Positions 1 through 64,000 of a stretch of 64,000 nucleotides of DNA are shown one piece after another (positions within the stretch are counted from its first letter, which is position 1; each line of letters starts with the position of its first letter). The notes beneath the pieces were generated by a model. That model ran no database searches. It was not told the origin of the DNA and saw only the letters and a list, made by a program, of their open reading frames with translations. The stretch comes from Eubacterium sp. (lineage in GTDB: Bacteria; Bacillota; Clostridia; Lachnospirales; Lachnospiraceae): assembly GCA_024690665.1 (NCBI GenBank), contig JAILOU010000018.1:3928-67927 (forward strand), in the 5' to 3' direction. A program made the position numbers and the translations under genes.

Positions 1-118
1 GCTTTCCACTGATATGAGCAAGCACCTGATGACCATTTTCAATTTCTACCTGAAACATTGCGTTTGGTAATTTTTCCACTACTGTTCCTTCAACTTCAAT
101 TACATCTGCTTTAGACAT
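1..118 (-). CDS. infA: translation initiation factor IF-1 (runs off the window start)
   Basis: Manual translation from ATG at 118: [39 protein letters not shown]; canonical position after adk-map. Confidence 0.95.
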
Positions 119-135
119 TTTAAACCTCCATCTAT

Positions 136-387
136 CTACCTGTCTTGATAAGCTTTTAATGCTCTTTTTATTTTTGCATTTTCATCTGTCACTTCTTCTT
201 TTAATATATCGACTATATTCTCCGGAAGATAAGTGATAAGTTGCACATGTTTTTTCTTTTTCTTCTTTGGCGTATCGACTTTCTTAAGCCGACCATCCGT
301 TAGATAATAGTATGTATCATCTTCTTTACATATATAATAAACCTTACCGGTATCGTGACCGGCCTTTGATCTGCCAAGTCTAATCAT
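136..387 (-). CDS. KOW-motif RNA-binding protein (L14e-like), typical between map and infA in Clostridia
   Basis: [11 protein letters not shown]...DGRLKK...PKKK motif; synteny. Confidence 0.8.
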
Positions 388-390
388 ATC

Positions 391-1176
391 TTACACCTGC
401 CAAATTCCTTGTGCGATTTCATCCTCTGTAAGTGTGAGAATCTCAGGTTTACCATCTGTAATCAGAATAGTGTTTTCATAATGCGCCGAAAGGGAACCAT
501 CCTCGGTTACCACTGTCCAGTCATCATCCATCCACTCTACATCAAGTCGCCCTGCATTAACCATCGGTTCAACAGCAAGCGTCATTCCTTTTTTCAAACG
601 AATTCCTCTTCTTCTTTGGTGAAAATTAGGAATCTCCGGTTCCTCGTGAAGATTACTTCCGATGCCGTGTCCGACAAGGTCTTCTACAACTCCGTATCCT
701 TTCTCTTCACAATAAGAAGCAATTGCATTGGATATATCGTGCAAATGTCCTCCGTCCACCGCTTTTTTGACTCCTTCAAAGAAACTTTGTCTTGTGTGAA
801 AGATCAAATCGGCAGCTTCTTTTGAAATCTCGCCTACCCCATGTGTTCTTGCAGCATCTGAATGATAACCTTTGTGCTTAACTCCGATGTCGAGACTTAC
901 GATATCGCCTTCAACAATGATGCAGTCTTTTCTTGGAATTCCATGAACGACCTCATCATTTAACGATACACATACAGACGCCGGGTAGCCCATATAGTTT
1001 AAAAATGAGGGCTCGCATCCATAGCTTCTAATCATCTCTTCGCCAAGCTTGTCAATGTCCAGTGTTGACATTCCGGGTTTTAATGCTTTGCCCAGGTCTT
1101 GATGAACTTTCGCCAGAATCTTTCCGGCTTCTTTCATAAGTTCAATCTCCCTGGCAGATTTAATTGATACTGACAT
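391..1176 (-). CDS. map: methionine aminopeptidase type I
   Basis: VVHGIP, DIGV, HGIG..LHEEP, AVEPM, SAHYENT metal-binding motifs. Confidence 0.97.
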   Translation of the reverse strand: MSVSIKSAREIELMKEAGKILAKVHQDLGKALKPGMSTLDIDKLGEEMIRSYGCEPSFLNYMGYPASVCVSLNDEVVHGIPRKDCIIVEGDIVSLDIGVKHKGYHSDAARTHGVGEISKEAADLIFHTRQSFFEGVKKAVDGGHLHDISNAIASYCEEKGYGVVEDLVGHGIGSNLHEEPEIPNFHQRRRGIRLKKGMTLAVEPMVNAGRLDVEWMDDDWTVVTEDGSLSAHYENTILITDGKPEILTLTEDEIAQGIWQV

Positions 1177-1179
1177 AGT

Positions 1180-1824
1180 TTAGGCCTCTAAGATTGCAGT
1201 AATATCTGCAAATACTTTTTTCATATCCTGAGTTCCATCAACGCTCTTTAAGATTCCTACCTTCTTGTAGTAATCAATCAGTGGCTGTGTCTGCTCATGA
1301 TAAACCTTAAGACGATTCTTAACAGTCTCTGGCTTATCATCATCTCTAAGGATTGTTTCTTTTCCGCATCTGTCGCAGATTCCTTCAACCTTGGTAGGAA
1401 TCGTAACGATATGATAAGTAGCACCGCAGTTTACACATGCTCTTCTTCCGGACATACGCTCGATGATATTTTCATCCGGTACATCTACATCGATTGCATA
1501 ATCCATTGCTTCTCCGGCTTTTTCAAGAGCCTTTGTAAGAGCTTCTGCCTGTGGAATTGTTCTTGGGAATCCATCAAGTACAAATCCGTTCTTGCAATCA
1601 TCCTGTCCGATGCGGTCAACTACAAGGTCAACAACGAGTTCATCCGGTACAAGATCACCCTTGTCCATATATTCTTTTGCTTTCTTTCCAAGTGGTGTTC
1701 CTTCTTTGATATTTGCACGGAAGATATCTCCTGTGGAAATATGTGGAATAGTGTATTTGTCAGCGATTTGCTTAGCCTGTGTACCTTTTCCTGCACCAGG
1801 TGCCCCCAACATAATAATCTTCAT
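1180..1824 (-). CDS. adk: adenylate kinase (zinc-LID type)
   Basis: Start trimmed to [16 protein letters not shown] after a GGAGG RBS; LDGFPRT; CVNC...CDRC LID. Confidence 0.97.
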
Positions 1825-1860
1825 GATTAAAAATCCTCCATTTTTTCGTAAAAACACATA

Positions 1861-1887
1861 CAGAGATACGGATGATCCGTATCTCTG
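1861..1887 (-). terminator. hairpin between secY and adk (terminator or processing stem)
   Basis: Perfect 12-bp inverted repeat CAGAGATACGGA-tga-TCCGTATCTCTG, followed by a T-rich tract on the minus strand. Confidence 0.6.
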
Positions 1888-1912
1888 CATGAATAATTAT
1901 CATCCTTAGTCA

Positions 1913-3229
1913 TTAAGCATCTAAGAATCCCTTATAGTTACGTACAACCATCTGAGACTCAATCTGTTTGATTGTTTCAATTACAACTCCGACGATGATG
2001 ATGATCGATGTTCCACCGAAGGATACATCAGCGCTAAACCAACCATTAAAGAAGATTGGAATAAATGCTGTAATCGAAAGTCCGATTGCTCCAATAAAGA
2101 TAATATAACCTAAAATTCTTTGTAAATAGTCGCTGGTTGGCTTACCAGGTCTGATACCAGGAATAAAACCACCTTGACGTTTCATATTATTTGCAATCTC
2201 AAGTGGATTAAATGTAATCGACGTATAGAAATATGCAAATGCTATGATCAGCAGAATATATACGGCAAGTCCGATTGAATAAATCGGCTGGTCAGGATTA
2301 CACCAGTTAGACTGTGATAATCCTTTCAAAACCTTGCCCCAGAAGCCTGTGCCTTCTGACTGTCCTGCCAAAGTTGCAATAACAACCGGGAACTGCATAA
2401 TCGACTGTGCGAAGATGACAGGAATAACTCCGGCTGTATTGACTTTTAAAGGAATGCTGGTAGAAGCTCCTCCTACCTGTCGTCTTCCCTGAAGTTTCTT
2501 AGAATACTGTACAGGTATCTTTCTTTCTGCACCCTGAAGTACAACGACAAATACGACTGTCAGTATAATGATTGCGGCAATTACTACTCCGGCAAGTGTA
2601 CCACGAGCAATTGTCTTTCCGGAGATAAACTGTTCAAACAGTGTACCTAAATCATCCGGAATTCTGGAAATAATGTTAATTACCAGAACGATGGAAATAC
2701 CATTACCGACACCTTTTTCCGTGATACGTTCGCCAATCCACATAAGAATGGTAGAACCTGCTGTTAATACAGCAACTACGGAGATTACATTGATAGCTGT
2801 AAATTCAGTCAGATATCCGTTTTTCCCAAATCCGATAGCCATTGCGACCGACTCAAGAAGCGCAAGACCAACGGTCAGATAACGGGTAATCGCTGTAATC
2901 TTTTTACGTCCTTCTTCTCCATCACGATGCATCTCTTCAATCTTCGGAATCGCGATTGTCAACAGCTGCATAATGATAGAAGCAGTGATGTATGGTGTGA
3001 TATTCAATGCAAAAATCGACATATCAAGGAATGATCCGCCGGTTACAGCATCGAAAAAGTTGAATGCGTCATTGGTCTGACTTGAAAACCACTCGGTAAA
3101 CAACTCTGTGTTAATACCCGGAGCAGGAATCTGTGATCCAACTCTGATAACGATCAGCATTAAGAATGTAAATATTATCCTCCGACGTATATCCTTTACC
3201 TTAAATGCATTTCGTAATGTCTCAAGCAT
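1913..3229 (-). CDS. secY: preprotein translocase subunit SecY
   Basis: SIFALNITPYITASII, GVGNGIS, FIPGIRPG motifs; multiple TM helices. Confidence 0.98.
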   Translation of the reverse strand: MLETLRNAFKVKDIRRRIIFTFLMLIVIRVGSQIPAPGINTELFTEWFSSQTNDAFNFFDAVTGGSFLDMSIFALNITPYITASIIMQLLTIAIPKIEEMHRDGEEGRKKITAITRYLTVGLALLESVAMAIGFGKNGYLTEFTAINVISVVAVLTAGSTILMWIGERITEKGVGNGISIVLVINIISRIPDDLGTLFEQFISGKTIARGTLAGVVIAAIIILTVVFVVVLQGAERKIPVQYSKKLQGRRQVGGASTSIPLKVNTAGVIPVIFAQSIMQFPVVIATLAGQSEGTGFWGKVLKGLSQSNWCNPDQPIYSIGLAVYILLIIAFAYFYTSITFNPLEIANNMKRQGGFIPGIRPGKPTSDYLQRILGYIIFIGAIGLSITAFIPIFFNGWFSADVSFGGTSIIIIVGVVIETIKQIESQMVVRNYKGFLDA

Positions 3230-3672
3230 TAGATCACCTCAGCTTTTCCACCAAGAGCCTCAATCTTTTCTTTAGCGCTAGCACTGAATGCATTAGCCTG
3301 AACTGTGAGTTTCTTAGTCAGTGTACCGTTGCCAAGAATCTTAACTCCATCACGAGGATTCTTAACAATTCCTTTCTCGATTAATGTATCAACAGAAACT
3401 ACTGCATCATTGTCAAACACTTCTAACGCTGACATATTAATTGCAACAATGTCTTTTGAATTTCTACAGGTGAATCCACGCTTTGGAATTCGTCTGTATA
3501 AAGGCATCTGTCCACCTTCAAATCCTGGCTTAGTACCGCCTCCGGAACGAGCCTTCTGTCCTTTATGTCCTTTACCGGCTGTCTTTCCGTTTCCAGAACC
3601 ATGTCCACGGCCTCTTCTGAAATTATCGCTATGTTTAGAACCATCAGCTGGTTTTAAGTTTGATAAATCCAT
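3229..3672 (-). CDS. rplO: 50S ribosomal protein L15
   Basis: [31 protein letters not shown]. Confidence 0.98.
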
Positions 3673-3703
3673 TTCGACACCTCCTCTAACTTAATAATTA
3701 TGA

Positions 3704-3886
3704 TTAAATTTCTTCTACTTTTACTAAATGTTTTACCTGAAATACCATTCCCTTAACAGCATCGTTGTTAGGAAGTTCTACTGACTTGTTTACTTTCTTA
3801 AGTCCAAGAGCTTCGATTGTCTTCTTATGCTTAGGAATTGCTCCGATTGGAGATTTTACAAGTGTGATTTTTAACTTATCTGCCAT
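3704..3886 (-). CDS. rpmD: 50S ribosomal protein L30
   Basis: LKITLVKSPIG...ALGL; synteny. Confidence 0.97.
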   Translation of the reverse strand: MADKLKITLVKSPIGAIPKHKKTIEALGLKKVNKSVELPNNDAVKGMVFQVKHLVKVEEI

Positions 3887-3900
3887 TTTTATATGCCTCC

Positions 3901-4410
3901 TTAACCGAGAATCTCTTCTACGGACTTACCGCGAAGTTTTGCTACCTCTTCAGGGGATTTTAACTGGCTAAGAGCATCGATTGTAGCGAGTACAACGTTC
4001 TGCTTGTTGTTAGATCCTAAAGATTTTGTACGGATGTTTCTAATTCCCGCAAGTTCGCACACGCTACGTGCCGGACCTCCGGCGATAACACCGGTACCTT
4101 CAGGTGCTCTCTTTAATAAAACAGATGCTCCAGTGTGTTTTCCTGAAATATCATGTGTAATACTGTTATTATCATCAAGCTTTACAGTGATCAGCTTCTT
4201 AATTGCATCTTCTTTTCCTTTGCGGATTGCTTCTGGAATTTCAGTTGCCTTTCCAAGTCCTGCACCAACATGACCTGCATTGTCGCCAACAACAACTAAA
4301 GCTGTGAAACGCATGTTACGTCCACCTTTTACAACTTTTGTTACGCGCTTGATGGATACTACTTTTTCCGTTAATTCCATTTGACTTGCATCAATGATAT
4401 TACGCTTCAT
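3901..4410 (-). CDS. rpsE: 30S ribosomal protein S5
   Basis: [18 protein letters not shown]. Confidence 0.98.
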
Positions 4411-4425
4411 GTAACCGTTTCCTCC

Positions 4426-4794
4426 TTAAAATTCTAATCCAGCTTCTCTTGCTGCGTCAGCTAAAGCTTTCACTTTACCTTCGTAGATAAAACCACCTCT
4501 GTCAAATACAACTGTTGTGATTCCTTTATCTAAAGCCTTCTTTGCAATTACAGTTCCAAGATGAGCTGCTGCTTCAACATTATTTGTCTTATCCAGTTCA
4601 CCTTTAACTTCTTTTGAAAGAGTAGATGCTGAAACGAGTGTGTTTCCAACTGTGTCATCAATAATCTGAGCGTACATGTGGTTATTACTTCTGAATACTG
4701 CCAGACGAGGTCTTGCAGATGTACCAGCCAAATGATGACGAATTCTTCTATGTTTTTTTGCACGAACCTGTGCTCTTGATTTCTTATTAACCAT
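4426..4794 (-). CDS. rplR: 50S ribosomal protein L18
   Basis: [17 protein letters not shown]. Confidence 0.98.
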
Positions 4795-4812
4795 TTTTCG
4801 TCACTCCTTTAC

Positions 4813-5349
4813 TTACTTACCTGTCTTACCAACCTTACGTCTGATTACTTCATCGACATACTTGATACCCTTGCCCTTATAAGGTTCAGGTCTTCTCTTA
4901 TCTCTGATTTCAGCAGCGTACTGGCCAACTTTCTCTTTATCGATACCTGATACAATGATCTTGTTTCCGTCAACTTTAGCTTCAAGACCTTCCGGATCTT
5001 CCATCTCAACCGGATGAGAGTAACCAAGGTTTAATGTAAGCTTCTTGCCAGACTTAGATGCTCTGTATCCAACACCGTTAACTTCAAGCTCTTTTGTGTA
5101 GCCTTCTGTTACACCAATAATCATGTTATTGATCAGTGTTCTTGTTAATCCATGTAATGATTTCATTTTCTTTAAATCATTTGGTCTGGAAACGATGATT
5201 TCTTCGCCTTCCTGCTTGATTGTCATCTCAGGTGCTAAAGTTCTCTCAAGGGTTCCCTTTGGACCTTTTACAGTCACTTGATTATTTTCTGCGATTGTTA
5301 CAGTTACGCCTGTAGGAACCGCGATTGGCATTCTTCCTATACGTGACAT
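4813..5349 (-). CDS. rplF: 50S ribosomal protein L6
   Basis: Start trimmed to MSRIGRMPI after a GGAGG RBS; PEPYKGKG. Confidence 0.97.
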
Positions 5350-5470
5350 GCCCGTACCTCCTATAATTGGTTTAAAAAATTTATTTGTTTCTGTGCAGTA
5401 ATTCCTTCTGCACGGTTGCCGCATATGCGGCCTTATATGGCTTGTTCTCTTCCCTAAGCGGTTGCCAAGG

Positions 5471-5673
5471 TCCGAGAACGGCCTCGCCCGAAACCTTACG
5501 GCCTCGCACTAAATTCGAACTTCGCCTTTCGGCTCGTTCTCATTAAGTTGCTTTCGAGGGTTCTCTTTACTAACCTCACTCTTCGCTACTGCTCGAGTTC
5601 GCTAAGTTCCGAGAACGGCCTCGCACTAAATTCGAACTTCGCCTTTCGGCTCGTTCTCATTAAGTTGCTTTCG
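5471..5673. repeat. duplicated structured (REP-like) repeat inside the rpsH-rplF spacer
   Basis: Two identical 59-bp copies at 5498-5556 and 5615-5673; TCCGAGAACGGCCTCGC also repeated at 5471 and 5608. Confidence 0.85.
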
Positions 5674-5675
5674 GC

Positions 5676-6077
5676 CTACCATACGAATGCTAATACTTCT
5701 CCACCTACAGCAAGCTTTCTAGCTTCCTTGTCAGTGATGATTCCCTGGTTTGTTGAAAGGATTGCAATACCAAGTCCTCCAAGTACCTTCGGAATCTCGT
5801 CCTTGCCGGCATATACACGAAGACCAGGCTTAGAAATTCTCTTAAGACCTGTAATGATCTTTTCGCTCTTATCCGGTGTGTACTTAAGTGTTACACGAAT
5901 TGACTGAAAACCATCGTTTTCGATCATTTCATATTTTTCAATATATCCTTCGTTAACTAAGATATCTGCAATTGAAACTTTCATCTTAGATGAAGGGATA
6001 TCTACTGTATCATGTTTTGCAGTGTTTGCATTACGAATTCTTGTAAGCATATCTGCGATTGGATCGCTCATTGTCAT
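5676..6077 (-). CDS. rpsH: 30S ribosomal protein S8
   Basis: [21 protein letters not shown]. Confidence 0.98.
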
Positions 6078-6114
6078 GATCTTTTTTCCTCCTATATCGT
6101 GTTATCTAAGAATC

Positions 6115-6300
6115 TTACCAGCTTGCTTTCTTAACTCCAGGAATCTGGCCCTTGTATGCCAATTCTCTAAAGCAGATTCTGCAAATACCATATTTTCTTA
6201 AATAAGCATGTGGACGACCACAAATTCTGCAACGGCTGTATTCTCTGGTAGAGAACTTCTGCTTACGCTGCTGTTTTACTTTCATAGCTGTCTTAGCCAT
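6115..6300 (-). CDS. rpsN: 30S ribosomal protein S14, type Z (zinc-binding)
   Basis: 61 aa; CRIC...CRIC zinc ribbon; PGVKKASW. Confidence 0.97.
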
Positions 6301-6328
6301 ATGTATTTCCTCCTAATAATCTGAAACC

Positions 6329-6868
6329 TTACTGTGCAAATGGCATGTTGAATAATGTTAATAATTCACGTGCCTCTTCATCTGTCTTTGCTGTTGTAAC
6401 GAAAATGACATCCATACCACGAACCTTGTCGATCTGGTCATATTCGATTTCAGGGAAGATAAGCTGCTCCTTAATTCCAAGAGCGTAGTTACCTCTACCA
6501 TCAAATGCGTTAGGATTGATTCCTCTAAAGTCACGCACACGTGGAAGTGCAAGGTTGATCAGACGATCAGCGAACTCATACATCTTTTCACCTCTTAATG
6601 TAACTTTACATCCGATTGGCATTCCTTCTCTTAACTTGAAGTTCGCAATAGAATTCTTAGCCTTAGTTGTAACAGGCTTCTGTCCTGTAATCTGCTCCAT
6701 ATCTTTCATGGCTGCATCTAAAACCTTAGCGTTTTCTTTTGCTTCACCAACGCCCATGTTAACAACGATCTTGTCGAGCTTTGGTACTTCCATAATATTT
6801 TTATATCCAAATTTCTTGATCATAGCATCTACGATCTCATTTTGATATGTTTCTCTAAGTCTACTCAC
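6329..6868 (-). CDS. rplE: 50S ribosomal protein L5
   Basis: [25 protein letters not shown]. Confidence 0.98.
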
Positions 6869-6890
6869 TTAAACGGACCTCCTCTCTAAA

Positions 6891-7202
6891 TTAATCAATC
6901 ACTTCGCCGCTCTTCTTGGCATAGCGAACTTTCTTGTCTCCATCCATCTTGAAACCTACACGAGTAGGAGTTCCTTTGTGAAGGAGCATTACGTTAGAAA
7001 TATCGATTGGTCCTTCCTGATGAAGAATTCCGCCCTGCTGGTTAGCCATGCTTGGCTTAGCATGCTTTGTAACCATGTTGATTCCTTCAACAAGGAGAGT
7101 GTTATTCTTAACGTTAACGGCAATTACTTTGCCTTCTTTATCTTTATCTTTACCGGCGATAACTTTAACCATGTCGCCTTTTTTAATCTTTAATGATGAC
7201 AT
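6891..7202 (-). CDS. rplX: 50S ribosomal protein L24
   Basis: [18 protein letters not shown] motif. Confidence 0.98.
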
Positions 7203-7214
7203 CTAAAGTACCTC

Positions 7215-7583
7215 CTATAATACTTCCGGAGCAAGTGAAACAATTTTCATAAACTGTTTGTCACGAAGCTCTCTTGCTACAGGTCCAAAGATACGTGTTC
7301 CTCTTGGAGTATTATCTTCTTTAATGATTACTGCAGCGTTTTCATCAAATTTAATATATGATCCATCTTTACGACGTGCGCCACGAACTGTACGTACTAC
7401 AACCGCTTTTACAACATCGCCCTTCTTTACAACACCGCCTGGTGTTACATCTTTAACAGTAGCAGTGATAACGTCACCGATGTTCGCATATCTTCTGGTA
7501 GAACCGCCCATAACGCGAATGCATAACAGTTCTTTTGCGCCGGTGTTATCAGCGACTTTAAGTCTTGTCTCCTGTTGTACCAT
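7215..7583 (-). CDS. rplN: 50S ribosomal protein L14
   Basis: [20 protein letters not shown]. Confidence 0.98.
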
Positions 7584-7601
7584 GATGGCAGCCTCCTTTT
7601 A

Positions 7602-7859
7602 TTATTTTGCTTTCTCTACGATTTCTACAAGTCTCCATCTCTTGTCCTTTGACAGAGGTCTTGTTTCCATAACTTTAACAGTGTCACCAACATGGCTCTC
7701 ATTGTTTTCGTCATGAGCTTTTAATTTATAAGTTTTCTTAACGATCTTGTTATATAATGGATGTCTTACATTATCACGTACCGCAACAACGATTGTCTTG
7801 TCCATCTTATCACTTACGACTTCGCCGATACGTGTTTTTCTAAGATTTCTTTCTTCCAC
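7602..7859 (-). CDS. rpsQ: 30S ribosomal protein S17
   Basis: [16 protein letters not shown]. Confidence 0.98.
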
Positions 7860-7894
7860 GATATGATCTCCTTTCCTCTACGGATATCTATGCC

Positions 7895-8098
7895 TTACGC
7901 TTCAGCCTTTGTAGCAATTACAGTCTGAATTCTGGCAATGTTTCTTCTCACTTCTTTGATTCTGCTTGTGTTGTCAAGCTGATTAGTTGCATTCTGGAAT
8001 CTCAAATTGAAAAGTTCTTTTTTAGCATCAACGAGCTGTGCATTTAATTCTGCAACGCTCTGTGTCTTTAATTCATCTAAATATGTCTTAGTTTTCAT
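7895..8098 (-). CDS. rpmC: 50S ribosomal protein L29
   Basis: [15 protein letters not shown]; ATG at 8098 (alternative GTG at 8107). Confidence 0.95.
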
Positions 8099-8525
8099 TT
8101 GATTCACCGCCTTCTAAATCTGCACGTGAAACTACTTTACATTTAACCGGTAATTTGTGTGTAGCAAGACGAAGAGCTTCTTTAGCTGTCTCTTCAGGAA
8201 CACCGGCGATTTCAAATAACACACGGCCTGGTTTTACTACAGCTACCCAATACTCTAATGCTCCCTTTCCGGAACCCATACGAGTTTCAGCTGGTTTTGC
8301 AGTTACTGGTTTGTCTGGGAAAATCTTGATCCAAACTTTACCGCCACGCTTTACGTAACGTGTCATAGCGATACGGGCTGCCTCAATCTGATTAGATCTG
8401 ATCCAAGCCGGCTCTAAAGCAACGATACCGTATTCACCATATGTGATTTTATTTCCTCTAAGCGCCTTACCTTTCATGCTGCCACGAAATTGTTTACGGC
8501 GTTTAACTCTCTTTGGCATTAACAT
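8088..8525 (-). CDS. rplP: 50S ribosomal protein L16
   Basis: [17 protein letters not shown]. Confidence 0.98.
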
Positions 8526-9178
8526 TATTTATCGCTCCCTTCCTTTTCCTTTACCGGAAGTACTTCGCCCTTATAGATCCAAACCTTTACACCTACTTTT
8601 CCGTAAGTAGTATCAGCTTCTGCGAATCCATAGTCGATGTCTGCTCTAAGTGTCTGAAGTGGAATAGTTCCTTCGCTGTAGAACTCTGTACGAGCCATAT
8701 CAGCTCCACCAAGACGTCCTGATACAGAAGTCTTGATACCGAGTGCTCCGGCCTTGAGTGCTCTTCCCATGCAGCTCTTCATAGCACGACGGAAAGAAAT
8801 ACGGTTCTCAAGCTGAAGAGCAATGTTCTCTGCTACAAGCTGAGCATCCTTATCCGGCTTCTTAACTTCTTTGATATCTACGATTAACTTCTTAGCAACC
8901 TGCTTTTGCAGTTCTGCTTTTACTCTTTCGATTTCAGCTCCGCCCTTACCGATTACGACACCAGGCTTAGCTGTGTAAAGGATAACCTTTACGCGGTCAG
9001 ATGCTCTTTCGATCTCGATCTTAGAAACACCTGCATTGTATAACTTAGTCTTCAGGAATTTTCTGATGTTATAGTCTTCTACCAGAAAATCTGCGAAATC
9101 ATCTTCAGCATACCATTTTGAGTCCCAGTCTTTGATAACTCCGACTCTCAGGCCATGAGGATTAACTTTCTGTCCCAT
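8525..9178 (-). CDS. rpsC: 30S ribosomal protein S3
   Basis: [22 protein letters not shown]. Confidence 0.98.
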
Positions 9179-9189
9179 GATTGTCCTCC

Positions 9190-9576
9190 TTATCTTTCAT
9201 TCAGCACGATTGTGATGTGGCTCATTCTCTTTTCGATTCTATAAGCTCTACCCTGTGCTCTTGGTCTGATTCTCTTCATTGTTGGTCCTTTGTTAGCATA
9301 ACACTCTTCAATATAAAGGTTTTCTGCTTTAAGTCCGTTGTTGTTTTCAGCGTTTGCGATTGCTGACTTAAGCAGCTTCTCGATTACGCTTGAGGCATAT
9401 CTTGGGTTGTATGCTAAGATTGCGAGTGCAGTCTCTACATCTTTTCCTCTGATTGCATCTAATACGAAACATGCTTTTGTTACTGACATTCTAGCGTAAG
9501 ATAACTTAGCTGAAGGTCTTGTATCTTTCTGTGCATTTCTTTCTCTTTTTATCTGGGATCTATGTCCTTTTGCCAT
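9190..9576 (-). CDS. rplV: 50S ribosomal protein L22
   Basis: [16 protein letters not shown]. Confidence 0.98.
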
Positions 9577-9597
9577 GAATGAAAACCTCCTTTACTA

Positions 9598-9879
9598 TTA
9601 TTTTACTCTAGATTTCTTTTCATCTTTGCCATGTCCTCTGTATGTTCTGGTAGCTACGAACTCTCCGAGCTTATGTCCTACCATATCTTCTGTAATATAT
9701 ACAGGCACATGTTTTCTTCCATCATGAACTGCGATTGTATGTCCAACCATCTGTGGGAAGATTGTAGAACGACGAGACCAAGTCTTGATAACCTGCTTGT
9801 CTCCTGCTTCGTTCATTGCGTCAACCTTCTTTAATAAACTTGCGTCCGCAAATGGTCCCTTTTTAAGTGAACGAGCCAT
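9598..9879 (-). CDS. rpsS: 30S ribosomal protein S19
   Basis: [17 protein letters not shown]. Confidence 0.98.
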
Positions 9880-9910
9880 AATTAACCTCCTATTTGTTCA
9901 CGTAAAGCAA

Positions 9911-10753
9911 TTATTTGATTGCTCTACCGTCTCTTCTTCTGACGATCATCTTGTTAGACTGTTTCTTCTTCTTTCTGGTCTTCAGACCCAGAGCAGGCTT
10001 GCCCCAAGGTGTACATGGACCAGGACGTCCAACTGGTGCTCTACCTTCACCACCACCATGTGGATGGTCATTAGGGTTCATAACAGAACCACGTACGGTT
10101 GGGCGGATACCCATATGACGCTTACGTCCTGCTTTACCGATGTTGATCAGGTTGTGATCTGCGTTTCCTACAGTTCCGATTGTTGCACGGCACTGGATTG
10201 GAACCATTCTCATTTCTCCGGATGGAAGACGAAGTGTTGCGTACTTTCCTTCCTTAGCCATAAGCTGAGCTGAGTTACCTGCTGCACGAACCATCTGTCC
10301 GCCCTTACCAGGAAGCATCTCAACGTTGTGTACCTGAGTACCAACCGGGATGTTAGCAAGTGGTAAGCAGTTTCCTACTTTAATCTCTGCTTCAGGTCCG
10401 TTCATTACAGTCATTCCGTCTGTAAGTCCCTGTGGAGCAAGGATATATGCTTTCTCACCATCAGCATAGCTGATTAATGCGATGTTGGCTGTTCTGTTTG
10501 GATCATACTCGATACCAATTACAGTAGCCGGAACGCCATCTTTATTTCTCTTAAAGTCGATAAGTCTGTATTTCTGTCTGTTTCCACCACCATGGTGTCT
10601 AACGGTAATCTTACCCTGATTATTACGTCCAGAATTCTTTTTCTTCTTGGCAAGTAATGATTTTTCCGGTGTTGTCTTAGTAATTTCGGAGAAATCAGAA
10701 CCAGTCATATGTCTTCTGGAAGGTGTATATGGGTTATATGTTTTAATTCCCAT
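9911..10753 (-). CDS. rplB: 50S ribosomal protein L2
   Basis: [21 protein letters not shown]. Confidence 0.98.
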
Positions 10754-10782
10754 GATTGCTCTCCTTTCAATGTTTCGCTATC

Positions 10783-11082
10783 TTATAATCCAGCGAAAAT
10801 CTCGATGTCCTTGCTGTCCTGTGTCAGCTGAACGATTGCTTTCTTTCTCTTAGCAGTTCTTCCAACAACGTATCCACGTCTTTTCTTCTTACCAGGCTCA
10901 TTTAATGTGTTTACCTTGGCAACCTTTGTTCCTTCGAACATTTTTTCAACTGCTTCTTTAATCATTGTCTTGTTAGCCTCTGGATGAACGTAGAAAGTAT
11001 ATTTCTTTTCAGCCATAAGGTTCATGCTCTTCTCGGTTACTACCGGCTTGAGGATTACATCATAATATTGAATGTTTGCCAT
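10783..11082 (-). CDS. rplW: 50S ribosomal protein L23
   Basis: PVVTEKS, KKAIVQL. Confidence 0.98.
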
Positions 11083-11702
11083 TATGCATACACCTCCTCG
11101 ATCTTTGCAAGGGCATCTTTACTCAAAACAACCGTGTTGTATTTCATTACATCGAATACATTGATTGTGTTTGGATAAGCCGTCTTTACATCTGCAATAT
11201 TCTTAGCTGAGATTGCTACGTTCTTGTTGTCGTCTTCAACAACGATGAGCGCTTTGTTTACATCTAAGCTCTTTAATGCATTTGCAATTGTCTTTGTCTT
11301 GATTTCATCCATCTTCATGTCATCGATAACGATTAACTTGTTATCCTGAACTCTTGATGTTAATGCAGATTTGAGAGCTGCTCTCTTTTCTTTCTTATTT
11401 AACTTGAAAGAATAATCTCTTGGTGTAGGAGCGAATACAACTCCACCACCTGTCCACTGTGGAGATCTTGTAGAACCCTGACGTGCATGTCCTGTTCCTT
11501 TCTGTCTCCATGGTTTTCTTCCGCCTCCGCGAACTTCAGAACGTGTCTTAGCCTTCTGTGTTCCCTGACGGTTATTTGCAAGCTGCTGTGTTACAGCCAT
11601 ATGCAGTAAATGTTCGTTAACGTCAACTCCGAAGATTGCATCGTTTAATTCAACAGTGCCAACTTCTCTGCCTTCCATATTATAAACAGCTACGTTAGCC
11701 AT
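11082..11702 (-). CDS. rplD: 50S ribosomal protein L4
   Basis: [15 protein letters not shown]. Confidence 0.98.
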
Positions 11703-11732
11703 CGATAAGTTCCTCCTTTCTTATTGAGCGCA

Positions 11733-12413
11733 TTATTTGCTCTTTACAGTCTCCTTGATGGTTACTAATGATTTCTTAGGTCCCGGTACAGCACCTTTAA
11801 CCAGAAGTAAGTTGTTTTCTGCGTCAACTCTTACAACTTCAAGATTCTGAACTGTAACTTTTACGCTTCCCATATGTCCCGGCATTCCTTTGCCCTTGAA
11901 CACTTTACTTGGGCTGGAGCATGCTCCGTTGGAACCCTGATGACGATGGAACTTAGAGCCGTGAGCCATAGGTCCTCTGTGCTGACCATGTCTCTTGATT
12001 GCGCCCTGGAAGCCTTTACCTTTTGAAATTGCAGTAGCATCAACCTTGTCACCTTCTGCGAAGATGTCAGCTTTGATCTCGTCTGCAAGATTATATTCGT
12101 CTGCGTTCTCAAACTTAAACTCTCTGACATATCTCTTGCTGCTTACGCCAGCCTTTTCAAAATGTCCTTTCTGAGCTTTGTTTGTTCCGTGTCTATGTGC
12201 GATTTCTTTCTTTCCTGTTGCATCCTTAGAAACGATTCTGTCTTTCTTGTCTTCGAATCCAACCTGAACTGCACTATAGCCATCATTTTCTACAGTTTTG
12301 ATCTGTGTTACTACACAAGGTCCAGCCTGCAGTACTGTTACCGGAGTAAGAACTCCTTCTGCGTTGAAGATTTGAGTCATTCCGACTTTTGTAGCTAAGA
12401 TTGCTTTCTTCAT
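11733..12413 (-). CDS. rplC: 50S ribosomal protein L3
   Basis: [22 protein letters not shown]. Confidence 0.98.
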
Positions 12414-12505
12414 ACTTAATTTTACCTCCTGTTTTGTCTACAGCGGAACGCTTTCGCGTTCATCCTAGAACAGCCTCATATCATATTGTTGGCCCTTCAG
12501 GATTT

Positions 12506-12817
12506 TTACTTCATCTTAATGTTGATATACACACCGGCCGGCATCTCAAGACGTGATAAAGCATCTACTGTCTTCTGTGTCGGTGCTGTGATGTCGATCA
12601 GTCTCTTGTGAGTTCTCTGCTCAAACTGTTCTCTGGAGTCCTTGTACTTATGTACAGCTCTAAGAATAGTTACAACTTCTTTCTTAGTTGGAAGTGGTAC
12701 TGGTCCACTCACCTTTACTCCGTTCTTCTTTACAGTTTCGATGATTTTCTTTGCAGATGCATCAACAAGTTTGTGATCATAAGCCTTTAATGTAATTCTC
12801 ATTACTTGACTTGCCAT
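12506..12817 (-). CDS. rpsJ: 30S ribosomal protein S10
   Basis: [27 protein letters not shown]. Confidence 0.98.
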
Positions 12818-13046
12818 AAAAAAAGTCGCCTCCTTTTCGCACTTTTAATTCAGTACGACAAGCGGTGACTGTACACTTCTCCGTGTGTGTCGCGTTGCTC
12901 TACACACGAATCTACCTTGTTTTAATCTGTAGATAAATTTCTGTACAGTGACTTGTCGCCAGTTTCCTAACTTGACATTCGCTCCACGGAAAACCCGCAA
13001 TTTCCTTGCGGCAACCTCACGCTTCTACGCTATCAATGTCACAGCA
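12818..13046 (-). ncRNA. long structured 5' leader of the S10 operon (candidate ribosomal-protein autoregulatory leader)
   Basis: About 230-nt UTR with complementary arms TGACATT/AATGTCA and CGACAAG/CTTGTCG on the minus strand; TSS inferred from the promoter. Confidence 0.55.
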
Positions 13047-13052
13047 AGTAGT

Positions 13053-13081
13053 ATTATACATGAATTCATCTCACTTTGCAA
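13053..13081 (-). promoter_or_regulatory. sigma-A promoter of the S10 operon
   Basis: TTGCAA-17 bp-TATAAT on the minus strand. Confidence 0.75.
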
Positions 13082-13201
13082 GACCTTTTTTATATTTCAT
13101 TTTCGGGCAACTATTTGCCGATAGCAAAAGATTTACCTTAGCCGTACATCCATTTCCGACAAAGGTAAATCTGTGTTTCTTCTATATAAATAGGTTTTAT
13201 T

Positions 13202-14656
13202 TTATTCCGCTTTTAATTCATCCGGAATATTATGTTCCCAATCGTCTTTCCAGTAATCCAGCTTATCCGGATCAAGTCCGATATCCGATGCATGGAACAC
13301 AGGATCCTTTCCTGCCTTTCGCTGCTTCTCATAGTCCTTACAGCATTTAAACACCACGCCTCCCAAGATGATACAGCATGGTATATTGATAATCGCCATA
13401 CCCCCCATCATAATATCCGCTACGGCCCAGCAGGCATCCATCGGCATCAACGCTCCAAGGAAAATAACTGCTGCCGATATAATTCGGAAGATCACAATCG
13501 CCTTTTTCTCCGGCATCTTATTATTATGAAGATATTTTAATCCCGTATCTACATAATATAAATTTCCAACCAATGTCGTAAATGCGAATAACGCCAATGC
13601 CACCGTCAAAAAGATCGGCCCGACTGCATGCAATCTTGTGGACAATGCCATCTGTACATATTCCGCTCCTGCCACATCGGTATTTCTTGTAACTCCGCTC
13701 GCCAGGCAAAGAAGCGCTGTCGCAGTACACAAAAACAAGGTATCAATTGAGACCGACACAACTGCCACAAGACCCTGCTTCACCGGATGCGTAATATCGG
13801 CTGCCGCTGCTGCATGTGGCGCAGAACCTACACCCGCTTCATTAGAATACAGTCCTCGCTTGATTCCATACACCATACAGGAACCTGCAATTCCGCTTCC
13901 AATGGCTTTAAAGTTAAATGCGTCTTCAAATATCAAGCTAAACATCGCCGGCACATTACTGATATGCGAAAACACTATCACAAGTGCCACCGCAATATAG
14001 GCAACTCCCATAACCGGTACAATGATTTCCGTTATCTTTACAATTCTGCTTCCGCCGCCAAGGATACATACCAGCACAACTACAGCCAGCACGAGTCCTA
14101 CAATAATCGGTGTCGTGGACTCACTGTAAAAGTCATAAACCGAAAATGACGACTGCACATTATAGGAACATAGCATATTAAATCCAAATCCATAGGTCAA
14201 AATCAAAAAGACCGTAAATACAACTGCGAGTCCTTTCTTTCCTAATACATTCTTTATATAATGCTCCGGTCCTCCGTAACATCCAACTCCGTTTGGATTT
14301 CTCTTCTTATAGATCTGCGCAAGCGTCGTCTCTACAAATGCTGACGCACTTCCCAAAATTGCCAGCACCCACATCCAAAAGGCTGCGCCCGGTCCTCCGA
14401 GACAAATCGCCGTCGATACTCCGATAATATTACCGGTTCCTACTCGCGATGCCGTCGATACCATCAACGCCTGAAACGAACTAACACCACCCTTTTCCTT
14501 AGGCTTTTCCATGATGACCTTCCAGGCATTCGGGAACAGGCGAATCTGCACAAACTTTGTACGCACACTAAAATAAATGCCGGCTACCGCCAGAACAATC
14601 ACGAGGATTGGAAAATACAAATATCCATCTATGTTATTTAATAAATCTACTATCAT
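13202..14656 (-). CDS. alanine/glycine:cation symporter (AGCS family)
   Basis: SRVGTGNIIGVSTAI, GGPGAAFWMW, RGLYSNEAGVGS; ATG at 14656 after GGAG. Confidence 0.92.
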   Translation of the reverse strand: MIVDLLNNIDGYLYFPILVIVLAVAGIYFSVRTKFVQIRLFPNAWKVIMEKPKEKGGVSSFQALMVSTASRVGTGNIIGVSTAICLGGPGAAFWMWVLAILGSASAFVETTLAQIYKKRNPNGVGCYGGPEHYIKNVLGKKGLAVVFTVFLILTYGFGFNMLCSYNVQSSFSVYDFYSESTTPIIVGLVLAVVVLVCILGGGSRIVKITEIIVPVMGVAYIAVALVIVFSHISNVPAMFSLIFEDAFNFKAIGSGIAGSCMVYGIKRGLYSNEAGVGSAPHAAAAADITHPVKQGLVAVVSVSIDTLFLCTATALLCLASGVTRNTDVAGAEYVQMALSTRLHAVGPIFLTVALALFAFTTLVGNLYYVDTGLKYLHNNKMPEKKAIVIFRIISAAVIFLGALMPMDACWAVADIMMGGMAIINIPCCIILGGVVFKCCKDYEKQRKAGKDPVFHASDIGLDPDKLDYWKDDWEHNIPDELKAE

Positions 14657-14775
14657 TCTCAAATCTCCATCTTATTTATTCCGCTCTGAGCAAGCGTCAT
14701 GCTATGCCATTATAACATCTCTATGCAAATTTAAAAAGGGGGCTGTGACAAATCAGCGCCGGCACAGAGTATAGT

Positions 14776-15150
14776 GCATATTCGATTAGGGACACCCAGC
14801 GACCGGAAAGGATACATTTTCGAATGCACATCGAGAGCCGCCGGTTCTTGACGAGCATCGATAGCGAGCTACGGACGAACCGAGGCTGCCTCGGATATCC
14901 TGAATATGCGAGGGGCTGCGTAGCAGACAAGGGAATAAAAAAGCAGAAGATTGCAAGCTTGCTTGCATAATCTTCTACTTTTTTAGAACCGTAGGGTGTG
15001 TCGAAGACACATCCCTCGCATATGTACAATCTCCTTATCCATCCTAGCAGAACGCGGTCGTCAGCGAGCGAATCAAACGATGCGCAGGAAAGAAGCGAGC
15101 AGCGGCGGGTCGGTGCAGGCGAAAATAGTATGCCTTGGAGGGAGCGTCTC
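14776..15150. repeat. GC-rich multi-hairpin intergenic element (REP/MITE-like) enclosing a terminator
   Basis: GCATATTC(14776)/GAATATGC(14902); ATATGCGAGGG(14904)/CCCTCGCATAT(15013); internal hairpins CCGAGGctgCCTCGG and GGGTGTGTC-GAA-GACACATCCC. Confidence 0.5.
14937..14984. terminator. long intrinsic terminator, possibly bidirectional
   Basis: AAAAAAGCAGAAGATTGCAAGC-tt-GCTTGCATAATCTTCTACTTTTTT. Confidence 0.7.
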
Positions 15151-15154
15151 CCAC

Positions 15155-16387
15155 CTAATAGAAAATCATATTATCAATCACCGTTCCACTAATCCCGGCC
15201 TTCTTCGCACTCTCAACCGTTCTAAAGTACAGATACTTAAACTGAGATCCACCCTCAAGGATTTCCTTGGCCGCTTTCACACAATCACTGTAACCATCAT
15301 TCTTCTCATTTGCCAGATAGTAGGCAAAGATTCCACTGCCGACCGGCGAAAACTGACCCGACTGGTAGATAACGCCCTTCACACTGTTCGGGAAACGACT
15401 GCTGGCTACACGGTTAACAACAACACTCGCAACGGCGAGTTTGGATTTGTAGGATTCGCCTCGCGCCTCGCAGTAAATAATGACAGAGAGCAATTCCTCA
15501 TCACTGGAGCTTGCAGAAATCTTGGTGCCGGTTGACGTCTCCTCTTCCTGTTCTTTGATTTCAGCAAGACGGGCAGCCTCTTCCTTAGCAGCCTGTTCCT
15601 CTAATTTCTTTTGCTTTTTTTTCATTTCGGCAAGCTGCTCTTCAATATCCTCTTGCGACTGCTGCGCCTTTTCAAGATTCTCCTTCGAAGAAGCAAGTTC
15701 CGTCTTCGTCTCTGTCAAAAGTTCATCCATCTCAGATTGTTTCGATTCATAAGAAGCCTTTTGCTGCTCAAGATCCTCTTCCTGCTGAGCCAGTTGCTCC
15801 TCATCCTCCTCTAAGGTAGACTGAAGTTTCGCAATCTGGTCAATGGTATCTTCATACTCCATTAACCTGTCGCGATCATAATTGTTAATAGCATTCACAT
15901 ATTCCATACGATTTAAGAAATCTGCAAAACTCTTCGATTCAAAGAAGATTGCAAGATAGCTTTGTGCACCATTTTCGTAGATAAACTGAATACGTTCCTT
16001 CATATTGGAAAGTTGTGTCGTAGCAACCTCTTTTGCTTCGGCAAGTTCCGCTTTCGTCTCTTCAATCTGATTTTCCACACGCTCGTGCTCTGCAGTTGTT
16101 TCGTCAATCTGCGCCTGGGCATCATCAATCTCCGCTGCAAGCGACTCAATCTTCGAATTATAACTGTCAACCTTCGTCTGCAGATCATCCGATTCATCCG
16201 TTAAGTCATCCACCTTTTCCTCGGCTTCTTCTTGTTGCTCCTTAAGGTCGTCAACCTGAGATTTGGCATCATTCAGCTTCGATTCAGTGGAAGCAGATGC
16301 GGGCATTACGCCAAGTGCAATGATTGCGATCAGACAAAAGGCAATGCCACGATATTTAGTTAAATGTCTGCCGCTATGTTTCTTCAC
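15155..16387 (-). CDS. secreted cell-wall hydrolase: PcsB/CwlO-like coiled coil plus SleB-type Hydrolase_2 domain
   Basis: Signal peptide; long heptad region with SFADFLNR; C-terminal IYCEARGE...VVVNRV...FPNSVKGVIYQSGQF. Confidence 0.85.
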   Translation of the reverse strand: MKKHSGRHLTKYRGIAFCLIAIIALGVMPASASTESKLNDAKSQVDDLKEQQEEAEEKVDDLTDESDDLQTKVDSYNSKIESLAAEIDDAQAQIDETTAEHERVENQIEETKAELAEAKEVATTQLSNMKERIQFIYENGAQSYLAIFFESKSFADFLNRMEYVNAINNYDRDRLMEYEDTIDQIAKLQSTLEEDEEQLAQQEEDLEQQKASYESKQSEMDELLTETKTELASSKENLEKAQQSQEDIEEQLAEMKKKQKKLEEQAAKEEAARLAEIKEQEEETSTGTKISASSSDEELLSVIIYCEARGESYKSKLAVASVVVNRVASSRFPNSVKGVIYQSGQFSPVGSGIFAYYLANEKNDGYSDCVKAAKEILEGGSQFKYLYFRTVESAKKAGISGTVIDNMIFY

Positions 16388-16407
16388 AATTCACGCTCCG
16401 CCTTTCT

Positions 16408-17955
16408 CTATTTCTTTTTCCAATGCGCATAGAGAGTTGTATTCTTCTTAAGCTTCGTTTTCTTCGTTACCTTCTTGCCGCCGGACTTTTTCGTATACCA
16501 GCCCTTAAACGTGTAACCCTTTCTTGTTGGCGTCTTTAACGTCCCGACCTTTTTGTAGGCATAAGCCGTGAAGCTTTTTTTGCCGGACAGTTTGCCACCA
16601 TTTACATTGTATTTAACCTTAATTGGCAGCATCGTCTTTTTAAACTTTTTTACCGAACTGTCCTTGTACTTATTCTTAACCGCAATCACTTTTAATTTCT
16701 TAAGTTTTGCTTTTGTGAGCTTAAAGCTCTTCTTATACACCTTTGAAATTGATGAACTGCAATCCGGAGTCTTACCATCCGTCGTATAGTAAATGGTCGC
16801 TCCCGAAGTCGCACAGCTAAGGGTAACCTTGTATTTGCTACCGCTGATTTTTACTTTAATCTTCGGCGTTGTAACCTTGTTGCTAATTGACTTTGCACTC
16901 TTAGCTGTAGATTGCGTAGAACCAGAGTCAAGTGTACACTTTGGACTTCTTGATCCCCAGGCCGATTCTATATCGTGATAGTAAGCGTATCCTCCATCAA
17001 GTGACTCCATCTTGCTGCTGCTTCTTAAATAATAGAGGTAACCGGCTCCATCATCATCCCAGGTAAGATCAATGTTATACCAGGAATCATTAAGACGAAT
17101 CTTGTTCCATGCATGAACCTCAGAGGTTACCGCCATACAGTCAATTCCGGCACCGTTGCAAAGCATTTCAAGTGCCAGCGAGTAACCCGCACATACTGAC
17201 TTAGAACCAAGCAACGCGCTATATGCACTTTGCGTATAATAATAGGCATCTCCATAATCGTTGCCTGAACTTGCATCATCCAGATAGCTTACACGATTCG
17301 CAATGTAATCGTGAAAATACTTAACGCGCTTAGACGCAGAAGAGTATTTTGACTTCGCCTTTTTGATGACGGAATCCAGACGGCTTTTCAGTTTCTTTGA
17401 CACGCTCTTACGGTCACTGCCATCTGCAAACGAATCATACACCTGAAGTACTATCGCATAACCACCTGAATAGTATGTTCCAAGGAAACTTCCATTGATA
17501 AAATAGTACTGCGGATTCGAATACTTAAACTGAATCAGCAGGTTCTTCATATCTGTATCAGACATCCCTTTACCCTTAACAATATCTGTTCCATAGATCC
17601 CGGCACTACTGTAGTATGTCGCATCCTTAGTCGAAGTCAAAAGTTTGCGGCATGCCTTGTCAAGCTTGTCCCAAATCTTTTTCTTAGAACTTGACAACTT
17701 ATTGTAAGCATAGTTGTTCGAATATTTATCCCAGCTGGTATTGTATACCGTTGAACCTTTCGAAACGCTACTCGAGCTGTCTGATGTCGCTAAAGATCCA
17801 CCGATTTTTTTGACTGAGGCCACCTGACTAGTCGCAAGTTCTTCTGCCACAGTCTGCGTCGTTGTTTCCTGTGCAATCGTCTGTGTTGTCACCCCTCCAA
17901 ATGTTGACAACGCAACCGCCGCACTCATTAAAAATGCAAGTATTTTCTTCTTCAT
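16408..17955 (-). CDS. secreted transglutaminase-like Cys protease with Fn3/CHB_HEX_C-like and InlB B-repeat domains
   Basis: Signal peptide; VCAGYS / HAWN / DLTWD triad; ATIYYTTDGKTP; PTRKGYTFKGWY...TLYAHW. Confidence 0.8.
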   Translation of the reverse strand: MKKKILAFLMSAAVALSTFGGVTTQTIAQETTTQTVAEELATSQVASVKKIGGSLATSDSSSSVSKGSTVYNTSWDKYSNNYAYNKLSSSKKKIWDKLDKACRKLLTSTKDATYYSSAGIYGTDIVKGKGMSDTDMKNLLIQFKYSNPQYYFINGSFLGTYYSGGYAIVLQVYDSFADGSDRKSVSKKLKSRLDSVIKKAKSKYSSASKRVKYFHDYIANRVSYLDDASSGNDYGDAYYYTQSAYSALLGSKSVCAGYSLALEMLCNGAGIDCMAVTSEVHAWNKIRLNDSWYNIDLTWDDDGAGYLYYLRSSSKMESLDGGYAYYHDIESAWGSRSPKCTLDSGSTQSTAKSAKSISNKVTTPKIKVKISGSKYKVTLSCATSGATIYYTTDGKTPDCSSSISKVYKKSFKLTKAKLKKLKVIAVKNKYKDSSVKKFKKTMLPIKVKYNVNGGKLSGKKSFTAYAYKKVGTLKTPTRKGYTFKGWYTKKSGGKKVTKKTKLKKNTTLYAHWKKK

Positions 17956-18040
17956 ACGTTATTCTCCTTTTTGCATTCCACGTTAGACTTTATTTTAACA
18001 TCCGCTATCAGGTTTTTCAACTTTGCATCCGCAGTTGCGA

Positions 18041-18069
18041 TTGACGAACAGCCCCCTTCCTCCTATAAT
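18041..18069 (+). promoter_or_regulatory. sigma-A promoter
   Basis: TTGACG-17 bp-TATAAT upstream of 18107. Confidence 0.7.
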
Positions 18070-18106
18070 ATGGAAGAACTACATTAACACGAAAGGAACA
18101 TAACTT

Positions 18107-18964
18107 ATGTGGATTGCCGATCAATGGAAAGATTATGAAATCATAGATTGTTCAAAGAAAGAGAAATTAGAGCGTTGGGGAAAGTATTATTTACTTCGTC
18201 CGGATCCTCAGGTAATCTGGGATACCCCTAAGAATGCTGCGGAGTGGAAGAAGCTAAACGCTCATTATCATAGAAGCAAGAAAGGTGGCGGCGAATGGGA
18301 GTTTTTCGATCTGCCAAAGCAATGGAGCATCCACTATCGCGATCTGACCTTCCAGCTAAAACCATTTAGCTTTAAGCACACCGGACTGTTCCCGGAACAG
18401 GCTGTCAACTGGGACTGGTGCAGCGAGAAAATCAAACAGGCCGGGCGCGAGATAAAGGTTTTAAATCTATTTGCATATACCGGCGGAGCCACGCTTTCCG
18501 CAGCTGCAGCCGGCGCTAAAGTGACCCATGTAGACGCCTCAAAAGGAATGGTTACCTGGGCAAAAGAAAATGCCGTTTCATCGGGACTTAAGGACGCACC
18601 AATTCGTTGGCTTGTTGATGACTGCGTAAAGTTTGTAGAACGAGAAATCAGACGTCAAAATCACTATGATGCCATCATTATGGATCCACCATCCTATGGA
18701 CGTGGCCCAAAAGGCGAGACCTGGAAGATTGAGGAGAGCCTGCACCATTTTGTCAAATTGTGCGCACAGCTATTAAGCGATGACCCATTGTTCTTCTTAA
18801 TCAATTCCTATACCACAGGACTGGCGCCTGCTGTATTAACCTATCTGTTAGAAACCGAATTAAAGCAATATCACGGTCACGTAGAAGCCGACGAAATCGG
18901 TCTTCCCGTAACGGCATCCGGGCTGGTACTTCCATGCGGAGCCAGCGGACGTTGGAGCCGATAA
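18107..18964 (+). CDS. class I SAM-dependent methyltransferase (RlmI/RlmK-like)
   Basis: HTGLFPEQ, VLNLFAYTGG, IMDPPSYG. Confidence 0.88.
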   Translation: MWIADQWKDYEIIDCSKKEKLERWGKYYLLRPDPQVIWDTPKNAAEWKKLNAHYHRSKKGGGEWEFFDLPKQWSIHYRDLTFQLKPFSFKHTGLFPEQAVNWDWCSEKIKQAGREIKVLNLFAYTGGATLSAAAAGAKVTHVDASKGMVTWAKENAVSSGLKDAPIRWLVDDCVKFVEREIRRQNHYDAIIMDPPSYGRGPKGETWKIEESLHHFVKLCAQLLSDDPLFFLINSYTTGLAPAVLTYLLETELKQYHGHVEADEIGLPVTASGLVLPCGASGRWSR

Positions 18965-18968
18965 CTAC

Positions 18969-19005
18969 AAATGCCTATCCGGCTCCGGTCCGGACAGGCA
19001 TTTTT
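18969..19005. terminator. terminator between convergent genes
   Basis: AAATGCCTATCCGG...CCGGACAGGCATTTTT. Confidence 0.6.
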
Positions 19006-20105
19006 TACACTTCAAATCTCCAGTCAAGCGAAAGTTCCCTCCACCTGTCACGCGCCAGGCGCGCCATCGAAGGCAGATCGCTCCTCTCAAGTTTTTCTTT
19101 GATTTTACATCCGCAGCTTTCATCTAATACATCAAAATCTATATACGCATCCGGCATGTTCCTTTTCAGGAATTTGCAATGATCGCTTACAAGTACGCAC
19201 TGATTGGCAAATGCATTCGCGCCCCGGTCATGAAGCCCGTCAAGAAACAGCGGCTGCAGATTTAAAACAGCCTTCGCATCCGCCTCAAGTTCAATCACAT
19301 CGCGATAGTGAGCGCTGCCTATCCAGTTAAGCTCTTTCGCCTTCGCATACAAATCCCAGTTAATTCCGCAGACGGTAAGCGGCACCTGTGCCTCCACAAG
19401 AGCGTCCACCAGACGCTCTCTCATCCACGCCCGAATGTAACGATCCGCATATGCAACCGGTGCCAATGACGGATACTGCGGAAGAAAACGTTTTTGACAG
19501 ACATTCATCACTGCCTGCTCAAACCCGGCGCCGCTTATCATTTCCTCTAGAATTTCACCCGTCAGCGTCCACACCTTCTGCGAGGCTGTTTTAAGTTTAT
19601 CCTCAAAAAATGAAAGCGGCGCATAAGTCGCAGCAAACAATAGAGCGTACTTTCGCTTCTCAAAAGGAATCTCACGCTGCGCCTTAATCCCCGGATAATA
19701 CATTGTCTGCACACTCTTAATATGTGGAAAATGTTTTTGCACATACCGGCTGTGCTCTTCATCCACGCACACCACATGATACCGGTTCAGCCGCACCCCA
19801 AGACGCTCTTCCAAATGCATCGGATGGTCTAAAATGACCTGATAAAACGGTGCATCAATCTGATTAAGCAGATACTCTCCGTCCACCGTCACAACCGGAA
19901 GCGTCGAATTCAAATCGACAATCGCCCGATACGACTTCCCGATAAAGCTGCACAGTTTCTCCTCTTCTTGCTCGATTTTACCAAGAAAGCAGACTTCCAC
20001 CTGAAAGCCTGCTTTTTGAAATGCATTTATAATCTGTTCTAAAAAAATCTCCTCCGACGAATAACTAAGCGTTCTCGAACGAAAGAATAAAACGGTATCT
20101 TTCAT
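19005..20105 (-). CDS. glycosyltransferase (GT-B, CgeB/Glyco_trans_1_2-like)
   Basis: Start trimmed to MKDTVLFF after GGAG; LDHP, CGINWD, VLNLQPLFLDGLHDR. Confidence 0.6.
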   Translation of the reverse strand: MKDTVLFFRSRTLSYSSEEIFLEQIINAFQKAGFQVEVCFLGKIEQEEEKLCSFIGKSYRAIVDLNSTLPVVTVDGEYLLNQIDAPFYQVILDHPMHLEERLGVRLNRYHVVCVDEEHSRYVQKHFPHIKSVQTMYYPGIKAQREIPFEKRKYALLFAATYAPLSFFEDKLKTASQKVWTLTGEILEEMISGAGFEQAVMNVCQKRFLPQYPSLAPVAYADRYIRAWMRERLVDALVEAQVPLTVCGINWDLYAKAKELNWIGSAHYRDVIELEADAKAVLNLQPLFLDGLHDRGANAFANQCVLVSDHCKFLKRNMPDAYIDFDVLDESCGCKIKEKLERSDLPSMARLARDRWRELSLDWRFEV

Positions 20106-20115
20106 AAAGACTCCT

Positions 20116-21630
20116 TTATAATGCCCAGAAGAACAACAGCGAAATCGCAATATCCACCACAACCATCAGCCATGGATTCAGTTTAAAACGCCTCTTAACC
20201 AGATAATTTGCTATGGCAAGTACGATGACAAAAATCAAAATCAGCCATCTTGATATCCCTGTCGAATCACTAAGTGACATGCTTGAACTGGCAAGCGCAA
20301 GCATAACCTTAATCAAAAGACCACATACAATTGGTCTGATCCATCTTGCAATAAACTCAATCGCACCAAGCTTGGAAATACCTGAATACAGATAGTAAAT
20401 CAAGTAAAAGGCTGCGCAGGATGCTCCGATAGAACCGGCAAATGCAGAAATTCCCGTTAAGATTCCGCATCCAACAAGGCCGGTCGCCGAATATCCCATG
20501 TAATAGCCGATTCCGTAAAGGGTTTTACAAAGAATCGACCCGGGAAGGACATTAACCACGGTAATAATCTGGCTGTAAAATACATCCTCCGATACATAAC
20601 CTGCATCTACAAACATTCCATCTGCAATGGTAAGATATGCATCCCCACCGCCAAATGACATAAACGTCGATAATAAATCACGCAGTAAAAACGGAACCGC
20701 ATAATCCAGGAGCACCAGCGCAGGAATTGCCAGTACTACGATAAAAATCAGCCAGAACAAAAAGGTCTTGCTGATCTTCTTTCGATCAAGCTCCAGATGT
20801 ACCCTTGTCTTTTTAACGGATTGAAACAGCCCCACCACAGAAAGGATAACCATAAGGATTTCCGCAATAGTTACCAGATATGGCACATCTGCAAGAAAGT
20901 CTGCCTTGCCTTGTCCCAGCAAAAAGATTGCACTAAGTACGATTGTCGTAATAATGTGAAATGCATTGCGATTTCCATGTAACCAAAAAGCAATGAAGAA
21001 TACCACCGCCAGCATATGCACCGTACTGATGCTGAATAGCGATGTGACATCTACGCCAAGCACCTTATAGACTGCACTGCCACAGGTAAAGAAAAACACA
21101 AGCCCGATTACAAGATACGTTCGCTTAAACCGCTTGTCACTTATCGTTTTGTTTTTTTCAAACACCTTGGCGATATAATCGCACAAAAGCGCCATGATGA
21201 ATCCGGCAACACCAACTGCTGCCATATTGATATAATTCAAAGCGCCCTCACTTAACGATGAGAGCACCACAAATAAAATCGAAGCCATAATTACGCCCGG
21301 GAGCGCAAAAAGAACCGGCCCGAGAATCATTCCCTTCACGCCAAATGCATGATTTCCAAGCGCACTTGCCAGCTCAACCGGAAGTGCTCCCGGTGTCAGA
21401 TTTGCCACCAAAACATCCTTATCGTATGTTTTTTGGTCTTCATCAAAATCATCATTTCGCACGAAGGCATCTTCCATTACCGGAACAAGCGCATTTCCTC
21501 CGCCAAATCCGATAAATCCAACCTTGAAAATCTCCGAGCAGAAACTCTTTAACTTCATCTTCTTTTTTTTGTTATCTGATGCGCTCTTATGCGCATCCTT
21601 GTTTTTGTTCTTAAGTTCCATATGTTGCAT
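20116..21630 (-). CDS. chromate ion transporter (CHR family, two-domain form)
   Basis: Two CHR half-domains, GFIGFGGG...LTPG and MSFGGG...VLPGS; many TM helices. Confidence 0.85.
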   Translation of the reverse strand: MQHMELKNKNKDAHKSASDNKKKKMKLKSFCSEIFKVGFIGFGGGNALVPVMEDAFVRNDDFDEDQKTYDKDVLVANLTPGALPVELASALGNHAFGVKGMILGPVLFALPGVIMASILFVVLSSLSEGALNYINMAAVGVAGFIMALLCDYIAKVFEKNKTISDKRFKRTYLVIGLVFFFTCGSAVYKVLGVDVTSLFSISTVHMLAVVFFIAFWLHGNRNAFHIITTIVLSAIFLLGQGKADFLADVPYLVTIAEILMVILSVVGLFQSVKKTRVHLELDRKKISKTFLFWLIFIVVLAIPALVLLDYAVPFLLRDLLSTFMSFGGGDAYLTIADGMFVDAGYVSEDVFYSQIITVVNVLPGSILCKTLYGIGYYMGYSATGLVGCGILTGISAFAGSIGASCAAFYLIYYLYSGISKLGAIEFIARWIRPIVCGLLIKVMLALASSSMSLSDSTGISRWLILIFVIVLAIANYLVKRRFKLNPWLMVVVDIAISLLFFWAL

Positions 21631-21641
21631 CTGATATACAT

Positions 21642-22778
21642 CTATGCAGATACGGTTTTTTCCTTATCTGCACAAATGCAGTTCTTTCCATTTTGTTTTG
21701 CCTGATATAGGTTTTGGTCTGCAATATCATAAAGGTCCTTAAATTCCACCTGCGTCTCAAAATCTGTAAAAGCAATCCCCATCGAAATCGATACATATGT
21801 ATACTTAGCACTTGACGCATGACGCATTTTATAATTGTAGACCATGTCTTGCATAGACTTTGCACGTTCTTTCACCTGGTGCATATTCATGCCGGTAAAG
21901 ACAACTAAAAACTCTTCTCCCCCGACACGCGCCACAATATCATTACGTCTGCGCGCATTCTTCTTAATCTGACGAGCCACCATCTGGATACAGGCATCAC
22001 CTGCCGGGTGACCATACTCATCATTATATTTCTTAAAGTCATCAATGTCCATCATTAAAAGTGCAACCGGAATATTATGCCGCTGACACAGTTGCCAGAT
22101 TCCACTAATTCTCTCATCAAGTCCTCTTCTGTTGCACAGCTTTGTCATAGGGTCTGTCTGCGCATCATGCACGGCTCGTTTCAGATAATATTCGTTATGT
22201 AATTTTCTCACATAGCTATGGTAAGCCAGTAGAGAAATAACAATCGAAAATCCCTGCATCATCGCCATCGTAGTAAGCATGTACGGATTCCACTCGCGTA
22301 CGATACTGGCTACCAGCAAAACGCCAATCTGTCCACACAGCCATCCCAACGAGTACTTTTCTTCCCAAAGCATCGCCCAGGCAACTGCCAGCGATGCGAT
22401 CGCGACCAGCAAAAATGATGCCATTGCATTTGTAATCAAAACTGCCGCAAGGTCCATAACCCCAGCAAGAATCGCCAGATACATTCTACGATTCATCCAT
22501 GAAAACTGTTTTTGATTCGTTCCAAAATAACCGATGATTCCACAGATTACAGAAACAGCCTCAATAGCAAATAAAAACAGCGCCGGTGACCCTCCCGCTG
22601 CGCCTTGTTCTCGTACTATATGGTTCATAAGGATAAATGGAGCCGCAATACAAATCAGCACACAAACATGGAAGCATCGTCTTCCTGCTTCCTGCTCGAT
22701 CTTTTTGTCCACGTATTTGCGCTCTGTGCGACTTATTCGATGCTTCTCGCCCCTAATAACACCATTCATCTTATCCAA
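21642..22778 (-). CDS. membrane-anchored diguanylate cyclase
   Basis: N-terminal TM helices; TDPMTKLCNRR, DIDDFKKYND.YGH, RVGGEEF. Confidence 0.92.
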   Translation of the reverse strand: MDKMNGVIRGEKHRISRTERKYVDKKIEQEAGRRCFHVCVLICIAAPFILMNHIVREQGAAGGSPALFLFAIEAVSVICGIIGYFGTNQKQFSWMNRRMYLAILAGVMDLAAVLITNAMASFLLVAIASLAVAWAMLWEEKYSLGWLCGQIGVLLVASIVREWNPYMLTTMAMMQGFSIVISLLAYHSYVRKLHNEYYLKRAVHDAQTDPMTKLCNRRGLDERISGIWQLCQRHNIPVALLMMDIDDFKKYNDEYGHPAGDACIQMVARQIKKNARRRNDIVARVGGEEFLVVFTGMNMHQVKERAKSMQDMVYNYKMRHASSAKYTYVSISMGIAFTDFETQVEFKDLYDIADQNLYQAKQNGKNCICADKEKTVSA

Positions 22779-22871
22779 ATATAGTCCTCATTTCACTCTA
22801 CACTACTAAATATTGTATCGGTTTTATCCCCAAAAATCAATAGTAGCACAGCTAAAAACTGCCCATATTTC

Positions 22872-24341
22872 CTATAAACTAAAATCAAATCCCTGATATC
22901 CGAGGTGTTTTTCCTTATATTCCATCAAAATTCCGGACAATTGTGCTCTCATAGAGCCGGCAAAGCAATCGATTGCCCGGTCTATATTGTCATTTGTAAT
23001 AACGCCGGCCTCACATAAAAGCGTCAGTTCCTGCTCATCTTGCCTTTCCCTGATATCCTCTAGCACCTGCGCAAAATTCTCATCTATAAACTGCTCATAC
23101 TTTTCTTTATTATGCGCCATCAAAAGACAGGGATCTTTTAGGCGAGACGCCGCCATCTTAACCTTTTCTTCCAAGATACGATAGGAATCCCAGGCCTCGT
23201 CATACTTTGCAAAATCATAAATGCTCTGCGAAGACTCCTCTTTTAAAAATGACACAATCTCATCGCGGCGATACAGCGGGACTTTCGGAACATACAAGAT
23301 AACATTCTGATCTTCAATTACCAGCTCATCAAGCTCCTCGCAATGTTCAAATGCCTGTTTTTGCACCGATTTGACACTTTTGGGAATTGTAATCTTCTTA
23401 AGTGCTCCGCGAAAGAAGCTCCCACTCTCAATACACCGCACCTTAGAAGAAATGGTATATTCGCGGTCTGTCCCAAAATACCACATAAGCCCAAGATCCT
23501 CTTCGCCCTTTCGGTAGAGCGCATTTTCATCCAGCATAAAGTGTGGATTGGCATTCTCAATCGTCACCTTATGAAAGCCGCGCTCGCTCCCATTCCAGTT
23601 AAAGGTATGATTCAGTGCACCTACAGAAAGTTCTGCAAGCGATTTTGGCAAATGAATCTCCTTCAGATTCGTACATCCGCGAAAGGCACCATTGTCAATT
23701 CTTTCAAGTCCTTCCGGAAGATTCACGCTTCGAAGTGCGCTGCAGCTTTCCATGGCATCAGGGCCGATACATCGAATGCTTGGTGGCAGCACGATCTTTT
23801 CAAGCACTTCATTACCGCTAAAGGCACTTTGATCAATCTGTACGGTTCCCTCTTGTACATGATAGGTTGTAATCTCATTTTGCAGATGCATCGCAACCAT
23901 ATGCCAGCCATCTTGTCTCATTTGATAGAGCGCGAAGTCATCGGATTTATAGTAAGGGCTGTCGGGCGATATCGTCCAGGAGAACTCCGCCATATCATAA
24001 GGTGCATGAATCTGCTTCACACTGGCCGGAATATGAATCTGCGACACCGATGTCACAAAGAAGATTTCTTCTTCTAACTCCTCCACGCCTTCTGTCATAA
24101 CCACATCTTCGAGCGCCAGACAGTACTTAAACGCACCACGGCAGATCTTCCTTAAATTCGCCGGCAAGGTGACGCGCTCCACCGGCGCATCCGCCTTAGA
24201 AAAAGATTCTTCTCCAATCTCTCTGACCGGCTGATTCGCAAGCATCTCCGGTATCACAACATCTATTTCATCGCCGTGATACGCCGTAATGCGGACTCCG
24301 TCTTCAATTGTTTCATAGCTAAAATCTGTGTCTAAAATCAT
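22872..24341 (-). CDS. BspA-type leucine-rich repeat protein, no signal peptide
   Basis: Repeated LxxIxLPxxLxxIxxxAFxxCxxL units; start overlaps the AAA stop. Confidence 0.85.
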   Translation of the reverse strand: MILDTDFSYETIEDGVRITAYHGDEIDVVIPEMLANQPVREIGEESFSKADAPVERVTLPANLRKICRGAFKYCLALEDVVMTEGVEELEEEIFFVTSVSQIHIPASVKQIHAPYDMAEFSWTISPDSPYYKSDDFALYQMRQDGWHMVAMHLQNEITTYHVQEGTVQIDQSAFSGNEVLEKIVLPPSIRCIGPDAMESCSALRSVNLPEGLERIDNGAFRGCTNLKEIHLPKSLAELSVGALNHTFNWNGSERGFHKVTIENANPHFMLDENALYRKGEEDLGLMWYFGTDREYTISSKVRCIESGSFFRGALKKITIPKSVKSVQKQAFEHCEELDELVIEDQNVILYVPKVPLYRRDEIVSFLKEESSQSIYDFAKYDEAWDSYRILEEKVKMAASRLKDPCLLMAHNKEKYEQFIDENFAQVLEDIRERQDEQELTLLCEAGVITNDNIDRAIDCFAGSMRAQLSGILMEYKEKHLGYQGFDFSL

Positions 24342-25888
24342 GCTTCCTCATCAAGCGCCAGCTGTGTCAGATCCAGATGATCAAGCTCGTTGGCAATCTC
24401 CATCTGTCTTTCGTGAATCTGGAACTTTTTATTGTATTTAAAATATTTTTTACATCCATACTCGGAAATGAATTTTGCACTGGCATAGTTAATCGTAAGA
24501 TCCGTTACGAGGATGAGCATTTCATTTCCATTTCCAAATGCCTTTTCGACAAATTCAAATAAATGATCGAGTTTTTGCGTAATCAGCTCCACATGACGTT
24601 TTAATTCGCTAACAGCAAGTTCAAACTGCGTCCGCAGATACTCAAATGCCTCTTTTGGCTCCGTCGTTCCTTCAATCTTAATCTGTCTTTGATAACGTCT
24701 AAGCGTGTTTTCCGCCTGCAGATATGTGTAACGATCCAGGCTTCCAAGTGCATTGGCCGCGTCTTCTTTTATCATCTTGTCCTGAATCGCATCCGCTTTT
24801 GCGGTCAGAATCTCTTCGATATATTCCGCGGTCTTTGTTTCTGCGAAAACCAAATCCCCCTTAACCTCTCGAAGCGTCAGTGTCAAAAAGCGAAGCGCCG
24901 ACTCTCGTCTCACATGCTCGCGAATGCTCTCTTGCAGAGCATCCATAAGAAGTCCCATCAGCGACAGCCGCTCATCAAATCCGGCTTTCTTAGCACGTTC
25001 TAAGACAACCTTTCCGGCCTCACCATCCAGGATCTGATGCACCTGATAATCCTGCTTATACTTGCGATACAAATCATAATATGCAGCAAATTCTCTGGCA
25101 ATCTTTTTATTGCGAAGGAACTGTCCAATCAGCGTCTCTCCAACTTCAAATTCCTGTTCTTCATACAGATACAAAGTCTCTGACAAATCTTCCCATCCCC
25201 GGGCCGTAACATAACTCTTACCATCTACGGTATTTTCAATCTGGTAAAAGTCCGACTTTTTCACATCCAGATAGGTAAGTATTGCACTGTGCAGTCCCTT
25301 ATTTACCGCATACTTTCGCCAGGTATCGTAATCCGCTTCCACTTCAAGCACGCGAAGACGGTCTAGCGTTACCACGTCGAACTCACGAACGGAGCGGTTA
25401 AACTGCGGTGGATTACCGGCCGTTGCCACAATCCATCCGGACGGAATCTGATGATTACCGAATGTCTTGTACTGTAAGAACTGAAGCATAGACGGTGCAA
25501 GCGTCTCCGATACGCAGTTGATCTCGTCCAAAAACAAGATCCCTTCCTGCTTACCGGTTTTCTCCATCGTTTCATAAACTGAAGCTACAATCTCACTCAT
25601 CGTATATTCCGATACATCAAATTCCTGCTTGCCATACACCTTATGGTTAATAAATGGAAGTCCAAGCGCACTTTGTCTGGTATGATGCGTCATCGAATAC
25701 GAAACCAGCGCAATGTCAAGGCTTTGCGCAATCTGCTCCATAATCGCGGTCTTACCGATTCCCGGAGGTCCCAGCAAAAAGACCGGGCGCTGTCTTTCAA
25801 TCGGAATCTTGTATTGTCCGAACTCGTCTTTTCTTAAATAGGTGCTGACCGACTGCTCAATCTGCTCCTTTGCTTCCATGATATTCAT
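24338..25888 (-). CDS. MoxR/dynein-related AAA+ ATPase with helical C-terminal extension
   Basis: Walker A GPPGIGKT, Walker B ILFLDEIN, ATAGN sensor, LDRL. Confidence 0.88.
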   Translation of the reverse strand: MNIMEAKEQIEQSVSTYLRKDEFGQYKIPIERQRPVFLLGPPGIGKTAIMEQIAQSLDIALVSYSMTHHTRQSALGLPFINHKVYGKQEFDVSEYTMSEIVASVYETMEKTGKQEGILFLDEINCVSETLAPSMLQFLQYKTFGNHQIPSGWIVATAGNPPQFNRSVREFDVVTLDRLRVLEVEADYDTWRKYAVNKGLHSAILTYLDVKKSDFYQIENTVDGKSYVTARGWEDLSETLYLYEEQEFEVGETLIGQFLRNKKIAREFAAYYDLYRKYKQDYQVHQILDGEAGKVVLERAKKAGFDERLSLMGLLMDALQESIREHVRRESALRFLTLTLREVKGDLVFAETKTAEYIEEILTAKADAIQDKMIKEDAANALGSLDRYTYLQAENTLRRYQRQIKIEGTTEPKEAFEYLRTQFELAVSELKRHVELITQKLDHLFEFVEKAFGNGNEMLILVTDLTINYASAKFISEYGCKKYFKYNKKFQIHERQMEIANELDHLDLTQLALDEEA

Positions 25889-27288
25889 TCTATTTCGTCC
25901 TCCTGTAATACCAGACGGATGGCCCAGTCCGGCGTCTTCGGAATGGTATATCCCTCTTCAATAAATACGAACGCGGTCTCATACTCCGGCTGTTTCTCCG
26001 GAAATGTTCCGTTACCGTCCGTAAAATAAATCAAACCTTTCAGATTGTGGAACTCGTGCCTTCGAATCAGACCGTCCACATATTCAAATACCGGTCGAAA
26101 ATCAGTTCCGCCAAATCCCACAAGCTGTACATCCTGCATGTAGGCTTCAAACTCTTCATCCGTGGTTACCTTCTCATCATGCTGCACCTTGGCATCGCAT
26201 TGAATGATATGAATATTCACCCGCTCAAAATAACTTTCCGAGCTTTTAAGGATAGAATACGTCTTTCTCAAAAACCGGTGCACCGTTTCTCCCTGACAAG
26301 ACCCGGAAGTATCAATGGCTATCACAAACTCCCGGATTCTTTTATTTTCCCGATATTCTAGCGGCTCAATCAGCGGCATCTTCTCATACAACTCCATCCC
26401 ATAGGTATAGTAGATGTAGTCAAATTCGTCGTCATTAATATGAACCTCTTCGCCCATCACGGCAAATTTTTTCAAAAACTCCGTATAGTCAATCTTATCG
26501 CGCACGGCCTCCTGAAGATTCATCAAAAGACCACTTGAACCAAACCCCTGGTCCTTTGAAAACATCTGAAGATCTGTCTTGGCATGTTCAGAGATTTCCT
26601 CCCAGCCTTTGCCTCGCTGTCCAACCAAAGCTTCATCCACCGGCTCTTGTTCCCCTTCTTCGCCCTGGTCTGCCTCATGACAGCCAATCTGTCCTGTCGC
26701 CGTGTTCACATTGTAGTGGTCATCTCGATCTTCAGCCGTTGTCTCTTTCTTCGGAATCCAGACGATGTGGTCATCCATCTCAAAAAGAGACTGTTTTTCC
26801 AGATAATACGAAAGCCGCTCCGGTTCCTTATTAAAATAACGATAGAGGTGCTCCGCCGTCAGCATTGGCACCTCTTCTCGCAATCCTTCCAAAATTCGTT
26901 TCCGTTCGCCATCTTCTTCTAAGGCGCAGCCGGCAATTCCCATGTCCAGGATGGCATATTCCACCGCCAGATCACAGGCCAAATCCCAGCTTACCCTCTG
27001 CATCTTTTCATAGTGAAACGGATGCGAGAAGATACAATGGAAAATCATATGCAAAAACGCTCTTGTCGGATAATTCTTTTCCGTTTTAAATAATTCCAAT
27101 ACCCGCAATGTGTTGTATAGGATGTGTTCGCCATCCACGCCAAACGCTTCAACCATCTCGCTGTCTACAAGCGGCATCTTAAAAAGTGCGCGGTCCAAAA
27201 AGCGCATTGACACCATAATCTGATCTCTGGCATAGAGCATCACCTTACGCGACAACACCTGTGCGGACTGTCTGATATCCTGTTCCAT
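25885..27288 (-). CDS. DUF2201-type protein: metallopeptidase-like N-domain plus vWA domain
   Basis: HMIFHCIFSH, WDLACDLAVE, MIDAS DTSGS, GGTDF, YFTDG. Confidence 0.82.
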   Translation of the reverse strand: MEQDIRQSAQVLSRKVMLYARDQIMVSMRFLDRALFKMPLVDSEMVEAFGVDGEHILYNTLRVLELFKTEKNYPTRAFLHMIFHCIFSHPFHYEKMQRVSWDLACDLAVEYAILDMGIAGCALEEDGERKRILEGLREEVPMLTAEHLYRYFNKEPERLSYYLEKQSLFEMDDHIVWIPKKETTAEDRDDHYNVNTATGQIGCHEADQGEEGEQEPVDEALVGQRGKGWEEISEHAKTDLQMFSKDQGFGSSGLLMNLQEAVRDKIDYTEFLKKFAVMGEEVHINDDEFDYIYYTYGMELYEKMPLIEPLEYRENKRIREFVIAIDTSGSCQGETVHRFLRKTYSILKSSESYFERVNIHIIQCDAKVQHDEKVTTDEEFEAYMQDVQLVGFGGTDFRPVFEYVDGLIRRHEFHNLKGLIYFTDGNGTFPEKQPEYETAFVFIEEGYTIPKTPDWAIRLVLQEDEIE

Positions 27289-27296
27289 ATCGCTTC

Positions 27297-27530
27297 CTAA
27301 TTCGCAAGATCTCCAAGTGTCTTAAAGATCTCGCGGTCTTTTTCATTTACCTTCATATTGGTCGTTACTTTTTCTTCTCCCGGCTTGGTTACGCTGATTT
27401 CCACAATCGTACCTTCCGGAAGTCCGCTCATAATCTCATCGTGGAAGAAATGTGTCACTCCGGGATGATTTTTCTCAAACTCTTCTTTAATTCCTTTTAT
27501 CTTCATTAATGCGCCAAAATTAATCATCAA
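27297..27530 (-). CDS. small hypothetical protein
   Basis: GGAGG RBS; tightly packed between galT and the vWA gene. Confidence 0.7.
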   Translation of the reverse strand: MMINFGALMKIKGIKEEFEKNHPGVTHFFHDEIMSGLPEGTIVEISVTKPGEEKVTTNMKVNEKDREIFKTLGDLAN

Positions 27531-27539
27531 ATGTTCCTC

Positions 27540-29024
27540 CTATAAGGTTCGTACAAATCGCATAAATGCCTCCCGGCCCTCTTTTGTACCTTTATATACT
27601 CCGGCATCTTCGAGCACGTGAACGAACACCTCGCCCACTTCCTTCTCAATAATGCTGCGGATATTATTCTCATCAATCGTCTCGTATCTTTTGGAAAATG
27701 TCTCTGCCCAGTCAGCATGCTTTTCAAGTTCCTCGTCCTCACGAAGATTCTTGCCGGCAAGCATGGCATCCGCCAGATGTGAAAGTTCCTTCTCAAGCCG
27801 CGCCGGAAGCACCGCCAGTCCCATCACCTCGATTAAACCAATGTTCTCACGCTTGATGTGATGATACTGTTCATGCGGATGATAAAGACCAAGTGGATGT
27901 TCCTTCGTTGTCAGATTGTTTCGAAGTGCCAGGTCCAGTTCGTATACACCGTCTTTGCAACGTGCAATCGGCGTAATGGTATTATGCACTTCTCCATCTG
28001 TCATGGCATAAACCATGGCATCTTCGTCCGTATAAGACCGCCACTTTCCAAGGATGTGATCCGCCAGGTCAATCAGCCTGTCCGGACTTTTGTGCCGGAT
28101 TCGAATTACCGACAATGGCCACTTCACAATGCCGGCCGTAACATCTTCATATCCCGGCACCGTAAACTCCTGTTCAAACTCAGCCCGCTCCATGGCAAAT
28201 TCATAATGGCCTCCCTGAAAATGATCATGCGTTAAAATAGACCCGCCTACAATCGGAAGGTCTGCATTTGATCCTAAAAAATAATGCGGAAAAAGTTTTA
28301 TAAAATCAAACAACTTCACAAATGTCTGTCTGTCAATCTTCATCGGGGTATGTTCCCCATTAAACACGATACAGTGTTCATTATAATATACATACGGAGA
28401 ATATTGAAATCCCCATTTCTTCCCGTCAATTGTGATCGGAATAATACGGTGATTTTGTCTGGCCGGGAAGTTGATACGACCCGCATAGCCTTCATTTTCC
28501 ATACAAAGCATACACTTAGGATAATCTGCCTGCTTCGCATTCCTGGCAGCCGCAATATCCTTCGGGTTCTTCTCCGGCTTCGACAAATTGATGGAAATGT
28601 CAATGGTTCCATACGCACTGTCCACGCTCCAGCGGCGATCTTTTTTTACACGCTCGCTTCGGATATAATGACTGTCCCTGCTTAATTTATAAAAATACTC
28701 GGTTGCTTCCTTCGGTGAATGCTCGTAATGACCGGCAAATGCTTTTTGCACCTCACCCGGTCTTGGCATCAGACAATTCATCAGTCTGGTGTCAAACAAA
28801 TCACGTTCCGTAATGCTATCATTTATCAATTCTTTTTTTACGGCTGCATCCAGTAGAATCTTTAGCGTCTCTTCCAAGTTGATATTTCGGTTCGGACTTA
28901 ACGGATCAAGTTCTGCTTCCCGCATCACATCCAGTAATAGATTCATCGCATATGTGCGATCTGCTTCCTCCATCAGTCCTGTTTCAATCCCATACTGGGC
29001 CAAATCCCATATTGCCTGTTGCAT
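27540..29024 (-). CDS. galT: galactose-1-phosphate uridylyltransferase (Gram-positive type II)
   Basis: INLSKPEK, YPKCMLC, SNADLPIVGGSILTHDHFQGG, KRENIGLIEVMG. Confidence 0.95.
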   Translation of the reverse strand: MQQAIWDLAQYGIETGLMEEADRTYAMNLLLDVMREAELDPLSPNRNINLEETLKILLDAAVKKELINDSITERDLFDTRLMNCLMPRPGEVQKAFAGHYEHSPKEATEYFYKLSRDSHYIRSERVKKDRRWSVDSAYGTIDISINLSKPEKNPKDIAAARNAKQADYPKCMLCMENEGYAGRINFPARQNHRIIPITIDGKKWGFQYSPYVYYNEHCIVFNGEHTPMKIDRQTFVKLFDFIKLFPHYFLGSNADLPIVGGSILTHDHFQGGHYEFAMERAEFEQEFTVPGYEDVTAGIVKWPLSVIRIRHKSPDRLIDLADHILGKWRSYTDEDAMVYAMTDGEVHNTITPIARCKDGVYELDLALRNNLTTKEHPLGLYHPHEQYHHIKRENIGLIEVMGLAVLPARLEKELSHLADAMLAGKNLREDEELEKHADWAETFSKRYETIDENNIRSIIEKEVGEVFVHVLEDAGVYKGTKEGREAFMRFVRTL

Positions 29025-29042
29025 CGTTACACCTGCCTGTTT

Positions 29043-30221
29043 TTATGATATTGCGACTTCTCTGGCGCCGTCGCCGATTTCTGCCACATAAACCTTAGGA
29101 CGAATTCCAAACTTTGCCTGATAAGCGGTTTTCACCTTATCCGAAAATGCCTCTACCGCATCTTCCTTCACCAGCGATACCGTACAGCCGCCAAAGCCAC
29201 CGCCCGTCATACGAGAGCCAAGCACGCCCGGCGTATCCCAGCCAATCTGTGCCAAAAAGTCCATCTCCTCACACGACACTTCATAATCATCGCGAAGTGA
29301 TTTGTGCGAGTGGTTCATAAGCTTTCCAAATGTCTCAAGGTCTCCTTCTACAAGAGCATTGACTGCCATCTTGGTTCTTGCATTCTCATAGATTACATGC
29401 TTTGCCCTTTTTTGGCAAGTCTCATCCTTGATGGCCCCTTGATACTTGTCAAATAATTTCGGTGATAAATCACACAGCTGGTTAATTCCCATAATCTCCT
29501 GCAGATCAAGCAGTGCTCTTAAGCATTCATTTTGCCTGTCGTTATAAGCTGATTCCACAAGGGAGTGCTTCACCATACTATTTACAATCACCAGTTTTTC
29601 GTTATGAAGCGGTAACTTCACGTAATCAAAGTCTAAGGTATTCGTATCCAGATAGATTGCCGAATTAGCCTTGCCCAGCGCGCTTGCGAACTGATCCATA
29701 ATGCCACAGCTAAGACCGTTATAGTGGTTTTCACTGTACTGACACAGCTGCGCGATATTAATGAGACTAATCTCCTCGATTCCATACATCTTTTTGATGG
29801 CAAGTGCCGTCACGACTTCGATTGCTGCCGAAGAAGAAAGTCCCGATCCGGATGGAATGTTTCCCGCAAATGCAATATCGAATCCGCAAGGAAGCTTATG
29901 TCCCCACTTTTCATATGCCCAGATGACACCTTGCGGATAGGCCTCCCAGCCGGCCTGTGCCTCCGGCATCAGATTGTCCAGATCGCTTTCTATGACATCT
30001 TGTGGCATATTCAGCGAAAAGAATCGAATCTTGCGGTCTTGTCTTAACCGAACAGCTGCATACGTTCCATAACTTAGTGCACAAGGAAACACATGCCCGC
30101 CGTTATAATCAGTATGTTCACCAATCAGATTCACACGTCCCGGCGCAAAGAACAGACGGATATCCCCGCCTTGTCCGTACAATTCCTCAAACTGAGACAG
30201 TACCAGTTCTTTTTCCCTCAT
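29043..30221 (-). CDS. galK: galactokinase
   Basis: GRVNLIGEHTDYNGG, PSGSGLSSSAA, CGIMDQF, RMTGGGFGG; start at MREK after GAAGGAG. Confidence 0.96.
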   Translation of the reverse strand: MREKELVLSQFEELYGQGGDIRLFFAPGRVNLIGEHTDYNGGHVFPCALSYGTYAAVRLRQDRKIRFFSLNMPQDVIESDLDNLMPEAQAGWEAYPQGVIWAYEKWGHKLPCGFDIAFAGNIPSGSGLSSSAAIEVVTALAIKKMYGIEEISLINIAQLCQYSENHYNGLSCGIMDQFASALGKANSAIYLDTNTLDFDYVKLPLHNEKLVIVNSMVKHSLVESAYNDRQNECLRALLDLQEIMGINQLCDLSPKLFDKYQGAIKDETCQKRAKHVIYENARTKMAVNALVEGDLETFGKLMNHSHKSLRDDYEVSCEEMDFLAQIGWDTPGVLGSRMTGGGFGGCTVSLVKEDAVEAFSDKVKTAYQAKFGIRPKVYVAEIGDGAREVAIS

Positions 30222-30251
30222 GTTATTATTCTCCTTCATCTTATTTTTATG

Positions 30252-32588
30252 TTACTGCATTAAGTCCATGAAATACATTCTGGACGAATAATCCTGAAAA
30301 TAGCGAACCTCCTCGCTATATCCGGTCCCCGCAAACCCGTCTTTTAATGTCACTCCCGCATACATTAAATTCTCTCCGGTTACGGTATGGTCTTCAACCT
30401 CCCCTTCCATCGTCACAAACCTCGCCACCACATTGTGAACCAGCGAACCCTGCCTGATATGAAATGGTGCCTGGGTGTTAATAAGATCTCCAAACTTACG
30501 GACATCAAACACGCGCTTTTTATTGTAAAAATGATAAACTCCCTGCTCTAACAGGCCCTTTGCCTGATAATATTCTGCCTGCGTATTGGCAAGCACCTGC
30601 TCTTGAAGCAGCATTCCAACTGCCTGCGACCTGTCTTCGCTTACGCAGGTCCACTCATGAATACGTCCACTTCTTCCCCGGTAAAACTGTCCATACTGAA
30701 ATGTCTTTCGGTATGTTTTATACGTCTCAATCTGTGTTTTTATCGTTTCTAAGTCTTCTTTGGACATATCGCTTAAATTACATTCATATCCCAGCACTCC
30801 ATAAGCTGCCACATGAAACCTTGTCATAAGCGGTGTCACCCGAAGCGTCTGATGGTTTGGACACGAGGACACATGTGCACTGACAACCGACATCGGATAG
30901 CCATAGCTGTATCCTTCCTGAATATAACTTCGTGCGATAGCGTCGGTATCATCACTTGCCCAAATCTGCGGAAAATAACTTAAGATTCCAAGATCGAATC
31001 GATTGCCTCCCGCCGCGCAGCCTTCAAACAGAATGTGCGGAAACTTCTTTGTCAAAGCGTTCATCACTTCATACAGTCCTAAGACATAGCGATGAAAGAC
31101 TTCTCCTTGTCTGTCCCCTGGCAGATATTTGGAGTATACATCAGAAAAGTTTCGGTTCATATCCCATTTTACATAAGCGATGTTTGCAGACGGTAACACC
31201 TTGCTCATGCTGTCTATGATATAGGTTCGAACTTCCGGTCTTGTAAGGTCTAACAGCCTCTGATTTCGCCCTTCGGAATGAGGTTTGCCCGGGATATCAA
31301 TCGCCCATTCCGGATGCGCGCGATACAAATCGCTGTCGACATTGACCATCTCCGGTTCCACCCAGATTCCAAAGTCCAGACCAAGTTCATTGATCTTATC
31401 GCACAGACCTTTGAGTCCTCCCGGCAGTTTTTTCGTGTTGACCTCCCAGTCTCCAAGCGCATGTGCGTCATCATTTCGCTCACCAAACCAGCCATCATCC
31501 ATCACAAATAGTTCGATGCCGACATCCTTTGCCGCCCTGGCCATCTTAAGAAGATTGCCCTCCTTGATATCAAAATACGCCGCCTCCCAGCTGTTAAGCA
31601 GAATCGGCCGCTCCTTTTTCTTCCATTCGCCGCGCACCACATGTTCTCGCACAAACCGGTGCATGTTATGACTCATCTGTGTAAATCCTTTATAGGAATA
31701 GGTCATCACACTCTCCGGCGCTTCAAATTCCTGCCCCGGCTCTATTGTAAAGGAGAATCCTCCCGGGTTGATTCCGCTGACGACGCGGGTCTTGCCGTAG
31801 GCATTTTGCGATACACTCGTGTAGTGATTGCCGCTGTACAGCAGATTAAATCCGAAGCAGTTTCCCGCATCTTCCGTCGCTGTCACATCATGCAGAATGG
31901 TAAATGGATTGCTTCGGCTCGAAGATGTTCCGGTAAAGGAACTGTTTACATAATTTCCGGGTCCGACCGGCACGGTATGTTTTTGCATCTCTCTTGCCCA
32001 GGCTCCGTGAAAACTTGTCATCGCGTAGCGTCCTCTTGCAAGATCAAGCTGGTTACTCATCAGCCTGTTTAGCTTTATCGTCTCTCCGGAATCATTGATT
32101 AGTTTCGCGCTTTTAACCATGCAGTCGCACTCTTCATAGACTTCATAAGACAGTACAAGTCGGATATCGCTAGAACGCTCCTTTAAGGTAATGACAAGCT
32201 GCTCGATATCCTGCCCCTCGTCATAAGCTGACGGCAGCGTCTTAAGCGGCTGTTTTTGTTTTTCAATCTCTGCTTTTTCAAATAAAAAATCACAAGTCAC
32301 ACTACCATCAGCATGTTCTAGTTCAACAAATGGTTCCCCAATATCTCCTTTTCCATAAGATGACATCTCAAGGCAGATATCCTCAAGCACCAGATTTTTA
32401 TGCTGCGCATCATAAACCGTACTGTTCCCCGGTTCAAACGCTCTCTTTTGCCGAAACACTCCGGCGCTTGGCTGATCGATTCGGCGTCCATAATACAAGT
32501 GCTCTAAGTGCCCGGTTTCCAGAACGCTAAATACATATGTCGTATGCTTCGTTGAAAGTATAAAAGTCTGACTGATTTGTTTAATCAT
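30252..32588 (-). CDS. alpha-galactosidase, GH36
   Basis: LLNSWEA, FVMDDGWFG, FGIWVEPEM, YVKWDMNR, EGCAAGG, WASDDTD. Confidence 0.95.
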   Translation of the reverse strand: MIKQISQTFILSTKHTTYVFSVLETGHLEHLYYGRRIDQPSAGVFRQKRAFEPGNSTVYDAQHKNLVLEDICLEMSSYGKGDIGEPFVELEHADGSVTCDFLFEKAEIEKQKQPLKTLPSAYDEGQDIEQLVITLKERSSDIRLVLSYEVYEECDCMVKSAKLINDSGETIKLNRLMSNQLDLARGRYAMTSFHGAWAREMQKHTVPVGPGNYVNSSFTGTSSSRSNPFTILHDVTATEDAGNCFGFNLLYSGNHYTSVSQNAYGKTRVVSGINPGGFSFTIEPGQEFEAPESVMTYSYKGFTQMSHNMHRFVREHVVRGEWKKKERPILLNSWEAAYFDIKEGNLLKMARAAKDVGIELFVMDDGWFGERNDDAHALGDWEVNTKKLPGGLKGLCDKINELGLDFGIWVEPEMVNVDSDLYRAHPEWAIDIPGKPHSEGRNQRLLDLTRPEVRTYIIDSMSKVLPSANIAYVKWDMNRNFSDVYSKYLPGDRQGEVFHRYVLGLYEVMNALTKKFPHILFEGCAAGGNRFDLGILSYFPQIWASDDTDAIARSYIQEGYSYGYPMSVVSAHVSSCPNHQTLRVTPLMTRFHVAAYGVLGYECNLSDMSKEDLETIKTQIETYKTYRKTFQYGQFYRGRSGRIHEWTCVSEDRSQAVGMLLQEQVLANTQAEYYQAKGLLEQGVYHFYNKKRVFDVRKFGDLINTQAPFHIRQGSLVHNVVARFVTMEGEVEDHTVTGENLMYAGVTLKDGFAGTGYSEEVRYFQDYSSRMYFMDLMQ

Positions 32589-32663
32589 TCGCGATTTCTC
32601 CTGCTTGATTTCTTTGCATACATTATACTAAACCTCTATATTTTTTTAAAGTTTCACATCGTC

Positions 32664-32791
32664 AAGACTCGCTCGCGAGTCTTGCGCGCCGGATTCGGGT
32701 CTGCTTCAGCAGACAAATTCCTGTCCGAATCCGTGCGCATCCTCGCGGAGCGTTTAACTCAGTCGGAGCTTATACCCCGACTGAGCTAAAC
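32664..32791. repeat. cluster of nested palindromes (REP-like element)
   Basis: AAGACTCG-ctcg-CGAGTCTT; CGGATTCGG...CCGAATCCG enclosing GTCTGCT-tc-AGCAGAC; CTCAGTCGG...CCGACTGAG. Confidence 0.65.
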
Positions 32792-32812
32792 CACTTTTTA
32801 CGACCCCTACAC

Positions 32813-32841
32813 TAGACTTGTCGAATAATTCTTGCTATAAT
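32813..32841 (+). promoter_or_regulatory. extended -10 sigma-A promoter of the AAA-vWA-DUF4116 operon
   Basis: TAGACT-17 bp-TATAAT with TGn extension (TGCTATAAT). Confidence 0.55.
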
Positions 32842-32934
32842 CCAACTGTACTTAGATACTACTAATTATAATAAGGCTATTCTTAGAAAAGTACGATGAA
32901 TAAAGCAAAAACGAAAAAAGGGGTAACTATTCAC

Positions 32935-34512
32935 ATGAAATCCGTATTTTTAAATCGGACGGCGGTTTCGATTGAGCAGCTCGATCCGCCTTACAACACA
33001 TTAGAAAAACGCACCACAGACAAGGAATGCATTTCCATCTATAACGAAGCACAGCTGATGGCCGGACTTGATCCTCTTGTCGTAAGAGCTGTACAGGCAT
33101 ACTTTTCCAAGGATGCATCAACTGTCTGTCTTGTTAAGATATCTGATACGTCTTATGCCGTAGAAGCAGTCGTTTCAGAAGGTATTTTGCTCGCAACGCT
33201 CTCTGCAAATGGACGTATCCGCGGAGCAATCCGCAAGGACGACGGCTCCTTTATTGCCGTTCCAAATCTTGAAAATGACACTGCTTTTGATACAACTGCT
33301 TTCATTGTAGGATTCTTACCGATTCTTCGGGAGAAATTTCCGGAAGTCGGCGAGATCTTGGACAGCCTGGAAACTTCCTATAATCATCAGGAAGATTTTG
33401 CTGCAAAAGATCTATACAAACTCTCTGACAGTTTAGAGCATCTGTTTACCGACCGCCGGTTTGAGACCGATGAAAAAGGCGGCAACATTGCTCTTTTAGA
33501 AGAAAAGACCATCGAACTTGGCGGTCTATGTTACAACAAAGTTCTTGCCGGTTGTCCAACCATCCTGGCAGAAGATCAGGCGACTTCTGCTAATGAGAAC
33601 CTGACCGTTGCGCAGGCCAAGGCGGAATTTGCTGAATTTTCTTCAAAATTTAACTGGAGTGAAGCCGAGCGCGATCTGATTCCTGTATTTGATGACGACT
33701 TCGCTGTTCCGGTCGAAACTTTAAAGATTGCCCGTCGCTATGTTTTAAGCGCCGGCGAAAAGCGCCCAATGGTGAACTTTATGTGGCGAGGCGTAACCGC
33801 ATATGGAAAATCAACCGGTGTTGAGATTCTCGCCTGCATCCTTGACATGCCGCTTCTTCGCGTCACTTGTAATTCCAATATGGAGACGCAGGATTTCCTA
33901 AGCGACTTCGTTCCAAACACGGACACCTCAGGCGACGCACCAAGATTCAAGCATGTGGAATCCAATTTTGTGAAAGCACTGACGAAAGGTTACATCGTGG
34001 AGGTACAGGAGATTTCCCGTATCAAAGACAGCGGTGTACTCGTTGGTTTAAATGAATACGACAAAGCCGGAAGTATCATCCCGTTAGTAGACGGAAGCTA
34101 CTTAAGAAGACTTGCGCAGTCCATGGTCGTTTACACCGATAATGTCGGTTATAACTCCTGTCGGCCAATCGACCCATCCGTTATAAGACGTATGTCCTTT
34201 ATCATTGACAGCTACGATCTGCCAAAGGATAAAGCACTTGCGCGTCTGGAACTCAACACCGACGTGCACAATCATGGCATCCTTGAAAAATGCTACAACG
34301 TATGGCTTAAGATTCGCGACTACTGTTATACCAAAGGGATCACAGACGGAAGCATCTCCCTGTCAGAACTTGAGATGTGGGTACTTGCCATTAAACTTGA
34401 CGGTTATCAGAATTTCCGTCAAAACTGCGTGGAGTGTGTAGTTGCCAAAGCCACTAACGATATGGAAGAACAAGATGAAATCATTACAGGCGTCGTCGAT
34501 TTGTATCTGTAA
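32935..34512 (+). CDS. AAA+ ATPase of the CbbQ/NirQ/NorQ-MoxR group with a long unknown N-domain
   Basis: GVTAYGKST Walker A, variant Walker B IVEVQEI, YTDNVGY, IDPSVIRR; ATG at 32935 after AAGGGGT (alternative 32896). Confidence 0.8.
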   Translation: MKSVFLNRTAVSIEQLDPPYNTLEKRTTDKECISIYNEAQLMAGLDPLVVRAVQAYFSKDASTVCLVKISDTSYAVEAVVSEGILLATLSANGRIRGAIRKDDGSFIAVPNLENDTAFDTTAFIVGFLPILREKFPEVGEILDSLETSYNHQEDFAAKDLYKLSDSLEHLFTDRRFETDEKGGNIALLEEKTIELGGLCYNKVLAGCPTILAEDQATSANENLTVAQAKAEFAEFSSKFNWSEAERDLIPVFDDDFAVPVETLKIARRYVLSAGEKRPMVNFMWRGVTAYGKSTGVEILACILDMPLLRVTCNSNMETQDFLSDFVPNTDTSGDAPRFKHVESNFVKALTKGYIVEVQEISRIKDSGVLVGLNEYDKAGSIIPLVDGSYLRRLAQSMVVYTDNVGYNSCRPIDPSVIRRMSFIIDSYDLPKDKALARLELNTDVHNHGILEKCYNVWLKIRDYCYTKGITDGSISLSELEMWVLAIKLDGYQNFRQNCVECVVAKATNDMEEQDEIITGVVDLYL

Positions 34513-34524
34513 GGGGGCTTTATT

Positions 34525-36684
34525 ATGAGTCAGTTATTTGCCGACCAGGTAAGAAAATACAAGACCTCCCATCCGGCAGCACAAATCACCTTTGATGACC
34601 TGGTACAGACCCCGCAGTTCTACGATTACGTGAATCGCTATCTGCAATCTCTTACAAGCGATTTCAAACTGCCGATTCATCTCGTCCTTCTTCACGGTAA
34701 GAACGATCAAGAGATTGAAACTTCCCTGCTTGACGGGCGAACAGTCTATGTCAATACGGACAATGCGCAGATTCGCTCCTATGAAAGCAGTGAAAACAAA
34801 ATTCTTTGCATCTTAGGTTATCTGTTTCATGAAATCGGTCATCTGCGTTTTATGGATTATCGCGGTGAGTTATGGGCCGGCAATACCTTTAAGCTTGGGA
34901 AACTCCCATTTGAAAAGGATACGATGCCCAGAATGCGCTATCCGCATCCGGACTTTATGGAAGTAAAGTCCAACCCGCGATTCGCCAAGGTCATGACGAC
35001 AATGTACCGCGCCATTGCAGATGTAATTAGTGATTATCATGATGAAGAAGCGCTGTGCAAGATGTCCGGAAGACTTGTGCGGGAAAGTATCGAAACTGTG
35101 CGCGAAGCACAATTTGCAACGGTTCGTTCCTTAGAGGATATGACCGAAGACATTGAGATTTCAACACTTTCTCTTCTGCTTTCCGCAGTTTTGCAATATG
35201 CGCGTTTTGGTCAGGTCTTTATCTTGCACGAGGATACAGCGCAGTTTCATGTCATCATGGAGATGCTTGACCGCATTAAGCCTGATGTCGATGCCGCTGT
35301 AATGGCCGATGATGTAAAGGAAAAATACATTCAAATCAATTTTATTGTCAACAAATTGTGGCGATACGTAGATTTATACACAGACGGTCCTTCTTCTGAA
35401 TTCGCCTTTGAAGGCAAGGAAGATGAGGACTTTACCGAGTACCGCGAGGAGAATGAACGCGGTTTTCACCAGCCAGCCGAAGATGATGAAGACTGCGAAA
35501 ACTGTGATAATTGTGACAATGACGGCGACAAGGACGAAGCTCCCGGCGGAGATGACTCTGCCGAAGATGGCTCTGCGCAGGATGCCGCCGACATGCTCGA
35601 TTCCATTCAAAGTGCGATGGCAAGTTCCGGTGGTGACAATATCTCAAATATGCCCGCCAATATCTTAAGTGGCGGCATGCAGGAGATTAACGATTCCTCC
35701 TCCGGCGAAGATACCTACCAGCCTTCCGATACCCTAAGCGGCACCGAAGAAGGACAGATCATTAATCTTTCTTTAGAAGAACTGGAAAATGAAATTCGCG
35801 AAGAGGAAGCGGAAGAACAATATGCAAACCAGCAGCACAAAAACACGCTGTCCAAGATAAACAGTGGCAACTATGGCTCCGCCCACACCGGAATCCAGAC
35901 CGATATCCGCCGCGTCAAACCCGATATCAAAGACCGCAATGCTTATGATGAGATTGTCCAAACCCATCATTCCTTTCTTAAAAAAGTGCGAAAAGAGATT
36001 GTCAAAATCATGCAGGAAGAAGCAACTTCCCAGCAACGACGCCGTATGATGGGACGAAGCATCGACACGCGTAATTTATACAAAGTAGACCAGCGCTACT
36101 TCAAACGAAAGAAAAACCCGGAAAAAGAACTTGATATGGCTGTTGCCATCTTAATCGATAACTCCGGTTCTATGAAAGGTCCCCGTATTGATTCTGCAAG
36201 ACAAGCTGCCATCCTTCTTAACGAAGTCTTATTCCAGCTTGAGATTCCGACCATGATTTCTTCTCACAACTGTGAGCTGAATCCTGTCGTTGAAATCTAC
36301 CAGCAATTCGAGGATCGCAAGATTGCCAAATATTCTCTGATGAAGATGAATCCGGCCGGCAACAACCGTGACGGCCTTGCACTTCGCATGGTCGGCGAGC
36401 TATTGTCGCAGCGCACGGAACAAGACAAACTGCTCATCATCATTTCAGACGGACAGCCTAACTCTAATGGCTATAGCGGCGACCTTGCCAGAAAAGACAT
36501 CAAAGAAGCCATGCGACTCATGCGCGGCCAGGGCGTGAAAACCATTGCCTTTGCCATCGGAGATGACAAACCACAGATTCATGCCATCTACGGAGAAGCC
36601 TTTGTCGATATCAGCAACTACGATAAATTTCCGATTCAGCTGTCCGAGCTGATCGAAAGAGAAATTATTTCCAATATTCGATAG
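34525..36684 (+). CDS. CobT/NorD-like protein: HExxH metallopeptidase domain, acidic linker, C-terminal vWA
   Basis: LFHEIGHL; D/E/S-rich linker; MIDAS IDNSGSM, NRDG, ISDGQP. Confidence 0.8.
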   Translation: MSQLFADQVRKYKTSHPAAQITFDDLVQTPQFYDYVNRYLQSLTSDFKLPIHLVLLHGKNDQEIETSLLDGRTVYVNTDNAQIRSYESSENKILCILGYLFHEIGHLRFMDYRGELWAGNTFKLGKLPFEKDTMPRMRYPHPDFMEVKSNPRFAKVMTTMYRAIADVISDYHDEEALCKMSGRLVRESIETVREAQFATVRSLEDMTEDIEISTLSLLLSAVLQYARFGQVFILHEDTAQFHVIMEMLDRIKPDVDAAVMADDVKEKYIQINFIVNKLWRYVDLYTDGPSSEFAFEGKEDEDFTEYREENERGFHQPAEDDEDCENCDNCDNDGDKDEAPGGDDSAEDGSAQDAADMLDSIQSAMASSGGDNISNMPANILSGGMQEINDSSSGEDTYQPSDTLSGTEEGQIINLSLEELENEIREEEAEEQYANQQHKNTLSKINSGNYGSAHTGIQTDIRRVKPDIKDRNAYDEIVQTHHSFLKKVRKEIVKIMQEEATSQQRRRMMGRSIDTRNLYKVDQRYFKRKKNPEKELDMAVAILIDNSGSMKGPRIDSARQAAILLNEVLFQLEIPTMISSHNCELNPVVEIYQQFEDRKIAKYSLMKMNPAGNNRDGLALRMVGELLSQRTEQDKLLIIISDGQPNSNGYSGDLARKDIKEAMRLMRGQGVKTIAFAIGDDKPQIHAIYGEAFVDISNYDKFPIQLSELIEREIISNIR

Positions 36685-36705
36685 TCTCTTAGAAAGGAGC
36701 CGATT

Positions 36706-37464
36706 ATGTCAGAAGAAGATATTATCTATTACATGGGAAAAGTAAAGGAAAATGGAATGAACCTTGAAAAGATTGATGACCCGACTGAAGAGATTTGTCT
36801 GACGGCTGTGAAGAATAATCCATTTGCCCTTCAGTTCGTCAGAAAGCAAACCGACGCGATCTGCGAAGCAGCCGTAAAAAGGCGCGGCTCATCTCTTGCA
36901 CTTGTCAAAAATCGCACACCGCGTATCTGTCAGCTAGCCATTGAGCAGGACGGCATCGCAATTCGCTATGTGCCGGAGAAAAATGCACAGATGTGTCATA
37001 CGGCAATCTCCCGCTCTCCAATGGCGATTCGCTACATTGACCAGACGCCGGAATATTGCCTTGAAGCCGTTCAAAAGGACGGCTGCACGCTGGAATTTAT
37101 CAATGAGCAGACGGAAGAAATCTGTATCGCAGCCATCATGCAGGATCCTGAAGCCATCAAGTTTGTGAAGGATCCAACGCCGCGCATCAAACAATTTGCT
37201 CAGGTTGCCGCCAATCCGGTTCTTGTTCTTGATATGGATGAATTCGATGAAGATCTGTGTATCTTCGCAATCAAGGTAAACTGCGGCATCTTTGAGTGGC
37301 TTGAAACGCAGACCGAGGCCATCTGCTTAGCAGCCGTATCTATGCGCGGAAGGCTCCTTGCATATGTTAAAGAACAGACCCTGGATATCTGCATGGCAGC
37401 CGTAGCCCAAGACCCATCCGCGATTGGATTCGTGAAAGATTACTTCCGTGATGAAATCGCATAA
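36706..37464 (+). CDS. DUF4116-like helical repeat protein
   Basis: About 22-aa repeats of the form QTEEICxxAVxxxxxAxxFV. Confidence 0.7.
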   Translation: MSEEDIIYYMGKVKENGMNLEKIDDPTEEICLTAVKNNPFALQFVRKQTDAICEAAVKRRGSSLALVKNRTPRICQLAIEQDGIAIRYVPEKNAQMCHTAISRSPMAIRYIDQTPEYCLEAVQKDGCTLEFINEQTEEICIAAIMQDPEAIKFVKDPTPRIKQFAQVAANPVLVLDMDEFDEDLCIFAIKVNCGIFEWLETQTEAICLAAVSMRGRLLAYVKEQTLDICMAAVAQDPSAIGFVKDYFRDEIA

Positions 37465-37479
37465 TGTCTTTTTATACAC

Positions 37480-37509
37480 AAAACAGCGAGGAACCCCTCG
37501 CTGTTTTTT
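37480..37509. terminator. bidirectional terminator
   Basis: AAAACAGCGAGG-aacc-CCTCGCTGTTTTT between convergent genes. Confidence 0.75.
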
Positions 37510-37930
37510 ATATGGAATATGTATTGGCACTCGTATCTAACAGATCTTGAAGCGTTACACTTTCCAAATAATCTTCTATAATCCTGTCTAGTTTTTTCCA
37601 CATAGGAAGTGTAATACAATCCGCCTCCTTGTCGCACTCGCCCGGGCAATCCAGACACGAAACCGGAGCCATCGACCCTTCTGTCGTCTTTAAGATTGCC
37701 GCCATCGTGTACTTATCCGGCGTGTAGGATAACCGGTATCCGCCGAACTTACCTCTTGTACTTTGCACGTATCCGGCCTTATTGAGAAGTGCAATAATCA
37801 TCTCCAGATATTTGTTGGACAGATCCTGCCTCTTCGCAATATCTTTTAGTGATATATAGCCATCTCCCTGATGCATCGCCAGATCGAGCATTACTCGAAT
37901 CGCATATCTTCCTTTTGTTGAAATCTTCAC
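37508..37930 (-). CDS. Rrf2-family regulator (IscR/CymR-like, Cys-rich)
   Basis: ISTKGRYAIR, YLE...L, STRGKFGGY; CLDC...C...C. Confidence 0.92.
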   Translation of the reverse strand: MKISTKGRYAIRVMLDLAMHQGDGYISLKDIAKRQDLSNKYLEMIIALLNKAGYVQSTRGKFGGYRLSYTPDKYTMAAILKTTEGSMAPVSCLDCPGECDKEADCITLPMWKKLDRIIEDYLESVTLQDLLDTSANTYSI

Positions 37931-37945
37931 GTTCTGCCTCCTGTC

Positions 37946-39016
37946 TTATAAGATGATGCCACCACCGACAACAACATCTCCATCATACAATACTACCGAC
38001 TGCCCCTTTGTAATCGCCCTTTGCGGCTCGTCAAACTGCACCTTAATGCGTCCATCTTCAAGCTGCCAGACCGACGCCGGCTGCTGTTTGTGTCGATAGC
38101 GCACCTTCGCCTGTACACGCATGCCGTCTTCAATCTTCGAAACCGAAATCAGATTGACATCTGTTGCATATAAAGTATCAGAAAATAAGCCATCGCCATG
38201 CGTTAAAACCACTTCGTTCTTTACCGGGTCAATCCTGGTTACGAACAGCGGCGCACTGCTTGAAATCCCAAGTCCTTTTCGCTGTCCAATCGTATAGTGA
38301 ATCAGCCCCTTATGACGACCCAGGACATTTCCCTTATCATCTACAAAATCACCCGGCTCACAAGCCTTTCCCCGATATGACTCAATAAATCCGGCATAAT
38401 CTCCATCCGGTACAAAACAGATATCTTGCGAATCGGACTTGTGTGCATTGACGAACCCTTCCGCTTCAGCAATTTCACGAACCTTTGACTTTGTCATCTC
38501 CCCAAGTGGGAAGTAGACATGTGCAAGCTGCTCCTGCGTCAGGTTATATAGAACATAACTTTGATCTTTTGTTTCATCCACTGCTTTTTTCAGCAGATAA
38601 CGCCCGGTGTTCTCATCATACTGAATCCTGGCATAGTGCCCCGTCACTACGATTTCACACCCCCGCTCCATTGCCGCATCATAGAGCTTATCAAATTTCA
38701 TATAACGATTACAATCAATACATGGATTCGGCGTACCACCCTGCTCATAAGTACAGACGAATTTCTCAATAATCTGCTGCTTAAACTCCACCGTATAATC
38801 GACAACCGTATAAGGAATTCCCATGCGGTTTGTAATGCGCATGGCATCTTCAATATCTTTATCTGAGCAGCAGGTCTTACAAAGCTTGTCTTCCTCTTGT
38901 TCTTTCTCAAACAGGCGCATGGTAACGCCCTCGCACCGGTATCCCTTTTTCATTGTCAAAAGTGCCGATACCGAACTATCGACACCTCCACTCATTGCAA
39001 TTAATGCTTTCTTCAC
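37946..39016 (-). CDS. mnmA: tRNA 2-thiouridylase
   Basis: AMSGGVDSSV, TPNPCIDCN, TGHYA, KDQSY, DSQDICF, YTIGQRKGL. Confidence 0.96.
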   Translation of the reverse strand: MKKALIAMSGGVDSSVSALLTMKKGYRCEGVTMRLFEKEQEEDKLCKTCCSDKDIEDAMRITNRMGIPYTVVDYTVEFKQQIIEKFVCTYEQGGTPNPCIDCNRYMKFDKLYDAAMERGCEIVVTGHYARIQYDENTGRYLLKKAVDETKDQSYVLYNLTQEQLAHVYFPLGEMTKSKVREIAEAEGFVNAHKSDSQDICFVPDGDYAGFIESYRGKACEPGDFVDDKGNVLGRHKGLIHYTIGQRKGLGISSSAPLFVTRIDPVKNEVVLTHGDGLFSDTLYATDVNLISVSKIEDGMRVQAKVRYRHKQQPASVWQLEDGRIKVQFDEPQRAITKGQSVVLYDGDVVVGGGIIL

Positions 39017-39033
39017 TTATCTTTCTCCAATTT

Positions 39034-39969
39034 CTAATTGGCAAATAATGCCGTAGACAGATATCGATCGCCGGAATCCGGAAGAAGCACAACAATCGTC
39101 TTGCACTTATTCTCCGGTCTCTTAGCAAGAATCTGTGCGCCCTTTAATGCTGCTCCGGAAGAGATTCCGACCAAGATTCCTTCTGTCTGTGCAAATGCTC
39201 TTCCTTCTGTAAATGCGTCCTCATTTTCAATTGCAAGAACCTCGTCATAAATCTTGGTATTCAGCGCCTTTGGAATAAAGCCGGCTCCGATTCCCTGAAT
39301 CTTATGTGCGCCCGGTGTTCCCTTTGATAAAACGGCGCTTGTAGCAGGCTCGACCGCCACAATCTTAACATCCGGATTTTGCTCTTTTAAGTATTCTCCG
39401 ATTCCGCTGATGGTTCCACCGGTTCCAACGCCTGCAACGAAGATATCCACCTTACCATCTGTCTGTTCCCAAATCTCCGGTCCGGTCGTCGCCTTATGTG
39501 CTGCCGGGTTGGCCGGATTGTCAAACTGTCCAAGGATGATGGAATCTTCAATCTCCTTATTGAGCTGCTCTGCCTTTTCAATGGCGCCTTTCATTCCCTT
39601 AGCACCTTCTGTTAAGACAAGCTGTGCGCCATATGCCTTTAACAGATTTCTACGCTCTACGGACATTGTGTCCGGAAGTGTCAAAAGGGTACGATATCCC
39701 TTTACCGCTCCGACTGCTGCCAGACCGATTCCGGTATTTCCCGATGTTGGCTCGATAATGGTTGCGCCCGGTTTTAATTTGCCAGATTTTTCTGCATCTT
39801 CAATCATGGCCAGTGCCACGCGATCCTTAACCGAACCTGCCGGATTTAGGAATTCCATCTTACCAAGAATCGTTGCCTGCGTAATGCCCGCCTTGGCAGA
39901 ATATCTGCTGAGTTTCAAAAGCGGTGTATGTCCAATTAGCTGTGTTGCATCTTCGTAAATCTTACCCAT
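39034..39969 (-). CDS. cysK: cysteine synthase A
   Basis: NPAGSVKDR, EPTSGNTG, GVGTGGT, HKIQGIG, DSGDRYLST. Confidence 0.96.
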   Translation of the reverse strand: MGKIYEDATQLIGHTPLLKLSRYSAKAGITQATILGKMEFLNPAGSVKDRVALAMIEDAEKSGKLKPGATIIEPTSGNTGIGLAAVGAVKGYRTLLTLPDTMSVERRNLLKAYGAQLVLTEGAKGMKGAIEKAEQLNKEIEDSIILGQFDNPANPAAHKATTGPEIWEQTDGKVDIFVAGVGTGGTISGIGEYLKEQNPDVKIVAVEPATSAVLSKGTPGAHKIQGIGAGFIPKALNTKIYDEVLAIENEDAFTEGRAFAQTEGILVGISSGAALKGAQILAKRPENKCKTIVVLLPDSGDRYLSTALFAN

Positions 39970-39997
39970 TGTAATGTACTCCTTTATTCCCTATTAT

Positions 39998-40060
39998 CCT
40001 ATGTCTATTATAGGCTTTGCATGATGCTAAAAATATAGCATCCTGTCATCCACCTGTCAA
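39998..40060 (-). promoter_or_regulatory. cysK promoter plus downstream palindromic operator (probable Rrf2 site)
   Basis: TTGACA-17 bp-TATATT (40060-40032) with TGn; CCTAT-N7-ATAGG at 39998-40014. Confidence 0.55.
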
Positions 40061-42714
40061 GTTTCTTCTTTTTTCCCGAGACGCATCTGTTCTAAGGCTT
40101 CCCGCGCCTCATCATCTGCGTGGTCGAGCAGATAATTTTTCTTCCTGTCTTCATCCGTCATATGCTCGCCTTTTGCTTCCTGCATAGCAAGCGCAATCTC
40201 TTCTTTTAATTCTCTTGAAGAAGTCAGTCTGCACCCCTGACCACGAATAATAATCTGCTCAAGACCGTCCGAGGTTGCCACTCGAATATTGTGATTCTTC
40301 CCAAGTTTATGCGCGGTCTTCTCAATATACTGATCTGCCGTCTCCGCCTCTTTCGTATAGACGACATCGATATTGTGATAGCGCATAACTTCTTCTTCAT
40401 GTCCTTCTATCCGGTAAGCATCAAAGACCAGAATCAGATAGCCACCGCGAATGCCCTGATAGTCGCTTAATATCTCCATCAGCTTCATTCTGGCACCATC
40501 AATTGTCTCCTTCGCAAGCTCATTAAGCTGCGGCCAGCTAAAGATCACATTGTATCCATCTACTAACAGATATTCTTCTTTTTTCAACTTCTTCGAAAGT
40601 GTATCGCGTCCCTTATTGCTCTCACCTTCCGATGAAATTACTTTGCTCTTTCGTGGCACCTCGCCGGTCCTTCTGATAGAAGTGCCAAATGTCTTTTGGA
40701 AGATTTCTTCTAATTCTTTTTCCTGTGCGTATCCATCCCCCTCAAAAGCTTTGGCGCTGCTTCTTTTTACCGCAACTTCTTTTTTGTCTTCCTTTGGTGC
40801 AAGTGCACTAGGAAGATGCATCTTGCTTTCGACTTCATCCCAGGGCACAATCTGCGCGCTTCCCTGGCTGCAAAATACTGAGGCGCTTGGATGCACCGTA
40901 TCCTGATGCGCATCATAATCAGAGGTTGCAATCAGTTCCATCTGCTTTTCACATTGCTCATAACCGGCAAGCGAACAGGTAATTCTCCCCTGCCCTTTCG
41001 TATAGGAAAGCACTTCCTGCGCATAATCGCCAAATGCCGCAACCGGAACCGTTCCCGCAAGATGCGCTGATGTTTCCATAATCTGTGGCGGCTGAACGCT
41101 TCCTCCCATTTTCTCAAAATCGCCCATGGCTCTTCCTATCATTTCCTGTGGAAGTTCGAGTTCAAATTCATAAATCGGTTCAAGCAGGATGCAGTCATTT
41201 TTCATAAGACCCTGCCGAAGCGCACGAAGCGCTGCCTCTCGAAAGTCCCCCGGCTTAGAATGCTTGACATGCGCACGTCCACTTAAAAGTGTAATCTTCA
41301 CATCATCAAGCTGCGCTCCCGTCAGCGTTCCAATCTGTGGCTGTCTAAGCGCTCCAAGCACCACCTTCTGCCAGGTTCTTGAAAGCACATCCTCCGGACA
41401 CTTTGAGGCAATACACATGCCTTCCCCTCGCCGCGCCGGTTCGATGAGAAGGTGCACCTCTGCGTAGTGGCGAAGCGGTTCAAAATGACCGACGCCCTCA
41501 ACGGCTCTTGTTACACTTTCGCGATACAAGATTCGCCCAGGACCGAATGTAACCTTGTAACCAAATCGATTCCACAAGATATCCTCTAAGATTTCTTCTT
41601 GAACTCTTCCCAATAGGCGCACATGAATCTCCTGCGTCTCTTCCTTCCATTCAAGATGAAGCTGCGGCATCTCCTCTGCAATCGCCTGCAGTCTCTGATA
41701 GGCCTGCATCGGCGCCGCCTCGTCTTCAAATATAATCTGTTTTGAAATCACCGGCATCATAAGCGATCTTTGCGCTGCATCTGACCGGCCAAGCCCCTGG
41801 CCTATATAGCTGTCTTCTAATCCTGTCACCGCACACAGACAACCGGCCGGCGCCTCATCCACGCTCTGACACTTTTCTCCAAAGCAGTGATACACCTGGT
41901 CAATCTTATACTGCTTTCCATCTGCTCCCGGCAATGTCATCTTCGGACGAAGAACGCCGCCTGTTACTTTTAAGTGTGTCAGGCGTCTTCCTTGTTCATC
42001 CCGTGTGATTTTATAGACCAAAGCTTCTTCTTGCATGCTTCTTTCAGGCTCTTTTAAGACCTTGGAAAGTCCTTGTAAAAAAGTATCGATTCCCTGAGAG
42101 TGCAGTGCACTTCCATAAAAACACGGAAATAATTTTCGCTCAAAAATCAGCTCCCGCAAAAGATCATTTGGAATGTCCCCCGTTTCCAGGTAAACATCAA
42201 GCACATCTTCTCGAAGCGTCGCAGTTTCTTCTAAAACTTCCGGCGACTCCATCTCGATACAGCCATCTCCAAACGCCTCTTTCAGCTGCCTTTTCAGCTG
42301 TTTTTTGTCCACCTTATCCCGGTCCATCTTGTTGACAAACAGAATCGTCGGAACCTGATAGTTTTTTAGAAACTTCCACAGCTGCTTTGTGTTGGCCTGC
42401 ACGCCATCCGCTCCGCTGATAATCAAGATGGCATAATCAAGCGCAGCAAGCGCCATCTGTGTCTCGGCCAGAAGATCTGCATGCCCCGGCGTATCCACCA
42501 AAGTGATTTCCATATCATCTAGTTGCATGGACGCCTGTTTCATATAGATGGTAATCCCACGTTCGCGTTCCATCGCATTATAATCCAAAAGCGTATCCTT
42601 TTTATCAACACGTCCCATCTGCCGGATTGCTCCCGTCGAGTAAAGCAGATGTTCCGTGAGTGTTGTCTTGCCGGCATCCACATGTGCCAGCATTCCCACG
42701 ACGATATGTTTCAT
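40057..42714 (-). CDS. TetM/EF-G-like translational GTPase fused to a C-terminal NYN (YacP/Rae1-like) RNase domain
   Basis: AHVDAGKTT, RGITI, DTPGH, NKMD, LLEPIY; C-terminal LLVDGYNVI, LVFDA, ETADQYIE, VATSD. Confidence 0.88.
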   Translation of the reverse strand: MKHIVVGMLAHVDAGKTTLTEHLLYSTGAIRQMGRVDKKDTLLDYNAMERERGITIYMKQASMQLDDMEITLVDTPGHADLLAETQMALAALDYAILIISGADGVQANTKQLWKFLKNYQVPTILFVNKMDRDKVDKKQLKRQLKEAFGDGCIEMESPEVLEETATLREDVLDVYLETGDIPNDLLRELIFERKLFPCFYGSALHSQGIDTFLQGLSKVLKEPERSMQEEALVYKITRDEQGRRLTHLKVTGGVLRPKMTLPGADGKQYKIDQVYHCFGEKCQSVDEAPAGCLCAVTGLEDSYIGQGLGRSDAAQRSLMMPVISKQIIFEDEAAPMQAYQRLQAIAEEMPQLHLEWKEETQEIHVRLLGRVQEEILEDILWNRFGYKVTFGPGRILYRESVTRAVEGVGHFEPLRHYAEVHLLIEPARRGEGMCIASKCPEDVLSRTWQKVVLGALRQPQIGTLTGAQLDDVKITLLSGRAHVKHSKPGDFREAALRALRQGLMKNDCILLEPIYEFELELPQEMIGRAMGDFEKMGGSVQPPQIMETSAHLAGTVPVAAFGDYAQEVLSYTKGQGRITCSLAGYEQCEKQMELIATSDYDAHQDTVHPSASVFCSQGSAQIVPWDEVESKMHLPSALAPKEDKKEVAVKRSSAKAFEGDGYAQEKELEEIFQKTFGTSIRRTGEVPRKSKVISSEGESNKGRDTLSKKLKKEEYLLVDGYNVIFSWPQLNELAKETIDGARMKLMEILSDYQGIRGGYLILVFDAYRIEGHEEEVMRYHNIDVVYTKEAETADQYIEKTAHKLGKNHNIRVATSDGLEQIIIRGQGCRLTSSRELKEEIALAMQEAKGEHMTDEDRKKNYLLDHADDEAREALEQMRLGKKEET

Positions 42715-42736
42715 AACGATCGTCTCCAATCTGTAA

Positions 42737-43597
42737 TTATGCTTCGTTTAAAAAAGCCATCAGCTTCTCCTTGCCTTCTTCAAAATCAGCAAGTCCAAGT
42801 TCATATAACTTCTGATTCGCATTCGCATCCATGGCATAGGTGCTCATATCGAGTGCCTTACTAGGTGCAAATACAATCGCTTTTCCTTCATTTTCCAGTT
42901 CATAGGCATGCTTTTGACACTTACCGTACATGATATGACGGTTGTTAAGCGCCTTAATCATATTCGGATACTTCATACAAAGCAGCGTATATAGCGCTTT
43001 GTTCTTCTCCGGCGTCTTCACAAAATCACGCATCTTCGACATAATAACCACAAGTTTATCGCATCCATGGTCAAGTGCATGCTGTACCGGAATCGCATCG
43101 GTTACTCCGCCGTCATAATATCTTCGTCCATTGATTTCAACCGGCTTACACGCTGCCGGAATTGCACTTGATGCCATAATTGTGCGATAGTCATCCTGCT
43201 TCATCATATCTTTTGTAAAATAAACCGGCGTTCCTGTCTTCGCATCCGATGCAACCACATAATACTCCGTCGGATCATTTTTAATATGCTCATAGTCAAT
43301 CGGGTCTTTTCCTCCCGAATTCGACATATCTCCATAGATATACTGCAGATTAAACAGATTCCCTGTCTTAAAAAAACTTTTCATTCCAAAGAACAATGGA
43401 TCCGAGATGTGATCTGTATAAAATCTGCGTGCCCTGCCTTTTTGACCGCTCAGATAAGAAGCCACATTGGCACTTCCCGCAGACACTCCAATCGCATAAT
43501 CAAAATGAATGTCATGTTCTATAAATGCATCTAAAACAGCGGCGCTGTAAGCACATTTCATGCCGCCGCCTTCTACTACCAAACCAATCTTACTCAT
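42737..43597 (-). CDS. patatin-like phospholipase
   Basis: EGGGMK, GVSAG, DGG motifs; start at MSKIG after GGAGG. Confidence 0.9.
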   Translation of the reverse strand: MSKIGLVVEGGGMKCAYSAAVLDAFIEHDIHFDYAIGVSAGSANVASYLSGQKGRARRFYTDHISDPLFFGMKSFFKTGNLFNLQYIYGDMSNSGGKDPIDYEHIKNDPTEYYVVASDAKTGTPVYFTKDMMKQDDYRTIMASSAIPAACKPVEINGRRYYDGGVTDAIPVQHALDHGCDKLVVIMSKMRDFVKTPEKNKALYTLLCMKYPNMIKALNNRHIMYGKCQKHAYELENEGKAIVFAPSKALDMSTYAMDANANQKLYELGLADFEEGKEKLMAFLNEA

Positions 43598-43652
43598 ATT
43601 AAGATCCTCCAAACTTTTCCGTTATCATCTATTATACCAAATATCAGCCTTG

Positions 43653-44777
43653 TCATTGCTGAAAATATCGCTCTCGTATCATCTGCAGGATGTCTGTATA
43701 GAATGGACCGTTGTTCCCGATAGTACGCTCGATTCCCGCTACCATAATCGACGCCTCATCCAGACTTTCCGGTGCGCTTACGCCCCAAAAGAGCATAAAA
43801 AACTGTGTTAAAAGATTCGCCATCAAAACAGGGCCTAGCACATAGTAATCTTCAAATGCCCGCATATACTGCTGCTGAATCTGATACGAATAATACGCCG
43901 TCCACATCTCTTCATGCGAAGATAAGATTTCCTGCGTTCTTTTTGCGAACAACTCCTCCCCTTCCGCTTCCGACAACCTGCCATAGAGTTTTTTGTAAGC
44001 CTTAATCATCCTATACAACGGTGGATTTCGCCGGCTCATGGTTGGTGCGGACAGTTTCTTATAAATAATATCATTTAAAAATGTAAGCGGATAAAAACCG
44101 GCGCACCCCTGTCCAATCACGGGTGCCGTATAGGTACATGTCGACTGCGGCGTCACCTTTCTGGCGCCCTGCATATCCGCCCTTGCATAATACATTGTCT
44201 TGTCAAATGCCATCTCATAGATTCGCTTCATCGACTGCAACAGCTCTGACTGCTCGTCCCAGACAAAATCTAACATCTTATCTTCATCTTCTCGAAGCGC
44301 AGCGTACAAGTCAGCGTCGTCATTTTTAAAATTCCACCATTGCTGAATCTCTTCTTCTGCTTTTTCTCCGAGCGCCACATAGCCGTACCGTCGTGGTTCA
44401 GACAAAAGCAGCCTTGCCGCCTCGCAGCACGAAAGCATCAAAAACACCTCAACATCTTCCCCCATCTTCATGGCGCTTCTTGGAAATTGCTGGCAGACAA
44501 TTGGCATCAGTTTCATATTGCCGTTTTTTTGAAACCGGCACAGATGCTCCTTTGTAAGATAAGGACATCTGTAATTTATTTCGCGAATGCAGGTCATCCC
44601 GAGCTGATTTTCCCTGGTCATCACGGTCATCAACAGACTTTTAAACCAGGGCTGCCTTTGCATGTTGACATATGTCTCATCATCGATGGGAATCTGCCAT
44701 CCTCCGCAGCAGTTATAGATGCAGTCGGTTCCGGTGCATTCAAACCTTTCATATAGTTCATGGAATACTAATCTCAT
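43653..44777 (-). CDS. FliB-family (flagellin lysine methylase-like) Cys-cluster protein
   Basis: FECTGTDCIYNCCGGWQIPID, CPYL....LC, CQQFPR, LSCCEA. Confidence 0.7.
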   Translation of the reverse strand: MRLVFHELYERFECTGTDCIYNCCGGWQIPIDDETYVNMQRQPWFKSLLMTVMTRENQLGMTCIREINYRCPYLTKEHLCRFQKNGNMKLMPIVCQQFPRSAMKMGEDVEVFLMLSCCEAARLLLSEPRRYGYVALGEKAEEEIQQWWNFKNDDADLYAALREDEDKMLDFVWDEQSELLQSMKRIYEMAFDKTMYYARADMQGARKVTPQSTCTYTAPVIGQGCAGFYPLTFLNDIIYKKLSAPTMSRRNPPLYRMIKAYKKLYGRLSEAEGEELFAKRTQEILSSHEEMWTAYYSYQIQQQYMRAFEDYYVLGPVLMANLLTQFFMLFWGVSAPESLDEASIMVAGIERTIGNNGPFYTDILQMIRERYFQQ

Positions 44778-44857
44778 GCATCTATCCTAACACAAAAAGA
44801 GCAGACCGCCTAATGCAATCTGCTCTCTTCGATTGAGGATTCAATCGTAATTCGTAT

Positions 44858-45862
44858 TTACCAATCCAAATCATAATGTGCTTTATTCCAGTTTGTAATC
44901 GCCTCACTGATGAGATCCTTTACATGTGGATATAAGGTATTTGGATCTCCATATGTCCAGCTTGGGATAAACTGTTTGAGATGTCCGTAAGTATCACAGC
45001 ATCTGTTAATTTCTGCCTGTACTTCTTCCATCTGTGTATCTTCACGGTCAAGGATGGAATCAATGCCACCCATCAGCGCCATATTGCCTTTTAACTTGCC
45101 GGCAATGGATACAATATCATTACTCGGCACAACCCCCTGCCAGATATCAATCCCGATTTCTTCCATATCTACCGCAATCGGCTCATTGTAAGAATCTGAA
45201 TGATGCAAAATCAAGACATCGTTGTCGTGGAGATATTTATAAATCTTGCGATATGGCTCTTTAAAGAACTCTCTCCATGTCTCCGGACTCATCAGCATCT
45301 GGTCTTTGCTTCCCCAGTCATCATGGGAAATGATAGCATCCGGATGCAGATTCTCAACGATTAATCGAAAATACTCCATTCTGTATTCATAGATTACATC
45401 AATCAGCTCATGCATTTCATCCGGATATGCCAAAAGGTTTACAAGGGTATCTTCGAACGTCATCAGCATATGTAACTCTTCGAATATTCCGGTTCCCATA
45501 ATGGTTGTTGCAATGCAGCCTTCTTCTTGAATCTTCTTTTTGTTCTCAATTGCCGTCTCCCAACCGGTCGAGCAATTACCTCTTAGATCCGGAACTTTCA
45601 CGTACTTTTGCCATTCTTCAATATCCTGAATGACCTGATTCTCCGGTGTTACAATCGGAATTGCACGAAGCTGATCATCCGGCCACGATATAAAGCAACC
45701 CCATCGGTCATAGGAATCCGTTCCCTTAATACGGTTTCCTCGAACGAACTGACCTACCGGGTCTCCGCCGATGACACGGAACGCATCGTATCCATTTGCC
45801 AGACGATCCGGATGTCCGTCTTTCTTAATCGCTTCTAAGAAATTTTCTTTTTCTGTTAACAT
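44858..45862 (-). CDS. uroporphyrinogen decarboxylase / MtaA-CmuA family protein
   Basis: DRWGC, HDDWGSK...MSP..WREF, LHHSDS, LMGGID; start at MLTEKENF. Confidence 0.8.
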   Translation of the reverse strand: MLTEKENFLEAIKKDGHPDRLANGYDAFRVIGGDPVGQFVRGNRIKGTDSYDRWGCFISWPDDQLRAIPIVTPENQVIQDIEEWQKYVKVPDLRGNCSTGWETAIENKKKIQEEGCIATTIMGTGIFEELHMLMTFEDTLVNLLAYPDEMHELIDVIYEYRMEYFRLIVENLHPDAIISHDDWGSKDQMLMSPETWREFFKEPYRKIYKYLHDNDVLILHHSDSYNEPIAVDMEEIGIDIWQGVVPSNDIVSIAGKLKGNMALMGGIDSILDREDTQMEEVQAEINRCCDTYGHLKQFIPSWTYGDPNTLYPHVKDLISEAITNWNKAHYDLDW

Positions 45863-45964
45863 ATGCCTGTTCTCCTCTCTCTTGTTTATTCCCTGCTTCA
45901 CCTTCTTAACATCAAGTTAGCATTCCATCTTACAAACTACAACTTCTCTACATGAATCACTGTC

Positions 45965-45979
45965 ATTCCGTATCGGAAT
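45965..45979. promoter_or_regulatory. LysR-type operator (T-N11-A palindrome)
   Basis: ATTCCG-tat-CGGAAT between the divergent URO-D-family and LysR genes. Confidence 0.5.
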
Positions 45980-46022
45980 ATGTTATAATTATCCAAACTT
46001 TATGGAAGGATTTTTGGTGAAA

Positions 46023-46937
46023 ATGCACGAAATAAACCTCTACAACATCCAGATTGTAGATCTCGAGATCTTTTTAGCGGCCGCCAAGTACAAAAGCTTT
46101 ACGAAAGCAGCCGAGAAGATGTTTACAACACAGTCCTGGGTCAGTAAACGCATCCAGCTAATGGAACGTGAGTTAAATCTACAGCTTTTTATACGCAACA
46201 CCCGAAACCTGTCATTAACACCGGCGGGACGCGTGCTGGCTGAGCGTCTTGAACACATTACCGATGATATCGGCGATGCGATTACTGCTGCAACAACCGC
46301 TATGACCGGAACAACCGGGCGTATTAAAATCGGATTTTTAGAGTGGGGTGTGAACGCTTTTTTAGATAAGGTTAAACTATTTACCGAATCCAACAGGCAG
46401 ATTGCAGTTGAAATCTACTGCCGCCAGTTTAAAGATTTATTCGACTCTCTTGAGGATGACCGCATCGATCTGATGCTGACCTCTTCTTATGACGCGACCC
46501 AGTTTTCCTCAGATGATTACCGCGTTGTTACGCTAAAGCGTGTACCAATGATGATTTACATGAACAAAGAACACCGCCTCGCAGACAGAGCATCGCTTCA
46601 AGTCAGCGATCTTCGCGCCGAATCCATTTTGACATTGGACCAAAAATCTTCGGAAGATTATTCCATGTACATCAGTAGCCTGTTTAAGAGTAACGGCATC
46701 CGTCCATTTGTTACGCAATATGCGCAAAATGGCCGCGAACACCTTGGTAATCTGCTCTTAAACCGCGGCATCTTAATCGCCAGCGAGTACTTTCTGGGGA
46801 ATGAATTCCAGGACTCCATCGTCTCCATTCCACTAGAAGATCATTTCATTGACATCAATGCCGTCTGGAAGACCAACAGCCGCAATGTGATCATTCACAA
46901 GTTTCTTAAAATGTTTAACATCGATTCGTTTAATTAA
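46023..46937 (+). CDS. LysR-family transcriptional regulator
   Basis: SFTKAAEKMFTTQSWVSKRIQLMERELNLQLFIR, LTPAG. Confidence 0.93.
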   Translation: MHEINLYNIQIVDLEIFLAAAKYKSFTKAAEKMFTTQSWVSKRIQLMERELNLQLFIRNTRNLSLTPAGRVLAERLEHITDDIGDAITAATTAMTGTTGRIKIGFLEWGVNAFLDKVKLFTESNRQIAVEIYCRQFKDLFDSLEDDRIDLMLTSSYDATQFSSDDYRVVTLKRVPMMIYMNKEHRLADRASLQVSDLRAESILTLDQKSSEDYSMYISSLFKSNGIRPFVTQYAQNGREHLGNLLLNRGILIASEYFLGNEFQDSIVSIPLEDHFIDINAVWKTNSRNVIIHKFLKMFNIDSFN

Positions 46938-46940
46938 CAG

Positions 46941-46972
46941 AAAAAAGTTCCGGTTACTGCTCCGGAACTTTT
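46941..46972. terminator. bidirectional terminator
   Basis: AAAAGTTCCGG-N-CCGGAACTTTT between convergent genes. Confidence 0.7.
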
Positions 46973-47016
46973 CTCAACTTAATTATTCTTATTATTGAAT
47001 CGAAATGGATTTCGCT

Positions 47017-48354
47017 TTAGCGCTTGTTAGATGCTCTCCAGATTTTCTGCTCTTCCGCTGCTTTAATCAGGTCATCTCTAAAGTCAGGATGAGCAACACT
47101 AATCAATCTTTCTGCTCTCTCCCAGGTTGGTACACCCTGCATGTTCACGCAGCCATACTCAGTTGCGATATACTGCACACTGGTACGAGGTGTTGTGATA
47201 ACATCTCCACCTGTGAAATGTGGAATGATGTTAGATACACGGGTTCCATCCTTACCAACTCTTGAAGAAGGCATTGCCAGGAAGGACTGTCCGTGATCTG
47301 CCTCAAGTGCACCTGTTGCGAAGTCAAGTTGTCCGCCCGTTCCTGAGATGTGACGGGTTCCTACGGTTTCAGAACAAACCTGTCCGTATAAGTCAGCCTT
47401 GATACATCCGTTGATGGAAACAAAGTGATCTAACGCTCTGATCGTTCCCGGATTATTTACAAATGCCATTGGCGCAGACATGATATCAAAGTTATGATCC
47501 ATGTAATCATATAACTCTCTTGAACCATTACAGATAGAGAAGATTCCCTTACCTTTGTAGATTGGTTTTTTCTTATTGGTAAGCTTTCCTGACTGGTACA
47601 ACTTTAAGTAACCATCAGAAATCAGCTCTGTATGCATTCCAAGATCTTTTAAGTCAGATTCTGCAATCAGTCCGCCAAGTGCATTTGGCATTCCACCGAT
47701 ACCAATCTGAAGTGTGATTCCATCATACAGATATGGGAAGATCTGGTTTGCAATCTGGCGATCGATTTCGCCTGCATCTCCGGCCGGTGCTGTACCTACC
47801 GGAACGTTATTTTCAACCACATAGTCAACATCCTTGATGTTGATATGGTCACCTTCTACACCATAGATGACCGGCATGGTTTCATTTACTTCCAGGATGA
47901 TATGATCTGCTGCATCTACGATCTCCTGCATACAGCAGTTGGTAAGTCCAAAGTTAAAATTACCATTCTTATCCATCGGTGCTACCGTAAGCATGGCAAC
48001 ATTAATTGGTGCATATCCCTTTGTATAATAAGAGCCGTTATAACGGAACAGCATTGGTGTGTAGAATGCCTTTCCCTGATCTACGTACTTACGATCAAGT
48101 CCTGAACAATGCCATACATTAAATGTAAAGCTTTCGTGCTCCGGATCTTGTTCTACAACCTGAACCGGCTGCATAGAAATCGCACTACGAATCTTAACAT
48201 CCTTCAGTTCACCTTTTCTCTTCGCCAATGCCGCGTCAAGTGCTTTTGGGAAAGTACATGTCTGGCTGTAATCCACCCAGTCGCCGTCCTTTACAAGCTT
48301 AACTGCTTCGTCAGCTGATACAAGTTTTTTCTTATATTCTTCGTATACGCTCAT
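47017..48354 (-). CDS. acyl-CoA:acetate CoA-transferase (butyryl-CoA:acetate CoA-transferase-like)
   Basis: EEYKKKLVSADEAV, LQIGIGGMP, DLGMHTE, ISGTGGQLDF, AHPDFRD. Confidence 0.85.
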   Translation of the reverse strand: MSVYEEYKKKLVSADEAVKLVKDGDWVDYSQTCTFPKALDAALAKRKGELKDVKIRSAISMQPVQVVEQDPEHESFTFNVWHCSGLDRKYVDQGKAFYTPMLFRYNGSYYTKGYAPINVAMLTVAPMDKNGNFNFGLTNCCMQEIVDAADHIILEVNETMPVIYGVEGDHINIKDVDYVVENNVPVGTAPAGDAGEIDRQIANQIFPYLYDGITLQIGIGGMPNALGGLIAESDLKDLGMHTELISDGYLKLYQSGKLTNKKKPIYKGKGIFSICNGSRELYDYMDHNFDIMSAPMAFVNNPGTIRALDHFVSINGCIKADLYGQVCSETVGTRHISGTGGQLDFATGALEADHGQSFLAMPSSRVGKDGTRVSNIIPHFTGGDVITTPRTSVQYIATEYGCVNMQGVPTWERAERLISVAHPDFRDDLIKAAEEQKIWRASNKR

Positions 48355-48475
48355 ATTACCTTCTCCTTAAAAAAATATTGTTCGCTTAGCCTTATTCTCA
48401 TTATAAGTGCTACGGACGGTTCGTTTCAAGCAGAATTAAGTAATGGGTTATGCCATTTTGGACTAATGATTTCTC

Positions 48476-49246
48476 CTATGATTCGCTCGCAATCGTAAGG
48501 TCTCCGGAGATGGATGTCATCGTGATTTTGGCGCTTCGATCGCCGCAGTAATACGCCATGTCTTTTTGCTTTGTTTCAAAGTCTGTCTGAAACTCTCCGC
48601 CCAAGGATGAAGTATCCGCCACAAAACCACTGTCCTTTGGCAGTGACAGCGTCACGTCTGCACTGACACTATCTGAGGTCAGTTTGCCAAGCGACGTCAG
48701 ATTAAGCGAAAGGTTGCCACTTACCGATTCACTTGTAAGCGTTCCTATCTCCCCATCTTTTGCCACCGTGACATCCCCCGAATCTGTTGTCAGGTTCATC
48801 TTTTGAATCTGAATGCCCTCCGGAAGCGTAAGATCTGCCGATACCAGATTCGCATCCAGCTGACTTATGGCATACTCTTTTGGCAGGGTAATGACAAGCG
48901 TTTTATCCGGAACCTTTGCACCCTGTCCGCCTTCCTCACAAAAAGATATCGACAAGTCCTTATCTTCCTGCGTGTAAGTAAGTGCCCACTCCTGCTCTAT
49001 CTCCTGCTCAGACGATTCGACAAAGGTAATCTCATTTACATCATCATATTGCACAACCACTTCACCGGCTGTCCACTCAAGCGAGATATGCTCTACGTTC
49101 GCCGATACCTTTTTTTCTTTTCCAATCCCTGCATCATTGACCGATGTCATATCCGCCTCACTGCTGCCACAGGCCGTCATTGTAATCGCTGCCAGAAGCA
49201 GTAACGGCGCTGCCATCTTCGTCTGTCTTTTTCTTCTCATCCTCAT
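48476..49246 (-). CDS. DUF4097 beta-strand-repeat lipoprotein
   Basis: Lipobox MTAC; repeated (S/T)xSG(D/N) units; co-oriented with the two-component system. Confidence 0.75.
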   Translation of the reverse strand: MRMRRKRQTKMAAPLLLLAAITMTACGSSEADMTSVNDAGIGKEKKVSANVEHISLEWTAGEVVVQYDDVNEITFVESSEQEIEQEWALTYTQEDKDLSISFCEEGGQGAKVPDKTLVITLPKEYAISQLDANLVSADLTLPEGIQIQKMNLTTDSGDVTVAKDGEIGTLTSESVSGNLSLNLTSLGKLTSDSVSADVTLSLPKDSGFVADTSSLGGEFQTDFETKQKDMAYYCGDRSAKITMTSISGDLTIASES

Positions 49247-49257
49247 ACTCCATATCT

Positions 49258-50619
49258 TTAATCCATCAGCGGCAATGTCATCGTGATGGTAAATTTTTTA
49301 TCCCGGTTTTCATGCGTAAATGTTCCGTCGTGATATCCAATAATTCTTTCACAGGTTTTTAGACCGATTCGCGTGCTCTCCTCCTTGGAAATATCGCTTT
49401 TGGCAGCATTGACCATGGTAATCAAGACCATCTTCTCCTCCATCTCCATGCTGACTTTAATCGTCTCTTTTGGCTCGGCATATTTTTTCAGATTGGAATA
49501 GAGGTTGTCAAACACACGCTTTAACAGCTGCGCATTCGCACGGACAACACCTGTGACTTCCTCAAGCTTTGTATCAAATGTATATCCTTCGCAGTCCAGT
49601 GAAAGGATGCACTCTTCAAGCATCCCCATAAGCAGCACCGGTGCATCGTATTCATCCATTCGAATCTGCTCATTTTCAGACTTTGACACAAGAAAGTATT
49701 CAAATAATTTATCCGACATCTCTTTAATCTGAAGGGTTTTTTGATATGTATTATCGACAAAATAATCAAGCTGCTCATCATTATCATATTTATGTCTCTT
49801 AAGCATCTCCAGATAGCCAAGTATCGCCGTTAGCGGACTTCTAAGGTCATGCGACATTGCCGTGACAAGCTGTGCATTGGCGCGCCTTGCTTCCTCTTCT
49901 GCATCCTGTCTTTCCACAATGGCCGTTCGCATGGCATTGATTCCGGTTGCAAGATCTTTGATTTCATCTCCTCCGCGTTCTGTTACCTCATATGACAGGT
50001 CGCCGCCTGCAAGGATATCAAGTTCTCTTTTGAGTCGCACGATATAACTGAGTTTTTTTCGAAAGAGCATAAAAAATACAAATGCAAAGACCAGACATCC
50101 AACAGCCGCCGCCAAAATCAGCGTCGATACATAATAGCCATAGCTTGCGTGATAATACAGATACACTTCATACGTCGTTTCATCGTCTTCTCCTTCGAAG
50201 AATGTCACATCTTCTCCTAGAATTGCCACGTCATAAAACAGCTCTGCTGTCGCAAATGCTTCCATCTCATCGATTGTTTTTATTTTTTTAGGACCGGAGT
50301 GACGACTTTGAAAAATAATATCATCCCCGTCTGCAATAAAGAGCGTCACACGGTTGTAGCGATCCTTACACCACTCGTTTAACGGCGACAAATCTTCCGT
50401 TGTAACCTCATTCGATGTAATAAAACTTTGCAGGGTGCTTACTTCATTTTCCGCCATATAATCCGTGTAGTAATCGCCATATATTGTTTCATCCAAAAAT
50501 GCATTGGACGCATAATACACCAGCACCATACACACCAAACTGATTAACAGCGACACAATTCCGGCATAAATCAGCTGTCTTTTTAATTTTGCTCCAAAGA
50601 ATCTGCGAATTCTATTCAA
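49258..50619 (-). CDS. HAMP sensor histidine kinase
   Basis: Two TM helices, DEI..LA..IN.M, SHDLRSPLT, NLYSN.KKY. Confidence 0.93.
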   Translation of the reverse strand: MNRIRRFFGAKLKRQLIYAGIVSLLISLVCMVLVYYASNAFLDETIYGDYYTDYMAENEVSTLQSFITSNEVTTEDLSPLNEWCKDRYNRVTLFIADGDDIIFQSRHSGPKKIKTIDEMEAFATAELFYDVAILGEDVTFFEGEDDETTYEVYLYYHASYGYYVSTLILAAAVGCLVFAFVFFMLFRKKLSYIVRLKRELDILAGGDLSYEVTERGGDEIKDLATGINAMRTAIVERQDAEEEARRANAQLVTAMSHDLRSPLTAILGYLEMLKRHKYDNDEQLDYFVDNTYQKTLQIKEMSDKLFEYFLVSKSENEQIRMDEYDAPVLLMGMLEECILSLDCEGYTFDTKLEEVTGVVRANAQLLKRVFDNLYSNLKKYAEPKETIKVSMEMEEKMVLITMVNAAKSDISKEESTRIGLKTCERIIGYHDGTFTHENRDKKFTITMTLPLMD

Positions 50620-51310
50620 TCTTATAGCCCTTTCCCCAAACGGTCTGAATCAGCTTGCTGTCTTTTGGGTCATCCCCAAGCTTCTTGCGTAGATTTCGAA
50701 TATGCACCATCACCGTGTTATTCGATGTATAAAAATATTCTTCTTTCCAGACAGCCTCATAAATCTGTTGAACCGAAAACACTTCTTTCTTATTAGATGC
50801 CATCAAAAGCAGAATCTGATACTCCATCTCCGTAAGCTTGATTTTCTTACCATTTCTCATCACCGCATGAGCCAAAAGGTCAATCTCGATGTCTCCCGAC
50901 AACCGGATTCTATCTTTTTGATCTGCCTGCTCTTTTGAGCCATACTCCCGGTAACGACGAATCATCGCATTCACCCGCATGGTCAGTTCGCTATACGAAA
51001 ATGGCTTTACCAGATAGTCGTCTCCGCCCGCTGTAAATCCTTTTTCTTTATCTTCTTCCATAGACTTTGCCGTCAGAAACAAAATCGGCGTCGCGTATGA
51101 CTCCCGAATCTTTTTACAGGTCTCATAACCATCTAATTCAGGCATCATAACGTCCAATATAATCAGATCAACATCTTCATTCATCTTATCTAATAGCTGC
51201 GCACCACTTGATGCTTCTATCGTGCGATAACCTTCACTTTTTAACAATAACTGAAGCACTTCCCGAATTGATGCATCATCATCGGCAAATAATATCGTTG
51301 CACTGCTCAT
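50612..51310 (-). CDS. OmpR-family response regulator
   Basis: ADDD, LDVMMP, DDYLVKPF, VHIRNLRKK, TVWGKGY. Confidence 0.95.
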   Translation of the reverse strand: MSSATILFADDDASIREVLQLLLKSEGYRTIEASSGAQLLDKMNEDVDLIILDVMMPELDGYETCKKIRESYATPILFLTAKSMEEDKEKGFTAGGDDYLVKPFSYSELTMRVNAMIRRYREYGSKEQADQKDRIRLSGDIEIDLLAHAVMRNGKKIKLTEMEYQILLLMASNKKEVFSVQQIYEAVWKEEYFYTSNNTVMVHIRNLRKKLGDDPKDSKLIQTVWGKGYKIE

Positions 51311-51383
51311 GGTTTTTAACCTCCCAAATCAGTCTCTTGACTTTGGCTTTATTATAGCCTAATTTCCCAAAGATAGAATCGCT

Positions 51384-51438
51384 CTTAAGAATTCTTAAGA
51401 AACTTACTACTTCCTTCTTAAGAAACTTTTGCTACAAT
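51384..51438 (+). promoter_or_regulatory. CTTAAGAA direct repeats (OmpR-type sites) and an extended -10 for the GT2 operon
   Basis: CTTAAGAA at 51384, 51394 and 51417; TGCTACAAT at 51430-51438. Confidence 0.55.
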
Positions 51439-51460
51439 AAGATAGGATAAAGGAGCGATT

Positions 51461-52783
51461 ATGAATATGTTTTTTACGAATATTGAGGCGATGTCACAAC
51501 TGGAAATCATAACCAGAATCCTTAACTGGACAATCCTGGCATCGTTTATTATCTGTTTTGTATATATGGCAATCTTCTTTTTTGCCAAATTCAGATCTTG
51601 GAAACCGGCGGTGAAATCCACCACCCAAAATCGTTTTGCCGTTTTAATTGCCGCAAGGAATGAAGCCGCAGTTCTCGGGAATCTCCTTGACAGCATTCAC
51701 GCACAAAACTACGACCAGTCCATGATTGACATCTATGTCGTGGCCGACAATTGTACCGATCATACCGCTACCGTAGCGCGCAATCACGGAGCCATTTGCT
51801 TTGAACGTTTCAACGACGTAAAAAAGGGGAAGAGTTATGTTCTTGAATATATAATTGGCAAATTGCAAAAGTCCGGCGATTTCTACAACTACGATGGTTT
51901 TATGATATTCGATGCCGACAACCTCTTAGACCCTGATTTCTTTCAGGAGATTAATAATACCTTCTGCATGGGCTATGACGTTGTCACAGGTTATCGTAAC
52001 AGCCAGAATCTGACAGCCAACTGGATTTCTTACGGGTATGGACTTTGGTTCATGCACGAAGCAGGATTTCGCAATCGCGGAAGAATGCTCACCGGCACTA
52101 GTTGTATGGTTGCCGGAACCGGCTATGTCATTAGCCGCAAGGTTCTAGAGCAGCGCAATGGATGGAACTGGCATTTATTAACAGAAGACATTGAATTTAC
52201 GGCAGATTGTATCTTACATGATGTTAAGATTGGCTACAATGAAAAGGCTGTCTTTTATGATGAACAGCCAATTTCACTTGCTGCTTCTTTTACACAGCGA
52301 ATCCGCTGGGTGAAAGGCTATCTGCAGGTATTTACCAGATATGGACGCAAACTTTTATCCAAGGCATTTCGCAAGCACTCCTTATCTGCATATGATATGC
52401 AGATGTCTTATGTGCCGGCATTTTTCATTACCATTTACGCGGTACTGGTTCATGTTGTATTGCTGACGGTCGGAATTACGCATTCCATGGATATGTCTTT
52501 CACGGTATTTTCTTGCTTTATGCTTCCGTTTAAGACTTATCTGACGCTGCTTGCCTTTGGTATTTACACCTTTATCTGTGAGCATGAACACATGCCTCGC
52601 ATTGGACTTAAACATCTTTTGTACCTTTTGATGTTTCCAATTTATATGTTTACCTATTTCCCAATTGCAATCCTTGCAATCTTCAAGAAAGCGCAGTGGA
52701 AGCCGATTACCCATGGTAATACTACCGGCAGCGACGCCAAAAAGGATTACGATTTACACACATCTGTGAACAGAACGGCTTAG
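51461..52783 (+). CDS. membrane GT2 glycosyltransferase
   Basis: IAARNE, ADNCTD, FDADN, LTEDIE, QRIRW. Confidence 0.9.
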   Translation: MNMFFTNIEAMSQLEIITRILNWTILASFIICFVYMAIFFFAKFRSWKPAVKSTTQNRFAVLIAARNEAAVLGNLLDSIHAQNYDQSMIDIYVVADNCTDHTATVARNHGAICFERFNDVKKGKSYVLEYIIGKLQKSGDFYNYDGFMIFDADNLLDPDFFQEINNTFCMGYDVVTGYRNSQNLTANWISYGYGLWFMHEAGFRNRGRMLTGTSCMVAGTGYVISRKVLEQRNGWNWHLLTEDIEFTADCILHDVKIGYNEKAVFYDEQPISLAASFTQRIRWVKGYLQVFTRYGRKLLSKAFRKHSLSAYDMQMSYVPAFFITIYAVLVHVVLLTVGITHSMDMSFTVFSCFMLPFKTYLTLLAFGIYTFICEHEHMPRIGLKHLLYLLMFPIYMFTYFPIAILAIFKKAQWKPITHGNTTGSDAKKDYDLHTSVNRTA

Positions 52784-52796
52784 GGAGGGCAACATA

Positions 52797-53870
52797 TTGA
52801 GTCAGAATATAAACGAAGCACAGCAGCAACCGGCTAAGATTTCAAGAAAATCTGTTATCATCGGTGTTGTCATCTTAGTTGCTGCGATTGCATTAACTTT
52901 TTATACGATTATCAAAAACTTAAGCGGACATGATATCATAGCAACGCTGAAACAGGTTTCACCACTTGTAATTGTTATTGGACTTGTCATGATGCTGCTA
53001 TTTAGCTTTTTTGAAGGTCTAAACATGTATCGTGTTCTTAAGCTTGCCGGCTATCCGGTCACTTTATGGACTACATGGAAGTACGCCATCGTCGGATTTT
53101 TCTACAGTGGCATCACACCTTCCTCATCAGGCGGTCAGCCAATGCAGATTTATTACATGTATCAGGATAACATCCGTCTTTCGCATGCCCTTGGCGCCGT
53201 AATCATGCAGTTGTTTGGTCATGAAGCCGCCAACGCCCTGTTCGGCCTTGTCGGTTTTATTGCGTTAAACCATATGATTGTTGGCACCATCGGTCATCTA
53301 AAGTACCTGGTCTGCTTTGGTATCTTAATCAATGTTGCTTACTTTTTCTTTCTTGCTTTATGCTTGTTTTCCCAAAAAGCAATTACCTTGATTAAGACCT
53401 TTTTAACCTGGTTTATCGGTTTGTTTGACCGAAAGAAATCGGGCAAATTGCAAAAGAAGATTGGCAACATTCTCGATGAGTACAGTTCCTTGCATGACTT
53501 AATTAAGCAAGATCGCACCATCGCCATTAAAACGATTATCACTGCCATCTTGCAGTTTATATGCCTCTACAGCATTCCGGCTATCGTATACTTTGGATTT
53601 GGTTATACCGATTTTAACTTTTTTGAAATTGAACTATTACAGGGAGTCATCTTCATCTCAGTCGGATTTATCCCGATTCCGGGTTCTGCCGGTGTCTCTG
53701 AGGGCATGACATTGATGCTGTTTCGACTGCTATATCCGGCGGCAACACTTGGCGGCGCAGTTCTCTTAGGCAGATGCTTAAGCATGTACTTTACGCTGAT
53801 TTTATACTGCATTATTTTATTTGTCTTTATATCTATCTTTAAAGTACTAAAAAACAGACGCAACAATTAA
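52797..53870 (+). CDS. lysylphosphatidylglycerol-synthase TM domain (UPF0104, flippase-like) protein
   Basis: ITPSSSGGQP, IPIPGSAGVSE; multiple TM helices; TTG start after GGGAGG. Confidence 0.85.
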   Translation: MSQNINEAQQQPAKISRKSVIIGVVILVAAIALTFYTIIKNLSGHDIIATLKQVSPLVIVIGLVMMLLFSFFEGLNMYRVLKLAGYPVTLWTTWKYAIVGFFYSGITPSSSGGQPMQIYYMYQDNIRLSHALGAVIMQLFGHEAANALFGLVGFIALNHMIVGTIGHLKYLVCFGILINVAYFFFLALCLFSQKAITLIKTFLTWFIGLFDRKKSGKLQKKIGNILDEYSSLHDLIKQDRTIAIKTIITAILQFICLYSIPAIVYFGFGYTDFNFFEIELLQGVIFISVGFIPIPGSAGVSEGMTLMLFRLLYPAATLGGAVLLGRCLSMYFTLILYCIILFVFISIFKVLKNRRNN

Positions 53871-53920
53871 ATAATCTGTTCCGATTCTTACATTATATGG
53901 TATGATGAGATAAAGTATCG

Positions 53921-53962
53921 AAACAAAGGCGTTTCATTCCTTAGGAATGAGCGCCTTTTTTT
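53921..53962 (+). promoter_or_regulatory. terminator overlapped by an ANTAR-like hairpin in the leader of the PPDK_N gene
   Basis: AAAC-AAAGGC-GTTT hexaloop hairpin overlaps the 5' arm of AAAGGCGTTTCATTCC-tta-GGAATGAGCGCCTTTTTTT. Confidence 0.55.
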
Positions 53963-53983
53963 GCGTTAAAGGAGGGTCAAATT

Positions 53984-56554
53984 ATGACAGCTTTTGAACG
54001 AGTAAAAAGCGGAATTCCGGAAATGGATGCGGCACTTGACAATATTCGACTGGGTGACAATGTTGTTTGGCGTGTCGGGGAACTAGACCAGTTCAAGATG
54101 TTTATGACACCTTACATAAAACAGGCGATCCGTGACAATCGCAATATCATTTACTTTCGATTTGCTGCTCATGAGCCTCTTATCGAAGACTACCCGGAGA
54201 TTACGACTGTACACGTGCCACTCTCTCACCGGTTTGAGACATTTACGGTTGATATCCACAATGTGATTGAAGAGCAGGGCCACGACGCCTTCTATGTCTT
54301 CGACTGTCTGTCCGACCTTCAGATTGCCTGGGCAACGGATCTTATGATGGGGAATTTTTTTAAAGTTACCTGCCCGTTTTTATTTTCCTTAGATACCGTA
54401 GCATTCTTCCCAATCATCCGCGGTAAACATTCTGTGCAGGCCGTCACCAAAATCCTTGATACAACGCAGTTGTTCTTCGACGTATATGCCGATGAAAAGA
54501 ACATCTATGTAAGACCGGAGAAGGTCTGGCACCGGGAGCTGGATAATATGTTTCTCCCACACATCTATAATCCCCAAACAAATGAGTTTCGGCCGATTTT
54601 AGACGGTGTCAGAGCAAGCCATTTCTACCAGGCTCTCGGTCTGGCTCAGCGTTCCGTTGAAGAGCAGTATTCTGACTCCTGGGATCGCTTTTTTAAGAGC
54701 GTCAAAAGACACCGGGAAAACAATGAAAATATCGATGATCAATGCATACAGATGTGTAATGTGATGATGACCCGCGATGATAAAATGCGCGAGCTCGTAC
54801 GAAAACATTTTACCCCGGAAGACTATTTTGCTGTCAGAGATCACATGATCGGGACCGGCATGATTGGCGGTAAAGCCTGCGGTATGTTGCTTGCGAGAGC
54901 CATTATTTCCAATAAAGAACCATCCATTGAAAGCGTTCTTGAACCTCACGATTCTTTTTACGTTGGTTCCGACTTATATTATACCTATCTCGTGGACAAC
55001 GATTTATGGGACATCCGTGTTAAACAGCGAACCGACGACGGGTATTTTAATCTTGCAGAAGAGTTTGCCGTGAAAATAAGATCCGGCACCTTTTCTGAAG
55101 CTATGCGTGAGCAATTTGTCCGTATCATCGAATACTATGGACAAGACCCTTACATCATTCGCTCAAGCAGCATTCTTGAGGATGGTTTTGGAAATGCTTT
55201 TGCCGGGAAATACGAGTCTGTCTTTTGTATCAACCGCGGGAGTCTCAAGGAACGGTTAAACGAACTAGAAACAGCTATTAAAGTTGTCTACGCCAGCACC
55301 GTCAGCCTGTCTGCTCTTGACTATCGCAAACGCCGCGGGCTCGACAAACGCGATGAACAGATGGCTCTTTTGATACAGCGTGTATCCGGTTCTTACTACG
55401 GTTCTAATTATATGCCGTGTGCCGCCGGCGTAGGATATTCCTACAGTCCTTATAAAATCATGAAGGATACGGACCCTTCTGCCGGCATGCTAAGACTTGT
55501 AACAGGTCTTGGAACCTCCGCTGTTGATCGAACAGAAGGCTCGTATCCGAGAATTGTGAATCTGGATATGCCGGAGAAGACCTCTTACTCTTCTTCCGCA
55601 GATAAACACAAATTCTCTCAGGGAAAAGCCCAGATCATCGATATGGCCAAGCGTACGATGAAACAGCTGGCCATCGAAGAACTCGAACCTGACATCCCGC
55701 AGTATCTTGACAAACTGCTTTTCGAACACGACCACGAAGCCGAACGCAGATTGCGTGAAATTGGTCGCCGCAGAGAGGTTAAGTTCATCTCGTGTAAAGG
55801 CCTGGTCGCCAACAAAGTTTTGATGAACCAGATGAGACGCATGCTTCGTTGCATTCAGGAAGAATATGATTACCCGGTTGATACTGAATTCACCATCAAC
55901 ATCTCCGAAGACGGCGAATATTCCATTGACCTGTTGCAGTGCAGACCTCTTCAGGTTCCAACCGTTAAAGGCTCAGCCGTTATCCCGGATAATCTAAAGG
56001 ACGAACAGATTCTTCTTGAAAGCAGCGGCTCTTCCATGGGTATGTGCAAAGCTACCCAGCTTGATATCATTGTTTACGTCGATGCAATCAAGTATTACAA
56101 CATGCCTTACAAGGACAAAGACCTTGTTGCGAGGCTGATTGGTAAGATTAACTGGCAATATCACAACCAGGAAAAACACATGATGCTCATTGTACCCGGC
56201 AGAGTCGGTACCTCCTCGCCGGAACTTGGCGTGCCTACGAGATTTTCCGACATCAGCGGCTACAGCGTCATATGTGAAACCGAGGAATCAAGAGCCGGCT
56301 ATAATCCGGAATTGTCCTACGGAAGCCATATCTTCCAGGACCTTGTAGAAGCTGAAATATTGTATACCGCCGTCTTTAACAACAAAAACACAAAACACTT
56401 TCACCCGGAGAAGCTAACCCTTTCCCAAGATATCATTACTGATTTTGAGAAAAATGAAGTGCTTAATGATATCGTTCATGTATATGATGTGTCTGATCGA
56501 AACTGTATGATTTATAACGACATCACCAACGAACACCTTGTCATTACCTGTTAA
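53984..56554 (+). CDS. PEP/pyruvate-binding (PPDK_N, ATP-grasp) domain protein with degenerate KaiC/RecA-like N-terminus
   Basis: IGGKACG, IIRSSSILED...FAGKYES, LLQCRP, GRVGTSSP, SYGSH. Confidence 0.85.
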   Translation: MTAFERVKSGIPEMDAALDNIRLGDNVVWRVGELDQFKMFMTPYIKQAIRDNRNIIYFRFAAHEPLIEDYPEITTVHVPLSHRFETFTVDIHNVIEEQGHDAFYVFDCLSDLQIAWATDLMMGNFFKVTCPFLFSLDTVAFFPIIRGKHSVQAVTKILDTTQLFFDVYADEKNIYVRPEKVWHRELDNMFLPHIYNPQTNEFRPILDGVRASHFYQALGLAQRSVEEQYSDSWDRFFKSVKRHRENNENIDDQCIQMCNVMMTRDDKMRELVRKHFTPEDYFAVRDHMIGTGMIGGKACGMLLARAIISNKEPSIESVLEPHDSFYVGSDLYYTYLVDNDLWDIRVKQRTDDGYFNLAEEFAVKIRSGTFSEAMREQFVRIIEYYGQDPYIIRSSSILEDGFGNAFAGKYESVFCINRGSLKERLNELETAIKVVYASTVSLSALDYRKRRGLDKRDEQMALLIQRVSGSYYGSNYMPCAAGVGYSYSPYKIMKDTDPSAGMLRLVTGLGTSAVDRTEGSYPRIVNLDMPEKTSYSSSADKHKFSQGKAQIIDMAKRTMKQLAIEELEPDIPQYLDKLLFEHDHEAERRLREIGRRREVKFISCKGLVANKVLMNQMRRMLRCIQEEYDYPVDTEFTINISEDGEYSIDLLQCRPLQVPTVKGSAVIPDNLKDEQILLESSGSSMGMCKATQLDIIVYVDAIKYYNMPYKDKDLVARLIGKINWQYHNQEKHMMLIVPGRVGTSSPELGVPTRFSDISGYSVICETEESRAGYNPELSYGSHIFQDLVEAEILYTAVFNNKNTKHFHPEKLTLSQDIITDFEKNEVLNDIVHVYDVSDRNCMIYNDITNEHLVITC

Positions 56555-56585
56555 AAAAGGCGGTGGACTTTCGTCCGCCGCCTTC
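56554..56585. terminator. terminator between convergent genes
   Basis: AAAAAAGGCGGTGGAC-tttc-GTCCGCCGCCTT. Confidence 0.7.
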
Positions 56586-56589
56586 ATAC

Positions 56590-57456
56590 TTATTCTGTCT
56601 TCTTTTCTACTTTCTCGATGTCCTCCGACTGGTCTACAGTCAAATCAAAATCACTAAACATCGGTGTGTCCGGAAGCTGCATATTAAAGCCATCCGTATA
56701 ATCCCAGGCAAGCGTTGCACTCTCAAATTCCATACCCAGAACGTGGCCTCCTTTTGTTTTATCCGAAGAAACAAAATGCAGATGCCAGCCGGTTGCATTT
56801 AAATCCGACATGTACTCCGGACAATACAGACCAACAATCGTACCTTCACAGTCTTCATAGTCATAGAAGGTCTGGTCGGTTTCCAGCACCGTCGCAAGTG
56901 GTTCATATGGTTCTTCCTGCTCGTATTCGCTGCGGACATTAATTTCATCAAAGGTTCCATCAATCCGGATTGCATAGAATCTGTTTTCTCCAAGTTCTTC
57001 TACCTTATCATCCAAGAGCGCTATCAGAGCGTCAAAGTCTGTGACATGTTCTAGTTCCTGCGTCTCATCTTCCTCAAAGAATGTGACATCGGAAAATGGT
57101 ATCGTCTCATCATCTTCTACCACTTCCACGCTTCCATCTCCCGCCGCGCGGTAGACTTCGCCGTCAAGCATAATCAGCTCACCATTTAACGCATCAAAGG
57201 TTCCAAGCCCGATATCTCCATGCTCTTTAAGTTCTGCCACGGTTATGCTTCCGTAGTAATCGCCAAGCGTCAGTCCTTGTAATAACGACACCTGATAGAG
57301 CGTGTCGGTATCTGTCGCCGTCGTTTCTTGTGTAGCAGTCTCTGTGTCTGCACTTGAGGAAGCCGCAGATTCCGTTGTTGTTTGATTTGACTGGCAGGCA
57401 CATAACGAAAATGCAAATGCTGCAATGCCCGCAATCGATAATATTCTTTTTCTCAT
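56590..57456 (-). CDS. budA: alpha-acetolactate decarboxylase with lipoprotein signal
   Basis: LYQVSLL, HGDIGLGTF..LNGE, GWHLHF...GGHV; N-terminal lipobox LCAC. Confidence 0.85.
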   Translation of the reverse strand: MRKRILSIAGIAAFAFSLCACQSNQTTTESAASSSADTETATQETTATDTDTLYQVSLLQGLTLGDYYGSITVAELKEHGDIGLGTFDALNGELIMLDGEVYRAAGDGSVEVVEDDETIPFSDVTFFEEDETQELEHVTDFDALIALLDDKVEELGENRFYAIRIDGTFDEINVRSEYEQEEPYEPLATVLETDQTFYDYEDCEGTIVGLYCPEYMSDLNATGWHLHFVSSDKTKGGHVLGMEFESATLAWDYTDGFNMQLPDTPMFSDFDLTVDQSEDIEKVEKKTE

Positions 57457-57519
57457 GAGTATCCCCCTTTTTTTAACTTGCGTATATTGTAGCACAAAAG
57501 GACTATATTTTGTTAATTT

Positions 57520-58119
57520 TTATTTTCTCACAATTGCAATCGCACACGGCATCCTGCCATCTACCAGTTCGAATTCCACGTCTTCATATCCCATATCTGC
57601 ATAGAATTTTTGATACGCCGCATAGTCAAACTCTTTCTTAAAGTCCGCCCCCAGCATTTCCAGTATTCTCACAAACAGATTCGGTTTACCGTTTTTTTCT
57701 TTATTAACATAAGTCGGTATAATGACCGTTCCACCTGTTTTACAAGTTCTAATCAGCTCTGATAATGCTTCTTTCGGCTGATCAAGCAGGTGAATCACAT
57801 TGCCTGCCACAACCTTGTCAAATGTCTCATCCTTGCATCTAATCTGCATAATATCCGTTCTTCGCACCTTCGTATTCCCATATTGTTCCAGATTCTTCTT
57901 CGCCTTTTTTAGCATACCTGTCGAAAAATCTGTAGCAATCAGGTACTTACATCTAGGAGCAATCCCCTTGCTAATCATGCCCGTTCCGCAAGCGCATTCT
58001 AAGACATAATCATCCGGTTTAATCATGTCTGAAACCTCTTTGACGAGTTTTTCATTTACCTCTTTGTTGTAAATATTTTCAAATAAATCATATCCAATTG
58101 CTGCTTTGTCCCAAAACAT
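57520..58119 (-). CDS. class I SAM-dependent methyltransferase
   Basis: VLECACGTG, TDFS..ML, FDKVV. Confidence 0.88.
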   Translation of the reverse strand: MFWDKAAIGYDLFENIYNKEVNEKLVKEVSDMIKPDDYVLECACGTGMISKGIAPRCKYLIATDFSTGMLKKAKKNLEQYGNTKVRRTDIMQIRCKDETFDKVVAGNVIHLLDQPKEALSELIRTCKTGGTVIIPTYVNKEKNGKPNLFVRILEMLGADFKKEFDYAAYQKFYADMGYEDVEFELVDGRMPCAIAIVRK

Positions 58120-58231
58120 AGCTATGCCTCCTTAAGATTAGTCGTCACTTACTTTATATATATTAACACAAAAATAGACGAAGAGTCCGCTTAATTAGAC
58201 CCCTCGTCCATTTTAATTCTACTTTATGAAA

Positions 58232-58888
58232 TTACTCTAATACCTCAGCTTCTAATGCTTCATATTCTTCTTTGGTAATATCCTGGTCATTCTTATAGTA
58301 TTTTTTATTTCCGTCGTCTTCCCAGTCTTCCCACCCAAAGTTGAAGGAATCTACAATATCCAAATTGCCATCATACTTTGTTAATTCATAAGTACATCTG
58401 CCTTCATGCGAAGTATCACTATGGACAATCCAGTATGCATCCTTGTATTTTGTATAATCACAGACTGCAGTCGTGCCTTCTCCACGAGCAAAGCAAACAA
58501 CCTTTCCGTCCTTGCAGTCAAAGCAAGTGTAACCATAGATTTCATTCTCCAGGATAAATTCCACTTCACCATCATTATCCAAATCAACCGGATCTGCCAC
58601 AGTCACATATAAATTAGGATCAATTTCATCTTCTGCCGTTCCTTCAAACTGGAAATAGCTTGCATCCATAGATTCTCCATCGCTATCGGCAATCTTAACT
58701 TCAGCCTTAATTGTCCCGGCACAAAATGCTTTAAACAACTCTTCCGGACTCATCTCGCTTGATGTCTCATCGGAAGAAGTACTTTCAACTTCCACTACAT
58801 CAGCAGACGATTCATCGCTTGCAACTTCTGCTTTTCCACATGCTGTTAACAGTCCCATACACATCAAAACACATATTACTCTTTTCAT
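58232..58888 (-). CDS. acidic lipoprotein of unknown function
   Basis: Lipobox LTAC; DLDNDGEVE DxDxDG-type motif. Confidence 0.75.
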   Translation of the reverse strand: MKRVICVLMCMGLLTACGKAEVASDESSADVVEVESTSSDETSSEMSPEELFKAFCAGTIKAEVKIADSDGESMDASYFQFEGTAEDEIDPNLYVTVADPVDLDNDGEVEFILENEIYGYTCFDCKDGKVVCFARGEGTTAVCDYTKYKDAYWIVHSDTSHEGRCTYELTKYDGNLDIVDSFNFGWEDWEDDGNKKYYKNDQDITKEEYEALEAEVLE

Positions 58889-59044
58889 AACTCTTCATCC
58901 TCTCTTTCACATTACTCAATAAAATGTTCGTGTGTTTTTCATATTACTTACATCTCCTACCCCTGTCAAGAATTTTTATCAAAATCATGATTATTTCGTT
59001 ACTCCACTACGCGTCTTGTTTCATTTGTGATTTTTTTAAACAAT

Positions 59045-59495
59045 AATCAATCCGTAAATGAAGCTCGCATGAAAGAATGCCATAAGATTCTGAAAAAAAA
59101 CGGGCGCCTTATTAGCGGCAATGAAAGAAGATCATCCGTTCCTTACATCAGACTCCGACTTTTGCTTCGCAACTGTCTTATCGCTGACCGATAAAAGTGT
59201 GGATCAAATCGTCGAAGAACTTGAGACTACCTTTCAGAATTTAAAACCCAATTTCAAATATCACGATAATGCCATTCACTCTCTCAGCCAGGTGCTGACA
59301 AGCTATGCCGGCGACCCTGACGACAAAGCTGAGCGTTCTCTTACCCTCTATGAAGCGCTGAGAGTTGCAGGTATAAAATACGGCAAAGAAACAGAACTTG
59401 CTTCTCTCGGAACGCTGCTTCGCGTAAAGATGGCTCCGGATGTTCTGGCTAAGGAGATTGCCGAAACATCCGACTATCTAAAGAGCAAGCTATAA
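59045..59495 (+). pseudogene. DUF4003-like gene remnant (internal deletion/frameshift, truncated ends)
   Basis: NQSVNEARMKECHKILKKNG is out of frame with MKEDHPFLTSDSD...; no RBS or full N-terminus; stops 3 bp from the convergent nuclease gene; family recognised from memory. Confidence 0.55.
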
Positions 59496-59498
59496 ATT

Positions 59499-60287
59499 TT
59501 ATCTTAGATATTTATCCACTAATTTCTTCACAACTTTCGAATCCAAGGTTTCCTGCGACGTCTCAAATGTTAGAATTAATCGTTCTCCCGGATATATCCC
59601 ATTCTTTTGATAATTGTTGATCTTTTTTATCGCATTTTGCACATAGTCCGCTTTATCCATCATACCCTCATGTTCCCAATATAATTCTTTTCTGTATTTT
59701 TTTGAGAAAAATGTAAAATCAGGATAAACAACTCCATATCCTGCTAAATTCAATGGTTTTTCGTACTTATACAAAATATCATTTCGATAAAAGTAGTCCG
59801 CAAGAATTTTTTCTGATTTTGACCTTACACGTTCTCCTTTTTCTGTTAGAATCACCGGCGTTCCCTCTCGAAAACCTTTCCCAAAATAGGACTCCGTATA
59901 CCACCGTTCCTTCAATTGGTTATAGGTTGGTTCTACCGGTATTATCAATTTCTTTCTCTCCGGGTGCAATTTCTCAAACAGTCTCTCCACCTCATCATCA
60001 CTATAACCTTCCAAACATCTTGTAATAAGCTTAACTCTTTTTTCTGTGGCTTTAATGACAGAACTACAATAGGCTTTTTGTGCTAATAGCTGCGGCAACT
60101 CCTTATTATCCTTCTGAATATACTCTCCATACTTGTTATCTTTGCAATGATAATATCTGACCTTACCATTGTCGACTGAAATACGAAGCCTTCCTTCAAG
60201 TGTTAGATTGTTTTCTTTTTTCACCTTTGCAAGAATGCTTTCTAAATATTCTTTCTCTTTTAATAACATTTCCTTTAATCCATTCAA
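59499..60287 (-). CDS. orphan PD-(D/E)XK nuclease (Vsr/DUF559-like C-domain) with uncharacterised N-terminal beta and helical region
   Basis: TTG start with AAAAGGAGG RBS; GERVRSKSEKILAD, YKYE, YPDF, YWEHEGMMD; visibly AT-richer than neighbours. Confidence 0.75.
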   Translation of the reverse strand: MNGLKEMLLKEKEYLESILAKVKKENNLTLEGRLRISVDNGKVRYYHCKDNKYGEYIQKDNKELPQLLAQKAYCSSVIKATEKRVKLITRCLEGYSDDEVERLFEKLHPERKKLIIPVEPTYNQLKERWYTESYFGKGFREGTPVILTEKGERVRSKSEKILADYFYRNDILYKYEKPLNLAGYGVVYPDFTFFSKKYRKELYWEHEGMMDKADYVQNAIKKINNYQKNGIYPGERLILTFETSQETLDSKVVKKLVDKYLR

Positions 60288-60365
60288 TTAGTTTCCTCCT
60301 TTTTATGAATTATGTTTTCGTGGGATTTTAAGTCTCCTTGCCCTAGCCTACGCTTTGCTTAGAGG

Positions 60366-60948
60366 CGGGGGCATCTGGCGCCCGCTATTTGATTGACCTG
60401 CTTTTGAGATTTAGAGTTTTGGGGCATCTGATGTGGATCTTGTGATTGACTCACATTGAGAATTTTAGATTTCGAACCATCTAATACCAGCGATTTGATT
60501 GACTCATATTGTGATTTTCAGATTCGGAGTCACCCTGCACCGGCGATTTGATTGACTCTCATTGTGATTTTCAGATTCTGAGCCATCTAATACCGGCGAT
60601 TTGATTGACTCTCATTGTGATTTTCAGATTTCGAGCCACCCAATACCAGCGATTTGATTGACTCATATTGAGATTTTCAGATTCGGAGTCACCCCGCACC
60701 AGCGATTTGATTGACTCTCATTGTGATTTTCAGATTCGGAGTCACTCCGCACCTGCGATTTGATTGACTCTCATTGTGATTTTCAGATTCGGAGTCACCC
60801 CGCACCGGCGATTTGATTGACTCTCATTGTGATTTTCAAATTTCGAGCCATCCAATGCCAGCAATTTGATTGACTCTCATTGTGATTTTCAGATTCTGAG
60901 CCATCCAATACCAGCGATTTGATTGACTCATATTGAGAATTTTAGATT
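60366..60948. repeat. tandem array, 11 units, exact 53-bp period (about 35-nt conserved core plus 18-nt variable segment)
   Basis: GATTGAC anchor at 60391, 60444, 60497, 60550, 60603, 60656, 60709, 60762, 60815, 60868, 60921; core GCGATTTGATTGACTCTCATTGTGATTTTCAGATT. Confidence 0.95.
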
Positions 60949-60964
60949 TTGGTTCTACCAAATA

Positions 60965-61006
60965 TAAATAAACAGAAACCCGGAAACCAGATGCCTGGTT
61001 TCCGGG
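60965..61006 (-). terminator. rplM-rpsI intrinsic terminator
   Basis: CCCGGAAACCAG-N4-CTGGTTTCCGGG 12-bp stem followed by TTTCTGTTTATTTA on the minus strand. Confidence 0.85.
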
Positions 61007-61059
61007 GATATAATCTTTGATATTTCTCGAAGACAACAATATTCTGCATCCGCAGATGA

Positions 61060-61455
61060 TTATCTCTTTGAGAACTGAGGTGCTCTACGTGCACTCTTGA
61101 GACCGTATTTCTTACGTTCTTTCATACGTGGATCACGAGTTAAGAATCCAGCCTTCTTTAATGTAGGTCTGTAATCTGCATCTGCCTGAAGTAAAGCACG
61201 TGAGATACCGTGGCGGATAGCTCCTGCCTGTCCGGTAAAGCCGCCTCCCTTTACATTGACAATAACATCAAACTTGTTAGCTGTATCTGTAGCAACGAGT
61301 GGCTGACGAACAACTACCTTTAATGTCTCTAATCCTAAATACTCATCAATATCTCTCTTATTGATTGTAATTTTTCCTGTTCCAGGTACTAAATAAACTC
61401 TGGCGATTGATTTTTTTCTTCTACCAGTTCCATAATACTTTGCTGTATTTGCCAT
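61060..61455 (-). CDS. rpsI: 30S ribosomal protein S9
   Basis: [29 protein letters not shown]...PQFSKR. Confidence 0.98.
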
Positions 61456-61471
61456 TGAAATCTACCTCCTA

Positions 61472-61900
61472 TTAAAATGTTAACTCTTCCGGCTTCTGAG
61501 CTGCATGCTTGTGATCAGGTCCTGCGTATACGAATAACTTAGTATACATCTCTCTTCCTAAAGGTCCCTTTGGAAGCATTCCCTTAACTGCATGTTCGAT
61601 TACTCTCTCAGGATGCTTTGCTAACATTTCCTTTAAAGTAGTCTCTTTCATACCACCAACGTAATCTGAATGATGATAGTAAATCTTCTGGTCTAACTTC
61701 TTACCAGTTACTTTAATCTTCTCAGCGTTTACAACGATTACATAATCGCCTGTATCGATATGTGGTGTATAAATAGGTTTCTTCTTTCCTCTAAGTACAT
61801 TGGCTACTTCTGAAGCAAGACGACCAAGAGTCTTGTCTGTAGCGTCAACAACATACCATTTTCTATCAATTGTTGCCGGGCTGGCCATAAATGTTTTCAT
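61472..61900 (-). CDS. rplM: 50S ribosomal protein L13
   Basis: Start trimmed to MKTFMA after GGAGG; [27 protein letters not shown]. Confidence 0.98.
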
Positions 61901-62031
61901 TGATTTCCTCCTAGAAAATTGTCGCGAGGTCATTATGGAAATGTCCGAAACCATAACTTTCCTCAAAAGTTTCTTCTATATAAAAATGCGATTTCGGGGC
62001 TAATGAAATGCATTTTCAGTCCTTGTCAGAC
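61901..62031 (-). ncRNA. rplM 5' leader (candidate L13 leader)
   Basis: About 130-nt UTR with hairpin TCAGTC...GACTGA and the ATTAGCCCCG segment typical of Firmicute L13 leaders. Confidence 0.5.
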
Positions 62032-62037
62032 TGATAT

Positions 62038-62066
62038 ATTATACTTCCCTCAGCAAATGTTGTCAA
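62038..62066 (-). promoter_or_regulatory. consensus sigma-A promoter of rplM-rpsI
   Basis: TTGACA-17 bp-TATAAT. Confidence 0.85.
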
Positions 62067-62145
62067 CCACTTTTCCAAAACAAAAACTGAGGAAAAGAAC
62101 GCATTCCTTTCCTCAGTCTGTATTTACCTATTATTATAGAAAGAA

Positions 62146-63516
62146 TTATGTAAATAGTGGCACGATAAACAAGAAGCCAAGGGCTGTCAGTATACCGGAT
62201 ACAATCAGAACAATTGCGCAATAACCCATAATATCACGCGCACCAAGTTTCGCGATTCCAAGAGCCGGAAGAGCCCAAAACGGTTGCAACATATTTGTCC
62301 ACGCATCACCCCAGGCAATACCCATGGCCGTAACGGCAGGTGTAACGCCAAGCTTTGCACCGGCCGGCATCATAATCGGTCCCTGAACGGCCCACTGACC
62401 ACCACCGGATGGCACGAAGAAGTTTACGATTCCGGCTGCCAGGTAACAAAATACCGGGAATGTATGTGCATTTGAAATGCTTACGAAGAAGCTTGAAATA
62501 GCTCCTGCAAGCGATACTCCGGATGCACCTGCGGTAACCATCATACCCTGAATTCCTGCGTAGAACGGGAACTGCAGGATAATACCACCGGAAGATTTCG
62601 CTGCTTCTGTGATTGCACGAACATAACCAATTGGTGTCTTATGAAATGCAATACCGAGAATCAGGAAGATCAGATTAACGATATTTAATGACAACGCATT
62701 TAAAATACTTCCTGATGAAACGAAATAATAAATCAAGAATATCACGCCGAGAATCACTACGATATAAGAAAGAACCATGCTGTTCTCGATTCTTTCTGCC
62801 GGTGTCTTCGGAGCCGGATATACTTCTTCCTCATCTTGTAACAGTTTCGGATCGATAGTAACCGTATCCTTCTTATCCGGATGCATCTTCATAAGAACGA
62901 TTGCCAAAACAACAATTACAATCAGTACCATCAGTAAGTTCCATGGCGAGAAGATTGTCTCAGATGTCGGAACAATCTCTGTAATGGTACCACCCGTATT
63001 CGCTACGGCACCATCTTCTGCAAGTGCAGTAAGACCAAGCGGAATAGATCCTGAAATACCGGAATGCCATACAACGAATCCTGAATAAGCTGCTGCGATA
63101 ATCAAACGGTAGTCAACTGTCGGAAGATTCTTGGCAACTTCCTTTGCCAAAAGAGCTCCGATAATCAAACCAAATCCCCAGTTAATGAAACAGCATACAC
63201 CGGAAATCACAAATACGAAACCGATTGCTGTAACCGGTTTTTTCGGAACATGCGCCAATCTCACAATTATTTTCTTAATTGCAGGAGCGATTGCCAGCGC
63301 ACTACCAAGCACCAGCACTAAAGCCATCTGCATAGAGAATGCAAGAAGATTCCACACTCCATTACCCCAAGCGCTTGCCATTTCAATTGGGTTCATGCCT
63401 GTAACAGGCATGGCGACAATAAATACGACGATTGTCAAAATGATACAAAATACAAATGCATCCGGTAAGTATTTCTGCACCAGTTTTACACAACCATTGG
63501 TAAAAGCTTTAAACAT
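62146..63516 (-). CDS. atoE: short-chain fatty acid transporter (AtoE family)
   Basis: LPDAFVF, LLAFSMQM, INWGFGL, QFPFYAGI, FVPSGGGQW, WTNMLQPFWALP. Confidence 0.9.
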   Translation of the reverse strand: MFKAFTNGCVKLVQKYLPDAFVFCIILTIVVFIVAMPVTGMNPIEMASAWGNGVWNLLAFSMQMALVLVLGSALAIAPAIKKIIVRLAHVPKKPVTAIGFVFVISGVCCFINWGFGLIIGALLAKEVAKNLPTVDYRLIIAAAYSGFVVWHSGISGSIPLGLTALAEDGAVANTGGTITEIVPTSETIFSPWNLLMVLIVIVVLAIVLMKMHPDKKDTVTIDPKLLQDEEEVYPAPKTPAERIENSMVLSYIVVILGVIFLIYYFVSSGSILNALSLNIVNLIFLILGIAFHKTPIGYVRAITEAAKSSGGIILQFPFYAGIQGMMVTAGASGVSLAGAISSFFVSISNAHTFPVFCYLAAGIVNFFVPSGGGQWAVQGPIMMPAGAKLGVTPAVTAMGIAWGDAWTNMLQPFWALPALGIAKLGARDIMGYCAIVLIVSGILTALGFLFIVPLFT

Positions 63517-63724
63517 ATACCTTTCCTCCCTACTTAATTTTATTCTGTATACTAAGTATACTATCACTTAACTTTAAGTGGGTCAATATGTGCATTTTTA
63601 ACAATCCAATTATTAATATTCTGTGAAACCATTGTGTTTATGCGTATTAAAGGCTTTTTTCACCTTCTTATTTTCTGCTTAACTTTTTTAGTAATTCTTG
63701 CTTAATTTTTTATTTTTTATTCAT

Positions 63725-63753
63725 TTGACGCCAATTCGATACTTAGGTATTAT
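63725..63753 (+). promoter_or_regulatory. sigma-A promoter
   Basis: TTGACG-17 bp-TATTAT. Confidence 0.55.
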
Positions 63754-63797
63754 AAAATCAAGTACTATCCATGCATCTGCGAAAGGGGGAGTAGCAT

Positions 63798-64000
63798 ATG
63801 CAATTTGAAGAATATAATCTTGCCTATGGGCAGAAATTAAAACGAATTCGAAAAGAAAACAAGATGACCTTAAAAGAAGTCGCAGCCAAGGTGCCCTGTT
63901 CCGTTCCGTTTTTGTCTATGCTGGAAAATGGCAGAACCGGCATCACGCTCGACAAACTGCAAAAACTCCTAAGTCTGTATCACATTACGGTCACAGACCT
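63798..64000 (+). CDS. XRE-family HTH regulator (partial, runs off the window end)
   Basis: Manual translation GQKLKRIRKENKMTLKEVAAKVPCSVPFLSMLENG; GGGGGAG RBS. Confidence 0.85.
   Translation, partial: MQFEEYNLAYGQKLKRIRKENKMTLKEVAAKVPCSVPFLSMLENGRTGITLDKLQKLLSLYHITVTD

Follow-up and report, generated by a model that had tools for sequence, protein, structure and literature searches.

Lachnospiraceae genes for Vsr-like nucleases adjoin helically phased tandem arrays that look like their DNA docking sites

The locus described here raises the question of whether a gene for a 262-aa nuclease and the tandem array upstream of it belong together and, if so, what the array does. Both lie in the window, a 64,000-nucleotide stretch of a Eubacterium sp. 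genome. The first-pass annotation had proposed that gene and array form one functional unit, in which the array would either yield unit-length RNAs that guide or neutralize the nuclease or serve as a DNA binding platform. We found no publication in the literature that describes such a nuclease/array pairing. Our analysis favors the binding platform: the pair looks like an undescribed protein with its docking sites, and not like an RNA-guide or RNA-antitoxin system. What is new here is the quantization of the array period at 10.6 bp together with a fixed half-site spacing.

The array lies upstream of the 262-aa gene in the gene's own orientation, and most of its original description held up on reanalysis. 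It comprises eleven units with an exact 53-bp period that begin 78 nt from the start codon (earlier put at about 80 bp). Identity at lag 53 is 0.81, compared with 0.19–0.28 at lags 26, 27, 50–52, 54, and 55, and TRF returns a period of 53 with 9.5 copies, 85% matches, and 0% indels (score 641), in keeping with the reported lack of net indels. The 35-nt core said to be identical in four units is exact at 60543, 60596, 60702, and 60755, and the two units nearest the gene are indeed the most decayed, with the nine others agreeing with the consensus at 46–50 of 53 positions. The 18-nt segments, however, had been taken as eleven unrelated variables, and they are really two related types (four A-type and five B-type segments) plus the two decayed units; they include one of two inverted half-sites. 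Read in gene orientation, a unit consists of TGACTC (GGCTC in B-type units), 21 nt, GAGTCA, and 20 nt. Exact copies of the dyad module listed in Table 1 also start at 60659, 60712, and 60765. Outside the array, the genome has no TGACTC/GAGTCA pair (0.03 expected per spacing), and the array is single-copy in this 2.58-Mb, 87% complete assembly.

Table 1. Features of the nuclease gene, its array, and their surroundings (window coordinates unless residues are given)
Feature	Position	Strand	Details
Convergent, truncated, frameshifted DUF4003 gene	59027..59495	plus	downstream boundary
124-aa ORF of the DUF4003 remnant	59121–59495	plus	profile positions 126–247 of 296
262-aa nuclease gene	59499..60287	minus	ORF; TTG start
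N-terminal helical hairpin with inserted beta-hairpin	residues ~1–135 of the 262-aa protein		AF2 model; beta-hairpin at 33–48
C-terminal Vsr/EDxHD-like PD-(D/E)XK nuclease domain	residues ~146–262 of the 262-aa protein
Non-repeat spacer, array to start codon	60288..60365	minus	78 nt
Ribosome-binding site GGAGGAA	60293..60299	minus	5 nt ahead of the TTG start; read from the sequence
Tandem array	60366..60948	none	11 units with an exact 53-bp period, equal to five 10.6-bp turns
Two decayed gene-proximal units	60366..60471	none	consensus matched at 31 and 34 of 53 positions
One complete dyad module	60500..60532	none	TGACTC, 21 nt, GAGTCA (plus strand)
Intrinsic terminator of rplM–rpsI	60979..61006	minus	12-bp stem, 8 G–C pairs, T-rich tail
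rpsI	61060–61455	minus	Pfam Ribosomal_S9
rplM	61472–61966	minus	Pfam Ribosomal_L13

The gene stands free amid housekeeping genes, with no intron or intein homing context. Its neighbors in the window are rpsI, rplM, the DUF4003 fragment, and genes for a lipoprotein, a methyltransferase, and an SCFA transporter. The rpsI terminator hairpin forms the upstream boundary of the module, the array beginning ~30 nt past it, and is the only strong terminator-like site found; it sits upstream of the array, and no such site was found in the spacer at 60288–60365. Within the units and between array and gene, the promoter search gave only weak consensus matches at chance frequency, and Rfam at permissive thresholds gave only chance-level matches over 58800–61600. 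The first-pass annotation had noted no adjacent cas, Nop-domain, reverse transcriptase, or transposase gene, and we likewise found none nearby or among the recurrent neighbors at homologue loci. Among homologues of at least 45% identity with enough upstream DNA, rpsI and rplM are the conserved upstream neighbors of this subfamily (20 of 43 loci). The contexts that recur across loci are those of housekeeping genes (after rpsI, comEC, ppdK, and guaA), not mobile or defense islands. A recent insertion of the module behind rpsI would explain only part of the picture: the nearest congener lacks the module, but many genera have this position filled.

The protein itself has no family name. It matches zero Pfam or NCBIfam families, Vsr and DUF559 included, at E values up to 1; searches of PDB sequences with the single protein and with a profile returned nothing relevant, PHROGs returned nothing, and Foldseek gave zero PDB matches at E 0.001 or better. 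The AF2 model is a confident one (pLDDT 93.7), and its C-terminal domain (146–262) aligns with the catalytic domain of I-Bth0305I (3r3p_B) at Z 8.9 and an rmsd of 2.7 over 90 residues. This is the top row of the comparison and the sole non-coiled-coil structure match at that level, followed by TnsA and Bax1 (both Z 7.8). In PADLOC, the C-terminus of PDC-S68 matches residues 139–260 at 1.2e-27, and PDC-S69 (1.5e-06) and HEAT_CxxC_PD-DEXK (4.7e-06) share the homologous C-terminal nuclease domain. The I-Bth0305I and PDC-S68 matches uphold the earlier assignment of a Vsr-like PD-(D/E)XK domain. Across 85 sequences of 26–75% identity, E159, D190, H206, D211, and E242 are invariant. Their order and spacing are Vsr-like when set against the E...D...H/N...H...D set (PMC3239194), as a comparison of sequence columns and not of superposed side chains. 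The nuclease active site appears to be intact.

The structure models also predict that the protein is a symmetric homodimer. The homodimer prediction score is 0.66, compared with 0.00 for the best of three controls. Of 30 proteins solved as same-chain pairs, 20 reach the mark used for this score, whereas only 1 of 23 proteins known as single chains does so. Contact agreement between model runs is at least 97%, with a partner pLDDT of at least 88.

The linkage of gene and array extends far beyond this genome. The check proposed at the outset, whether arrays consistently adjoin homologues of the gene, was carried out on homologues from genomes and metagenomes, with a lag identity of 0.7 or more counted as strongly periodic. 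By this measure, the upstream regions of 86 of 148 homologue loci are strongly periodic, compared with 8 of 178 control regions, and none of those 8 controls has a period within the observed classes. The remaining 62 of the 148 upstream regions fall below 0.7, and these weaker regions peak at the same lags. Homologues down to ~26% identity bear their own upstream arrays, although from one subfamily to the next these have unrelated sequences (63 sequence families among 84 arrays). The half-sites track protein clades, and paralogues that reside in the same genome have different arrays. Placement is upstream at most loci and on both sides of the gene at some (for example, L008). Taken together, this comparative sequence evidence supports the proposal that gene and array are one functional unit.

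The units of many relatives' arrays are 90–97% identical. In a transition-width test, the gene-proximal edge decays more gradually than the other (31 arrays vs 11, Wilcoxon p 0.0017), although the loci are phylogenetically related, so that this and the other p-values overstate the evidence. The family comprises 10,022 clusters at 50% identity (E up to 0.001), or 3,801 at E up to 1e-30; it is common in gut and rumen Lachnospiraceae, and neither Pfam nor NCBIfam has a model for it. When metagenomes were scanned with a single paralogue, zero relatives came up, and the rerun used an alignment.

Array periods are confined to a few classes. Only ~44, 51–54, 62–64, 72–75, and 84–85 bp were seen, along with multiples at 105–108, 125–128, and 189 bp. 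When the lattice constant was scanned from 7 to 16 bp, the peak fell at 10.6 bp (mean cosine 0.89), which is one turn of B-DNA. Fifty-nine of the 63 array families lie within 1.5 bp of a multiple of 10.6, and with the 53-bp class removed the count is 24 of 27, where the chance for any one family is 0.28 (binomial 8e-11, for families that are not fully independent). Switches between period classes recur on the protein tree, including one from 53 to 63 inside the rpsI-linked clade. While the period steps, the dyad does not: every one of the 21 TGAC-type arrays has a TGAC-to-GTCA offset of 29 or 30, at periods of 52–54 and 63–64 alike, and in the clade of this gene the linker alone grows, by ~10 bp, between periods 53 and 63. 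In the A/T dinucleotide spectrum, the helical harmonic ranks first in 20–25% of arrays compared with ~8% expected. This hints at curvature but does not decide the matter, since the null differs from one harmonic to another.

A paralogue in the same genome offers a second view of these arrays. Its 72/73-bp arrays occupy 12 intergenic loci, and in all of them the offset from TGTAAC to GTTACA is 31, with the sequence between the half-sites varying by array. Unit types recur across different arrays of this set, and one array is a mosaic. At one array locus, the flanks are 74 bp apart in a congener and 941 bp apart here. The first-pass annotation had named a repeat that occurs genome-wide independently of the gene as grounds for refutation. 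The array of this gene shows no such spread, being single-copy; the repeat type of the paralogue does, at its 12 loci.

We consider it somewhat probable that the dimeric nuclease encoded downstream has its DNA binding sites in the array, as dyads set in phase one after another. Each 53-bp unit would present two inverted half-sites, TGAC and then GTCA 29–30 nt on, at a distance set by the geometry of the dimer. With units every five B-DNA turns, neighboring dimers would sit on the same face of the helix and could assemble cooperatively into a nucleoprotein complex over the upstream region of the gene. The nuclease would bind the array, and the bound array may autoregulate the gene and dock, or restrain, the nuclease. 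Nicking or cutting at the sites could drive the gain, loss, and exchange of units and, in paralogous lineages, the spread of arrays to other intergenic sites. The outcome would be a partnership of repeat plus cognate enzyme resembling that of REP/BIME and RAYT but built on an unrelated enzyme. This reading draws on the observed gene–array linkage, helical quantization, fixed half-site spacing, and clade-tracking half-sites, and on the modeled Vsr-like fold with its invariant residues and the predicted dimer. As to mobility, the single-copy state of this gene's array and the count of one to three arrays per genome in relatives (1, 3, and 2 in close relatives) weigh against that part.

Several known systems resemble the proposed arrangement in part. 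In the REP/BIME–RAYT systems of Proteobacteria (PMC2817692, PMC3116915), short inverted repeats alternate in orientation at regular intervals and adjoin the gene of a cognate nucleic-acid enzyme, which is apparently vertically inherited in housekeeping surroundings; the paralogous lineage described above further shares with them a repeat type at ~12 intergenic loci with units common to several loci. The enzyme there is a Y1 HUH transposase, whereas the 262-aa protein gives zero Pfam matches to this TnpA-REP type and has a Vsr-like PD-(D/E)XK fold. REP/BIME repeats are tight, G+C-rich hairpins dispersed genome-wide, in contrast to half-sites of 4–10 nt lying 20–25 nt apart in an array that, for this gene, is single-copy. 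The arrays described here are also long, strictly periodic, and helix-locked, unlike REP/BIME.

For the enzyme, the closest parallel is I-Bth0305I, a Vsr-like homodimeric double-stranded DNA endonuclease with a footprint of ~60 bp (PMC3239194). Both are two-domain proteins, and the homodimer that was measured there is predicted here; its target is pseudopalindromic, and its footprint is similar in size to the 53–85-bp units of the arrays. The N-terminal domain differs, however, and the likeness to I-Bth0305I and Vsr does not extend to a sequence-level match with Vsr, DUF559, or PDB entries. EDxHD homing endonucleases reside in introns or inteins, whereas this gene is free-standing in the chromosome with many tandem presumed sites upstream. 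Ssn, a GIY-YIG enzyme that acts on single-stranded DNA and recognizes the NTS repeat of Neisseria (PMC11893778), is likewise a small site-specific nuclease paired with a genomic repeat, but its repeats are dispersed and not arranged in tandem phased arrays adjoining the gene.

Iterons and operator arrays share with these loci direct repeats at whole helical turns beside the gene of the presumed binder, with a repeat sequence that changes among relatives while its spacing is kept. The arrays here differ in lying in a chromosomal housekeeping context with no plasmid or replicon origin, in having units 5–8 turns long with a dyad in each, and in having a partner with an apparently intact nuclease site. 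A search of 72,556 plasmids turned up no homologue over the full length. What plasmids do encode is the nuclease domain by itself, fused to ATPases, as the C-terminal part of AAA-ATPase and RecD-like helicase proteins. The PADLOC candidates PDC-S68, PDC-S69, and HEAT_CxxC_PD-DEXK similarly have in common with the 262-aa protein only the last ~120 residues, and share neither its N-terminal dimerization domain nor its array nor its genomic context. For PDC-S68 and PDC-S69, the match covers the last ~125 positions of 1,221-aa profiles, and the full-length architecture is not shared.

A bolder version of the docking idea, which we regard as speculative and unlikely, is that gene and array make up a new class of module that is complete in itself and works at the level of DNA. 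The nuclease, site-specific and potentially lethal, would be stored in a silent state along its helically phased array, where it would form a cooperative filament; the array would then be a docking lattice or "DNA antitoxin." A change in DNA topology or occupancy, for example when a phage attacks, DNA is damaged, or the locus is lost, would release the enzyme, which would also propagate its sites. If true, this would be the first REP/RAYT-like self-replicating repeat system run by a PD-(D/E)XK nuclease in Firmicutes.

Among the other explanations, one takes the array for an RNA element. In a type III-like toxin–antitoxin system, array RNA would be cut into units that neutralize a toxic nuclease, as ToxI does for ToxN. 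The layout fits this: throughout the family, the array directly precedes the gene and shares its orientation, and in ToxIN, CptIN, TenpIN, and the AbiF system of C. difficile (PMC12373285) a noncoding tandem array, specific in sequence to each gene, likewise lies immediately upstream of the nuclease gene. The sense strand is also mRNA-like, being purine-rich in 90% of arrays (mean 0.63), and arrays often end just 23–50 nt ahead of the start codon; for these reasons, the array is probably transcribed as a leader. Given that probable transcription, an RNA role is possible, a point that counts against the DNA-site reading. Finally, the nuclease domain is common to PADLOC candidate defense proteins, and the array in this window folds better on the sense strand (z −3.85 against shuffles) than on the antisense strand (−1.01), with arm pairing in B-type units kept only via G–U pairs on the sense strand.

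The folding signal of this one array also counts against the DNA-site reading, as do inverted arms that are individually significant in only 27 of 84 arrays. Across arrays, no strand-specific RNA wobble or folding signal was found. In 42 arrays, the median folding z was −1.91 for sense and −1.74 for antisense (p 0.29). Wobble-type arm mismatches number 41 on the sense and 30 on the antisense strand, beside 99 other mismatches. Directly flanking the TGAC/GTCA cores, wobble pairs number 17 on the sense and 7 on the antisense strand in arrays that are non-independent, a weak hint in favor of the sense strand on which we place no reliance. A blunt perfect-stem search of TRF consensus units gave a mean arm of 6.0 compared with 4.5 in shuffles. 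The notion that every unit is a hairpin is not established, as the scored inverted-arm test is individually significant in only those 27 of 84 arrays; the offsets between TGAC and GTCA told more than these stem searches. Arms of merely 4–10 nt with 20–25-nt loops themselves fit an RNA antitoxin poorly.

Other evidence also argues against the antitoxin explanation. The fold is that of the Vsr/EDxHD/TnsA-like double-stranded DNA endonucleases, and in Pfam, NCBIfam, and PADLOC the protein is unmatched by the ToxN, CptN, TenpN, and AbiF families. The window holds no terminator between array and gene. Type III units are 34–45 nt long, compared with helix-quantized units of 53–85 bp here, and steps of 10.6 bp have no RNA rationale. 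The loci lie in conserved housekeeping contexts and not in mobile or defense islands, and the paralogue has arrays at 12 loci without a toxin gene. We therefore judge the type III explanation to be improbable; the unit-length RNA reading of the first-pass annotation fares badly on the endonuclease fold, the missing terminator, and the lack of a strand-specific signal across arrays.

Equally improbable, in our estimate, is that the array is a satellite-like by-product, nonfunctional tandem DNA that arises beside the gene, for example through nicking and repair by the nuclease or through slippage, and that persists by hitchhiking without serving the cell or the protein. Unequal crossing-over typically leaves doubled and tripled periods, mosaics, and decayed units at array edges, and the weak periodicity of the 62 of 148 homologues below 0.7 would also suit such an origin. 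Against it, the half-sites and their spacing are conserved while the intervening sequence changes, the period keeps to the helical lattice through many class switches, and the array has kept its place relative to the gene among proteins that are 26–75% identical.

There is still less to commend a nuclease-independent leader or insulator in cis, for instance one that buffers transcription or supercoiling behind highly expressed operons and to which host factors attach, in the way that gyrase or IHF binds BIMEs. In its favor, the arrays lie just behind rpsI, ppdK, guaA, and comEC in the same orientation, and they show a helical register and a modest A/T harmonic enrichment (rank 1 in 20–25% vs 8%). 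Yet array sequence tracks the clade of the adjacent nuclease and the arrays of co-resident paralogues differ, which points to a cognate partner and not a general host factor; such arrays are also missing from control intergenic regions.

The guide-RNA reading (CRISPR or TIGR-Tas type, with the variable segments as spacers against foreign DNA), for which the constant core and more variable 18-nt segment of this one array had spoken, is already contradicted by the data and retains almost no probability: the segments are two related types that include a half-site, relatives' units are 90–97% identical in many arrays, the proposed search for phage and plasmid matches found none for the array in 50,697 phage and 72,556 plasmid records, and no cas or Nop-domain gene was found.

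If the array is indeed a row of sites for its nuclease, these loci would represent a new kind of protein–DNA partnership and, beside REP/RAYT, a second independent example of repeats that live with a cognate enzyme. Nature would here have supplied dozens of orthogonal pairs, each a dimeric nuclease with its dyad site, whose spacing rule can be read from the sequence; they would be of use in studying how DNA is recognized cooperatively and as starting material for site-specific nucleases or binders. The arrays could also act as strain markers. The same partnership would account for a class of intergenic arrays of strict periodicity at which metagenome assemblies break up; contigs of 1–3 kb have many of the homologues at their ends.

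The unit count and exact period that the first-pass annotation gave for the repeats upstream of the nuclease gene are reproduced when the sequence is cut into units. Self-identity is 0.81 at lag 53 vs 0.19–0.28 at nearby lags, a 35-nt core is identical in four units as reported, and TRF finds zero indels between units. A strong rplM–rpsI terminator is followed, after ~30 nt, by the start of the array; 78 nt separate the array from the gene start. The two gene-nearest units are indeed the most decayed: of their 53 positions, 31 and 34 agree with the consensus, vs 46–50 in the others. One correction concerns the 18-nt variable segments: they comprise two related types (A and B) plus two decayed copies, and one half-site of an inverted pair lies within them. 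Read in the orientation of the gene, a unit consists of TGACTC (GGCTC in B-type units), 21 nt, GAGTCA, and 20 nt.

Locations of the genes and repeats discussed (C, contigs of the window's own genome, the window lying on C9 at offset 3927; L, loci fetched from other genomes)
Feature	Location	Details
Tandem array	window 60366-60948	11 units of exactly 53 bp
Nuclease gene	window 59499-60287, minus strand	262 aa; GGAGGAA ribosome-binding site ahead of start
Truncated DUF4003 gene	window 59027-59495	abuts nuclease gene
AAA-ATPase gene, nearest congener	L175:2172-3392	in place of module, downstream of rpsI
Paralog	C19:45666-46451	sole other family member in own genome; 29% identical
Paralog's 72-bp array	C19:45380-45588	arms TTTGTAACT and AGTTACAAA
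11 further paralog-type arrays	C2, C7 (twice), C15, C19 (twice), C24, C27, C34, C49, C53	
CCCCC...GGGGG arrays	C12:2581-3092, C12:60254-60630, C19:56593-57025, C27:74182-74480, C48:5219-5859	
63-bp array	C20:23567-24058	7.8 copies, 95% matches
360-388-bp repeat	L179:1748-2107, L180:1156-1526, C15:49205-50294	beside two 72/73-bp arrays
G+C-rich multi-hairpin element, ~130 bp	window 32661-32791 (C9:36588-36718)	congener copy L175:621-753
~142-bp repeat	e.g. C13:1-141, C2:102697-102836; also L176:11-153	at many contig ends of own genome

We examined relatives of the 262-aa protein, which has no family in Pfam or NCBIfam. A 90%-identity collection contains 1,841 matches, mostly unnamed Lachnospiraceae proteins, and clustering at 50% identity gives 10,022 clusters at an E cutoff of 0.001 and 3,801 at 1e-30. 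In the relatives' genomes, homologs as distant as 26–29% identity each have their own, differing tandem array upstream. We then fetched 160 further loci from genomes and metagenomes, taking as the measure of periodicity the best self-similarity lag within 700 bp upstream of each gene. Strong periodicity was found in 86 of 148 upstream regions vs 8 of 178 control regions of the same loci, and the best lags of most weakly periodic upstream regions coincide with those of the strong ones. Gene and array are a pair throughout the family, in agreement with the earlier proposal that they form one unit. By sequence, the 84 clear arrays group into 63 families unrelated to one another, and arrays differ between paralogs of one genome. 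Close proteins have half-sites in common, with TGAC/GTCA around the window gene and TACG-, ACCGT-, or CCGAC-type half-sites in other clades. The gene-side decay first seen in the window array extends across arrays, the edge toward the gene showing the more gradual decay in 31 arrays vs 11 (p 0.0017). That the repeats are a satellite without function seems unlikely to us.

Strong periods occur at 44, 51–54, 62–64, 72–75, and 84–85 bp, with multiples at 105–108, 125–128, and 189 bp; none of the strong periods lies between these classes. When lattice constants between 7 and 16 bp are scanned, a sharp peak appears at 10.5–10.6 bp (mean cosine 0.89). With the dominant 53-bp class excluded, 24 of 27 array families are within 1.5 bp of n × 10.6 (binomial 8e-11, which overstates the evidence because array families are related through their genes). 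The protein tree contains several period-class switches, including one from 53 to 63–64 within the rpsI-position clade of the window gene. Across the 21 TGAC-type arrays, TGAC and GTCA are always offset by 29 or 30, independent of period, and in 63-bp arrays the additional 10 bp lies wholly within the linker between dyads. Such a lattice with a fixed offset is expected if dimers recognize a dyad whose geometry is fixed and have to occupy the same DNA face as their neighbors; we know of no RNA rationale for steps of 10.6.

An AlphaFold2 model built from an 85-sequence alignment (pLDDT 93.7) places residues about 1–135 in a long helical hairpin into which a beta-hairpin is inserted; this part resembles only generic coiled-coil and dimerization modules. 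Residues 146–262 are modeled as an alpha/beta domain whose top solved match is the I-Bth0305I catalytic domain (Z 8.9), with Bax1 and TnsA next (Z 7.8). For this C-terminal domain, the I-Bth0305I match upholds the first-pass assignment to Vsr-like PD-(D/E)XK nucleases. The invariant residues E159, D190, H206, D211, and E242 are Vsr-like in order and spacing. The homing endonuclease I-Bth0305I belongs to the Vsr-like dsDNA endonucleases, is homodimeric, recognizes a pseudopalindromic target, and has a ~60-bp footprint (PMC3239194). PADLOC candidates PDC-S68 and PDC-S69 and plasmid ATPase/helicase proteins have the same domain at their end. Folding of two copies scored 0.66 vs 0.00 for the best of three controls; the mark for this score was attained by 20 of 30 solved homodimers and by 1 of 23 solved monomers. 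Runs had at least 97% of their contacts in common, with pLDDT of at least 88, and the predicted interface runs along the N-terminal and C-terminal helices. This prediction supports, rather than shows, a symmetric homodimer.

With slightly better than even confidence, we favor a partnership at the DNA level, in which the array would be a phased lattice of putative dyad sites for the adjacently encoded, predicted-dimeric nuclease. Autoregulation or docking could follow from such a lattice, as could nuclease-driven array turnover. Full-text literature searches found no description of this nuclease/array pairing. An RNA antitoxin resembling those of type III systems is improbable in our estimate, although arrays often end 23–50 nt before the start codon and are therefore probably transcribed. 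The gene-sense strand is also purine-rich in 90% of arrays (mean 0.63, like coding sequence), sense RNA of the window array folds better than shuffles (z −3.85) while antisense does not (z −1.01), and B-type arm pairing is kept only via a G–U pair on the sense strand. Across arrays, however, wobble-type mismatches are balanced between the strands (41 sense, 30 antisense, 99 other) and folding is alike on both strands (z −1.91 vs −1.74, p 0.29). In addition, the arms are short with loops of 20–25 nt, a terminator between window array and gene is absent, and the enzyme is predicted to fold like DNA endonucleases. Units that are often 90–97% identical, and zero matches of the window array in phage and plasmid collections, exclude guide-like spacers; a guide array is extremely improbable in our estimate.

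The locus is neither a defense island nor a mobile element. About half of homologs at ≥45% identity, from several genera, lie directly behind rplM–rpsI; positions in other clades are behind comEC (with holA convergent), ppdK, or guaA. A host-factor leader or insulator appears quite improbable. Integrase, transposase, cas, and RT genes do not recur near homolog loci, and phage records, with three weak partial matches, and plasmids contain essentially no full-length homologs. The module is not fixed at its position: in the nearest congener, whose rplM–rpsI DNA is 94% identical, homology extends precisely to the rpsI stop codon, beyond which an AAA-ATPase gene lies instead. Its protein starts MIKRDKYL, contains GKS, and has two paralogs in the window's genome. 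The DUF4003 gene, on the opposite side of the module, is missing roughly its first 125 residues, and its start is overlapped by a short out-of-frame ORF beside an A-run; it is therefore a pseudogene.

The window repeat is single-copy in its own assembly (2.58 Mb, 87% complete), and relatives contain 1, 3, and 2 arrays of their own type per genome. Arrays of the paralog's type (period 72–73 bp) occupy 12 intergenic loci in the same genome. Their arms, spacing, and period recur, with a half-site offset of 31 in 12 of 12, and the sequence between half-sites is specific to each array. Certain unit types recur across these arrays, one array is mosaic, and the flanks of one locus are 74 bp apart in a congener vs 941 bp in the window's genome. 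These comparisons indicate that arrays are gained, lost, and exchanged, a likeness to REP/BIME–RAYT systems.

Further repeats were observed in this genome and its relatives. The CCCCC...GGGGG hairpin arrays are a third family (periods 41, 103, 114, 124, and 230), for which no cognate family member was found in the assembly; in a same-genus relative (L008), a 28%-identical family member has CCCCAA/TTGGGG arrays on both sides. The 63-bp array on C20, with no family member beside it, resembles one adjoining a family member in another genus (L007). The ~130-bp element has at least 15 copies in the genome, 96–98% identical to the congener copy, and in Rfam only a sub-threshold L2-Alphaproteobacteria leader match (20.4 bits vs gathering 37.8). 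The ~142-bp repeat probably represents the end of an IS or MITE whose multiple copies break up the assembly. The 360–388-bp repeat is tandem on C15 and has several copies in a congener.
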